From an uncultured Candidatus Altimarinota bacterium (GTDB lineage Bacteria; Patescibacteriota; Gracilibacteria; BD1-5; UBA6164), in contig CALLBL010000005.1 of NCBI GenBank assembly GCA_937999345.1, positions 8,196 through 72,195 on the forward strand: DNA of 64,000 nt, given 5' to 3'. The translations under genes were made by a program, and so were the position numbers. This document shows positions 1-64,000 of the stretch, one piece after another. The stretch's first letter is position 1. Each line of letters begins with the position of its first letter. Under the pieces are notes generated by a model. The model saw only the letters and a program-made list of their open reading frames with translations. It was not told the DNA's origin and searched no databases.

Positions 1-1332
1 TTCAAGCTTTGATTCATATGATCCAAGTCTCATAGTTCCTCATTTGTTTTGTATTTTTTTCTGTTCCTCCATGTAATCTATTACAGGATGGATAGTACTT
101 TTGTTAAATTCTGTAGAATTAGACTTATCTAAATTACACATATTTCTAGCATATTCTATAACAGCTACTTGTAATCATAAGCATATTCATAGATAAGGAA
201 TCATATTCTCTCTCGCAAAGCGAACTGCGTTTATTTTTCACTCTACTCATCTCTCTCAAAATCCTCATGGTACGAGTATGCCGTCGAGTTTTCACTGTTG
301 TCTCTCTTTTTGTAATATATCTGAGAAATCTCAATTTTCTAAGTCTTCTGAGTGTATCCAGTTTAGGTGAACCTTTGCATTATTTGCAACTCATCCATGT
401 ATGAGAGCTTCGCTAATACTTTTATATGTATCTTCAAACTCTGTATATTTTCAGATAATTCATATATTTACTTCTTTTTTAGGAGTAATTATGGTATTTA
501 CCAAACTATTCCACTTTTTTAAATCAGCTCAAGTAGTACCAAGTCATAGAGATTTTATGATGATTTTATCTAAGTTTTGAGATTTGAATAACTCTGGAAC
601 TTGGTATATGCTCTTTGCATCTACGGCTTCAATTACATTATCTATATCTACATCACAAAAATTAGAAATCTTATTTTTTATTTCTTTGCTTATATGTTTT
701 TCTGTCCTACATACGAGTATATCAGGTTGTAAACCATATTCTCTAAGCTTTATAACAGAGTGTTGTATCAGTTTTGTTTTGAGTTCTCATGAGTATTTGA
801 GATAGAGCAGAGGAGCCACGTGAAGGTAGAGTATATTTTCTTTTCCTATATCTTTTTTCATCTGTCTACTTGCTTCTAAGAAAGCTTGGCTTTCGATATC
901 TCATACAGTACCTCCAATCTCGATAATAGTAACGTCATAGTTCTTCGCTACTTTTATGATGTTATCTTTTATCTCATTGGTGATGTGTGGAATAATCTGT
1001 ACGGTTTTTCATAGATATTCTCACTCTCTTTCTTTATTTATGACACTGAGATATACTTTTCCTGATGTGATATTGCTATCGGTAGTAAAGTTTTCACCGG
1101 TAAATCTCTCATAGTTACCGAGATCTAGATCTGTCTCAGCTCCATCTTCAGTTACAAATACTTCTCAGTGTTCGTATGGAGACATAGTTCCTGCATCTAC
1201 CTGAAGATAGGGGTCCATTTTTATCATTCATACTCTTTTTCCAGATGAACCAATCAGTTTTCAAACAGATGCTGAAGTGATTCATTTTCAAAGTCATGAC
1301 ATTGATCAACCGGTAACAAATATTATTTTCAT
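1..1332 (-). CDS. pyrG: CTP synthase, first 444 codons (3' end runs off the window start)
   Basis: Table-25 translation from ATG 1332-1330: [26 protein letters not shown]...[38 protein letters not shown]. Later GILVPGGFGERGVEGKI, LGICLG and GGTMRLG glutaminase motifs. Four TGA codons fall on the invariant Gly of GG..S.LGKG. Confidence 0.95.
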
Positions 1333-1510
1333 TGCTAGAGTAGTGTTAGTGGGTAAGAAAAATGAAAAATAAAAAAAGCTCTCGCAATGGAAATAGTTGT
1401 GCGGAGTTTTTTTTTATCATAGGATGTTGTAAACATACTATAAACAAAAATATTATTTGCAAGAAAATAAAACAGCATATACTAGACTAAATACAATAAC
1501 CTATTTTTAT

Positions 1511-2602
1511 ATGCCAGAAAATAAGACAATCATCCTCCATGACACTTTTCTATACAAATGATGATGAGAAAGACTTATCATGATGATGTGAAAGGCTCTT
1601 GACGCTGATATAGCTTCTGGATTTTTTAGTGAAGGGAGCTTTAATCTCAGGGAGAACTGATTTACTGGAAAAATGATATCAGTATCATCAGAGATTTTTA
1701 AAAAATGATTCAGACATATCAAATTAAAACATGCATTTTTATTTAAAACTTCTTTTTTAAAGGAATATGATAAAGTAGTATTTAGCTGAGATTGTATAAG
1801 TGCAATAAGACAATGTAGCAAAAAAACAAAGAAAATCTACTATTGTCATACTCCACCGAGATATCTATATGATCTTCATTATCTATATTTACAAAAGGTA
1901 CCATTTCTCATAAAGCCCGTTTTCAAGATCTTTTGCGCGGTATTTAAATACATGTATGAAAAAGACATATCAAAACTTGATATGATTCTCACGAATTCAA
2001 TCAACACACAAAAAAGAATAAAAGAATTTCTCGACATAGATTCAGAAATCCTCTACCCCCCTGTTGATATGAAGCAGTTTCAGTTTATATGACAAGAAGA
2101 CTATTATCTCAGTTTTGCGAGACTTGCTGATGCTAAGAGGGTAGATAGGATAGTTCAGGCTTTCAAACAAATGCCAGATAAAAAACTCATAGTTATATAT
2201 GGAGAAAATGATCCAGCGAAACAAAAGATATTTGATCTCGCAGAGGGGAGTGATAATATACAGTTTATCACACTCAAAAATAATGTAGGTTTTACTGATT
2301 ATGTTGGAAATGCTATTGCAACTATCTATATACCGATAGATGAAGACTTTGGGATGAGCCCAGTAGAAAGTATGTCAGCTGGAAAGCCTGTTATTTGAGT
2401 TGACGATTGAGGACTCAGAGAGAGTATCGTCCATGAGAAAACATGACTATTGATAGAAAAAGAAGCTCATATAGATGATATAATTGCAGCTGTGAAAAAA
2501 ATAACTTCCAAGAAAGCTCTTTCTATGAAAGATGATTGTGAAAAAAGAGCTCGTGATTTTAGTTTAAAAAGCTTTGAAAAGAAATTAAAAAAATTAATAT
2601 AG
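1511..2602 (+). CDS. Glycosyltransferase, GT-B fold family 1/GT4 type
   Basis: MPENKTIILHDTFLYKGGGERL...YCHTPPRYLYD...ILYPPVD...FARLADAKRVDRIVQAF...EDFGMSPVESMSAGKPVIGVDDGGLRESI. Continuous only with TGA=Gly. Frame checked codon by codon from 1511 to TAG 2600-2602. Confidence 0.85.
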
Positions 2603-2607
2603 GATAT

Positions 2608-4104
2608 ATGAATAATATAAAATATTGGCAAGAAAAAATACAAGAAAAAAGAAAGCAAACTACTTTTCGAGATTTTATAATGGATATTGCGAGTTGGCAA
2701 CCAATAGTCTTTCATAAATCATCATGAATGGTATCGCGTTTTCCAGAAACTGATAGAATGAAAGAGGTTATTAAATACTCTGATTATTATAAACAGGATT
2801 CAACAGAATATCTCTATGGTATAGATTATGATGATTCAAAAAATATCTTTCAAAACTATGCTGATCTCAGAAAGCATGTGAAGGGAATTAATATGATTAA
2901 TTTTTTTAATAGCGAAAATAGCGAATATGCTGATGTTGTCAGTAAATGAAAAAATATTTATCTTTCAGCTTTTATAGTAAATGGGGATGAAGATGTAATG
3001 TATAGTTTTTGAGTAAACGACGAATCAAAGCGTATTTTAAATAGTGCTATTATCTCTGATCATAGCGAGAATGTATATTTTTCACTTGCAGTACAGCATT
3101 CATTTAAAGTTTTTTATTCGAGATATATCAATAATAGTTCTGATATATGGTTTTCAACCAATCTCCTTTGATGTACTCACTGTATAGCTTGTCATGATCT
3201 AGAAAATAAATCATATCATATAGAAAATGTGGAATACTCAAAAGATGAGTACATGAAAAAAAGAGATGAATATCTCCAAGATAAAAATCCATATCATGCT
3301 AGATATCTTTCTCTCGTGAGTAATGCTTGAAAACATCTAGCAAGCTCAAATATAACATGATCATACTGAGTAGAATCAGAGGATATAGAGTCAGCACATT
3401 TTACATATAGAATTTCAGGAGGAAAAAATGTATTTAACGTATGATGATTTGAATGATGCCAAAATATATATGATGTTTTTGATGGATGAGGTCCTTCTCT
3501 TCAAGATATATATGCTGTTAATGGTATAGCTATAAATTCTGAAAACTGTTATACGAGCTGTCATGTGCCAAATTGTAATACGGTTTTCTATAGCTATTAT
3601 CTCGAATCATGTTCATATTGTATCTGATGTATAGGACTTCAAAATAAATCCTATTGTATACTCAATAAACAATATACTAAAGAAGAGTGGGAGATATTAG
3701 CTCATAAGATATTTACTCAAATGGAGTCAGAATGAATTCTGTGAGAGTTTTTTCCATGAGAACTGAATCCATTTTACTTTAATGATACTATGGCTGGTAT
3801 TCTTGGTAACTTTACTCAAGATGAAGTAGAATCACAAGGATACATGTGGAGAGACCAAGAAATAAAAGTGGATATACCAGAGAATGCTGATGTAATATCT
3901 GTTGCTGATTTAAAGCATTATCAATCATATGATGACTGAAGGTGGAATATAAATCCAAGTATTCTGAAAAAAGTGATACAGGATGAAAAAGGAAATTATT
4001 ACAGAATCGTACATATGGAGTATGACTTTTTAATGAATTATTGACTCCCTCTTCCAGAGATTCATTGGCTTGATAGGATGAAGCTCAATTTATGAATTAA
4101 ATAA
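2608..4104 (+). CDS. Cys-rich hypothetical protein (repeated CxxC...N-K-S-Y-x-I motifs), 498 aa
   Basis: Frame verified across the whole span (about 24 in-frame TGA, no TAA/TAG). Repeats such as LGCTHCIACHDLENKSYHIENVEY and SCSYCIGCIGLQNKSYCILNKQY. No family recognised. Confidence 0.7.
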
Positions 4105-4110
4105 TTAAAA

Positions 4111-4136
4111 AAAGACCTCAAGCGAGGTCTTTTTTT
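4111..4136. terminator. Bidirectional intrinsic terminator between convergent genes
   Basis: AAAGACCTC-AAGC-GAGGTCTTT hairpin flanked by an A-run and a T-run. Confidence 0.7.
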
Positions 4137-4147
4137 ATATTAATTTT

Positions 4148-4498
4148 TTATGCCATAGCTGCTAATGCTTCAGCTTCAGTTTCTACAGTCGGAATAATAG
4201 TAGTGATACCAACGAGTTCAAGTACATCTTTTACTCCTTCGTCACAGTCACTGATATACATAACTCCATCATTATCTTCGATGTTTGAAAATACATCAGC
4301 TATGTAACCAATAGATTTTGAGTTGAGATATTTTAATCCTTTCAAGTTGAATAGGAGTTTTGTATCTGAGAAATCTCCTATTTGTTCATATACAGAAGTA
4401 AAAGTCTTATCTGCATTGGTTTCATCAAGTTCACCTGCAAATTCAAATACGACTACTGAACCTTCTTGTCTTTTTTGTATTTCTATTAACGTTTCCAT
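4148..4498 (-). CDS. STAS-domain protein (anti-sigma-factor antagonist, SpoIIAA-like)
   Basis: Intact 116-aa ORF without TGA. VVVFEFAGELDETNAD...LLFNLKGLKYLNSKSIGYI...DVLELVGI has the STAS/SpoIIAA layout. No partner kinase or anti-sigma gene nearby. Confidence 0.75.
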   Translation of the reverse strand: METLIEIQKRQEGSVVVFEFAGELDETNADKTFTSVYEQIGDFSDTKLLFNLKGLKYLNSKSIGYIADVFSNIEDNDGVMYISDCDEGVKDVLELVGITTIIPTVETEAEALAAMA

Positions 4499-4583
4499 GT
4501 ATTAAAGTTTTACTTAAATAATAGTTATGTGTATATTATATACCAAATAAATATTTTAAGCAAATTTTAGCCGAGTTTAAAAA

Positions 4584-5003
4584 ATGAGTATGAAAAAGAG
4601 ATATAATTTAGATCAAATACAAGATCTTGAGATTGATATAAAATTGCCAAGTATTGTGTTCTTGAAGTGAGGCTTATGAGCCGGAAAAACAACCCTTTCA
4701 CAGCATATTATCAGGGATATGTATAGTATTACTAGTGATATAACTTCTCCTACTTATACGTATTATAACAAGTATATATCAGAGAGGGGAGAGATATACC
4801 ATTTTGACCTATACAGGATTTCTGATTATGAAGAATTTATTTATATATGATGAGAAGAAATTCTCGATAATAATACTGGCCTGATACTGATTGAGTGGCC
4901 AGATATTCTCAAAGATACCTATGAAGCTGATATAACTATCGACATATCAATCACATGAAATGCAAATGAAAGAGAATTATCTATAACAAAAAGAGGAGAA
5001 TAA
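4584..5003 (+). CDS. tsaE: tRNA t6A biosynthesis ATPase TsaE (YjeE)
   Basis: VFLKGGLGAGKTTLSQ...SPTYTYYNKY...IYHFDLYRI...LILIEWPD are the TsaE signature motifs. The stop lies inside the hairpin AGAGGAGA-ATAAA-TCTCCTCT followed by a T-run. Confidence 0.85.
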
Positions 5004-5029
5004 ATCTCCTCTTTTTTATTTGATGATTA

Positions 5030-6541
5030 CTACTCTTCTTCGATACTCTTGATCACTTCCTTGAATCTCAGATACTCAGTGATTCTCAGTCACGTAAATC
5101 TTCACATGATAAAGTTAGCTGGAGCTAAAAGTATAATAATCTCAGGATATGCGAGTATAAATACTTGAACAAAACCAATAGTGAATATGAGATAAGCAAA
5201 TATAGCGATGATAAAAGTGTTTACGAGGTTATTTTTGTATTCTCTAAATTCTTTTGAAACTATCACATTTATAAGTCTCTCTGAAACAATAATAAAGAGT
5301 ATGATGTATATGGTATCGCTGAGGTTTACATCGAGGATAGAGTACTTAAATAGTAGATTCATAATAGCAGTAAATAAGACAATATTTATAACAATAATGA
5401 AACTAATTTTTGGTGTATATAAGAGTGTTTGCTTGCTAATAAGCTTACTAATACCAAGGTTTATAAACAGGAGAGAAGCCATAACAACCGTAGAAGCTAG
5501 TGCTCATACTTTGAAAAATAGTACTGAAAATAATACCGTAATGATAAGTCACATAGGAGAGATTCAAATCAAGTGCTTAAAGAAACTCACCAGTGTGAAT
5601 AAAAATGGCAAAAGAATCAATATATATATATCACTTGTGCTAAAACCTTTGTTTGAGAGATTATTAATAAACTTTGAAACAAACATAACTTCACTGACAT
5701 CATTTCCAGGTTCTATTTTGAGGAAATCATATCCATTATTTTGTAGTTCGCTTTCCAGCATGTTCGTACTAGCTGGGTTTTTAACGATTTGAAATTTGAT
5801 AGAATCGTTCATGATTACTACGTTTCATATCGAGTTTTTATTTGATACAAAGTTGTTGAGATAGTTTTTGAGTATATTCGTATTAAATCCTGATATCGCT
5901 ACTATATTGAGTTTTTTATCTGTAGCTATATTGAGCGTATTTATTTTAGAAAGCACTGAAAAAATGAATTCTTTTTCTCACCATATTCAAATATAATCAG
6001 AAGTCGATGAGCTATATCATTTATATTTTGAAAGCATTTCTGAAAAATCAGTATCAAGCAACTCTTTTTCTTTGTACACTCACATATTATGCATATATAC
6101 TCCTGATTGACCTGCTACTTCTATGAAATCGTCTATTTTTTGTTGATCTATTTTATCACTGAATATAAATGGAACACTAACATCATAAACAAAAGCATCT
6201 ATTTGAGAGCTTTGTATAAATCTCTTTTCCCCAGTCTCGTTTGAAAATATACTGAGATTTATTTCCTTTTTTCATGTTTTATCAAAACTCTTTTCAAATA
6301 CTTCTCCCGAGAAAGTTTCTTCTCATTCAGAGCTCCACTCTAAAACTATATTTTCCTCATCAAATGTATTTTTTACTTCGCTGAGATCTATTTTTAGCGT
6401 TTCTTCGAGGGAAATGTTTTTCTTGTATTCAAATATATTTTCATTAATAACCAGGTTATCAGCTGATACGCTTTGCGTCATCAGCATGATACAGATAGCG
6501 AGTATACAAGTATATATTTTTTTCAGTACTGAACTTTTCAT
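5030..6541 (-). CDS. Secreted-domain plus multi-pass membrane protein (possibly the 7TM domain type that is usually fused to an inactive transglutaminase)
   Basis: Signal peptide MKSSVLKKIYTCILAICIMLMTQSVSA, then a ~300-aa external region, then about 7 hydrophobic helices and C-terminal GRFTGLRITEYLRFKEV. No TAA/TAG found between 5033 and 6541 in frame. The family guess rests only on my memory of the C-terminal motif. Confidence 0.6.
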
Positions 6542-6543
6542 AA

Positions 6544-8013
6544 TTATCTTCTTTTTAGGGTAGTAAATGTTTTTAGTATTATCTTTATATCGAGTATAAG
6601 ACTCCAATTTTCTATGTAGAATATATCTAGTTTTGCTTCTTTCACAAAATTATTTTCAGCCCTTCAGTTTACTTGAGCCATTCCAGTGATTCCTGGTTTG
6701 ATAGTAAGAAGTCTTTTTTGATAGAGTTCATATTTTTTTACTTCTCTGGGTTGGTGTGGTCTTGGCCCAACGAGACTCATCTGGCCAAGTAATACATTGA
6801 AAAACTGTGGAAGTTCATCGATGGAGTACTTTTCTATATAGGTTCAGATTTTTGTTTTACGTGGATCATTTTTGATTTTATAAAGTGGTCCATCTCTTGC
6901 GTCATTTTCCTTGATGAGTTTTTGTTCATACTTCAGTGCTGGATCTTTTTTATTTTCTATTCAGTAGGCTTCTTTTATACAGTATTCCCATTTGAGATAT
7001 CGAAACTTATAGAGAAAAAAGCTCGTTCAGTTTTGTCCTATTCTTGTATTTTTATATATGATTGGAGCTCTTGGATCTTCTAGCTTGGTTATGATGGCTA
7101 TGATAATCATAAGTGGGCCAAATATAATAATTCATAATAGGCTTCAGACGATATCTGCAGCTCTTTTAATGACTCTTCACCAGTTATCCAGAGGGGTGTT
7201 TTTTATTTCTATTACTGGGATATTATTGATAAGCGACATAGTAGTGTTGGCAGCTGTTACGTCAAAGACATTGGTTACATATCTATATCTGATGCCAAAT
7301 ATCTTACTGAGATTCCAGATTCCAAGTAGCTCTTTTTTTGTAAAATCACTATCTATATGAAGGATTTCGTCACATTTTCAGTTTTGTATGAGTTTTTCTG
7401 TCTTTTCTATTCATCAGAGGTATTTTACCTTGTTTTTGAGATTTTTTGTATTTACATATCAAGTTATTTCATATATGCCAGAGTTTTTGATATCTTCTAA
7501 AAAAGGAATGAGTTTTTTAGAGTCTTTATTACTAATAAGCAGGAGTTTTCTTTTTGGTATGATGTTTTTTGTGAGCATATACCTTTGTACATTATTGAGA
7601 AAAATCCTTTCAAGGATAACTCCAAGCGTAGCAAATATAAACGTAAAAAATATAATAAGTCTTGGTATTTCAACTCAGGTATAAATAATACCATTTCAGA
7701 GGTAGACTCAGACAGCAAAGAATAAAAACCAATATATACCATACCTAATGATATCAAGAAATTCTTTTACTTTAGAGTGAATTATTTTGATATTATAGAG
7801 TCAGTGGGTAGAAAATAAAAATACATACAAAAGAGCTCATAAAAGAGCAAAATAAACTAGATTTTCAACTTCTATCGTTTGTATAGGAAGGTTTATTCAA
7901 GGTATGAGGTCTGTGATGAGCCTGAGTTTACGAGCAAGAAAAAAACACAAAAATACTATCGCAAAGTCCAAAGGAACTTTTACAGCACTGAAAAGTATCT
8001 CGTGTTTTTTCAT
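6544..8013 (-). CDS. Polyprenyl-phosphate sugar-phosphate transferase (bacterial sugar transferase, WbaP/exopolysaccharide priming type)
   Basis: C-terminal [27 protein letters not shown]...[46 protein letters not shown]-terminal TM helices. Its TAA lies 2 nt before the next ATG. Confidence 0.9.
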
Positions 8014-8147
8014 AGGTTATTTTGCCTCTCAGCTCTAGGTTTTTATATTACTATACAGTATTTTAACATTTTTTTTTTAATTGCAAATACATCCTTTTTT
8101 TATATTATTTAAAACGATAAAAACTATTTATATTTTCTCTTATATTT

Positions 8148-9311
8148 ATGAAAAATATTTGCGTACGCTTCTTGCATTTGCTTAAAAATATTGGTACTGA
8201 TGTGCTATTTCTTTATAAAAATTTCTTCCATTGGAATATATCTAAATTCCTTATTTTGATAGCCTCTTTTGTAGTCGGATTATTATTATCACTACCATTT
8301 TTTATCTTGCTTCTCATCCTTGCACTTATAGATCCTATAGAGTGGTCAAAAGTAATGTTTTCAGATATTAATATATATATGAGTATAGCTCAGTATATTG
8401 CTATACATCCTTTTTATCTACTTGCAGAATTCATTCTTTTTGTGATTTGAGTTGCTCTTTTATTTTTATGAATGAGCTATCATATTATATTGGAATCAAA
8501 TCTTTATCTTCATTATTTTAAAAAAGAAAAACTTCCTGTTAAGAAAAACTTCTATTTTGATGCATCAAAGATATATACATATTTTGGCATCTTGTCTTGG
8601 CTACTCGCATATTTGATGCTACCTATTTTAGTTTTACTCTGAGTTTTTATTGTACTTTTTATTGGATTTAAGTTTTTCTTCTTACCTGAGATTCTCCTTT
8701 CTGTTATATTATTTATAGCTCTTGCTATATGTGCCGTTTGGTTTTTATACCTTTCGTACAGAATTAGTTTCGCTTACTTAGTATTTGTAGATCAAGTCGA
8801 TGAAAATGAACCTCAAAAATCTAGATCATACGTACAAAAATCTCTCGCTCTCACTTCATGAAAAGTATTTTTTAAATTCTTTAGTATTATTATTATATTT
8901 ACGATTTTGCTCGCACCAATAAATCTAATAGGAGCAAATATGGAAAATAATATTAATGAAATAAGAAATTATTTCTGATATAAATCTGGGCAAGTACAGA
9001 TAGTAGATGAATCTGATCAATTTGAGTATGAATATTTAAGATGACTCTTTTCTGAAAAAACTGATGATGAGCTTATCTCTGATTTACAAACGCTCTATTT
9101 CCAGCAGGTTGTCTATACACTATTATTCTTTTTGCTATGTAGTTGAGTACTTACTATGATTATGACTTCTTTTTACAAGCGTGCTCTCGTGATGCAATGG
9201 TCAAAAGTGAAAAAAGAAGATAAAAAAGAAAAGAAGAATGAAAAATTAAAAAATATAAAAGAAGAGAAGAGTACAAAAAAGAAAGACAAAACTGACAAAA
9301 AAAAGAAATAA
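8148..9311 (+). CDS. Multi-pass membrane protein with lysine-rich C-terminal tail
   Basis: 387-aa table-25 ORF with several long hydrophobic segments. Tail is KVKKEDKKEKKNEKLKNIKEEKSTKKKDKTDKKKK. Confidence 0.65.
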
Positions 9312-9329
9312 TTTATTAAAAATATACAC

Positions 9330-10130
9330 GTGAAAATACTTGCCTTTGGCGACGTATACTGAAGAGTATGAAGAAAAGCCCTCAAAAAAGAACTCCCAGG
9401 ATTACAGGAAAAATACAATCCTGATTTTATTATAGTGAATGTAGATAATATCACTTCATGAAGATGAGCTGTAGACCACCATGTCGAAGAGCTCAATGCT
9501 ATATGAGTCGATATCATGACGGGAGGGGATCATATATATGATAATTTTTCTCATATAAAGTCATACCTCCAATCAGATAATACCAACCTACTAGTACCAG
9601 CCAATACCTATGAAACTGATACAGGTATCTGATTTAAAGTCTTTGAAAAAAACTGAAAAAGACTTCTGGTTATACACTTGATGTGAAATGTCTTTGTGAG
9701 AGATAATCTTTATAATCCATTTCTCAAAGCAGATGAGATACTCGCGCTTGACCATGGTCATCTCGATGGAATCGTGGTTGATTTTCACAAAGAAGCTACT
9801 TCTGAGATATATGGTCTTGCTATGTATCTAGATGGAAGAATAAGTAGTATATTTTGAACACATACACACGTACAGACCAATGATGAACAAATCCTGCCGA
9901 AATGAACCGGGATGATGTGTGATATCGGTATGGTATGACCTCTTTACACTGTTATTGGGGCTACATTTGATTCAGTGAAAAACAGATTTTTAACTGGTAT
10001 CAATAAATGAAAAATAGAACAAGGTCTTTGAAAAGATTATGTACTTGGGTGAATGTATACAGAAATAGATCCATCGACTATGAAGTCTACTCATATAGAG
10101 AAAATAAGAATTCAGTGAACTACCATATAA
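9330..10130 (+). CDS. YmdB-family metallophosphoesterase (2',3'-cyclic-nucleotide phosphodiesterase-like)
   Basis: GTG start. VKILAFGDVYGRVGRKAL...PDFIIVNVDNITSGRG...IMTGGDHIYD...VDFHKEATSE...[29 protein letters not shown] matches the YmdB calcineurin-like pattern. Confidence 0.85.
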
Positions 10131-10145
10131 ATAAAAACAAATACT

Positions 10146-11393
10146 ATGTATAACGATTATAAAAAAAAGCAAAGATGATTCTCTCTCACAGAGATTATTT
10201 TAGTAGTTTCTATACTCATGATACTTGGTTCTATAGCTATATCAGCTTATAGTGTACACACGAGAACTGCTAGAGACGCGAGCAGAATCAAACAATCCCA
10301 AGAAGTAGCAGATGCTTTTGATATATATGCAGTATCAAAAAAGCTCCCTCAACCTGAAGATGCTGTTGATGTCTTGGTAAATGGTACACTCGTGTGATAT
10401 CAGTGATACGCTTCTGAGGAAATACTGGCAAGACTGAATTTTTTTAATGGTGGACTTGATCCTCTTGATAGAAACTATAAAAATAGAAGAAAGAAAAATC
10501 CTTATACATACTACCTTACAAAAGACTTAAAAAATGCTCAACTCTTGGTCTTTTTAGAGGATAGTAGTAATATAATATCATTTCTTCCAGAGGCTCATGC
10601 AGCTGATTATTCAAATAGAATACCAAAAGTTTCTGGGAAAAAGCTAGGAGTCCTTACTCACAATACTCTCAATACCCCAATTCAAGAAATAGATACTATC
10701 AGGGCTGCAGGAGAACTGGATATAGGTATAACTACCAATTTTTATACAGCTCATATCTCTGATGATAGAAAAATAACTGGAAATTTTAACCAGCTCGCAG
10801 CATCGACTCCTTTTGCAAGTTGTAGGAGAATAGCAGAATCATGAAAGAGATCAGGATGAAATAAAATGTATAGGATAAATCCCGATGGGAATGAATATAT
10901 AGACGTGTATTGTGATATGGATATAGCCAATGGATGATGGATGCTCATCGGTTCTAAGTCATCTGCGTGAGACCAAGAGAAGTGAAATCTCTGAACTGTT
11001 CGTGTTACAGAGGGGAGTAATGCAAATGTAAGTATTCCAAACGATCAAATATTGAATTGATTTACTGAAGCTATGGCATGTTCTTCTGAAAATTGTTGGA
11101 AATGGGATATGTCCGATGTATTTCGTGAATGTATTCGTAGTAATTGCTATACCCCTGAAAGTGATATAAATAATCTTGTGAGAGTAAAGTGAACGAGTTG
11201 ATTTTCTCTCTGAACTACTGATACAATCAAATATAATGATGCATCAAGTTTAGAATATATGTTTTCTCTCTACAATACTGGAACTTCTTTCTCATCACCA
11301 GCTCTATGAGCGTGGAGTGATAGAGTAGACGCTGACTGAGATGGAACATGATCATGGTGAGTCAGGGATCAGTGGCATTTATATATAAGATAA
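10146..11393 (+). CDS. Type IV pilin-like protein fused to a fibrinogen-related (YCDM...GGW) C-terminal domain
   Basis: Class III signal KKQRG/FSLTEIILVVSILMILGSIAISAY (Gly -1, Glu +5). C-terminal CRRIAESGKRSGGNKMYRINPDGNEYIDVYCDMDIANGGWMLIG. Start, internal ORF 10545 and stop are all in one frame. Confidence 0.75.
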
Positions 11394-11398
11394 TAACT

Positions 11399-11773
11399 AT
11401 GAAAAAAAAATTTCTCATCTTCGTACTCTTTGCGATATTTGTCTTGAGTTTTGTGACTTTTTTGATGATTATAAACTATCTGGATCCCTATGAAAATAAA
11501 GTGATAGCAATAATATCTATGGCTATTGCATTTTTCTTTTCTATGATGAGTGTATCTACACTTTTTTTATACGCATTTAAAAAAATCTACTTCAGATGAC
11601 AGGTATATCTCCATCATCTCATGACGAGTTTTAGACAGGGGGTCATGATTGCGATATTTTGATTATGACTCGGTATATTTTCGTCTATAGGAGCTCCTAT
11701 TTTTGTCTCTTGATTCTTGTTATTTATTATTTTGATTTGTATTGAGCTTTTTATAAAAAACATGGAAGCATAG
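11399..11773 (+). CDS. Small membrane protein (124 aa, about 4 TM)
   Basis: MKKKFLIFVLFAIFVLSFVTFLMII... Hydrophobic throughout. Follows the pilin gene after 5 nt. Confidence 0.6.
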
Positions 11774-11779
11774 TCAATC

Positions 11780-13870
11780 ATGAAATTATTGATTTTCCTT
11801 TCAAGAATCTTATTCTTGGTCTATTACAGAACTATTTTACGAACCTATCTGATGAACAAAAAAACTTTATACCTTACAGCTTCTTTCTTGCTTATTTTTT
11901 GCTCTGCAAATGTATTTGCTCTTTCAACGAGTCAAAAATGACAAATCATAAAGAATTTTGAAAGACTTCAGTATGAAATGATTTTTGAGAGTGATGGAGT
12001 ATTTTTAACTGATAGTGATAGACAAATACTCTCGACTTCAAGAAAGATAAACATATACAGCAGCATAGGTTCAAAGATACAATCAAAAACTGAATATCTA
12101 CAAAAGCAGAGTGAAAAAGTAGTAGATAGAATAGAGTCACTCGAATCAGCTATCGAATGAATAGATGAGAATATAGAGAATATTGTAAAAGAAATTAATA
12201 GGATTAATGCCGAAGTAGTTGAAACCAAATCATCTATAGAGATTAATAAGAAAAAAATCAGTATTCTCAGGAACAAGATCATTCAAAATAGAAATGTCCT
12301 TCTCGAATACATGACGCATCTCTACAAAAAGTGATGATATGTATATGATGAAAATACAAGTGTCGATAATCTCAGGACGATTTTATTGTCATGAGAAGAT
12401 ATGTCATGAGTGATAAATGATATACACTTTAAGTCATTGATACAAATCAGTGGAAAATCTCTCATAGATAAGCATAGAGGATATATCTCAGAGCTTTATA
12501 TCAAAAAAACAGCTCTCGAAAAAGAAGAGCTCAAACTCAAGCAGCTCAGAAAATCATGAGTAATAGAAAAGAAAGTGCTCAATGACAATAAAGAGTTCAA
12601 GGAAAGACTGCTCAATGTAACAAAATGACAAGAAGAGCTTTACCAAAAGTACATCAGTGAAAATCTAGAAAAGCAACAAGAACTCAAAGTAAAAGAACTC
12701 CAAGAGAGAATTAAGTTTAACAATGCAAGAGAATCTCTTCTCGATAGATATAATTGTGATTTTGTAGATGTATCAAGAGAAAAAGAAAAAGCAAAAACGC
12801 TAACTGAGCAGTGTCTCGAACTTAACAAGATTGTATACGCTGAATCGAGACTCAGTTGATTTGGTGACACAAAAAATATCCTTGCTTGGCCAGTTCCTCC
12901 ATTTGGATGAGTAACGGCATATTATCGTGACCAAGGATATACAGATACGTTTTGATCAGCGCATAACGCTATAGATGTCGCAGTTCCTCAATGAACGGAC
13001 ATACTTGCACCAGCTGATGGATACGTCATATTTATTCAACCACCAGTGACAGCTTCTGGATACGCGTATATAGCACTGAAGCATGCATGAGAGCTCGTGA
13101 CTGTACATGGTCATGTGAGTGAAGTCATGGTATGAAAAAATGATTTTGTAAAAAAATGAGAGCCATTTGCAAAGTCAGGTTGATGATATGGGACTCCATG
13201 AGCTTGAGTACTCTCTACATGACCTCACTTGCATATGGAAGTATTTAAGGACAAAGAGTATGAAGACCCATTTAAGTTTCTTGATCTCTCTTATCTTCCA
13301 TTTTCCACTCTACCAGAAAAATATAGGTTTAAATTTTTAGCTGATTTCAAGGAGAGAAAATGATATACATATGAAAAAGGAGAACCAGATGAGAAATCGA
13401 GATGATGAAAAGTATTTAAAATAGAGTGAAATACTGAAGTAGAAAGACAAAAGAACTTTCTCGAAACATATGCAGCTCCTGAGTTTAAAAGCTGGGATTT
13501 ATGGGTAGAGGAAGCTATCGATGGTCAAATTGATCCAACATTTCTGATGTGTCTTGGATTGGCTGAGAGTGGTTTATGAAGAAATCTAAAGACATCATAC
13601 AATGTATGAAATGTTTGAAATACAGATTCTGGATGAACTTACGACTTTCCAAATGCTAGAAGTGGTATTTTCTGGATTACTAAAACACTCAATAATAGGA
13701 TTCTTGGCTGATATACCAAGATAGAAGAGCTGAGTAGATATGGGAATAAAACTGGTTCTATATATGCATCTAGTCCGGATCATTGGCATAACAATATCGT
13801 AAAATGTATGTCCCACGTAAAATGAGAATACGTACCAGATGATTATAATTTTAGAATTACAGAATTATAA
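11780..13870 (+). CDS. Coiled-coil M23 (LytM/EnvC-like) peptidase with extra C-terminal domain
   Basis: WPVPPFGGVTAYYRD...AHNAIDVAVPQGTDILAPADGYV...HGHVSEV...GGGYGTPGAGVLSTGPHLHMEV. Long heptad-like N-region. The alternative start 11852 (MNKKTLYLTASFLLIFCSANVFA) gives a cleaner signal peptide. Confidence 0.85.
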
Positions 13871-13886
13871 AAATATATTAAAAAAT

Positions 13887-13925
13887 AAAGAATATTAGAG
13901 TCTATGCTAATATTCTTTATTTTTT
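13887..13925 (+). terminator. Intrinsic terminator
   Basis: AAAGAATATTAG-loop-CTAATATTCTTT followed by a T-run. Confidence 0.6.
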
Positions 13926-13989
13926 ATCTCATATTTGAAGTTATAGCTGAACTATAGTACCCTTATTATATAGTTACTAATTTACATAT

Positions 13990-14889
13990 ATGAAAAAATA
14001 TATAAGTTTCATCTTCTTGTGATTTATAGTCTCAATATCATCAGTTTTTGCTGCATGAGAAGCTGAAGTAAGTCAAACAACAGACTTTCTTAATACGCTT
14101 TTATCTGTCTTTTCAACACAAGTATTACTCAGGATAATATTCGCTATTTTTGCTATAGTACTGACTTTTATTGTTTCAAAGATTGCAAGAAATAGACTGT
14201 TTTGATATCTAGAGAGATGATCTCTTTGATGAGAGGCAGGAAAAGAAGAACTCATTTGAGTTATCAGCAGGACGGTAAATATAGCAATACTTGCTGTATG
14301 ATTCTCCATTACTCTCTGAATCCTTTGAGTTGATTTAGCTATCTTTATGTGAGGTATATGATTTGGTATAGGTTTTACACTTAAAACATTTCTGACAAAC
14401 TTTATTGCATGAATTATCATGGTGACACAGTGAGTATATCACGTATGAGACCTCATAGAGGTAAATGGAAAAAAGGGAAACATAGCTAAAATTGATTCAC
14501 TCTTTACAGCAGTGAAGCAATTTGATGGAGTATTTTTCTATATACCAAATATCAGATTTTTAGAAGATGATGTAAGAAATTATCATACTTCTGATAAGAG
14601 AAGGGTGGAGATAGATGTACAGGTTGATTACAACACAGATATAGTAAAAGCTAAATCTGTTATAAACAAAGTCCTTGAAAACTTTCCTATCCTCCAAGCA
14701 CCACGTTCTGATATTATTGTTGAAAGCCTAGGGGATAACGGTATATTTCTCAGGGTGAGGTTTTGGATTGGCTCAAAAGACCCTTACTTTACACTCAAAT
14801 CTAATGTTACTGAGACTATTAATCTAGCCTTTAGGCAGTCGGATATCGTTATACCATTCCCACAGGTGACACTGAGTAATAGGAAATAA
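13990..14889 (+). CDS. Small-conductance mechanosensitive channel (MscS family)
   Basis: Signal/TM N-terminus, glycine-rich pore helix GGIGFGIGFTLKTFLTNFIAGIIMV, then GDLIEVNGKKGNIAKIDSLFT...IPN...RRVEIDVQVDYNTD...FLRVRFW beta-domain pattern. Confidence 0.85.
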
Positions 14890-14910
14890 AATTATACAAA
14901 TATCTTATAA

Positions 14911-14940
14911 AAAACTCTCATACTGATGGGAGTTTTTTGT
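14911..14940 (+). terminator. Intrinsic terminator
   Basis: AAAACTCTCAT-ACTG-ATGGGAGTTTT plus a T-run. Confidence 0.7.
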
Positions 14941-14961
14941 ATGTTGAAAATAATTATAATA

Positions 14962-15003
14962 TTTTTATGGAAAAAAGTATTTGATTTTTATGGAAAAAAG
15001 TAT
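14962..15003. repeat. Tandem direct repeat, 2 x 19 nt (TTTTTATGGAAAAAAGTAT) spaced by 4 nt
   Basis: Exact copies at 14962-14980 and 14985-15003 in the intergenic region, about 50 nt upstream of the next ATG. Confidence 0.6.
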
Positions 15004-15050
15004 ATATTTTTTATAGCTATATTTTACCTTGTATAAAGCAATAAATACAT

Positions 15051-15839
15051 ATGATAACTTTTAACAAAATTGTTAACAAACTGTTAAAGAAATGATGAAA
15101 GATAGTGTTTAAAAGTGAGATATTTGAAATCATTGATCCAGAACAAAAACCAGAATATACTTCCTATCTTAATAAATCTATTTATAGATTAAGGTCAGAA
15201 GGTATTATTATTTCCCTCAAGGCATGAGTATATATAGTGCCTGATGACGAAGACAGAAATCTCAATAGAGTAGACCTTATAGATAAATACTATTTAAAAT
15301 TCCTTAAAAAATCTATCACAGCCTATGTGTGATCGAGTTATTATATATCTGGGAATAAATCTCTTGAATTTCACTTGAAGGATTATAGCATTCCTGAAAA
15401 GGTAGTGGTTGTAAACAGGAATCTCAATAAAAAAATAAAGATTTGAGAGTATCAGATTATTTTTAAAACTATATCTGGAAAAGTATCTGGTAAAAAACAA
15501 AATCTATATGCGAGATTATCAGAGTTTGTTGTACTGAGAAATATAGAAGATATGGAATTGAAACTTTCATCTCTAGAGCTCGCTCTCGTAGAATCTGCAC
15601 TTGTATCTGATAGTCTCGGATGACTTGATTTTAATCTACTCAATAAAGCCGTGAAAAAGTATGCAAAAGTACTAGACACAGATATATTTTACGAAATAGG
15701 GAAGATGAAGTTTATTATGTCATTTAATAGGCTCAAAGAGATAGCAAAACACATCGATAGAGACCTGTATAAAGTATTTCTAGATATTATCAAAAAGAAT
15801 GGATGACTCTTTATATGAGAGTGATTGAGAGGCTTTTAA
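15051..15839 (+). CDS. Hypothetical protein with N-terminal winged-helix-like segment (AbiEi-antitoxin-like?)
   Basis: 262-aa table-25 ORF. N-terminal KSIYRLRSEGIIISLKAGVYIV resembles the xxRLxxxGxLxxLxRGxY motif of AbiEi-type proteins. No AbiEii-like partner follows. Confidence 0.5.
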
Positions 15840-15870
15840 TCAATTCTCTCCCTTTCGTTTCACTCAAGTA

Positions 15871-15942
15871 CTCCCTTTGAGAACAAAGGGAGATTTTCAA
15901 TAGGATTTGGTAGCTACTCCTTCCCTTTTAGAAAAGGGAAGG
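15871..15942. repeat. Two GC-rich pyrimidine/purine palindromic hairpins (element family also at about 34.2 kb and 40.0 kb)
   Basis: CTCCCTTTG-AGAA-CAAAGGGAG (15871-15892) and CCTTCCCTTTT-AG-AAAAGGGAAGG (15919-15942). A half-site TCTCTCCCTTTCG lies at 15846. Confidence 0.7.
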
Positions 15943-16033
15943 CTAGGGATGGAATAGAGATTGTGGCAAAATAAAAAGATCTTTTTATTTTTAAAGGACC
16001 TTTTTATTTATGCTAAGAGAGATGAGGTTATTT

Positions 16034-17428
16034 TTAAGCTCTTTTTGATTTGGTAAACATAACTACTCCAAGTCATAGTATCATCGCAAGAAGTAAGAGT
16101 ATCAGCTCTGTTGGACCAGTTTGAACTTTTGTCATATCAGATAGATCTCATTCTATCGATTCTCCGTTTGAAGTATTGGTCATAGCTTTTACGGCAAATT
16201 CACTATATTTGAGTTCATCTCATACGATAGCTATTTCATATCTTGGTTCTACAGTATTATCGATAAGCTCTAGGTTTCAATCATCCATTTTCTTGTATAT
16301 ATTGTAGCTACTTGCTGCTTTGACTTCATTCCAGCTTAGAACTGATTTTGTTTTCAGCATAGTGAGTTTGAGTCCTGTTATGTCTAGATTAGCAGCATTG
16401 AGGTTATTAGATGGTTCAGATATACCATTATCATCTTGTTCTGTGGTAGCTGCATTGAGCTCTACTGATTCTTTTACGGTTATACTTTCTGCTTTGAGTT
16501 TTCTGGTTTCGTGACCAAAATCATCCTTGAGTATTACATCTATATAGTAAAATCATGGTTCACTTGGAGCAGTTGCTACTCAGGTATAGAGTCCATCTTC
16601 TCATTCATCAAGTCATACTATGATATCATTGAGTATAACTTCACTACTTGAGAGGCCAGCACTTGAGTATACTTCTACAGATATCTCAGTTCCAGCATCC
16701 ATTTCTCATGTAGGAGTTATTTTTATTTGTTTTAGCTCTGGAGCATTTGAGTTTACTTTTATCATTATTTCTTCTGTGAAACCAACTACGTTTTCATCAG
16801 AATCGAGTACAAATGCTTGTAGTCTATTTTCTCATTCTACTAAATCTCCTACTTCTTTTTCAAAGATTCCATCATCGTTACTGGTAGTTAGTATTTCTTT
16901 ATCTCAGTTGAGCATGATTCTTACTCTATAGTTTTTACTCGTTCCTCATGATACAGTAACTGAGTTTTTTCCTATAGTGAGTCATTTCTCAGGAGTATAT
17001 ATGCTTATATCTAAATCCTTTACTACTTCTTTTTCTGATATATCTATTTCTACTACTCAGAGGATATTCTCATCATTGAGGTCATATACATGTATATCTT
17101 GAGTTCATTCAGCGCTAAACTTTACTGCATTTTCAAACTTTACTTGTCATTCATCAGATACTTCAAACGTATAACTATTTTCTGAAAGATCGTTAGGGAA
17201 GTCAGCAGATGCGTCACTCTCTGAAAATACCAGAATAGAACCATCATAATCGGTAACCGTTTCACCATTTTTATCTACAGCTGTGATAGTGATATCGAGT
17301 GATTGTCATACCTCTGCAGAATTTTGTCAGAGCACTACTTCAAATCTATCCAGTGCAGCAAAAGTGACTGATGCTTGGAGTGTAAAGAGTAAAACAAAGA
17401 TTTTGCATATATTGAGTAAAGCTTTCAT
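16034..17428 (-). CDS. Secreted surface protein with Ig-like/FN3-like repeats and C-terminal membrane-anchor or sorting signal
   Basis: Signal peptide MKALLNICKIFVLLFTLQASVTFA and beta-rich repeats. SWNEVKAASSYNIYKK is FN3-like. C-terminus KVQTGPTELILLLLAMILGLGVVMFTKSKRA. Scanned the whole span: no in-frame TAA/TAG. Confidence 0.75.
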
Positions 17429-17534
17429 AAACGTCTTATATAACTTATAGATTAAAAGTTTCATAAAGTTAGTTTACTATTAATCGTTTTTATTTTGAAT
17501 TTATTTATACAATTCTTCTTTACAATTATAGTAA

Positions 17535-18575
17535 TTATAGCATTAACTTATTGTTAATTGTTTCAATATCTTTGATTGAGCTAATAACTATCTGCCTATC
17601 TCATGACATATCTATCACGTAGTTTTTGTGTATTTCATCAAGCTCACTGAGTATATCATCTATGAGAATAATAGGAGAATTTCCAGTAATAGTTTCGATG
17701 TACTGGGTTTCTAGAAACTTGATTCAGAGTATGATGCTTTTTACTTCTCATCTTGAGGCAAAAGACACCAGCGGACTCCCATCTACTAAGATATCAAAAT
17801 CATCTCTGTGAGGTCATGTCATAGTTTTTTTGAGGATTATGTCTCTTTTTCTATTTTCTTTGAGATACTTTTCTATATAAGCCTCAGTATTATCCAGATC
17901 TGTTTTCGTGATATAGTGAAATCATATATTTGAAACTTTTCATCAAAATACTTGTTGTAAATTTCAGATATGCTTTTCTAAAAAAGATATAAATTTATTT
18001 CTATAACTATAGATGTCAGAAGCTGCAGAGATAAACTTATTGTCCCAGAAATCTAGCTCAGATTCACTGGATTTTCATTCGTTAATATTTTTTAATACCT
18101 TATTTCTACTTTTAAGAATATTTTTATAGAGTTTGAGAGTTGGTGTATATTTTTCAAACGTATTTCAGAGTACTGTATCGAGAAAATCTCTTCTGAGACT
18201 CGGTGATAGATACATGATGTTCATACTCATCGGATCAAATAGAACCGTTTGTGGATAGGATTCTCTGAGCTTCTTTTTGGTTGTATTTTTACCTTCGAGC
18301 ATGTATTTTTTCTTGGTAGTTTGTTTGTCATATGAAATCGCAAGAGTATTTCACGTAGTTGTTTTTGCTTCTATATACATCACACCAGCATCTTTTGATA
18401 TCAGGCTTTCAAAACCGAGATCTACGATACTAGACTTGCTAAATAAACTAATGGCTTCAAGTATATTAGTTTTTCATTTTCCGTTATCTCCAACGATGAT
18501 ATTTTTTCACTCAAAAAAATGAAACTCCGCATCCGTGAAGTTTCTAAAATTTTTCAGTTTTATAGATTGTATCAT
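17535..18575 (-). CDS. recF: DNA replication and repair protein RecF
   Basis: MIQSIKLKNFRNF...NIIVGDNGKGKTNILEAI (Walker A)...GPHRDDF...ASRGEVKSIILGIKF...PIILIDDILSELD (signature and Walker B). Confidence 0.9.
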
Positions 18576-18597
18576 ATGTATCTATTTTTGTGGGGAA

Positions 18598-18885
18598 CTA
18601 TTTCATGATATTTGGAAGGACGATTTGATCTGATACTACTTTTTGAGGAGAGCAAGCGAGTAGGTCAGTAGGACTTACAGTTTTATCTTGTACTACATCA
18701 TCTCTGAGAGGAGTTCAGACTTGTACTACTGATACGGTTGGTTTTACTCAAGTCGTATCTACTTCTTCTAGCATATCTACATACTTTAGTATTCATTCCA
18801 AATCTTTTACGATTTTCTCATTTGATCATGGAACTTTACTGAGTTTTTCAGCAATCTTTTTTATTTGTTCTTGTTTTCCATTCAT
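18598..18885 (-). CDS. gatC: Asp/Glu-tRNA amidotransferase subunit C
   Basis: 95 aa. KIAEKLSKV...ILKYVDMLEEVDTTGVKPT...PLRDD has the GatC pattern. Confidence 0.8.
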
Positions 18886-18953
18886 TTTTTGATATTATTT
18901 TTTCAAGTATATATTCGTTTTAAAATATATCTTTTAAAAGAAAAAAAGCAAGT

Positions 18954-19289
18954 ATGTCTGCACCAAAAAAAACAAAATGAAAATCGGAGTTTTATAAACA
19001 TGCTCTGGATAATAGATATCATGCTTCTAGGTGGGTATTTATCTTTGCTACACTCATTTTTTTCTTGAATTACCTCTTTGTTTGAGGGAGCTTTTATTAT
19101 AGTATTTCTCTCGCTATTCTACCATACACATATATAGTTTTTATTATTTCTATTATCTTCTTTTTGTTTTTTACTCTCAGAAAGATACTCGACCAAAAAC
19201 TAGCTGAGCCTGTTTTTTACATTATATTTGTAGTTATTGCCTTAGTATTCTCGGCTGCATTACTTCCTTTTATTATGAAACTATGATAA
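18954..19289 (+). CDS. Small membrane protein (111 aa)
   Basis: Three hydrophobic helices. Ends ...MKL-G(TGA)-TAA, and the next gene starts inside that sequence. Confidence 0.55.
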
Positions 19290-19840
19290 AAATATTTCAT
19301 ACTTTTCTAGTGATATCTTGTCTCCTCTTGCTTGGAAGCTGTATAGGATGATCTGATTCTGATAGCTGAGCTTGACTCTCATCCTATAAATGAGATGGTT
19401 TTACTCTCTGAATTCCATCTAACTGGAATATCCTCGATACTTCATCAGGAGTCCTTCCTACTCCGAGCTCATGAGTTATCGCGCTTTCAGTTTCTTCTCC
19501 TACGGTCAATAACTGATTTTCAAATAATCTACTTATCCTCACAGAAGAAACTGATATATGGACAAGCTCGGAAGAGTTTTCAAAAGTCACGCATACTTCT
19601 TCAAAAGAGGATTATTATTTTTACAACTTGAAGTCAGAAAAAGCTATTTCATTTGATGATGAGGGAAGTTCTTCGCTCTATATATTTGAAGCAAAATACA
19701 ATAGAAATACTCCAAACCTGCAGTTTCTACAAACTGGTCGTATATGTGGAAATAAAACCTATCTCATGACTATTGCTGTTTGAACTGCCTGAGATACAGG
19801 GAAGTATGAAAATATCTTAAAGACTTTTGAGTGTAAATAG
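19283..19840 (+). CDS. Lipoprotein (PsbP/DUF1795-like beta-sandwich?)
   Basis: MIKIFHTFLVISCLLLLGSC has a lipobox. Ser/Gly linker, 185 aa. Confidence 0.65.
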
Positions 19841-20005
19841 AACTTGAAAATATATTTTTTCTTATATAATCTTTTTACTCAGATATGATTATCTGATAGT
19901 ATAAATATGTGGTGCCTTGGTAGATAAGTTTCTCTTGCGATGATCAACCAATGTTGAGAGTCGGAAGGAAAGTTACATCGGACTCCATAAAAACATACAT
20001 AATCT

Positions 20006-20079
20006 GGTGCCTTGGTAGAGTGGTTATACACGGGTCTGCAACACCCTTCACAGCGGTTCGAACCCGCTAGGCACCTCCA
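20006..20079 (+). tRNA. tRNA-Cys (anticodon GCA), CCA encoded
   Basis: Acceptor GGTGCCT/AGGCACC, T-arm AGCGG-TTCGAAC-CCGCT, anticodon loop CTGCAAC, discriminator T plus CCA, 74 nt. The weak D-stem is typical of tRNA-Cys. Confidence 0.85.
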
Positions 20080-20098
20080 ATAACAATTATGACTAGTT

Positions 20099-20127
20099 AA
20101 TCCCTTTAAATAGGGATTTTCTATTTT
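20099..20127 (+). terminator. Intrinsic terminator after the tRNA
   Basis: AATCCCT-TTAAAT-AGGGATT followed by a T-rich tract. Confidence 0.5.
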
Positions 20128-20170
20128 AAATTCTAAAATAAGATTCTATATTATAAAATGATTAAATATA

Positions 20171-20199
20171 TTGACAATATAATAATTATTATGTATAAT
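20171..20199 (+). promoter_or_regulatory. Consensus sigma-70-type promoter
   Basis: TTGACA (20171-20176), 17-nt spacer, TATAAT (20194-20199), 34 nt upstream of ATG 20234. Confidence 0.6.
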
Positions 20200-20233
20200 A
20201 CATTTGTATAATTTATTTTGTTATAATAATATT

Positions 20234-21304
20234 ATGGTAAATAACACATCAGATATATCTGAAGTAAGTGTCTTAGAACAAAGAGAATCTCTTCAAGAAA
20301 GGAATCCTGATAAACTAGCCTGAGTTTTTAGCAATCTTTCTCTAGAAAATCAAGAAGGAGGTTTTAAGCTTGTAAATTTAGAAAATGTTCTTTGTTGTTA
20401 TCCAAATCAATTAGAAGACTGACAAATTGATTTATGAGATGATTTTTCTCAGTCAGATATTGTTATTCTTAATATGTGAGCATTAAGAAAATGAGAAATT
20501 GAAGTTATTGCTTGAGATAAAAACAAGCTTCCAAAAGATATGGAAAATCCAGTTCTTTTATCTCCATGAGTTATCGAATACTGGGAATGAAAAAAAAGTA
20601 AAAAGTATGTTCAAACTGTACTGAGAGATGGTTGAAAAATGAATGCTTCAGCATGAATCACTAGTTTGGCAGATGCAAATCAAAGAACGACTACAGCCGG
20701 AAGAAACTTCTCAGGAAAACTTCATGAAGATTTGGATATCGAAAACGCTGAAGAATCACCATTCTTGATGAGAGATGAAGAAGGATTCTTTGTTTTAGTA
20801 ATGCCTGATTTAGAAAATAAACACCATCTTATTTCTTCTATAGAAGGTTTCTTGGAAAATAAATATTTGTCACCAGAGGCTGAAAATTTTAAGGAAGTAA
20901 AAAAGAAATTTGAGAGAAAATTTAAATGAGTGAAGTATGAAAAGTTGGGCCCTATATTAGAATGAATCATTAAGAATGACAGCTTTCAGGCATATGAATA
21001 TCAAGATTGAGATATCAAAGGAATAGATAAGCAAAATATTCAATTAGGAGATGAAAAATGAGACTTTTATATATATCATGATGAAGCAAATAATACTATT
21101 GAATATAGAGCTGTTAGAGAAATTACAGCTTTTCCAGAATGATTAGAACCCGTATGAAAAGTCCCTTTGAGATTATTTCTTGAGAGTCAAAATCAAGATC
21201 CTAGTTTGAAAAGAGTAGATAAGATTTGAAAATATGGGAATCGTTCTATATGATTAGTTCCTACTATGGAAGATGTTGCAAAGAGAGTTTCGGAAACAAT
21301 TTAA
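20234..21304 (+). CDS. Hypothetical protein (356 aa)
   Basis: Whole frame checked codon by codon (about 24 TGA, no TAA/TAG). No recognisable motif. Confidence 0.7.
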
Positions 21305-21364
21305 TATACGTTATACTCTCAAATAGTTCACATAAAACCGTGTACTGTACCTTCAAAAAAAATC

Positions 21365-21388
21365 AAAGACTCCCGAAAGGGAGTCTTT
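21365..21388. terminator. Bidirectional intrinsic terminator
   Basis: AAAGACTCCC-GAAA-GGGAGTCTTT between convergent genes. Confidence 0.75.
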
Positions 21389-21401
21389 TAGTTATAATCA
21401 T

Positions 21402-22046
21402 TTATTGAGATTCACTTAAAATCTTAACTAAAAGCCACATATGAAATAATCTTTCTCAATCTCCACAAATATTATTTTTAAATAGTATTTCTGCCTCAGA
21501 GACTTTGAAGTCAGCTTTTTCCAGCTCAGCAATCTTTTTAAGGACATCCGATTGATAATATTGGCCATTTCTGTATATTTCTCAATTAACCAATCTTTCT
21601 CAGGCATTATATGCATTGATGATAGCTTGTTTTTCTAATTCATTAAGTTTTCTTCAAAGGCAATCAATTGATTCGGCTTTTAACAATCTATTTTCATTAT
21701 CTAGAGAAGAATCTAATATATCTAGAATAGCCTTTGAGATATCGACATCTTCTGATTTCTCATTTAGATATTTTTTTGCTATATCATCAAGTATGAAAAT
21801 GGATTTTAATATATTTCCTTTATTTTCTCAGGTAGCTGTCGATAACAAATTAATTATGTCTTCAATAAAATCATCAAATTTAGGCTCATATTTTCTATAG
21901 TGAGCTACATCAATCTGAAATTTATCATTATTTCAACGATATAATTCATTTAAGAATGCATCTTTCCAATATTCTTTTTTTTCATTCTGACTTAATTCAT
22001 GATAACTAGCTCATTTTTCTGAGATAGTATTCTTTATATGTTTCAT
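21402..22046 (-). CDS. Hypothetical protein D2 (214 aa), last gene of the operon; its C-terminus shares a ~50-aa module with the 837-aa protein
   Basis: Every codon mapped. C-terminal KQAIINAYNAGERLVNG...SDVLKKIAELEKADFKVSEAEILFKNNICG. Confidence 0.65.
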
Positions 22047-22053
22047 AATTGTT

Positions 22054-22446
22054 TTATTCTGAGAGTATGTTATTTGTCTTTTTTGCTCATTTTTCTATCT
22101 CATCTATAGTATCGGAATATATTCTATTTATAATAGATTCATTTTTTATGATGAATGTATTATTTTTATAGTTTTTTATTATATCTGCATCTTTTAATCT
22201 TGCTCATGCCCTTAATGATTTATGATCATAGATTCATACCCAAGTATCAAAATTAAAATTTTCTTCTGATAATTCTTTAACTTCATGAACCTCCATATGT
22301 GTTCATTTATTTTTAAATATCTCAAAAATAAATTTACCATCGCTAGTTATACATACATCTAAAATTTCACTATAGTTTAAGAATATATGAAATCAATTAT
22401 TTAATGATTCCTTTAGTGATTCAGATATTTTATTAATTTCTACCAT
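22054..22446 (-). CDS. Hypothetical protein D1 (130 aa)
   Basis: Every codon mapped. ATG lies 1 nt after the stop of the HD gene. Ends TAA 22054-22056, just past an A6 tract. Confidence 0.6.
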
Positions 22447-22447
22447 T

Positions 22448-23263
22448 TTATTTTGAAAGTATATCTCAAATTTTAGCTGTGTTCTCATTTCTTTTGTTTT
22501 GAGCTTCTTTAAAGTCTCTTACTTTTTTAAGATCTTTGATTCTCGATTCTTGTACTTCTGAAATCTCATTAGTTTTTAGATAATCAATCACATTTACTAT
22601 TTCTTTCGCTATTACAGGGTATTTATCTTCTATTAATGGAATAACTTGTGATAATGTTCTATCAAAATATCAATTTTTCCATTCTGTATCTTCAGTAAAC
22701 ATTGTACTGTATATATTTGCCAATCTGTCTACAGACTTTACTAGAAGTGCAGAATCAGAGTTCCTTATCGTTGTATAATAATCTTCTTCTTCTATTACTT
22801 TTCAATCCACAGAGAAAGATACAAGTTTTACTATTTCAGCAACTTCTTCTCAAAATTTTAGTACTAATTCATTATAAGATGTATTTGTGTCTTCAAGGAT
22901 ATCGTGTAATAATGTTGCTAAAAATTCTTTTAAACTTCATCAACTCTGAGCACAATATATTGCAGCCATCATTGGGTGGTAGTGATATTCTGTATTTTCA
23001 TCCCTATATTGTCATTTATGCTTATTTTCTATAAAATTAAGTACTTCATATATTACTTCTTTATTGTTTGGAAAAGAAGCATCTACCATTTTCATAAAAC
23101 GTTTAGATATCTCAGATTGATCTAAATAAATATTTATTTCTGATTCTATAGAATTAGATATCTTTTGTGTATTATACCAAGATGGAGTATCTGAAATTTC
23201 TGTGCTTTTTAAACCTTTGGTAAAGTCTTCAACTGAGAATGGTTGTCTAGGCGTTATATTCAT
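22448..23263 (-). CDS. HD-domain phosphohydrolase of the RelA/SpoT (Mesh1/small alarmone hydrolase) type with an 80-aa N-terminal extension
   Basis: NKHKGQYRDENTEYHYHPMMAAIY...LATLLHDILEDTNTSYNELVLKFGEEVAEIVKLVS matches H-x-GQ-x-R...Y..HP...LLHD..EDT...FG..VA..V. Frame scanned and found intact. Confidence 0.8.
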
Positions 23264-23270
23264 AATATTA

Positions 23271-25784
23271 TTATTTAAGTAATGCTTCTTGAAGTTTTAA
23301 TAGTCTTTCTATTTCCTCATTTTTACCTCCTTCAATTATAAGTGTTTCCTGTTTTTTTTCAATTATATTTTTTACTATTATTGATAATTCTCAAGAGTCA
23401 AGATTTTCAGGTGTTTTATTTATTTCTTCTATTCATACAATTCTAGCTTCTCAGATCCCTCTTGAATTATCTACATAATTTATATTGGGTACATCTCTAG
23501 AGTTTAATTCATTCATTACATTTCTTACTTTTTTATATGTTTCTTTATAATATGAAACTCATACTGGCCTCCCAGTTTCTATTGCTCTTTTTACTATAGA
23601 TTCCCGTGCTTGTATAGGATCTCTATGTATCATATCAATATCTATATTGTGAATATTTGCTTTATTCGCCTCATTTTGTAAGTAGTCAATAAATCTTATA
23701 TCACTTAGTGGTGAATCAAATGTTATATCTGCTTGTCTATTTCGTGAATTTTCTACTACTTTTCCAGCTGAAGATTTTCATGATCCTGGTGCACCTCATA
23801 TTAATCTAATTCTAGAATTTATATCTCATTCTATTCCAAGTAGGAGTAATCTATAATGTATTTTGCTTAATTTTTGTACTATTTCATCAAATTCAGAACT
23901 ATTGAATCACTTATATTTTATAAAAATTTCTCTAAATGCATCGGGATCAATAACCTTTCAATTTTTAGCTGTATATATTGAAAATAATTCTTTTAATAAT
24001 TTATTTCAAGATACTAATTTTAAGACTTCCTCATGGCTTATAGATTCTTTAATAATAAATCATTTATCTTTATCAAAAATTTTAACAAATCATGGTATCT
24101 GTTCTAATTTGTCTATTGAAAGATCTAACTCAAGTATTCTTGATTTTATAGTTTCCGAACCACAAATATTATTATCAAGAAGCTTTCTAATATCTGTATT
24201 ATCAAATCCTCCTTGTTTCAGCGTTTTTACTTTCTTAGAGATATCCGAGATTGGATACAAACCATCCTCTCATCTCTCTCAGATCCTATGAGCCTTTATA
24301 ATTGCTTTTTTCTCTACGTCTTTTAGGTCTCTTCATAGATTTAATACACTTACAGCCTTATCTAATCGATCTATATCATCAGCTGAGAAGTCTAAGTTTT
24401 TCGTTTCTTCTACTTTCCCAAACAACATCTCCTTTATCTTCTTCACAGTATCTGGGCCTATCCCCATCTTTTCTCACATATCAGCAAAGCTTTTCATCAG
24501 AACACTTGGTTTTATTCTTCCAATTGCTTTTCAAACTTTTCAGAGTTTTCCAGCCTTTACTAAGCCTTGTACTCAAAATGCAGTAGCTCATAAACTTATT
24601 AGTCATATTAACCATTCAGCTGGAAACTCTTCCATATGAAACTCTTTTGGTACTATTCCTGATGCTTTCAATCATTTCATCACTCCATCCTGATTGGTGA
24701 GAGTACTTGTTAAATCTGCTGGCACACTCGTCACTGCTCCTGCATAAGGAATGAGTTGAGAAAGAACCGTTATGAGATATGCTACCATAGCATCTGATTG
24801 TATAGCTTGATCTGCTTCGCTGAGCATAGTTATCTCACGAATAGTAGATATATCTCATCCCATAGCTTCAAATCTTTTCATATGTCATCCCATATTTACT
24901 TGGAGGGTATCTATTTGAGCCATGCCATTGAAACCAAGCTCATCAAATTCTCAGCTCTTTGTATCTACTGGTGCATTAAACATTTCTTGAGCCTCAGATA
25001 TATTTCTCCCAAGCATACCTCTCACTATATTTTGTCTTTCTTCTATTGTTACGGTTCTTGAAGGTATCATATCTGAAGCAGGAAGCTCATATTCTTCAAA
25101 TTCCATACTCGCTATAGTATTTTCTATAAATACTTCTCTACTTTCTGCTTTGCTATACTCTTGAAGCATAAAGGCACTTGGAAGTATCTTATTGTTTATT
25201 TCTCAGAGATTATCTTGGATTTTTACATTGAGTATCCACCTCTGACCTGCTATATCTTCAGGATTGTTTTTCTTAATTTTCTGTACTATGTCTCAAATTT
25301 TTGAGATACGTATTCAGATAGAGGCTATTATTTTATTTTTTATTTCAGGCTGCAGCTCTGCTAAATCATTCTCTATATAATCCTTGTATCCACTTAGATA
25401 CTGAGAAATATCTAAGTTCAAACCATCAGTTGTTAGTTCTTCGTGAATAGAAACCAAATCATTGATTCAAAAATATTCTCATAGTGCTCATAGTGACTGA
25501 ATTTTCTCTCAGGCTTGTTCCATTATCTGTGGAAGATTCATACTTTGCATTTGAGAAACAAGAGCTTCTCAGATTTGTGATTGTTTTAGGTGTAGCGCGC
25601 TCGCAAATAAGGGATTAGATGAGGCTAAACTTGATACTATATCACGAGTTTGTTCTAAGTTTCCATCCTCAGCTATAGCATCTATACTTTCCATATCTCA
25701 CTTCAATAAAGCCTCAGAATGTATTGCTTGTACTTCTGGACTTATGCTTGGTCATTCGAAATATTCCGTGTTAGCTTGTTCCAT
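23271..25784 (-). CDS. 837-aa protein: unknown helical N-region, hydrophobic hairpin, C-terminal Zeta-toxin-like P-loop kinase domain
   Basis: Whole frame scanned: no TAA/TAG. Walker A RLIGGAPGSGKSSAGKVV (nt 23769-23798), then ADITFDSPLSD and NIDIDMIHRD. Hydrophobic AMVAYLITVLSQLIPYAGAV and EWLIGLISLGATAFGVQGLV. ATG overlaps the upstream TAA (TAATG). Confidence 0.75.
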
Positions 25785-26095
25785 TATATGATGCTTTGTA
25801 ATAAATTTTCTAACTCTTTTTCTTTGCTTATTGATTCACTTTTTTCTAATTGTCTTTCTTTTTTCATTCTATACTTTACATATTCTTGTTTGATATATGA
25901 AGGCTCTATATTATCTCTTTTTCTTTCTTCTTTTAAAAACTCTAAGAGTATCTTATTTTCTGCCGATATCAGCTCTGAGATAACTCCTAACTGTTTCTCT
26001 GATAGTTTTTCAAAATGCATTAAAATTTCCTGTTTCATATGTTCAGGAATTATTAATGTATCTTGTATTTGCTTATAGAGAAAGTTAGTATCCAT
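25784..26095 (-). CDS. Small helical protein A (103 aa), first gene of the operon
   Basis: Intact standard ORF ending in TAA. Charged, coiled-coil-like (KQEYVKYRMKKERQLEKSESISKEKELENL). Confidence 0.7.
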   Translation of the reverse strand: MDTNFLYKQIQDTLIIPEHMKQEILMHFEKLSEKQLGVISELISAENKILLEFLKEERKRDNIEPSYIKQEYVKYRMKKERQLEKSESISKEKELENLLQSII

Positions 26096-26129
26096 ATTTC
26101 GGCTTTAGAGTTATATTTACTCTATGAAA

Positions 26130-26158
26130 ATAATAGCATATTTTTTTATTTAAAGCAA
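26130..26158 (-). promoter_or_regulatory. Candidate promoter of the five-gene operon
   Basis: On the minus strand: TTGCTT (26158-26153), 17 nt, TATTAT (26135-26130), about 35 nt upstream of ATG 26095. Confidence 0.35.
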
Positions 26159-26448
26159 AAACGCGGATTTTATATTTATATTTCTGTTTTTTTAAAGAAG
26201 CTACGATCAATCCAAATGCTTATCTTATAACATAAGTCATATGCAGATATAGAATAGAAGATATAGAAAATCCTCTTACACGAAAAGTTAGGTATCTAGA
26301 CAATCTCGTAGATGAGCTTGCAAAATGAAAGGAAATGCAAAAAATTTTGAAAGAGTTTTAACGTTTTTCTAACAAAGAATAACCTACTTATCTTGAATAA
26401 TTTCAAAAATTCTATAGAGTGAAATCATTGTAATCTTAATACAAAAAA

Positions 26449-27189
26449 ATGCGTAAACTTATACTTATATTATTACTGATGAGTTTTTCATATGCAAGTG
26501 CTTTAACAGAAGAAGAAGCAGAAGAAGTACTTATCTTGCATGAGGCAAATATAAAATCAGTAGATAAATATATTGCTAGTAATAAACATGTAATAAAAGA
26601 ATTTTTATCAGAATGATGAAGATGTAATGATAGGGATAGATCATATCAAAAGGCACTTAGAAACTTTTTTGATTATGGAAAAGGTATTGCATTTGCTGAC
26701 GAACTCGCCTATGAGATAGATGAAAAATATATAGAACTTAAAGCAAAAAGTGATCTCTTAAATGAGAAAAAAGATTTGCTTAAAAGTGGCATAACACTCA
26801 CTCAAGAAAAACAATTATCTGATGGAACTAAGTTCACAGAGATTCTTACAGGATACAATTGACTCTATGATGAAGAATTAGAAGAATTAGAAATTCTAAG
26901 TGGTGAAATAATAAATGCATATAAACTGAGACATATCAAAGAAAGACAGAAATATAATGAGCTGCAAGAGCATTTGAGTAGAGAACTCTTACAGACTTGT
27001 ATACAAGTTTTAGATAACTTTAGAGCTGAAAAAGAAGTCTTATATGAGAAACTAGATCAAATAGATTCTGATAAACCATGAGTTTTGGATACTCTTTTAC
27101 CTCAATTAAAAGAGATTAAAGACCATGAAAGATATAAGAAATATAAAGCATTAATTAATGTGATAATTAGTTATATAGAGAATAAATAA
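26449..27189 (+). CDS. Secreted hypothetical protein (246 aa)
   Basis: Signal peptide MRKLILILLLMSFSYASA, then a helical, charged body. Confidence 0.65.
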
Positions 27190-27201
27190 CTTGGTAATAA
27201 T

Positions 27202-27233
27202 AAAAAGGAGTAATCGAAAGATTATTCCTTTTT
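27202..27233. terminator. Bidirectional intrinsic terminator
   Basis: AAAAAGGAGTAATC-GAAA-GATTATTCCTTTTT (one mismatch). Confidence 0.55.
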
Positions 27234-27246
27234 ATTAGTTATTTTT

Positions 27247-27777
27247 TTACATATTCTCTCTATATTCCATGTGAAGCTTTCAAAGAATATTTCTTCACTG
27301 CCTTGCGTCATGGCTAATTCAAAAAAACTCATCTCACCAATAGGTGAATTCTATAATCTCTCTATCTCAGGTGCTTCTTAGCATATCTTGCCTCCAAGAA
27401 CTATTATCATATTTCTTCTGTATAGTTTCTCTCATAAATTCTATTCTGTTTTCATCATTTATATTCATGATGCTTTTGTATTTGTATGCAACTTTTTTAG
27501 AGGTGTTTTTTATTTTTGAGGCTGCAGCTATTTCTTTTTTTATTTCTAAATCATCAAATCGAAGAGACATATAGTATCATTCACTATCCTCATATATATT
27601 TCCATGTCCATCTTGTATGGGATATTTAAGATGACTAAAGTTTGAACCACGCTCAAAAGCATCATAAAATTCTCAGCGAGTAATTTTGTATCTTTCTAAT
27701 ATTTGAGGATGTATGATGAGATACGCTTCCTGTATTCTTTTTGGAGTATATATTTCTAGTGGGTAGTTTGATAGCAT
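27247..27777 (-). CDS. Hypothetical protein (176 aa)
   Basis: Table-25 ORF starting 12 nt downstream of the desaturase stop. No motif recognised. Confidence 0.55.
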
Positions 27778-27789
27778 GTTTTTTGAAAG

Positions 27790-28587
27790 TTATTTTCCTC
27801 TCGAGTACCAAAGAAGATTATATTTTTTATAGTATTTATTTTCTATCTTGTCTTCTATAGTTTTATGGAAATCTGGAAGTTTAGACCAGTGCATTCATCC
27901 TTTGAGATGGTGGGCTGTATGATATCCAAGATTTCCAGTTACAAAGTTGTACCATGGAGTTATGATATTATAAGATGATTTATACGGATCATCACTTTCG
28001 AGTCAGCTATGATGATGATAGGTAGTATATACAGTTATGAGGAGTCCAGTAATCATGGGAATTAGAAATATAACTATTCATTGTAGAGGTTGTATCGAAA
28101 TTAACGCAACCAGTAACACGAGCTGTATCAGAAACATAGATAAAAAGTTTTTCTGAATCGTTTTATGTTTATTCCCAACTATCCAAGCTCTATAATACGC
28201 AGTGACAGTTACTATCCATGTATAAAAAAGTGGATGATATCTCTTTCATTTTGGAGATTTCCAAGCTGATTCATCTTTTGTCTGATCCTGATAGTGTGCA
28301 TGATGTCCTAGGTTGTGATGAAGCACCCAACAATATCCTACAATCCCAGTTTGGAATCAGTATATAATTTCTAAGAGTCTATTGAGTATTGATTTTGAAA
28401 ATGTATTTACATGCTGATGATGGTGATTCCACGCGCAGATAAATCATTTTGTCATGATAGAAAATACGCAGTATAATCAAAGTGTAAGTCATGAGATTCA
28501 CAAAATGTATACATATATATCTATCAAGAATAATCAGATAAATAGAGAAATAGGAAGGATATCTGTTTTGTATTTGAAGTAGGTCAT
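27790..28587 (-). CDS. Membrane fatty-acid desaturase family protein
   Basis: Three His boxes (WNHHHQH, HHNLGHHAH, YHTAHHLKG) separated by hydrophobic helices. 265 aa. Confidence 0.8.
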
Positions 28588-28725
28588 TTCATTTATGTTT
28601 ATGTATCAGATTATATCCTATGGAGAATGTTTTTTGAAGCAAAAAAGATATAAAAAATCGAATATTGACTTTTTGTTAAAAATAATTACATTAAAATTCT
28701 TTAATTAAAAATAATTAATCATAAT

Positions 28726-29595
28726 ATGGTTCTCAGAGTTCCTCAAGATAATGGTCATGAATATACTGATTACAAAGATGCTATTGATAATATTAACCAG
28801 CACCTTTTATATATACAAGAAAATCACGAACCTCAATTAAACTGGTCTATTTATGGTTCTTTTCTTCATAATAGATTACGTCCTGGATTGAGTGATATAT
28901 ATGTATATTTATTACACGATAGTGATAGAGATGATTTCCCATTAGATATAGTATCATCTTGCCTAGATATAAAAACAAGTTTAGAAGATATTTGAATTCC
29001 TATAAAGATGCATCATACAACTACATGACAATTGAGTGAAAATTATTTTTCTTATTCTGATTATGCTATGGAGATAGTAAGATGAATACAAAGTCCGTAT
29101 TGTTCTCAGGATTTCAAGGTTTTATTTTCACACATTGAGAATATGCAAAAGAGTAATAAGGATATGATGAATGCTTATGTAGAAGATATAAAAACTCTTT
29201 TAGCTTTTTTACCAAAAACAAAAGAATTATCATCTATTCCAAAAAATAAAATTAATCCTCAAGAACAAGGAGAATTGGTAGAAATCTGGAGTATTTTTAG
29301 AAAAATGATTTCTATTTGTGCACTTGCTATAGAGCTAGATGATACTATACATATAGATGAATCTGCTTTTAGTAAGCCATATAGATGGGTAATCCAATGT
29401 TTTGCTTCAGAGTTTGATCCACATTGTACTGAAAATCTTATACAATATTATTTGAGAACAATTATTGGCATTAGAAATATGGATGATTGGTATCGTTTCT
29501 TATCTAATTGATGAGTAAGAAAAATAGAAAAACTTTATGAGAAGGTATTTATACCATTTTTAAATGCTATAGATAATAAATTTACAATAAAATAA
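28726..29595 (+). CDS. Pol-beta-superfamily nucleotidyltransferase-like protein, catalytic motif degenerate (paralogue 1)
   Basis: IYGSFLHNRLRPGLSDIYVYLL: G-S present, but DxD is replaced by DIY. Frame verified. Shares N- and C-terminal blocks with the next gene. Confidence 0.65.
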
Positions 29596-29597
29596 TT

Positions 29598-30470
29598 ATG
29601 CCATTAATAGTTCCAACATTACAAGACTACGATGAAGCAGAACAAAAGATTATTGAGTTTTTTTGAGATGTAGAATTTTTCAGGAGAGTAAATCAGAAAG
29701 TAGACTATATTATATATGGTTCATATTCAACTGATAAAGTAAGACCATGACTGAGTGATATAGATATGATGATACTCGCTCATACTGATGATTTAGTTTT
29801 TCCTTTTGATGTTTGAACAGCTTTTGCTTGGACGAAATGAGAAATAGAACAATTGGGTATACCTTTGCAGGTCAATATGTGTACTACTGGATTATTGAAT
29901 AGTCAACATTTTTCACCTGATTATGAATATCTTATGGAAGTGAAAAAATGAATAGAGAGATGAAAAACTTCGTCTAATAACATATGAAAATATTTTAAAA
30001 ATCATCGAGATAGTGATATAGATGATATGCATATGGTAAGATACTTTCTCAGAAAGGTAAATTCTCTTTATCAGGATTTCCGCAATATAGATCATTTAAT
30101 AATGAGATATAGTAAAGAAGACCTTAATAGGGAGCAGCAAAAAAAAGTTTGGCACGCATGGGATAATTTTAAAAAGATGATGTCAATTATTACTGTTGTA
30201 TTAAGAATCCAGAATAAAGAATCTTTGTTTTCAGAGACAGATGCTCATATAATGGAAAAATTTTCTCAAAATTTTGACCAAGATATAGATATGTCTGAAT
30301 ATGTTGTCATACTAGAATCTATTCAAGACATATGAGATTGGTATGATTTTTTACAGAGTAGTAAAGACGATGGTTTTAGAAGAATTATAGATTTATATAA
30401 AAATACTTTCACTCCGATGATAAATACTATTGATAAAAAATTATTGCTTCCAACTGATTCCAACATATAA
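29598..30470 (+). CDS. Pol-beta-superfamily nucleotidyltransferase domain protein (paralogue 2, motif intact)
   Basis: IYGSYSTDKVRPGLSDIDMMIL (GS...DxD). Frame verified. ATG lies 2 nt after the previous stop. Confidence 0.7.
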
Positions 30471-30499
30471 TCACAACCCAATAAAAAACTATAAAAACT

Positions 30500-31141
30500 A
30501 TGAAACAAGAAAAAGAAATCATAACAGGTAGACTTGAGTGCAAAACAGGAAAATTCTGATTCTTCATCCCAAATGAGAGATCATACTATGGAGGAGACTT
30601 TTTTGTGACCAATAAAAACTTTGGTTGAGCAAAACACTGAGATAAAGTAAAAGTAGAAGTGCTCAGTAATGCCAAATGAAAAAAACCAGAAGCGAGAGTG
30701 ATACAGGTCCTAACTGGGAAATCGCAAGCCGAGATAAATGCTCCCAAAAGAGAAGTGCTAAAAGTAGTAGAGTGAATCTACTCTGGATGAGATGGAAACT
30801 TCTGATTTGTAGATGTACCAGGCCAAGAAAAATGATTCTTTGTATACGGAAAGAAAAAAAACTGAGCCAGAGATGGTGATAAAGTGAGGGCAGAGATAGT
30901 GAAGTATAACTGAAAAGAAGAGGCTATTGTCATAAAGATATTTGATCAGGAAGAGGAAATACTTGAGTGAGTATATACTGATAATGATAGATTTGGATTT
31001 GTACTTCCAGATGATAGATCAGATGATATATTTATAGCTGGATCTCGTAAATGAGAAGCGCAGCATAGAGATAAAGTCAGAGTCAAGATTATCAAGAGAT
31101 GATGAAAAAATCCTGAATGACTTATATTGGAAGTATTATAA
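30500..31141 (+). CDS. Stand-alone OB/cold-shock-like repeat protein resembling the N-terminal region of RNase R (no RNB domain)
   Basis: Three repeats of the G-F-G-F-(V/I)-x-P...D-(I/F)-F-(I/V)...GA..GDKV pattern: GKFGFFIPNE...GGDFFV...GDKVKV, GNFGFVDVPG...GFFV...GDKVRA, DRFGFVLPDD...DIFIAG...RDKVRV. Confidence 0.65.
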
Positions 31142-31146
31142 AAAGC

Positions 31147-31166
31147 GTCCCATCAGGGACTTTTTT
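31147..31166 (+). terminator. Intrinsic terminator
   Basis: GTCCC-ATCA-GGGAC plus T6. Confidence 0.7.
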
Positions 31167-31167
31167 C

Positions 31168-31195
31168 TTGACCGAAAAACATATATGTATATACT
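31168..31195 (+). promoter_or_regulatory. lexA promoter
   Basis: TTGACC (31168-31173), 16 nt, TATACT (31190-31195). Confidence 0.5.
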
Positions 31196-31214
31196 CAGTA
31201 TATATTTAGTATAT
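31188..31214. promoter_or_regulatory. Candidate LexA operator (SOS box) overlapping the -10
   Basis: Perfect palindrome TATATACT-C-AGTATATA (31188-31204) plus a third half-site AGTATAT (31208-31214). Confidence 0.45.
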
Positions 31215-31233
31215 TATATAATTTTATAAGATT

Positions 31234-31866
31234 ATGCTGACAGAAAAACAACAAAAAGTTCTCGATACGATTACTGAGTTTACAGCTCAAAATGGTAAAT
31301 CTCCAACGATAGAAGAACTGAAAAATATCCTCGAACAAAAATCAAAAAGATGAGTGACTCAATACTTGGAAGTACTTGAAAAGAAATGATTTCTCACCAG
31401 ATGAAGTGGATATAGAAGTATAAGACTATGAAATACTATAGGATTCCAAACAACACTCAATATACCAATACTTGGATACGCAAATGCTGGAACTCCTCTC
31501 GCAGTTGCAGAACAAAATGATCACGGAACACTTCCTATATCTAAAAATATAGCAAAATGATCTCCTGAGAACTACTTCGTAGTAAAAGTAGAGTGAACAA
31601 GTATGAATAATCAAAAGGTAAATAATAAGTTTATCGATAATGGGAGTTATGTGCTTATCAAAAAAGATGAAAAAACAATAAAAAAATGAGAACCGTATCT
31701 CTTTGTAGTTGATGGTGGAGCTACGATTAAAAACTTCAAGAGAGAATGAGAAAACATTTATCTCACTCCAAACTCAAAAGATACTCATCACAAACCTATC
31801 ATACTTTCTGAGTATGATGAAGTACAATCAAATGGAAAAGTAGTTGATGTATTTAATTTTGATTAG
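31234..31866 (+). CDS. lexA: LexA repressor (S24 peptidase)
   Basis: N-terminal wHTH (SPTIEELKNILEQKSKRGVTQYLEVLEKKGFL), cleavage-region IPILGYANAG, catalytic VEGTSM and downstream GGATIKNFK Ser/Lys dyad. Confidence 0.85.
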
Positions 31867-31887
31867 AGAAAAATTTCCTGTTTTTAG

Positions 31888-31919
31888 ATATCTCCTTAGT
31901 ATAAGGAGGTATTTTTTTA
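31888..31919 (+). terminator. Intrinsic terminator
   Basis: ATCTCCTTA-GTA-TAAGGAGGT plus T7. Confidence 0.7.
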
Positions 31920-31929
31920 TCGAAACATT

Positions 31930-33261
31930 ATGAAATTATTTATCATTCTTTTTCTCTCACTTTTTAGTTTTGGGAGCACATATGCTTTTACAGATATCGA
32001 AAATAACTGGTATAAACAGTCTATCCTAGAGCTCAAAGAATCAGGAGTAATTAATTGATTTAATGACTGAACATATCTTCCAGAAGATAAAACCAGTAGG
32101 GCAGAGCTTCTCAAAATCATTCTGAACTCAGCTGGTATAGAGATTGTAGAACCTGAAGAATCTTGTTTTACAGACATATTCATGTGAAACTGGTTTACTA
32201 AGTACATATGTACTTGAACAAGTTTATGAGTAGTTAACTGATATAATGATTGAACATTTAAACCAAATAGTAAGGTCAGCGTAATAGAGGCATTAGCATT
32301 TTCAGCGAGAGCATTTGAGATAGATCTCTGAGAAACTCCAGAAGGGGAACAGTGGTTTGAGAGGTATCAAGAATTTGCTCATGATAGTAATATCATACCA
32401 ATCCATAGCTATACCGTAGATACGCTCATCTCGAGAGGACAAGCAGCAGAGCTACTTGTGAGAATGAAAAAACATGCAGACGGAGAAAGACTTGATTATA
32501 AAAGTGTCTGATGTGAAATGAATCCATCTCTAACATCAGGTTCATACAATATAGAAATAGATGGTGTTCAAAGAAACTATCTCCTCTATGTACCGAGTGG
32601 AATGAGTAAATGAAAAGAAATGTCACTTGCAGTAGCGTTTCACGGAAGAACAAATAATAATCAGCAAGTCAGAGACTATATGCAACTCTGAGGAGGAAGA
32701 TATGGATATAAACAAGATGATTTTATCGTAGCCTATCCTGCTGGAGTAGGAGCTGGGCCATTTAGCTGGTCACAGCAATCAAACATAAAACTTTTCGATG
32801 CAATAATCACGAAAGTATCTGAAGAGCTATGTGTAGACAGAGATGCAGTATTTACTGTTGGGCATTCACTCGGATCATACATGAGTAACAAAACTTCTTG
32901 TCTCAGATGAGATGTGGTGAGAGCTATGGTGTGAGTGGCAAGTTCTGGATATAGATGAGATTGTACCGGACCAGCTGCAAGCCTGATTACGCATCTCGAG
33001 TGAGATCCACTGGCTGGATATGCTGGATGAGTCGGAGCATACAATATAAAAAGCGAGATAAATATCTGCGAGGATGAAGAAAGAGATACGCGTGTATGAG
33101 ACATCAGATCATGTACGCAAAAGACAAGCTGTACAGATGGAAACACAGTGCTTTTCTGTAATGACTATGCAACATATTGAAACGATCAGCATAGCTGGCC
33201 AAAAGATGGGAGTGATGATATGCTGGATTTCTTTAGAGATATAGATAAATACTCAGAGTAA
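31930..33261 (+). CDS. SLH-domain protein fused to an alpha/beta-hydrolase esterase (polyhydroxybutyrate-depolymerase/LpqC-like)
   Basis: Signal peptide. Two or three SLH-like repeats (FTDIENNWYKQSILELKESGVINGFNDGTYLPED..., FTDIFMGNWFTKYI...NGYNDGTFKPN). Esterase part has LAVAFHGR...VAYPAG...TVGHSLGSYM. Frame verified line by line. Confidence 0.8.
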
Positions 33262-33276
33262 TATTGACTTTTATTA

Positions 33277-33315
33277 AAAATAACATATAAATTATATAAT
33301 TTATATGTTATTTTT
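33277..33315. terminator. Long perfect hairpin (terminator; overlaps a possible promoter TTGACT 33264-33269)
   Basis: AATAACATATAAATTA-TAT-AATTTATATGTTATT flanked by A and T runs. Confidence 0.6.
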
Positions 33316-33320
33316 ATTTT

Positions 33321-34133
33321 ATGGTAAATAAGTCAGGGGGTATTGAATCTGCTTCATGATGTCCAATGCAACAAATTAGAAACGCATCTAATGATATTAA
33401 GAAAAGATGTCATGATATGTTTTGAAAACCTAATCTAAAACTGAATAATACTCTTTGATGAATAGATGGAAAAGAACTTATTCCTTTTTTAGATATATGG
33501 TTAAAGGATATATCTACTATAGAAAAAAGAAATGATTTTACAGAAATTATTCCTATAAGTATTATATGAGAATTATGGCCATCTGATGAGATAGATATTG
33601 AAATACTTAAGAAAAAAGATAGGCAAAAGCCAAATTATCTCAGTACTTTATCATATATTATATATAGCGATTTTGTCCTTGAAAATAAAAATAATGCTAA
33701 AGATAGGCAAAGATTCTATGAGTTGACCCATATTTTTTTTCAAGCATTTGATTCAGTATTTTTGACTTGATTGTTATGAGTAAACACTCTAAAGCAATGG
33801 GAGTGAATCAAACATGAAATGAAAGAAATATTGATTGATTTGTCTCAAATTCCTACTGGTATTCAATCTACAATGAGTTTAGCATCGATAGAATTATGAT
33901 ATATGTTTGGTAGAGAATCACCTTATGTCATAAATAATATGAAAGAATTATGGGATTTTGGTGAAAGTAAATTATGAGCTCTGAAAAAATGGATTGATGA
34001 AGAAGAATGATGATACTGAAGATGTCCAGCAGCAGAGGATGGAACTCTCATGAAAGCTTTTGATATCCTTTTTGATATTTATGGAGAGTTAATTGTAACA
34101 CCAAAAGAAGAAAAACTGTTGCAATCCACCTAA
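33321..34133 (+). CDS. Hypothetical protein (270 aa)
   Basis: Table-25 ORF. No motif recognised. Confidence 0.6.
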
Positions 34134-34201
34134 AATCTATAAAATACTCTTAATAGCACTTGAGTAGCAAACAACTACGATGCTGGAGGAAGAACCCCCT
34201 C

Positions 34202-34235
34202 TGCCTTTCAGGCATCTCCCCCTATTAAGGGGAGA
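34202..34235. repeat. GC-rich palindromic hairpins of the same family as 15871-15942
   Basis: TGCCT-TTC-AGGCA (34202-34214) and TCTCCCC-CTATTAA-GGGGAGA (34215-34235). Confidence 0.6.
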
Positions 34236-34301
34236 TTAATAGGATTATTAGACCCTCTCGGAGTTACATATCTCCGTAATCAAAATACAAATAGAGTACT
34301 G

Positions 34302-34396
34302 GCTTTAGGTGGCAGCTTCATGCAAATAGCATGACCGAAAGCATATATATCTGAAAATTTCTGACTATAGAAGTTTCTAGGCATATATGCTTTTTT
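34302..34396 (+). promoter_or_regulatory. aspS leader: terminator hairpin with competing antiterminator carrying a T-box-like AGGUGGCA bulge
   Basis: GCTTT (34302-34306) can pair with AAAGC (34338-34342). That AAAGC is also the 5' arm of the terminator AAAGCATATAT...ATATATGCTTT plus T6 (34338-34396). Between them lie AGGTGGCAGC and the hairpin TCATGC-AAATA-GCATGA. Confidence 0.35.
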
Positions 34397-34419
34397 ATTT
34401 TTATATATAACTTTTTAAT

Positions 34420-36183
34420 ATGTTAAGAACGCACAAGTGTAATGAACTTACCAAGGATAATATCGGAGATGAAGTAACACTCTCTGGTTGGGTAAGCAAC
34501 AGAAGAGATCATGGTGGAATTATCTTTATCGATCTCAGAGATAGATACGGACTTACTCAAGTAGTTTTCGATCCAGAGGATGATAAGGCTTCATGGGAAA
34601 TGGCTGATAAATTTAGAAGTGAGTATGTAATCCAGGCAACTGGAAAGGTGAGAAGTAGACCAGACGGACAAACCAATCCAAATATGGAAACAGGGGAAAT
34701 CGAGGTAATTATATCAGAGGTAAAACTCCACTCAAAATCTAAAACTCCACCATTTGAACTAGATGAGCATGCAACCGAAGCAAACGAAGATATCAGACTC
34801 AAATATCGTTATCTCGATATTCGTAGAAAAAAGATTCTCGATTATATCAAGTTCCGTAGCAAGATGACTACCTATACAAGAAACTGGTTTACTCAGAAAG
34901 ACTTCCTCGACGTGCAGACTCCTATCCTTGCTAATTCTTCTCCAGAGTGAGCCAGAGACTTCCTAGTACCATCTCGTATCCACCCAGGACAGTTCTACGC
35001 ACTTCCTCAAGCACCTCAGCAGTTTAAGCAACTCCTCATGGTTGGTGGTATAGATAAATACTTCCAAATAGCACCATGTTTCCGTGATGAAGACCCAAGA
35101 GCAGATAGACATGCTGGTGATTTTTATCAAGTTGATTGTGAAATGAGTTTTGTAGAACAATCAGATGTATTTGATGTAGTCGAAGGATATCTACTCGATA
35201 TAACCAAAGATCTCTCAGATAAAAAAGTGATAACAGAAACAGCTGCAAATGATGTCATCAGAGAAGGAGGGAAGTTTTTTACTCTTACTCATCATGAAGC
35301 AGTAGAAAAATACTGATCAGACAAACCAGATCTCAGATTTGGTCTCGAGATGGTAGATGTACTTGATATATTTGCGAGAAGTACCAATGAAATATTTTCA
35401 GGTATCGCAGCTTATCCAGTAGCAAATAGAATCAAAGCTATCAAAGTACCAAATGGAGATAACGAATTCTCAAAAACTCAAATGAAAGGATTTGAAAGCT
35501 ATGTACGCAAGTTTGGAGCAAAAGGACTTGGGTATTTTCAAATGAAAGAAGACTGACTCAAAGGGCCACTGAATAAATTCTTCGCAGAAGCTGATTTAGA
35601 AGAAATAGTAAGTAGAACTGGACTCGAAGTTGGTGATGTAGTATTCTTTGGAGCAGGTGAGAGAGATCTCGTGTGTAACTATATGGGGAGATTTAGAAAT
35701 TATATAGCAGATATGTTAAAGCTCGCTGATAAAGATGAGATTTCTTTCTGTTGGATAACTGACTTCCCGATTTTTGAACAGGATGAAGATACAGGAAAAA
35801 TAGACTTTGAACACAATCCATTTTCTATGCCTCAGGGATGAATCGCAGATTTTGATAAAGAATGAAAAGATCTTCTCGATGTGATCGGATTCCAATACGA
35901 CCTCTCATGTAATGGATATGAAATTCTCTCAGGAGCTATCAGAAACCACGATGTAGATGCGCTGGTAAAAGCCTTTGAAAAAGTAGGAAGAAGTGCAGAG
36001 GAAGTAAAAACCAAGTTTGGGGCTGTATATGAAGCGTTTCAATATGGAGTTCCTCCACATGGATGATTTGCTATCGGTATCGATAGACTCATGATGATAT
36101 ATGTAGATGAGCACAACATTCGTGATATCTATGCATTCCCGAAATCAGGGAAGGCTCGTGATGAGATGATGAACTCTCCTATA
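34420..36183 (+). CDS. aspS: Aspartyl-tRNA synthetase (bacterial type); conserved C-terminal tail continues in another frame to 36239
   Basis: OB domain [84 protein letters not shown]. In-frame TAG at 36181. The expected tail LAVEQEQLDELHLEI is offset by one base. Confidence 0.9.
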
Positions 36184-36243
36184 GCTGTGGAACAAGAACA
36201 ACTCGATGAACTGCATCTAGAAATAAACGAAACAGAATAAATA

Positions 36244-36270
36244 AAAAACTCCCGGGAAGGAAGTTTTTAT
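36244..36270. terminator. Possible bidirectional terminator
   Basis: AAAAAACTCCCGGGAAGGAAGTTTTT is an imperfect hairpin between convergent genes. Confidence 0.4.
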
Positions 36271-36271
36271 T

Positions 36272-36862
36272 TTAAAGCCAACTTACTGATTTTAAGGGTT
36301 TAGGTTCTAATTTGATTCACATCTTCTTTATTGCATCATCTCATACTAAATTATCTTTTCATGGTTCTTTATATACAATCATAGGTCATACTTTTTTGAA
36401 TGTCCCTACTAATGAGTCTATATCTCACCATATACTACTTATGAATTCTTTAGTGTTAGGGGCATAATCTCCTAAAGGTAAGTTTAATCTTATGTTTGTA
36501 GGTTCAGGGTGATATGAATTAGGTGATCCATCCCAAGTGATATCATTACATCAATTCAAGATTGTGACCTCACCGGAACAATTTATGTCTGATTTTAGCT
36601 CTATTAATTCTCATATTGTCAGCATCTTAAGACCTAGTCTCTTCTTTACCTGAAAAGCATCTAACTCTAAACCAGCTGACTTATATTCTTCTGACATAGC
36701 TTCTAAGATTCTCATAGCTTTTTCTAGAGTGTCATCTATTGGATCCTTAAATCCTAAAGGATCTGATATGAATCCAGTTATAGAAATAGTAGGTTGAGTG
36801 CCTATTACTCATCTTTTATTTTTATCACTTTCATGATTTATTGTTGGTATTTGGAAGGTCAT
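36272..36862 (-). CDS. Hypothetical protein (196 aa)
   Basis: Table-25 ORF. Start and stop are in frame. No motif recognised. Confidence 0.55.
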
Positions 36863-37072
36863 ATTTCACCAAGTTATATACTATTATATAAATATATTAA
36901 ATAAAAATTCAATAAAGTCAATATATAAAGCTATTTTATTTTCAACTATAAAACCTTCTGATTAAAATACTACTCAAGTAATTTCTCACATACATTCTAT
37001 GCTTAGAGAAATTTTGTATTTTTATACTTTGTTTATATACTCTATATATAATACTTCCTTAACTTTTTACTT

Positions 37073-37207
37073 ATGTCAGTAACAAAAGACGGAAAACAAT
37101 ATTTCACAATAGAGGAATCAAAAAAAATCATAAGTTCATATATAGAAACTTCAGCAGATACGCTGATATCTGAACTCAAAGAGAAGCAAAAGAAAGCCTA
37201 TGTATAG
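37073..37207 (+). CDS. Small protein (44 aa), candidate antitoxin
   Basis: MSVTKDGKQYFTIEESKKII... Its stop overlaps the next gene's start by 8 nt. Confidence 0.4.
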   Translation: MSVTKDGKQYFTIEESKKIISSYIETSADTLISELKEKQKKAYV

Positions 37208-37541
37208 TGTTATAGTTACAAAAAAAGTTCATGAATCTATTAAATTGTTTATTGATTCATATAGAAATACTTTTCTAGAACTTTTTTCTGATACCGGTAT
37301 CTTTGATGAAGACCTAATAAGACAGCACTATATACAAAGCTCAGAAAAGTTTCAAATAGGTATATTTAATCTGATAGAAGATATCTTGTCATCAGATATA
37401 GTATTGTGAAGAAAAGAAATTTGAGTAAATGCATTCGAAATCTTGTCTCAGATATGAAATTATAGATTATTGCTTGAATATACCGAAGATAAAAAAGAAA
37501 CTATTCGTTACTTAAAAGACATCAAACTTCATAAAAAATAA
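37200..37541 (+). CDS. ParE/RelE-like toxin candidate (113 aa)
   Basis: YSVIVTKKVHESIKLFIDSY at the N-terminus and GNYRLLLEYTEDKKETIRYLKDIKLH at the C-terminus fit the ParE pattern (x-I-x-x-T...A/S..I...Y; Y-R-l-l-Y-x-v...I-x-i-x-x-I-x-H). Confidence 0.45.
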
Positions 37542-37550
37542 AAATTTCCT

Positions 37551-38459
37551 ATGCTTAGAGAACTCAAAATAAAATGAATCACATGGATAGATGGAGTGGG
37601 GCTCTCGAAAGACGAAATACAAAAAGTTCTGGCTGATTATGATTTCCATGAACTTGATATGGAAGCAGTTTTAGAGCCAAATCAAAATGCTCGTATCGAT
37701 AGTTATGATGACTATATGTTTTTGACGCTTCACTTTCCAAAGTACAACTCCAGAGCACAGTTTTATAGCCTCAATGAATTTCATATATTTCTATGAAAGG
37801 ATTTTATTATCACGCTCAGAGATTTTGAGGGGCAGCATCTCGATGGGATATTTAATAAATATAAAGCCAAACAAACAGAGGAGTATGATCTTCCAGTTTC
37901 TACCTGACTGATTCTCTACGAAGTAGTGCAAGTTATGCTGGAGAAGATGTTTAAGGTCGGGAAAAATATCAGAAAGGATATCAAAGAAATAGAAGGAAAA
38001 GTATTTACAAAAGCGAGTTCTCCACTAGTAAAAGATATCATGATCAAAAAGAGAAATATCGTCGTACTCAAGCATATGTTTACACCGCAACAATCCGTTC
38101 TCATAGGACTTGAAAATCATATGAAAAAGATATTTCCAGATGAGATAGAGGTATACTTCGAAGACCTCGAGGATAAGCTGGAAAAGATTATTACCGATGT
38201 AAAGATACTCGAAGAATACATAGAATCAGTTGAGGATGCATTTAAATCTATTATCGATATCAAGACCAATTCTACGATTAAATTTCTGACGATATTTTCA
38301 GCTATATTACTCCCTCTTACACTCATTACCAGTTTTTACGGTATGAATGTAGATTTACCATTTCAGGATAGTCCTGGATTTGTCTATGGGATGTTATTTT
38401 TTAGTATTTGACTCGTCTCACTTCTATATATTTATTATACAAATAATAGAAAGATGTAA
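37551..38459 (+). CDS. corA: CorA-family magnesium/cobalt transporter
   Basis: LTIFSAILLPLTLITSFYGMNV is the YGMN motif TM segment. Typical 300-aa layout. Confidence 0.9.
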
Positions 38460-38600
38460 GTTTACTTGCTTTTCTGTAAAAACTTATATAATCCTGATAC
38501 TTTACTTTTCATAATAATTCTATACGACTTCCGATATAGGGAGACCTCGAGAGCGATGCCAAGAGGAATAGAATTATGAAATGATATCACCTGTCAAAAA

Positions 38601-39974
38601 ATGCTCGGAAAAATTACTATTATTGGGAGACCAAATGTTGGGAAATCTAGTTTCTTTAATATGTTTGTTGGACACAAGATCGCTGTAGTCGCTGATGAAG
38701 CTGGGACTACGAGAGATATATCAGAGTTTGAATACGTAGATCCAGATACAGAACTGACTTATATAATCTGTGACTCTGGATGATTAGACTTCTCATCTGA
38801 GGCTGGAGAGATAGCAGCAGATATAGTCGATAGAACCAAAACTGCTATCGATGAGAGTGACCTCATCATCTGGCTGGTTGAGTACGATAGATTTACAGCG
38901 CTCGACGAAGAGATATATAAAACCATCAAGAAAAATAAAGACTCAGATTTCATCCTCGTTGCCAACAAGTGTGACAACGAAAATCAACTCATGGAGTCAT
39001 ATAGTATTGCTGGAAAATGAGAAAAAGAATTTTTCCCAGTATCAGTTTCTCATAACAGAGGTATCACAGAGGTAAAAGACTATGTAAAAAAACATCTCAA
39101 ATCAAAAGGACTCGATTATAAAAGAGAAGAGTTTGATGAAGATCATATCAAGCTTGCTATTATCGGGAGACCAAATGTAGGGAAATCAAGTATCATCAAT
39201 ACGATCGTCGGAAAAAACAGAGTGATGGTAAAGGACCTCTCTGGTACGACTCGTGACTCTATCGATACCAAGATGGAATACAAAGGTAAGGACTTCGTCC
39301 TCATCGATACAGCTGGTATCAGAAGACTCTCAAGAGTTGGTACGAGAAATATCGAAAACTGGTCTATCATGAGAACAGAAAGATCACTCAAAAGAGCAGA
39401 TATCATCGCAGTGGTGGTAGATGGTTTTGAATGAATCGTACAACAGGATCTCTCTATCATATCGAGAGTACTCGAAGAGAAAAAGGGGCTCGTAATCGTC
39501 GTAAATAAATGGGATAAAGTACTCGCAAAACCATGAGTTGATAAGGATCATATGATGACGAGATATATCACATATCTCAAGGAGAGAATAGAATTCCTCC
39601 CATGGGTTTCTGTAGTATTTACCTCAGCAACTGAGAAAAAGAGACTCGAAGAAATACTCGATAGAGCTCTAGAAATAGATGTAGAGAGAAGAAAGAGAGT
39701 AAAGACGAGTATCTTTAACGAATTCCTAGAACAAGTGACTTATAATCATGCTCCAACTGGGAATAAGAAATCTCATAGCCCAAAGATATACTACTGATCT
39801 CAGGTTGATACGAACCCACCGAAGTTTATGGTTTCGGTAAATAACCCAAATCATTTTCACTTCTCGTATAAGAGGTATTTAGAGAATAAAATCAGGGACA
39901 ATTTCTGATTCTTTGGGACTCCGATAACGATAGAGTTTAAGGGGAGAGGGAAGCATAAGGATAAAGTGAAATAA
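38601..39974 (+). CDS. der: Ribosome-associated GTPase Der (EngA), two tandem G domains plus KH-like domain
   Basis: [13 protein letters not shown]...GTTRD...DSGG...NKCD, and [13 protein letters not shown]...GTTRDS...DTAG...NKWD. C-terminal [11 protein letters not shown]...[18 protein letters not shown]. Confidence 0.92.
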
Positions 39975-40004
39975 AAGCTCCCTCCGACTTCGCAAGCTCA
40001 GCCA

Positions 40005-40071
40005 CCTCCCTCCATGAGGGAGGACTCTATATTTTGTGAGTTTATCAAAAGTTCCCCCTCATGGAGGGGGA
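40005..40071. repeat. GC-rich palindromic hairpins directly upstream of the DUF559 gene
   Basis: CCTCCCT-CCATG-AGGGAGG (40005-40023) and TCCCCCTC-ATG-GAGGGGGA (40053-40071). Further half-sites GCTCCCTCC (39978) and TAGGGGGAG (40091). Confidence 0.6.
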
Positions 40072-40122
40072 GAGAACTAGATACAGAATTTAGGGGGAGT
40101 TTAAAAAAGTAATGAATAAAAT

Positions 40123-40524
40123 ATGCTTGAAATTACACCGGAATTATTAAAAGAAAGATGACTCACTCTTGCTAATAATAGACTTCCATACAATCCAAAA
40201 CTAAACGATAGAGCGAAACAAATGAGAGCAAATATGACTCGCGCTGAAAAAAAGCTCTGGTTTGATTTTCTAAAAGATTACAAGCACAAGTTTCTCAGGC
40301 AAAGAGTTATTGATAATTATATAGTAGACTTTTACTGTAGTGAATTAAATCTGGTGATTGAACTTGATTGAGATTCTCATTATCAGGATTGAGCTGAGGA
40401 GTATGATGAAGAAAGAACAAATATCTTAGAATGATATGGACTCAAAGTTATCAGATTTACGAATAATCAAGTGTATGATAGTTTTGAGGGAGTGTGTGAT
40501 ATTATTAAGAATAATTTGAATTAA
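40123..40524 (+). CDS. DUF559 endonuclease-domain protein (Vsr-like fold)
   Basis: LPYNPKLNDRAKQMRANMTRAEKKLWFDFLK...FLRQRVIDNYIVDFYCSELNLVIELDGDSH...RTNILEGYGLKVIRFTNNQV. Confidence 0.85.
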
Positions 40525-40527
40525 AAA

Positions 40528-41262
40528 ATGAATAAAGATATATACGATAAATTAACTTTATTTAAAGATAAAGTTTTTTCCTACAAGGATCTCGTAAATA
40601 AAAAACTTACTGATATTGATAGGCCTTCAGAATTTATTGATGTAAAAAGAATGAATGATGAATTACTAGATTTGTTTTATGAATTGAAAGATGTCATTTA
40701 TTCTGAGTGAGGACTTCAGTACAAAGAATTACATAACGAGTATCAATGAAATTTAGGAAATGTTTATGATGTAGCTTTATCTAATTATTATAAATATCAT
40801 ATTAGCGATTCTTTAGAAATAGCGTATAGAGATTTAAAGGAAATTTTAATAAAAAATAATAATCTTATAAATATCAATGGAACTAATCCAATTGAATCAT
40901 TCAAAACTTCAGTTTTAGAAGATAATAATCTATCTTCAAATAAAGATATTCAAGATATTATCAGTGATGCAACTGAGAAATTTCTTGATAGTGAATCATC
41001 TAAACAAGATAAGAGAAATGCTATTAAGTGACTTGCTGATTGTTTAGAATTTTATAGAGAGGCAATAAAAAATACTGATTTTATAAAAGAAGATGAATCA
41101 GACTTATTTAATATAGCTAATAATTTTTGAATAAGACATTTTAATAAGAAACAAAAAATTGATTATGATGATGAAGTATTTTACGAATGGATATTTCACT
41201 CATACTATAATACCCTTAAGTTATATCTAAGATTAGTTACTAGAGATAGAGATACTGATTAA
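40528..41262 (+). CDS. Hypothetical protein (244 aa), 3 nt downstream of the DUF559 gene
   Basis: Table-25 ORF. C-terminal LFNIANNFGIRHFNKKQ is vaguely like abortive-infection C-terminal motifs. Not assignable. Confidence 0.55.
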
Positions 41263-41269
41263 AAATAAA

Positions 41270-41296
41270 AAACCTCCCTTTTGGGAGCTTTTTTAT
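41270..41296. terminator. Bidirectional intrinsic terminator
   Basis: CTCCC-TTTT-GGGAG flanked by A and T runs. Overlaps the aclA stop. Confidence 0.55.
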
Positions 41297-43080
41297 TCAT
41301 ACATTATATCATCCCAAGGAGTTCTATACAAGCCTTCTCCAAGTCTCTTCTGATCAATTATATGTCAGATAAACCCAGTCGTTCTCGCGAGGATAAACAG
41401 CCCGTTAAATATCCCAGCTTCAATATACTCCTGAATCTCTTCATAACTCATCCCGATATCACTCATGATATCTAGAAGCATCGCAGCAATCATACCATCT
41501 ACATTGAGAATCAGATTTGATCTCTTTTCGAGAGTGATAGACTCTACCTCGAGTGCAAAGTCGAGATGCGTTCTATTTGGGAAACTTTCAGCGAGTTCGA
41601 GCATGATCTCACATCTCTTATCTGGATTAAACTTAGATTTTACCTTGTGTCCGATTCCTGGTATATATTTTCATTTTTTCTTCATATCACTTACAAACTG
41701 ACGAGGTTCCACTCCACTCTCCACAGCCGCAGAGAAGCACTTCCCAGCTCAGTCGATAGCACCTCAAAACCTCGGTCCGATAGTTGTGAGTCCAGCGATG
41801 AGTGATGACTTGAGATCGTTTCCAGCTCTCGCTGTGACGATAGCATTAGTCGCTCCAGATACTGCTGGTCCGTGATCTGCTAGGAGTATGAGAACAGTAT
41901 TGATAAAGTCTTCAGCGTATGCTGGTAAGTCTCTTTTGAGCCAGAGATTTCCAATCACATTTGCAAAGCTTCACTTAGACGTATATTCAGAGATTGCTTT
42001 TTTATTGTAGTGAAGTTCTTCTCCTCTTTCATCACTGATAGTTGAAGTAAATCTGGTTTTTGATCTTGATTGTATTTTTTTTACCTTTTCGAGAATTATA
42101 TCGTGGCTTATAGTTTCTTTTTCTGGAAATGAACCAACAATTTTTTTAAATGTTGCTTCAATTTTGTCTCAGAAATCCATGTAGTTTTCTGGAACAATCG
42201 CTCCAGCCTCTCTAAGCGTTTTGTTTTTATAATTAGCTGTTTCTTCTAATGCATTTGATTTTGCTCCAGCATGACCAAACTGTACTTCTCCAGATATCTG
42301 ATCGTCTATGGTTCAGATACACCAAGCCACAACAGGTTTAGTGATTTCTCATGTACGAATCATTTCAGCAATCTCGAGTTCCGATACTCATCATACCTCT
42401 CCTAGCATGACAATCATTTCTATTTCATCATCCTCTTGGTATAGTTTAAATACATCTTTAAATTCCATAGCATTGTACCTGTCTCATCAGAGAGCAATAG
42501 AAACAGAACTTCAATCTGCTCTATCATAAGACATTCTTCTTAGTTCATTACTCATTCATCCTGATTTTGAAACCACACCAACACTTCCTGATTGATAAAG
42601 TCTAGAATCAACAATATTTTTTATACTTCATCCAGTATTTCCTGCCCTGAAAGCTCCTGCTTTCATTCATCCCACTGTTGCTGGTCAGATGATATTTAGG
42701 TTCTTTTCTTTATTTCTTGCGATAATTTCACGCGTTTCTCTTTCTGGTATTCATTCTGCTATGATAACTATATTTTTAAATATACCTGTTTCCATAGCAT
42801 CGATAGTCGCTTTAAAAGCACTCCTATGAGATGCAAAATTTACCATAGTATCCACTTTTTTTTGAATATCAGCAGGGATACTTCTAAATGTACTATAACT
42901 AGGAATAAATAACTCTTTGTCACCAAAGAATATTTTATGATTTCCATTCTTCGTACTTTGAGGATTCAGTATAGCGAGAACAGACGGATCTCTTCAACAT
43001 AGATAATCAAAATCAAGCATATTTTGAATAGCCTTTAGTTGGAGTCCGTATACGATAGAAAAAGTATTTTTTGAAAACAT
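41293..43080 (-). CDS. aclA: ATP-citrate lyase alpha subunit (CoA-ligase plus citrate-synthase-like domains)
   Basis: GVVSKSGGMSNE, catalytic-His loop [74 protein letters not shown]. 595 aa. Confidence 0.85.
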
Positions 43081-43082
43081 TA

Positions 43083-44288
43083 TTATAATTTTATTTCTTT
43101 TAAAATATTGGTCATATAGTCGCTACTTCAAGCAACAGTACAGTTTATTCCCATCTTTTCACATTCAGATTTCAAGAGAGGAAGTCATATTTCTTCTTGT
43201 ATTCATCATCTTCTTACGAGTATTTTTATATCTCTATCTCTAAATTCATCTTGAAAGTCTTTAATAGCTGCGACAAATCATCCAAAAGTAGTAGCAATAT
43301 TTGTGAAGTTAGCTATTACTCATCCTATGATAAAGTATTTTGCATTTGGAGATTTAAACATTTGAGAAAAGAAAGTCTTTGTATACTCATAGGTATTCTC
43401 AAAATCAGGACCACCAGCTAATTCTCAATAGTTTCAAAGCTCATCAGCATATCAAAGGGCACCTATTGTATCTGTGAAAACAAGACTCGCTCATCCTCAG
43501 GCTATGATAGTCCATATGCTTCATTCAGGATTGAGGATTTTATGTTTCATGCTGGCACCAGTTTTTTCATCAAGCTCTCTTATATGTCTTTCTGATGGCT
43601 CTTCTTTGAAGCCAAGAGTAGGTGGGAATACTAAATCTTTCCAATGGTTTTGTTGTTTGAAATGTTCTTGGTCATCGAGCTTGGCTACCATGTCGAGGAG
43701 GACGATATCACCAGTTTCCTGATGAAAACAAAACGGATTTACTTCGAGGTATACAAAACCATAGTCTTTGTAATATTTCCAGAGATCCATGATAACTTCG
43801 ATGATATCTTTGTGTGCTATTCAGAAACTCTCTTTTAAATCAGACTCTTTTAGGTCTTCCATAGTAGGGATATCTATAGATGTGACACTATCCCAGTTTG
43901 ATTCGACTTCGACTCATCCAGCTTCTGAGAAGTGCACGGTGTCAGCATCTCTTCCTGCTTGGAAAGATATGTAGTACTCCTTGGTATGTGGAGTAAACTC
44001 TTCTGCGAGAAATACATCGAGCGTACCATCGACTCATGAGACTTCTTGCTTCTTCCCAAGTTTCTTTTCGAGCCATTTTTCCGACTCTTTTTTATCGAGT
44101 CCGACTCCTACGAGCCCGAGTTTTCATCTTCACCCGAAGAGCATATCTGGCTTGAGGACATAGCTTTTATCTTTATCGAGTTTTTTTACATCCTTGATAT
44201 CATCTATCAGGATTCATTTGTATTTTTTTCAGATAGATTCAAAAAACATTCTCTTTGCATCAAACTCTCTTATTCCAACTTGTGCCAT
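43083..44288 (-). CDS. aclB: ATP-citrate lyase beta subunit (ATP-grasp)
   Basis: MAQVGIREFDAKRMF...VLKPDMLFGGRGKLGLVGV...YLEVNPF...LDMVAKLDD...IWTIIAGGGASLVFTDTI...GNYGELAGGP. 401 aa. Its stop lies 2 nt before the aclA ATG. Confidence 0.85.
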
Positions 44289-44365
44289 AAACTATTTTGG
44301 GACAAAAAATAAACTTTTCATTATTATATGAAAAGTTTAGGAAAATGGTAGGGGAATGTTGTTAT

Positions 44366-45058
44366 TTATTTAGTGAAGTGAACTTTATATTCAGGATCAT
44401 ATGAGCTAATCATCATTTCATTTTCAGATATTTTTTTTATCCAAAGTGTTTTTATTCTTCATTTTGAGGTATATATTCATTCGTGAGGAAATATCACAGA
44501 CATAACATATCATTGGTCATTGGTTTCATAAACTACTGTAGAAAACTGATGAGGATATACCTGTGAACTTGTTATTCTATCGTTATCAGATATTTCTTTT
44601 ATGTACTCGTTTATCAAGCTTGAAACAATTGATTCTAGATTTTCACTTACTCAACTCCATGGTAAACTTTCTTTTATATTGATACATATTTCATCATACT
44701 TCAATAGAAAGCCACCAAGTAAGTCTTCTTTATTTCAACTAAGTAAAAAGTCCATATTAAACTTTATCATAAATATTGAATTTTGTACCGATTTAAGTGC
44801 TCAGATTTCTTCATGTGTGAGCTCTTGTTTACTTTCTATGAAAAGTCTTTCAGTTTCTTCGAGTCACTTAAGTATTTCTAAAAAAGAAGCTCTGAATTTT
44901 CTCATTTCTCTTTCAAATCTTTCTTTTGAGGTTAATTCATGAGGATGTTTTAGTGAATAAAAATCTCAAATCATTTCTTTTGGATTTGGTATATCAGCAT
45001 GAGCAGAACCAGCTAGTATTGCTGAGGCTCAGAGAGTTAGGATAGATTGTTTCAACAT
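44366..45058 (-). CDS. Secreted hypothetical protein (230 aa)
   Basis: Signal peptide MLKQSILTLGASAILAGSAHA. No motif recognised. Confidence 0.6.
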
Positions 45059-45060
45059 AA

Positions 45061-45096
45061 AAAACTATAGTAATTAATATTAATTACTATAGTTTT
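45061..45096. terminator. Bidirectional terminator, 17-bp perfect stem
   Basis: AAAACTATAGTAATTAA-TA-TTAATTACTATAGTTTT. Confidence 0.75.
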
Positions 45097-45113
45097 AAAA
45101 ATTTATTTGTCAA

Positions 45114-46112
45114 TTAATAGACATTGTACCTTGCTCTGTTTCTTTCGTGTTCAGCATTATCTACTCAGTAGTAGATGTTTCCATCACCAGCATGCAGGTA
45201 GAAGTAGTAGTCAGTATCAAGAGGATCAAGAGCAGCATCTATACTATCAAAACTTGGATTTGAGATAGGAGTTTTTGGAAGCCCTGTTTTTGTTCTGGTG
45301 TTATACTCATTTTTGGCTTGTACATTATTTCTTACAAAGTCTGGAGTACAATCTTTGTATACCACTTTATATGGATAACAGACAGTTGCATCAGCTCCGA
45401 TGAGCCAATCTTCTTCATATCGTTTTTTCAGTATTCCTGCTACTATTTCTCTTTCATTGAGTCATTGGTCTTTTGTTTCTCTTTCTACTATCGATGCGAG
45501 ATTTACCAGCTCAAGCATAGTTTCTCCATCCATATTTACCATCAGTTTTTGGTACACTCTTACGAGAAAGTTATCAAGCATTTGTTTGCTGAGACTTTTT
45601 ACAGAAAAAGTATTTGGATTTATGTTGTAAGTATCTGGGTAGAGAAAACCTTCGAGACTGATAGCACTTTCTAAAAATGGATATTCTGATCTTATTTCAC
45701 TGAGATATGATTCATTGTTATTTATAAATTCTCATGCTTCTATCAGTCCTTTATTATCGAGGTAATTATCGATATCGTATATCGTCCATCCTTCGAGGAT
45801 AGTTACGGTATCATCTTCATTGATAGGAGTTTTGAGTGAGGCTAGAAACTCATCTACTGTTTGATTTGGTTCTACGAAATACCTTCACTTTTGAAGCGGG
45901 TAGTCTGGAGCATTATTTCTCAGGTATAGTTTTGCAAAGTATTTACTTTCAGTTTCTTCTTGGAGTATTTTAGAAAATGAATCACCATCTACGATTTCAT
46001 ATACTGATTGTTCTAGGCTTATAGGAGTGTCTCAAAATCATCTATAGTTCCAAAAAAACACGAGTCCAGATATCACTGCAATCCAGATAATAAGCTTTAT
46101 AAGTCTAAACAT
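45114..46112 (-). CDS. mltG: Endolytic murein transglycosylase MltG (YceG-like)
   Basis: N-terminal TM helix; LASIVERET; YNTRTKTGLPKTPISNPSFDSIDAALDP...YYFYL; C-terminal NAEHERN. Confidence 0.85.
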
Positions 46113-46185
46113 AATTAAGGTCTTGGAAATATTATCCCGAGAATTGTATAAAAAAAGTTATATTTTTCAAGCCTAGAGTTCTATT

Positions 46186-46686
46186 TTAATTATAGGTATT
46201 GTTTCTATTGAACCTCAGTTTACCCAGCCACCTCGCTGTATAGCAGACTCATGTCACTCATGTATATATAGTTCATACTCATGCTAATAATGCTCATATA
46301 TAGAAGTATGAACTGAGAAAAAAGCCAAGTAGGCAAAATACGAGTATCAATGTTCAAACGATAATCTGTACTTGTTGTACGATAGCTATATTGCAGCCTA
46401 CTCCTCACATGATAATTTTTTCAGGATGTTCTTTTTGAAATGAAACTATTCATCAAGTGTATACTTTCAAATCCTTTTTATCTATATGCTTTTCTAACAT
46501 AGATTTTGCTATTTCTGATCTTTTTCCATTTCTACATATGATGGTTATCTTTTTTCACTTTAGGATTTTTGCTATGAGTTCTTCTTTTCATTTGAGTGTA
46601 CTTAGAGGCATTTCTACTGAATCTTTTATTCTTTGAGATTTGCATTCTTCTGCAGTACGTACGTCGAGCAGTATTTTATCTTTCAT
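46186..46686 (-). CDS. Rhodanese-domain protein fused to a DUF2892/YgaP-like membrane segment
   Basis: LLDVRTAEECKSQRIKDSVEMPL...KITIICRNGKRS (active-site Cys loop), then GGVGCNIAIVQQVQIIVGTLILVF...GVTGVCYTARWLG. Confidence 0.75.
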
Positions 46687-47090
46687 AGTATTCTTGTAAA
46701 TTTTATTAATTATTTATACAAAAAAACTCAAATATTTCAATTCATTTTTTATCTATATTAATTTTACAGATTATTTTGTAATTAAGTTTGGATTCATGTT
46801 ATTTTGTTGCTATCATGTAATTATACTTTTTATCATTTTAAATTATTTGTTAAAGAAAAATTATTGAGACTTATTGATGCTCTTGAAGTGTATATGACTA
46901 GTGACTCTAAATATGAAGTTTTAGTAGGTGATATTATTTATTTTTTTGACAAGAAGCTTATGGCTATAAACTAAAAATATTAAGTAACTTAAGGTTCGCT
47001 TAATCTGGAGTTATTATAGTATATTTGGTAATAATTTGACTATTAAAATTTATTAATTATTATATATACATAATTTATAAAAATATTTTT

Positions 47091-47831
47091 ATGAAAATAA
47101 TAATAACTACACTTATATTTCTACCAGTTTTATCTTTATCAGTAGGAACAAGTTTTGCTAGTGAGGCAAAAAATATATGAAGTTTAGAGGTAGTGCAAGC
47201 ATGAAATATGCTAGTGGCATCAGGGTTTTCATCTGCACCATTTTTTAGATCTGATGAAACAGTCGAGCAAGCATTATTGCGACTCAGAGCAGAAAGACTC
47301 AGGATAGAAAGAGCGCAAGAAGCAAAAAAAGAAAGAGAAGAAAGATTGAGAAATCAACAGTTTGAGAGATTAAATAATGCAAATTCAGTGAGATTTGAGG
47401 ACATAAAATCAGAAACAATAATTCATGCTCCATGAGTACAAAGAACTCATAATGTAAACTCACAAAATATTAATACTAATGAATCAAATGCGTTTAAAGA
47501 CAGATTATTTAAAAGAATTGAAAGAGCTGAAGTGCAAAGGTCTTATAATCTCGAAATAGAGAGAATTCGTAATGCAGAAGATAGGAAATCTTATGGTACT
47601 AGATCGCTTAATGCTGAAGTTCAAAGAATTCGTAGTATACAAGATAAGAAATTTCGTAGATCTCTATCAAATACATCTTTTACAGCAACTCCACAAAAAA
47701 CAAATATTTTTGGATCAAATATAAAATACAATCAGGATTCTATAAGATTCCAAAATACAAATCCACAAAGCACCCAAAGTGTAAACTCGCAAAAATCTAA
47801 TAATGATGAAATCTATTCATTTTTTAGATAA
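47091..47831 (+). CDS. Secreted Arg/Glu/Gln-rich repetitive protein (246 aa)
   Basis: Signal peptide MKIIITTLIFLPVLSLSVGTSFA. Recurring ERLRIERAQE / EIERIRNAEDRKSY / EVQRIRSIQDKKF motifs. Confidence 0.6.
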
Positions 47832-48068
47832 AAATAACTTCAACTAAGGAAGCTCAAAAATCATTTGACTTCCTTTTTATTTTCCTATAATTCCTAATGA
47901 AAGTACTACCTTTGAATGCGTTCCAGGAGAAGAGGTAGCGAAAATTTAGTTAAAATGTTAAAACAATTTTTAGTGAACCACCATTCATAAAAATAATCTT
48001 ATGCTATTTTAGCGTTTTTTTTGCGTTTTAATTTTTTTGATATTTATACCACATAACACATAGATTTT

Positions 48069-51638
<3,570 letters not shown>

Positions 51639-51679
51639 AAATTCTCTATTTACAAAAATAATCCCTAAATCTAAATACT

Positions 51680-55711
<4,032 letters not shown>

Positions 55712-55726
55712 TTTGACATACATTAA

Positions 55727-55756
55727 AAAATACTTATATTAATTTATAAGTATTTT
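55727..55756 (+). terminator. Intrinsic terminator after rpoC
   Basis: AAAATACTTATA-TTAATT-TATAAGTATTTT plus a T-run. Confidence 0.7.
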
Positions 55757-55777
55757 TTATTTTTTAATAAAATTTAT

Positions 55778-56260
55778 ATGAAAATAAGAGATTTTTTGTG
55801 ATATAAAACACAAAACAAACAACCATGATTTAATTCTTGAGTTTTTCCTAAGAATGATTTTGACGTACTTTCTTGAACATATAATTTTAATGCTCCATAT
55901 TTAAAAGCCAAACTTATCTCCTTAAAAGAATGAGTAGATATTATGTGCTTAACTCCTTCGGAGTCACAAATATCACAAGTTGATACACCAATTCATGAAG
56001 ATAGAACTCTTTATTTAGATACTCGTAATAAAAATAATGTATTTACTATTGATGGTGAATTTCAAGAAATAACCTTGGATAGATTGCAGGATTTTTTAAA
56101 GGATAATTTAAATAAGAATCCTCCGCATCAAGAACAATTTTTTATTAGGAAGACTTGAGATAATCAATTTGAATATCATACTGTTCCAGATATTAATAAA
56201 AAACAGTTAGGAGGAGTTGATGTAAATGATAAGATAGTGAATATATTCGATAAAAACTAA
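55778..56260 (+). CDS. Hypothetical protein (160 aa)
   Basis: Table-25 ORF containing track ORF 55943. No motif recognised. Confidence 0.5.
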
Positions 56261-56290
56261 AAAATACTCTCGCGATGCGAGAGTATTTTT
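56261..56290. terminator. Bidirectional intrinsic terminator
   Basis: AAAATACTCTCGC-GAT-GCGAGAGTATTTT. Confidence 0.75.
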
Positions 56291-56298
56291 TAGTTCTT

Positions 56299-56676
56299 TT
56301 ATATTTCGTTGAGCATTTCCAGTATATCATCTGGATTTTCTTCTTGAGCTTCACTTGCTTTTGCTGCTGCCATTTTCTTTTTCCCTTCTTTCACTTGCAT
56401 TTCTTGCCATTCGATGAGATGTTTCTCGTTGAGTGATTTGATTTCTTTTTGGTATTTTACTTCGAGTTCTTCGAGCTTCTTTCTCTCAGTTTCGAGTATA
56501 TCAAAGAGTCTATCGATTTGTTCATCAGTCATAGAAGGCATGATATCAAACCAGTATTGTCTTTCATCATCGTCCATACTCTCGGTCTCAAGGATAAGTT
56601 TTATGAGATCAGGAAATTTTGCTTGAATTTCATCAAGTATTTGGAAGGCTTTCCCATCTTTTTGTATTTGAGCCAT
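56299..56676 (-). CDS. Acidic helical hypothetical protein (125 aa)
   Basis: Intact standard ORF ending in TAA. DDDERQYWFDIMPSMTDEQIDRLFDILETERKKLEELE. Confidence 0.65.
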   Translation of the reverse strand: MAQIQKDGKAFQILDEIQAKFPDLIKLILETESMDDDERQYWFDIMPSMTDEQIDRLFDILETERKKLEELEVKYQKEIKSLNEKHLIEWQEMQVKEGKKKMAAAKASEAQEENPDDILEMLNEI

Positions 56677-56841
56677 GTGTAAACAGTTAGGATTTAATAT
56701 TTATTTTTAAGTATCTATATAAATTATATCAAACTCTTTAAAAATTTGCAAAAAGAAAATATCAAAATATACTTAAATTATATTCTGGGTGATTTGCTTG
56801 TATACTTGTTTTGTTACCTGTTTACCATATAAGTTGTAAAA

Positions 56842-57090
56842 ATGTTTTTTGTTTATTTTGGTATATATACTTTTGTTCTCGCTATTTTGTGGGGGTTTTT
56901 CATGCTCGCAAAGCTCCATTCCTACAAATTTAAATCATTTAGTAAAAATATTGAAAAGGTCACTACTGTGCTATTAATATTCCTTATTTCACTTTCTATT
57001 TTAGGGTATATTTTGATATTTTTTCTCGATACTGCACCTGCAAGTTTTGAAATCACTCCAAACGAGAGAATTCAAGATACGTATTACTAA
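56842..57090 (+). CDS. Small membrane protein (82 aa)
   Basis: Two hydrophobic helices. Intact ORF ending in TAA. Confidence 0.55.
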   Translation: MFFVYFGIYTFVLAILWGFFMLAKLHSYKFKSFSKNIEKVTTVLLIFLISLSILGYILIFFLDTAPASFEITPNERIQDTYY

Positions 57091-57107
57091 TATAAAACTC
57101 ATAGTTT

Positions 57108-57425
57108 ATGGCTTCTATATTTACCAAGATTATTCAGCGTGAGATACCAGCTGATATCGTCTATGAACAGGATAACATTATCGTGATTCGTGATATAAAT
57201 CCACAGGCAAAGACGCATTTACTGATTATTCCTAAAAAAGAAATCCCTACACTGAATGATATAGTAGATGATGATAGTGAGCTCATGTCAGATATGTTTC
57301 TGGCTGCCAAGAAAGTAACTAAAGACCTTGGTATAGATGAGTGATATAGTCTCAGGCTCAATGTATGAGAAAAATGAGGACAAGAAGTATTTCATATACA
57401 TATGCACCTCTTGTCAGATATATAA
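57108..57425 (+). CDS. HIT-family (histidine triad) nucleotide hydrolase
   Basis: IFTKIIQREIPADIVYEQDNIIVIRDINPQAKTHLLIIPK...GQEVFHIHMHLL contains the HxHxHxx motif. Confidence 0.85.
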
Positions 57426-57440
57426 AAATAAAAAATACCT

Positions 57441-58772
57441 ATGAACAAAAATAAAATAATATTTGCAATCCTCTGAGCGATTTTACTCGTTATCCTCATT
57501 CTATTAGCGCTCAACCTCAGATCATCTGAGCCAACGAGAACCAATGTTAATAGTGGAGAAGTATTTAACATATGGATACTCCAAGACAAAAGAGAAGATT
57601 TTGATGAGTTTTTAAGAAAATTCAAAGAAGCAAATCCAGCGTATGCCAATAAATCTAATATAGTAGTAGAGAGTTTTTCAGACTATGATAGCTATTTTTA
57701 TTCACTCGTAGCTGCATTTTCTAGATGAGAATGACCTGATTTATTTACGCTAAATAATTCAGAAAGATCAGTACTTGAGGATAACATCATCGGTATAGAC
57801 CCACTTCTCATAAGTCCGAGTGATTTTAGAAAGATGTATAAGTGAGTATTTTCTGATGATCTCATATCGAGAACTGGAGATGGACTTGAGTTTTTAAAAT
57901 GAATACCTGTATGATATGAATCACTATGAGTTTACTACAATAGGAGATATTTCAAATCCAGTGACTTTGAGTCATGGACAGCTCTCTGATCAGCTGTAAC
58001 TGATATATCTGAGAGAAATTCTTGAGATTTAGTTCCTCTCTGACTTTGAAAATCAGATGCAACTCTTCATGCATGAGATATATTTACTCAGATACTTGCC
58101 TTAAATGGTGACACTGATCTCGGAGCCGTATCAAACCAGACTATAGGACAAGCACTACAGATATATGAATGATACGCAGATGAGAGAGGAGACAACTGAT
58201 TTAATAGACTCTTAGGGGCAAATCCTGATAAGAATAATCTCGATCTCTTTTCACTATGAGACGTAGCAGCTGTGATTTGATATCCTAGGACTCTTCAGTC
58301 TATAGATGAAAAATGATACAGAAGCACATTCTTGCTCGCAACTCCATTTCCGTCATTTGCATGAGTCGATCATAAGACACTTATCAATTATGATTATTAT
58401 GTCATCAATAAAAATACTGAAGATACATCATTTGCTATAGATCTACTGAGTTATATGATGACTGATGATTGAGCAACTGAGTACTTAGATATATTTACTC
58501 ACTATCTCCCAGCCAAGATATCACTCGAGGATGATAGATTAGAAAAAAAAGTAAATGAAAACTACAACATAGTGTATAAAGATTTTTATGATAGAGACTC
58601 ACTACTGGTTTCTTTCAATACTGGAATCAAACAAATATATGATAAAGAAATACTTCCTATACTCTCAGATAGTACGAATGCTTTAGCTCGATTTAATTCA
58701 CTCAGCTCATCTGTAATGTGTAAAGCAGGTAAGGCTCTGACACTGGAAAATCTTTCAGGGATATGTGAATAA
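57441..58772 (+). CDS. Extracellular solute-binding protein (ABC sugar-type family 1), orphan
   Basis: N-terminal anchor helix; VVESFSDYDSYFYSLVAAFSRGEGPDLFTLNN; GIPVGYESLGVYYNRRYF. No permease or ATPase genes adjacent. Confidence 0.7.
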
Positions 58773-58778
58773 AAAAAA

Positions 58779-58806
58779 GACTCTCACGTGAGAGCCTTTT
58801 TTTTTG
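58779..58806. terminator. Bidirectional intrinsic terminator
   Basis: GACTCTCAC-GTGAGAGCC palindrome between an A8 run and a T9 run. Confidence 0.7.
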
Positions 58807-58816
58807 TGTTTTAAAA

Positions 58817-59122
58817 TTATTTACTGAGTCCTTCTTTGAAGTGATCAAAAAGGTGATTAACAAGATCATCCATGTTTTTATAGTCTTCTCTTTCATATCT
58901 AAATGATTGACCATCAAGTGTTGCTTGTAGTACTCAATTAAATAGATTTTTCTTGTTTTTATCTATTTTGATTTCGAGTATTCATTCTGCATCATCTTTT
59001 TTATCAAATTGTTTTAAGTAGTTATCTACTTTTGAGTTCAGGTTTTCTTGTACGAGTCTTTCGATTACTTCCTTTGAGAAGTCTACTTCTTTTCCTGCGT
59101 GTATTTTTACTTGTAATTCCAT
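58817..59122 (-). CDS. hpf: Ribosome hibernation promoting factor (short HPF/RaiA/YfiA type)
   Basis: 101 aa. MELQVKIHAGKEVDFSKEVIERLVQENL...ILEIKIDKNKKNLFNGVLQATLDGQSFRYEREDYKNMDDLVNHLFDHFKEGL has the beta-alpha-beta-beta-beta-alpha pattern of sigma-54 modulation/HPF proteins. Confidence 0.8.
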
Positions 59123-59202
59123 ATTTAGTATTTGTTTTCTTAAAAAAATATAAGTACACAAAAATGATACTACAAACCCATATGCAAATCAAATAAAAAA
59201 TA

Positions 59203-59598
59203 AAAAAAAAGCCCAGCCGAAGCTGGGTGTCTTCACGAAGGAAGACGAGAGAGAATTTTAGCATCCAATTCTTAGTGAATGGTTTGCTTTTATTCCAACC
59301 TCTAGACTGCGCGATGTGGAGCACGACAAGTCTAGAGGGGCTACCGACAGATGGGCTGGTATCTGTCAGGTAAATTTCTCCAATATAACCAGGGCTAAAT
59401 CTGACTATATTGGAGACCACTAATGCGACAGTACCCTAAGGGAAGACATTAGTGAGTCGGTACACTGGCGAGAGCCTACCAACATGGTGAGCATTGCTCG
59501 CAAAGCTTGTTTCAAATTGGGGGTTGAAACGTACAAGCTCTGCGAGCACAGGAATGAAGCGAACTTCTTCCTAAACTCTTGGTAAGTAAAACTTACCT
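59203..59598 (-). ncRNA. Unassigned ~395-nt GC-rich, highly structured RNA gene with its own promoter and terminator
   Basis: At least 9 stable hairpins, e.g. a 16-bp stem UGCUCGCAGAGCUUGU/ACAAGCUUUGCGAGCA, an 11-bp stem UCUCCAAUAUA/UAUAUUGGAGA and a 10-bp stem CCUCUAGACU/AGUCUAGAGG. Ends in CCCAGC-UUCG-GCUGGG plus U9. No plausible ORF. Confidence 0.6.
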
Positions 59599-59605
59599 TA
59601 CAAAT

Positions 59606-59633
59606 ACTATAAATATAAATATATATAAGTCAA
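59606..59633 (-). promoter_or_regulatory. Promoter of the structured RNA
   Basis: Minus strand: TTGACT (59633-59628), 16 nt, TATAGT (59611-59606). Confidence 0.5.
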
Positions 59634-59737
59634 ATTTAATTTAAACAAAACTACTTAAAATAATAGAAAACAATTTTACAAAGCTCTCTAGAGCCATATA
59701 CTCGTATCTATAGTTTTAATATTTACAGATAAAAAGT

Positions 59738-61171
59738 ATGGAATACGAAAAGGTAATCGGTCTCGAGATACATATGAGAATAAAGTCTCAAACCAAGATG
59801 TTTTGTAGCTGCAAGAATGCGCTCGAACTTGCATCTGAGCCAAATGTAAACGTATGCCCAGTCTGTATGTGATTTCCTGGTATGCTTCCAGTGCTCAATA
59901 AAGAAGTAGTAAGGCTTGGTTTACTCTGAGGTATGCTCATGGGATGCGAAGTAAATAAACACTCTCGTTTTGATAGAAAGAGTTATTTCTACCCAGATTC
60001 TCCTATATCATTTCAAATTACTCAACTCTATGAACCTATCGTATGAGCTTGATCTGTAAAGGCTCTCGTAGATGGAAAAGAAAGAGATTTTGCTATTCAT
60101 CATATGCATCTAGAAAACGATGCAGGGAAACTCTCTCATGCAGGAGGAAAGACTCTTTGTGATTTCAATCGTGCTGGAAGTCCACTGATGGAGATAGTAA
60201 CTGATCCAGTTTTTCATGAAAAAGAAGAAGTAATGGAGTTTCTGAAAGAACTTCAAAAGATGATGCGTGCAGGATGAGTGAGTGATGCAGATATGGAAAA
60301 AGGACAGATGAGATGTGATGTAAATATGTCTATTCGTCCAAAAGGGAGCAGTGAACTCTTTAATAGAACTGAGCATAAAAATGTAAACTCATTCTCAGCT
60401 ATCGGGAGATGTATCGATGCAGAGTTTAAAAGACAAAAAAAGATAGTAGATTCATGATGAGAAGTAGACCAAGAAACCAGAGGGTGGAATGATGATACAG
60501 GTATGAGTAAATCTCAGAGGAGCAAAGAGGATGCAATGGATTACAGATATTTTCCTGAACCAGATCTCTTGCCACTCGACTTGGATGAAGACTTTATACA
60601 GTCATGTAGAGATTCTATGGTTGAGCTTCCTATACAAAAGAGGATAAGATACCTCAGTGAGTATAAACTCCAGGATGATGATGCTAGAATACTTACTAAG
60701 GATAAAGAGCTGAGTGAATACTTTGAGAAACTAGTAGAACTTACCTCAGATGCAAAAAAATCATGTAGTTATATCACGACAATATTACTAGCACTTATGA
60801 ATGAAAAAGGTTGAACTATATCTATATCAGATCTCAAGTTTGATATATCTGAGTTTGCTCAGGTTATAAAGCTAGTAAATGCTGATGAACTCTCATCAAC
60901 CAACTCAAAACAGGTAATCGAAGAGCTCTATAATAATGGATGAAAAGCAGATATCATAATAGATGAGAATAACCTCAGACAAAAAAATGATCTCGGTGCT
61001 CTCGAAGCTATAGTAGATGAGGTCATTGCTGAGTTTACATCTCAAGTAGAGGATTATAAATGAGGAAATGAAAATATATTCTGATTCTTTGTAGGACAGT
61101 GTATGAAAAAGAGTAGAGGACAATGAAATCCAAAGGTATTTAATCAAATGCTCAAGAAAAAATTAGGGTAA
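59738..61171 (+). CDS. gatB: Asp/Glu-tRNA amidotransferase subunit B
   Basis: [13 protein letters not shown]...KMFCSC...[17 protein letters not shown]...[10 protein letters not shown]...ITQLYEPI...[11 protein letters not shown]...[15 protein letters not shown]...[11 protein letters not shown]-terminal YqeY-like tail. Confidence 0.93.
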
Positions 61172-61190
61172 TCAGAGTTACTCTCAAACA

Positions 61191-61226
61191 AAAAAGCCAA
61201 AAAGTAAAACCTTTTTGGCTTTTTTA
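61191..61226 (+). terminator. Intrinsic terminator
   Basis: AAAAAGCCAAAAAG-TAAAAC-CTTTTTGGCTTTTT. Confidence 0.75.
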
Positions 61227-61314
61227 TGTGTCCATATCTTGCAGGAGGATAAAAACTATGATACTCTGATAGTATAGTTATAAATAGCTTTAATAGTAAC
61301 GTACGTATACACAC

Positions 61315-63591
61315 ATGAATGTATCAAAAATAAAATCTTTCTTTTTGGATAATAAAAAATCGCTTTTTTATACAGTATTTTTTCTTTTTTCATTTTTTCT
61401 TTTTAGTGATTTAGCTTTTGCTAATAATGCTACATGAGGAACTTGAGAAAGTGACACCATAAATGAAGTGATTAAAGTAGTAAATTATATACTAGTGATG
61501 TCATCAGCCTTATTATGAGCTGCTACTGCTATGATATCGTTGTTTTTAACACCAGGTTGGGTGAATGGAACTATTTTTGGCCTTGATTCATATATGAAAG
61601 ATATGTGGATTATGATTTCAAATATAGTTTATTTTGCTTTTGCATTCATACTTATCACGATAGCATTCATGAATATCATATGAAAATGAGATAAATGGGA
61701 ACTTAAATCTGCGTTACCTAAATTTATAGTGTGAGTAGTAATGGTTCCATTTACGTGGTTTTTCGTACAATTTATTCTTTCTATATCTGCTATACTGACA
61801 GTATGAGTTCTTACACTTCCATATGATTCTTTTGAATCAAAATCAACCTATCAAGATGCAATAAAACAGATGGAAGCAATTATCTCTAATCCAGAAAATC
61901 AAAATACTTCATGAGATCAAGCTAACGAATGAATACCTACCACTTTCATATTAAATCTTTCTCAAAATCTTGTTCCAGCTAGTTGAGAAAATGGAGCGTC
62001 AGTAAAAAAGAAAGAAGAATTTCTAGTGCAGTGAAACGATAAAAAAATAACTGAAATACTAAAATGAGATGGTGCATCAGGTCATGAAAATAGTATATTT
62101 TGAGTACTCGGATTATATACATATGGTATAATGCAAATTCAACATTTAGATACAGAAAATGGTTGGTTATTCTGAGAAGCTATTAGCGATATTACCGATA
62201 TGACTCTCAAGTTAGTTTTTGATGCTCTATTTATCATAGTGTATTTAGTGCTTATGATTGCTCTTTTCTTAGCATTATTAGTAAGAGGAATAAAGCTTTG
62301 GGTATATGCTATGTTGTCTCCAGCGTTTGGATTACTTTATTTCTTTGATAAAACTGATGGAGTATGATCTGGGAGTGCTAAATTTGGAATAAAAGATTTC
62401 ATATCTCTTGCTCTTGTCCCAGTTTATGTAGCTGCAGCATTATCATTTGGACTATTATTTATAATGGTATCGAGTCATGGTATGTGAACATCCAGCTTAT
62501 TAGCAAAATGTACAACTGAAGATTTAGCTGGTATAGAATCATCAGTTTCTCCAGACAAAATGAACTGTATGAATATAGGTTCATTTACGTTTGCTATTCA
62601 ATGAGCTGTCTGAGAATCAACTTGATGAGCTCCTTCAGGATGAGCATTTGGAAGAATTATTATGCAATTATTTGGTATTGTTGTATTATGGTTGGCTGTG
62701 ATGATGGCATTAAAACAATCTGAAATAACTGAACAAATTGCTAAACCAATTTGAGACTTCTGAAATAGTGTATGATGATTGGTTGCTAAATCACCTATGT
62801 ATGCACCTATAATACCTGGAGGATTGAGTGTGACGTGACTTAAGAGTGCTTGATCTACTGTTACTTCTGCTGTTGAACAAAGATCTTCTAGACAATGATC
62901 TGATTTTGCACAGCAGAATTTCCCATGATTATTCTGAGAAAATTTTAAGAAATTAAATGATGCAACAATTAATCTTAGAAGTGCTGCACAAGATATGGAT
63001 AAGTATAATAGATCAAGGGAGTTAATAGCTACAGCATGAAGTGCCCAAGCCTTAGCAGATAATAAGCCAGCAAGAGAGGCTTTAGCTGACGCATTTAAAT
63101 CTATCAGATCATGAGCTTTTGGTTTTGATGTATCTGAAGAAAGAATTGACGAATTAAGAAATGCATCCTCAGCTGATGCAGTTAGATGAATACTTAGAGA
63201 TATTGAAAGAAAAGCAAGAAGCGAGCAACATACTATTTTATGAACTAGATCTGAAAGAGATGTTCAAACATCAGATCAAGTTGATTCAGCTATTAGAAGA
63301 ATGTCACCTACAGAAAATCCAATAGAAGCAACTCTGTCGTCTTCGCCTAGCTCAGCACAAATCCAACAAGTTACTAACAAGGCTTGAGATCAAATAGATC
63401 TAAATATAAATCCAAGTAATAGTGCTAGCGATATAAGTAATAACATTAGAACTACACTATGATTTAGTCAAAATGATGTGATTGATTCTTCAACTCTTAC
63501 AGATATCAGGAATAAATTAGATGACATTGATGATCTAGATGGTAAAGTTGATGCGATAATAACATGATTGAAACCAACTTCTACCGATTAA
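61315..63591 (+). CDS. Large multi-pass membrane protein (758 aa) with long hydrophilic C-terminal tail
   Basis: All 758 codons checked (many TGA, no TAA/TAG). Signal-like N-terminus, at least 8 hydrophobic helices, Gly-rich loops, Ser/Asp/Asn-rich tail. A VirB6/TrbL-like role is only a guess. Confidence 0.65.
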
Positions 63592-63602
63592 TAATGATTA
63601 AA

Positions 63603-63630
63603 AAATCTCTCCCATTCGGGAGAGATTTTT
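63603..63630 (+). terminator. Intrinsic terminator
   Basis: AAATCTCTCCC-ATTC-GGGAGAGATTT plus a T-run. Confidence 0.75.
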
Positions 63631-63830
63631 TATTATATATTTTTGCTATAAACTCATATAAATCAATTATCTCTACCCCAGGGCACTATCTCTTATTTCT
63701 TCGAAATAATTCACCTTGTACTCATGCTATATTGAGCTTCCTGATGTTTTCAGGAGCAAATATAAGTATGTTTGCAATTTAAAGCGAATAGATTAAAATG
63801 TATAGTAATTGATATATAACTTATATAAAC

Positions 63831-64000
63831 ATGAAAGTAGTAATAAAGAAAGATGGTGACGGTTTTCTTGCAGAAGTAGAATGACATGATAATGTATATG
63901 CATATGGAGCAACAGAGTCAGAAGCAAAAAGTGAGCTTTTAAAAGTTATTGAGATGATGATGGACTTTCATCTAGAACAAGTAGAGAATGATAGAAAAAT
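63831..64000 (+). CDS. HicB-like antitoxin-fold protein (UPF0150), partial at the window end
   Basis: MKVVIKKDGDGFLAEVEGHDNVYAYGATESEAKSELLKVIEMMM fits the HicB N-terminal pattern (G-x-Y/F-x-A-x-V...G-x-T-x-x-EA). Confidence 0.55.

Follow-up and report, generated by a model that had tools for sequence, protein, structure and literature searches.

A candidate lineage-restricted RNA gene displaying C-rich hairpin loops upstream of a hibernation-factor-fold gene in Gracilibacteria

Introduction

What occupies the longest intergenic region, 615 nt, of a 64-kb stretch of otherwise AT-rich bacterial DNA, where a conspicuously GC-rich stretch lies between gatB and a short gene on the opposite strand? 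The window considered here, the whole 64-kb stretch of DNA that was analysed, has its nearest genomes exclusively among Candidatus Gracilibacteria and reads UGA as a sense codon (code 25 or 4), with ORFs of at least 100 aa summing to 32,355 aa compared with 4,855 aa under code 11. Almost nothing is known of the regulatory RNAs of Candidate Phyla Radiation bacteria, and our literature searches turned up no account of small or structured RNAs from Gracilibacteria. An initial annotation, made from the sequence of the window, proposed that the stretch encodes a self-contained, multi-hairpin RNA upstream of hpf and pointed to the raiA motif RNA as a possible relative. That RNA, known from Bacillota and Actinomycetota, is about 200 nt long and is built from helices P1-P6 with two pseudoknots; 51 of its nucleotides are highly conserved (PMC10861870). 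We set out to establish, by computation, what kind of element this is, which genomes carry it and which readings of it are most probable.

Results

Gene signals and neighbours of the element

Over positions 59200-59600 the GC content is 0.45-0.50, compared with about 0.30 in the surroundings, and no ORF or shared peptide is conserved among the members of the family described below, so that the initial description of a GC-rich stretch without a credible ORF is upheld and a dual-function RNA reading is unsupported. The minus-strand promoter, the UUCG-capped terminator with its U9 run and the separate promoter of the downstream gene, all proposed at the outset, are present where they had been placed (Table 1). 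The promoter block TTGAC(T/A)TA...TATAGT/TATATT is kept in the related loci L081-L086 and L088. Every family member has a GC-rich hairpin at its 3' end followed by a run of U6-9, the terminator sequences differing, and the RNA promoter, the terminator and the separate downstream promoter are each kept or functionally replaced in every member. A block homologous to the promoter of the downstream gene, CTTGATTT...TATGATAAAAT, is also found in relatives that have no hairpin-array RNA; judged from these comparisons, the proximal hpf promoter is ancestral.

The naming of the downstream gene as hpf stands at the level of fold and finds no support from sequence-level models, which returned no HPF match for its 101-aa product. 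The predicted structure of this protein (pLDDT 84) has a beta-alpha-beta-beta-beta-alpha topology, and the best PDB matches in a structure search were HPF, Protein Y and RaiA, with TM scores up to 0.77. On this structural model, the gene product is a hibernation-factor-fold protein (HPF/RaiA).

Table 1. Features of the gatB-hpf spacer and its flanks in window coordinates
Feature	Position	Strand	Details
gatB, divergent neighbour	59738..61171	+	Pfam-confirmed
gatB promoter	59675-59702	+	
RNA-gene promoter	59606..59633	-	-35 TTGACT, 16-nt spacer, -10 TATAGT; consensus matches 10/12
Predicted hairpin-array transcript	59203..59599	-	~397 nt, MFE fold; from consensus signals, 5' end placed ~7 nt past the -10 hexamer and 3' end in the U-run
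AU-rich 5'-terminal hairpin	59581..59597	-	GGUAAGU-UUU-ACUUACC; MFE
UUCG-capped hairpin	59549..59573	-	MFE; AG(N)UUUAGG word just 5'
Long hairpin	59495..59548	-	16+5 bp, loop CCCCCAAU; C5 at 59519-59523
Hairpin with CUCGCC loop	59456..59483	-	GUUGGUAGGCU[CUCGCC]AGUGUACCGAC; contains 'P15-like' GGUAGGCU...GCCAGUG
10-bp hairpin	59417..59455	-	CUCACUAAUG...CAUUAGUGG; stem swapped by compensatory changes in L081
16-bp hairpin	59377..59416	-	UCUCCAAUAUAGUCAG...CUGGUUAUAUUGGAGA
Hairpin with CAGCC word	59341..59373	-	loop ACCAGCCC
Hairpin with CCACAU word	59299..59338	-	loop CUCCACAU
Two 3'-proximal hairpins, 5' of terminator	59229..59296	-	MFE
Intrinsic terminator	59202..59227	-	CCCAGCUUCGGCUGGG (59227-59212), CCCAGC-UUCG-GCUGGG, then C + U9
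Separate promoter of the HPF-fold gene	59164..59192	-	TTGATT-17-TATCAT, downstream of terminator
HPF/RaiA-fold protein gene	58817..59122	-	short, 101 aa, code 25, two in-frame UGA codons

Predicted fold

The predicted transcript has a minimum free energy (MFE) of -158.7 kcal/mol, compared with -100.0 +/- 4.9 kcal/mol for dinucleotide shuffles (z = -12.0; range of z -10.6 to -12.0). Eleven hairpin loops appear in its MFE fold, which has two 16-bp stems besides the UUCG-capped one; this accommodates the at least nine hairpins originally counted, and the hairpins follow one another in a linear string. The higher-order elements that had been proposed fared less well: the multibranch helix GUACCGAC/GUCGGUA lacks its 3' partner in the closest homologue, L081, and the helix closing the 5' and 3' ends was recovered neither in the MFE fold nor in relatives. 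The suggested loop-loop pairing of CUGGU with ACCAG is no more than possible: L081 carries a compensating change there (CUGA/UCAG), but these bases can also pair locally.

Comparison with relatives shows which parts of the string persist. A 5' hairpin opens every member with a different sequence each time, and the AG(N)UUUAGG word is common to the window, L088, L086, L081 and L089. The L088 orthologue of the long hairpin has another stem and the loop CCCCCACAUA. The block containing the CUCGCC hairpin is 97% identical to that of L081, and its loop reappears in L088 and L089 on other stems. The CAGCC word occurs in L081 as UCAGCCC on another stem, and five unrelated stems in four members carry the CCACAU loop.

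Comparison with known RNA families

No Rfam 15 model reached its gathering score, and none was matched at E<=10 in positions 59100-59720 or at E<=1 in seven relatives; permissive output for the region, the whole window and the relatives consisted of terminator-like or miRNA-like noise only. The exclusion of RNase P RNA, tmRNA and 6S RNA, which the initial annotation had made from the sequence itself, was borne out by this model search and by ARAGORN, which found no tmRNA in the window. RNase P RNA of type A or B, which has a conserved P4/CR-I/CR-V core and is universally conserved between close relatives, was rejected on the absence of a model match and on the hypervariability of the locus at 83-95% HPF identity, and the block thought to resemble its P15 region turned out to be a local hairpin with a CUCGCC loop. 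A tmRNA, with its tRNA-like domain and tag frame, was rejected by both ARAGORN and Rfam, and 6S and SRP RNA by the lack of a covariance-model match in the window or the seven relatives. The raiA motif RNA (its model presumably being Rfam RF03072) gave no match in the window at E<=10 or in the seven relatives at E<=1, and there is no common core. The likeness to it suggested on the basis of conserved hpf synteny is not sustained, with this lack of a core and with the spacer empty in 18 syntenic genomes and in relatives at 72-73% HPF identity. As far as sequence and covariance models can say, the hairpin-array RNA matches no catalogued RNA family, and the initial view of it as a self-contained, highly structured RNA gene outside known families, with its own promoter and terminator and the strongly negative fold z scores given above, is borne out.

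A small, fast-changing family

The family comprises eight non-redundant members of 260-580 nt with 6-13 hairpins, all from one narrow clade, and their fold z scores lie at about -8.4 to -12.6. In the genomes of the members HPF is 83-95% identical, and carriers are limited to the clade in which HPF identity is at least 83%. The element is missing from the hpf-gatB spacer of 18 syntenic Gracilibacteria genomes and is also absent in two further relatives with 72-73% HPF identity. On this distribution, the element is a recent, lineage-restricted insertion. Only 0-28% of any body can be aligned with another member, and no core is common to all. Third-codon positions of hpf are 70-84% identical among genomes whose RNA bodies are mostly unalignable, which places turnover of the RNA at or above that rate. 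The hypervariable modular architecture, together with the conserved C-rich loop words described below, had not featured in the initial annotation.

No second copy of any module is present in the 64-kb window or in 117 related loci (about 0.9 Mb), and nhmmer with the RNA found no match in 80 gatB-anchored loci. Against phages and plasmids, blastn gave a single 42-nt AT-rich chance match, and a metagenome scan with the conserved hpf-promoter pattern gave seven chance matches, none of them near hpf; the JGI contig of L087 was not among them, its sample apparently lying outside the collection scanned. Scans of viral contigs with three conserved islands yielded 0, 0 and 14 matches, the 14 (to a 15-mer) being at chance level. 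The contigs for P0004 and P0118 are too short to yield full members. Runs of C or G also occur in two other intergenic regions of the window (34134-34419 and 39975-40122), but there they are paired within ordinary hairpins and form no arrays of C-rich loops.

Conservation of pairing and enrichment of loop words

The covariation that the initial annotation had proposed to test in homologous intergenic regions is present. Between the window and L081, 36 pairs are unchanged, eight still pair after a change on one side and 15 show compensatory two-sided changes, compared with four that are broken. All four stem substitutions between L082 and L083 turn A-U into G-U, and L103 differs from L081 by one compensatory change of C-G to U-A, one of A-U to G-U and one loop change. 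Where closely related members differ by a recent substitution on one side of a stem, six such changes retain a G-U pair on the sense strand and one is pairable on the antisense strand only. Over the whole fold, G-U makes up about 7% of stem pairs and the antisense MFE equals the sense MFE, and a strand test based on overall G-U asymmetry was uninformative; with so few G-U pairs and equal folding of the two strands, the stems alone cannot tell selection on RNA from selection on DNA.

The loops, as assigned by MFE prediction, are distinctly C-rich, with a C fraction of 0.358 compared with 0.246 +/- 0.025 in shuffles and with G at only 6.9%. CCC occurs in 23% of loops compared with 5%, and 35 of the 44 CCCC runs are unpaired. 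Recurrent loop words on unrelated stems are C4-6, YCCCACAU, CAGCC(C) and CUCGCC, with enrichment over dinucleotide shuffles of z = 4.0 for CCCC, 5.8 for CCACAU, 7.7 for CAGCC and 6.8 for CUCGCC. The 6-mers shared by at least three members are twice as frequent in unpaired contexts as in stems (46% vs 23%), some of the motif recurrences (those between the window and L081) reflecting common ancestry and not independent events. Closure of stems by CCUC...GAGG, as mimicry of Shine-Dalgarno (SD) and anti-SD sequences, was considered and found unsupported, GAGG, GGAG, CCUC and CUCC being unenriched (z -0.9 to +0.6).

C-rich loops invite comparison with anti-SD sequences. Occlusion of SD sites in the genome's own mRNAs is unlikely because those mRNAs carry no such sites: 56 start regions show no SD, G making up 5-10% at each position and the words GGAG and GAGG each turning up a single time. 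Complementary G-rich target sites do not stand out in the 64-kb window, in which G-runs are rare.

Discussion

The reading that we favour, and to which we would give an even chance, is that the element represents a new, lineage-restricted family of independently transcribed non-coding RNA genes whose product is a multivalent hairpin RNA acting in trans. A sigma-70-type promoter would drive a transcript of 260-580 nt (about 397 nt in the window), which begins with a protective 5' hairpin, continues as a string of 6-13 very stable hairpins with near-perfect Watson-Crick pairing and closes with an intrinsic terminator. Under selection, pairing, a high GC content, the signals for expression and a limited set of G-free, C-rich loop words would persist, and the stem sequences and the number and order of the hairpins would turn over fast. 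The stems would then most likely serve as a framework on which several C-rich loops are presented together, and we infer both transcription and action in trans, as well as the existence of a partner for the loops. This partner may be an RNA-binding protein that the loops titrate, following a logic like that of CsrB or RsmZ, or it may be G-rich RNA sites with which the loops kiss or pair, as in the cuckoo, RNAIII and Rsa RNAs.

Three other explanations need to be weighed against this one. The element could consist of GC-rich DNA palindromes that have no RNA function, are selfish or arose by mutation, for instance by quasipalindrome template switching, and lie by chance between two promoters, comparable with the GC clusters of AT-rich yeast mitochondrial DNA or with REP/BIME arrays. 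Near-perfect Watson-Crick stems with few G-U pairs, equal folding of both strands, turnover at least as fast as that of hpf third-codon positions and recent insertion into one lineage are all in keeping with such an origin. However, no second module copy was found in the window or the 0.9 Mb of related loci, a dedicated promoter and terminator are maintained in all members despite differing terminator sequences, the loop words are strand-specific (C-rich and G-free) and better conserved than the stems, and substitutions in close pairs kept sense-strand G-U six times compared with one antisense-only case. On balance, we regard the palindrome explanation as unlikely.

About as doubtful, or slightly more so, is that the element works in cis as a leader or attenuator of the HPF-fold gene, which would be expressed by read-through from the upstream promoter past a regulated terminator, with stability or termination set by the hairpins. 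Regulation by growth phase is typical of hibernation factors, and hpf lies immediately downstream in the same orientation, the terminator ending about 80 nt from its start codon. Against this, hpf retains its own ancestral promoter 3' of the terminator, also in relatives without the element, every member has a strong hairpin and U6-9 terminator, the hypervariable body holds no conserved antiterminator or core resembling a ligand pocket, and at least 20 relatives have hpf without the RNA. Least probable of all, to the point of being very hard to credit, is that a housekeeping RNA (RNase P RNA, tmRNA, 6S or SRP RNA) has diverged strongly here, or that a raiA motif RNA has diverged. An rnpB or ssrA gene in an AT-rich genome would typically have this size and GC content, GGUAGGCU...GCCAGUG locally resembles RNase P P15 and an HPF/RaiA-fold gene is directly downstream, but covariance models were negative in the window and seven relatives, as was ARAGORN, and the P15-like block folds locally into one simple stem with its loop. 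RNAs of this kind also have strongly conserved cores (51 positions in the raiA motif), whereas the members studied here share 0-28% of their bodies.

Returning to a hairpin RNA that acts in trans, its closest analogues would be the cuckoo and RNAIII/Rsa-type sRNAs. RNAIII is 514 nt long with 14 hairpins, a size similar to that of the hairpin-array RNA. In RNAIII/Rsa as in the hairpin-array RNA, a multi-hairpin transcript with a promoter and a terminator of its own begins with a 5' hairpin and shows C-rich motifs in hairpin loops, and in both the helices vary and the architecture stays; the hairpin-array RNA differs in having no delta-hemolysin-like conserved ORF, no sequence or covariance-model relation to those RNAs and a host genome that shows no SD usage. 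In Staphylococcus aureus, RNAIII and the Rsa sRNAs use unpaired UCCC or C-rich boxes to pair with SD sequences (PMC2790875, PMC2837412). The cuckoo RNAs (RSs0680/alpha-r14 family) of Alphaproteobacteria have two to four hairpins, each with the anti-SD-like motif CCUCCUCCC, and individual genomes of Rhizobiales and Rhodobacterales carry several of these RNAs (PMC4615179). The resemblance extends to modular adjacent hairpins in variable number, a C-rich loop motif as the sole conserved sequence, compensatory changes in the stems, sequence conservation that ends at about the genus level and poor covariance models; retention of loop motifs on stems that vary by compensatory changes is also what we found here. 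In contrast to the cuckoo RNAs, the hairpin-array family has 6-13 hairpins over 260-580 nt, uses several C-rich words, occupies one fixed locus and belongs to Gracilibacteria, in a genome without SD sequences. Exact CCUCCUCCC is found in no member sequence, the nearest being UUCCCUCCCCCUCCU in an L086 loop and CCUCCUCCU in an L089 stem.

A looser parallel is offered by CsrB, RsmY and RsmZ, sponge sRNAs whose GGA/ANGGA loop motif is bound by CsrA/RsmA. These too are stand-alone genes with variable hairpin number, a short repeated loop motif and a scaffold of unconserved sequence, but the loops of the hairpin-array RNA are C-rich and nearly G-free, and GGA loops are not what it displays.

The locus also mirrors the unexplained arrangement of the raiA motif RNA, which lies upstream of a raiA/hpf gene in 66% of cases: both are stand-alone structured non-coding RNA genes directly upstream of a raiA/hpf-type gene, here one encoding an HPF/RaiA-fold protein. 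By analogy this position parallels that of the raiA motif, and it may be incidental. The raiA motif is widespread and has a conserved core, whereas the hairpin-array RNA is coreless and confined at about the genus level to Gracilibacteria with code 25 or 4, outside the Bacillota and Actinomycetota. That it is an independently acquired functional counterpart of the raiA motif RNA in a Candidate Phyla Radiation lineage, stripped down to multivalent C-rich loops, seems to us improbable; if it were so, a hibernation factor and an adjacent non-coding RNA would form a recurrent functional pair. In either case, the question of why an RNA adjoins a hibernation-factor gene can be put to a second system with this locus. 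Still more speculatively, the anti-SD-like C-rich loops of these episymbiotic or predatory bacteria might act on the SD-bearing mRNAs or the ribosomes of the host cell, and turnover resembling that of an arms race would thereby be explained.

If the hairpin array is indeed a trans-acting RNA, the locus illustrates cleanly how the function of an RNA must reside in the loop motifs on display and in the stability of its helices and not in overall sequence, and it is because function would rest on these properties that catalogues built on covariance models miss it. It would also show that modular sRNAs with C-rich hairpin loops occur in a genome without SD sites, and either the usual anti-SD account of such loops would not hold generally or their partner would lie elsewhere, in the host, in a protein or in a different RNA. 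The protein that these Gracilibacteria encode next to the RNA appears to have an HPF/RaiA fold; sequence models fail to recognise it, and it is listed as hypothetical in the NCBI annotation.

The RNA gene and its host genome

Within the window's longest intergenic region, between gatB and the gene labelled hpf, GC content rises to 0.45-0.50 from about 0.30 around it; the initial annotation had noted this GC-rich stretch. The promoter and the terminator that it described are both present in the 59633-59202 region, followed by the separate promoter for hpf, and the layout is the one expected of a stand-alone sRNA gene. The minimum free energy (MFE) of the ~400-nt stretch is -158.7 kcal/mol compared with -100.0 +/- 4.9 in dinucleotide shuffles (z = -12), and the fold has 11 hairpin loops, two 16-bp stems among them, where at least nine hairpins had been claimed. 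The original observation is real and does not concern an ordinary housekeeping RNA. UGA is a sense codon in the source genome: the ORFs of at least 100 aa in the window sum to 32,355 aa with table 25 or 4 and to 4,855 aa with table 11. A Pfam match confirms the identity of gatB, and its top relatives are without exception Candidatus Gracilibacteria.

Positions of features in the window and in homologous hpf/gatB loci (L) of relatives
Feature	Sequence	Position	Strand	Detail
Promoter of hairpin RNA, TTGACT-16-TATAGT	window	within 59633-59202	minus	10 of 12 consensus positions
Intrinsic terminator of hairpin RNA	window	3' end	minus	CCCAGCUUCGGCUGGG, then C, then U9
Second promoter, TTGATT-17-TATCAT	window	after hairpin-RNA terminator, before hpf	minus	
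Gene of HPF-fold protein	window	58817-59122	minus	101 aa; homologs P0001-P0119
Leader before aspartyl-tRNA-synthetase-like gene	window	34134-34419	plus	~280 nt; gene start 34420; ends in long AU-rich hairpin and T-run
Short intergenic region, two G/C-run hairpins	window	39975-40122	plus	GC 0.44; CCCUCCAUGAGGGAGG and CCCCCUCAUGGAGGGGG
hpf-gatB spacer, complete Gracilibacteria/Peribacteria genome	L002 (CP060226.1)	3216-4000		785 bp; GC 0.30
hpf-gatB spacers with common AU-rich hairpin	L010; L011	3679-4000; 3680-4000		322 bp each; around ...GGGGCCAAUCAUAGAUUGGGA...
RNA lacking upstream promoters	L087 (JGI 3300002059 SR3_1000939)	2461-3000		
Scaffold gap in hpf promoter region	L086	~2960-2970		10 N

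The label hpf stands at the level of the fold and finds no support at the level of sequence. Pfam Ribosomal_S30AE matches 0 of 18 homologs of the downstream protein, NCBIfam gives no match, a PDB profile search returned only noise, and NCBI annotates the homologs as 'hypothetical'. An AlphaFold model from 30 homologs is nevertheless confident (pLDDT 84, pTM 0.71, beta-alpha-beta-beta-beta-alpha topology). Since its top PDB matches are nearly all hibernation factors (Thermus Protein Y, the HPFs of S. aureus, Listeria and A. baumannii, RaiA and chloroplast PSRP1; TM-scores up to 0.76-0.77, RMSD 2.4 A, identity 10-17%), the predicted structure identifies a short, very divergent protein of the HPF/RaiA type. 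It is conserved across Gracilibacteria, and that three profile resources miss it points to a gap in hibernation-factor annotation in this phylum.

Known RNA families

Rfam 15 assigned the RNA region to no family, either at gathering score or at E<=10 with permissive filters, returning only terminator-like noise; over the whole window at E<=0.5 it found a single tRNA and nothing more, and seven homologous loci gave nothing at E<=1. ARAGORN detected no tmRNA. Within the reach of curated models, this excludes RNase P RNA, tmRNA, 6S, SRP RNA and raiA motif RNA, in keeping with the earlier view on the first three, and the evolutionary pattern is also incompatible with them. The element GGUAGGCU...GCCAGUG, which had been likened to P15 of RNase P, is simply the stem and loop of a local hairpin, GUUGGUAGGCU[CUCGCC]AGUGUACCGAC. 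For raiA, the suggested likeness is borne out by the gene neighbourhood only: raiA motif RNA is defined by a conserved core of 51 positions, P1-P6 and two pseudoknots (PMC10861870), whereas the hairpin RNA gives no model match, has no comparable core and occurs in the wrong phylum. What the two share is a location before a raiA/hpf-type gene and nothing more. That the hairpin RNA is a raiA or housekeeping RNA that has diverged is most improbable.

Distribution and turnover

The divergent hpf(-)/gatB(+) order is kept in 18 Gracilibacteria genomes, and in none does the spacer contain the hairpin RNA; in 17 of them it measures 130-322 bp with a GC content of 0.11-0.27. The RNA is also missing in relatives with 72-73% identical HPF, whose spacers of 145 and 195 nt retain the hpf promoter. 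Where HPF is 83-95% identical and the contig reaches far enough upstream, the spacer always measures 490-790 bp and has a GC-rich unit in the same place (L081-L090). From these two patterns, the RNA is an insertion or innovation restricted to a narrow clade and not a conserved companion of hpf, so the conserved synteny proposed by analogy with raiA RNAs is not supported.

The L002 spacer shows no similarity to this RNA; something else, possibly a small ORF, fills the slot there. The conserved long hairpin of L010 and L011 may be a different small element of another Gracilibacteria lineage. In L087 the RNA body is as in L086 and ~140 nt with the gatB and RNA promoters are missing, such that the gatB coding sequence directly adjoins the 5' hairpin; the promoters were either lost naturally or dropped in assembly.

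The eight non-redundant members, including the window copy, keep the promoter, TTGAC(T/A)TA...TATAGT or TATATT, and the downstream hpf promoter, and each has an intrinsic terminator whose sequence differs every time. Their bodies span 260-580 nt and all fold strongly (z -8.4 to -12.6). Nhmmer from the window RNA links only L081, and in all-against-all comparison only 0-28% of any body could be matched to another member, confined to a few islands: 76 nt at 92% (L081-L088), 33 nt at 97% (L081-window) and two identical 15-mers. Compared with the adjacent hpf, at 83-93% nucleotide identity and 70-84% at third codon positions, these largely unalignable bodies evolve no more slowly than synonymous sites, through stem replacement and module gain and loss.

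What selection appears to preserve

Where the window RNA and L081 can be aligned, in their centre, 36 pairs stay the same, one-sided changes keep another 8 and two-sided changes another 15, and 4 are broken. Between the near-identical L082 and L083, five of nine substitutions are unpaired and all four in stems turn A-U into G-U; L103 is distinguished from L081 by a compensatory C-G to U-A pair, a single A-U to G-U substitution and a single change in a loop. Pairing is thus preserved. Not every proposed helix survived comparison: the 5' strand of the multibranch helix GUACCGAC/GUCGGUA is identical in L081 but its 3' partner is missing there, and the 5'/3' closing helix was recovered neither in the MFE fold nor in relatives. 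For the possible loop-loop pairing CUGGU/ACCAG, L081 carries compensating changes (CUGA/UCAG), but these bases may instead pair locally within a hairpin.

Loop content is preserved as well. Hairpin loops contain 35.8% C (24.6 +/- 2.5% in shuffles) and 6.9% G, and CCC is present in 23% of loops vs 5%. CCCC runs are unpaired in 35 of 44 cases and GGGG runs paired in 3 of 3. CCCC, CCACAU, CAGCC and CUCGCC are over-represented against dinucleotide shuffles (z 4 to 7.7), and 6-mers common to at least three members occur in unpaired contexts at twice the stem rate (most clearly CCCCCA, unpaired in 8 of 9 occurrences, ACCCCC in 6 of 7, CCACAU in 5 of 5 and CUCGCC in 4 of 5). The same loop recurs on unrelated stems: CCACAU on five of 8-22 bp, CUCGCC on three distinct ones (in four members) and CAGCC also on three, while eleven hairpins, representing all eight members, carry C5-type loops. 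Some of these cases are not independent, being orthologous between the window and L081.

Stems alone mark neither the selected strand nor the molecule, because G-U pairs are scarce in them (~7%) and the antisense strand folds just as well as the sense strand. To this extent the bodies could be non-functional or selfish DNA palindromes, which we regard as unlikely; the signs that do mark the strand are promoter and terminator, the C-richness of the loops and the tolerance of G-U pairs in recent substitutions. Phage, plasmid and viral-contig searches gave no meaningful match, no second copy of any module exists in the rest of the window or 0.9 Mb of related loci, and the members have no small ORF in common. 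A cis-acting leader of hpf would occupy the same position, and this too is unlikely: the RNA ends in its own terminator, and hpf has its own promoter. We consider a genuine, uncatalogued and independently expressed structured RNA family the probable reading.

Possible mode of action

We infer function from architecture alone. The helices would form a stable, freely evolving scaffold showing several C-rich, G-free loops, a logic that resembles that of the sponges CsrB and RsmZ. A multivalent trans-acting mechanism is a tentative proposal; the candidate partner would be either a protein that binds C-rich loops or RNA from elsewhere with G-rich sites. The closest described architecture is the cuckoo family of Alphaproteobacteria, with 2-4 hairpins of which the loop motif CCUCCUCCC alone is conserved, stems dominated by compensatory changes, and conservation ending at genus level (PMC4615179); RNAIII and the Rsa RNAs of staphylococci, whose UCCC boxes are unpaired (PMC2790875), come close as well. 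The hairpin RNA is not cuckoo, from which it differs in motif, hairpin number and taxon, nor an RNAIII/Rsa homolog, and is best filed with modular hairpin sRNAs having conserved C-rich loops. In the cuckoo and RNAIII/Rsa systems, which act by base-pairing, C-rich loops occlude Shine-Dalgarno sequences. Such occlusion within this organism's own mRNAs is unlikely, and we favour display of several loops to a partner, because Shine-Dalgarno sequences are absent from the 56 start regions examined in the window (G 5-10% at every upstream position; GGAG and GAGG once each) and the window has no conspicuous G-rich target. Its size (up to 13 hairpins), several distinct loop words and recoded, Shine-Dalgarno-less CPR genome are unusual, and literature searches turned up no such RNA for Gracilibacteria or CPR.

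Other features of the window

Leaders before the 56 start codons are A/T-rich, with T strongly preferred at position -1 (70%). The leader of the aspartyl-tRNA-synthetase-like gene carries UUUAGGUGGCAGC, which is vaguely T-box-like; searched alone, it matched neither the Rfam T-box nor another family even at E<=5, and may be an unrecognised leader. The two G/C-run hairpins, unrelated in sequence to the hairpin RNA, probably represent terminators or minor hairpin elements.
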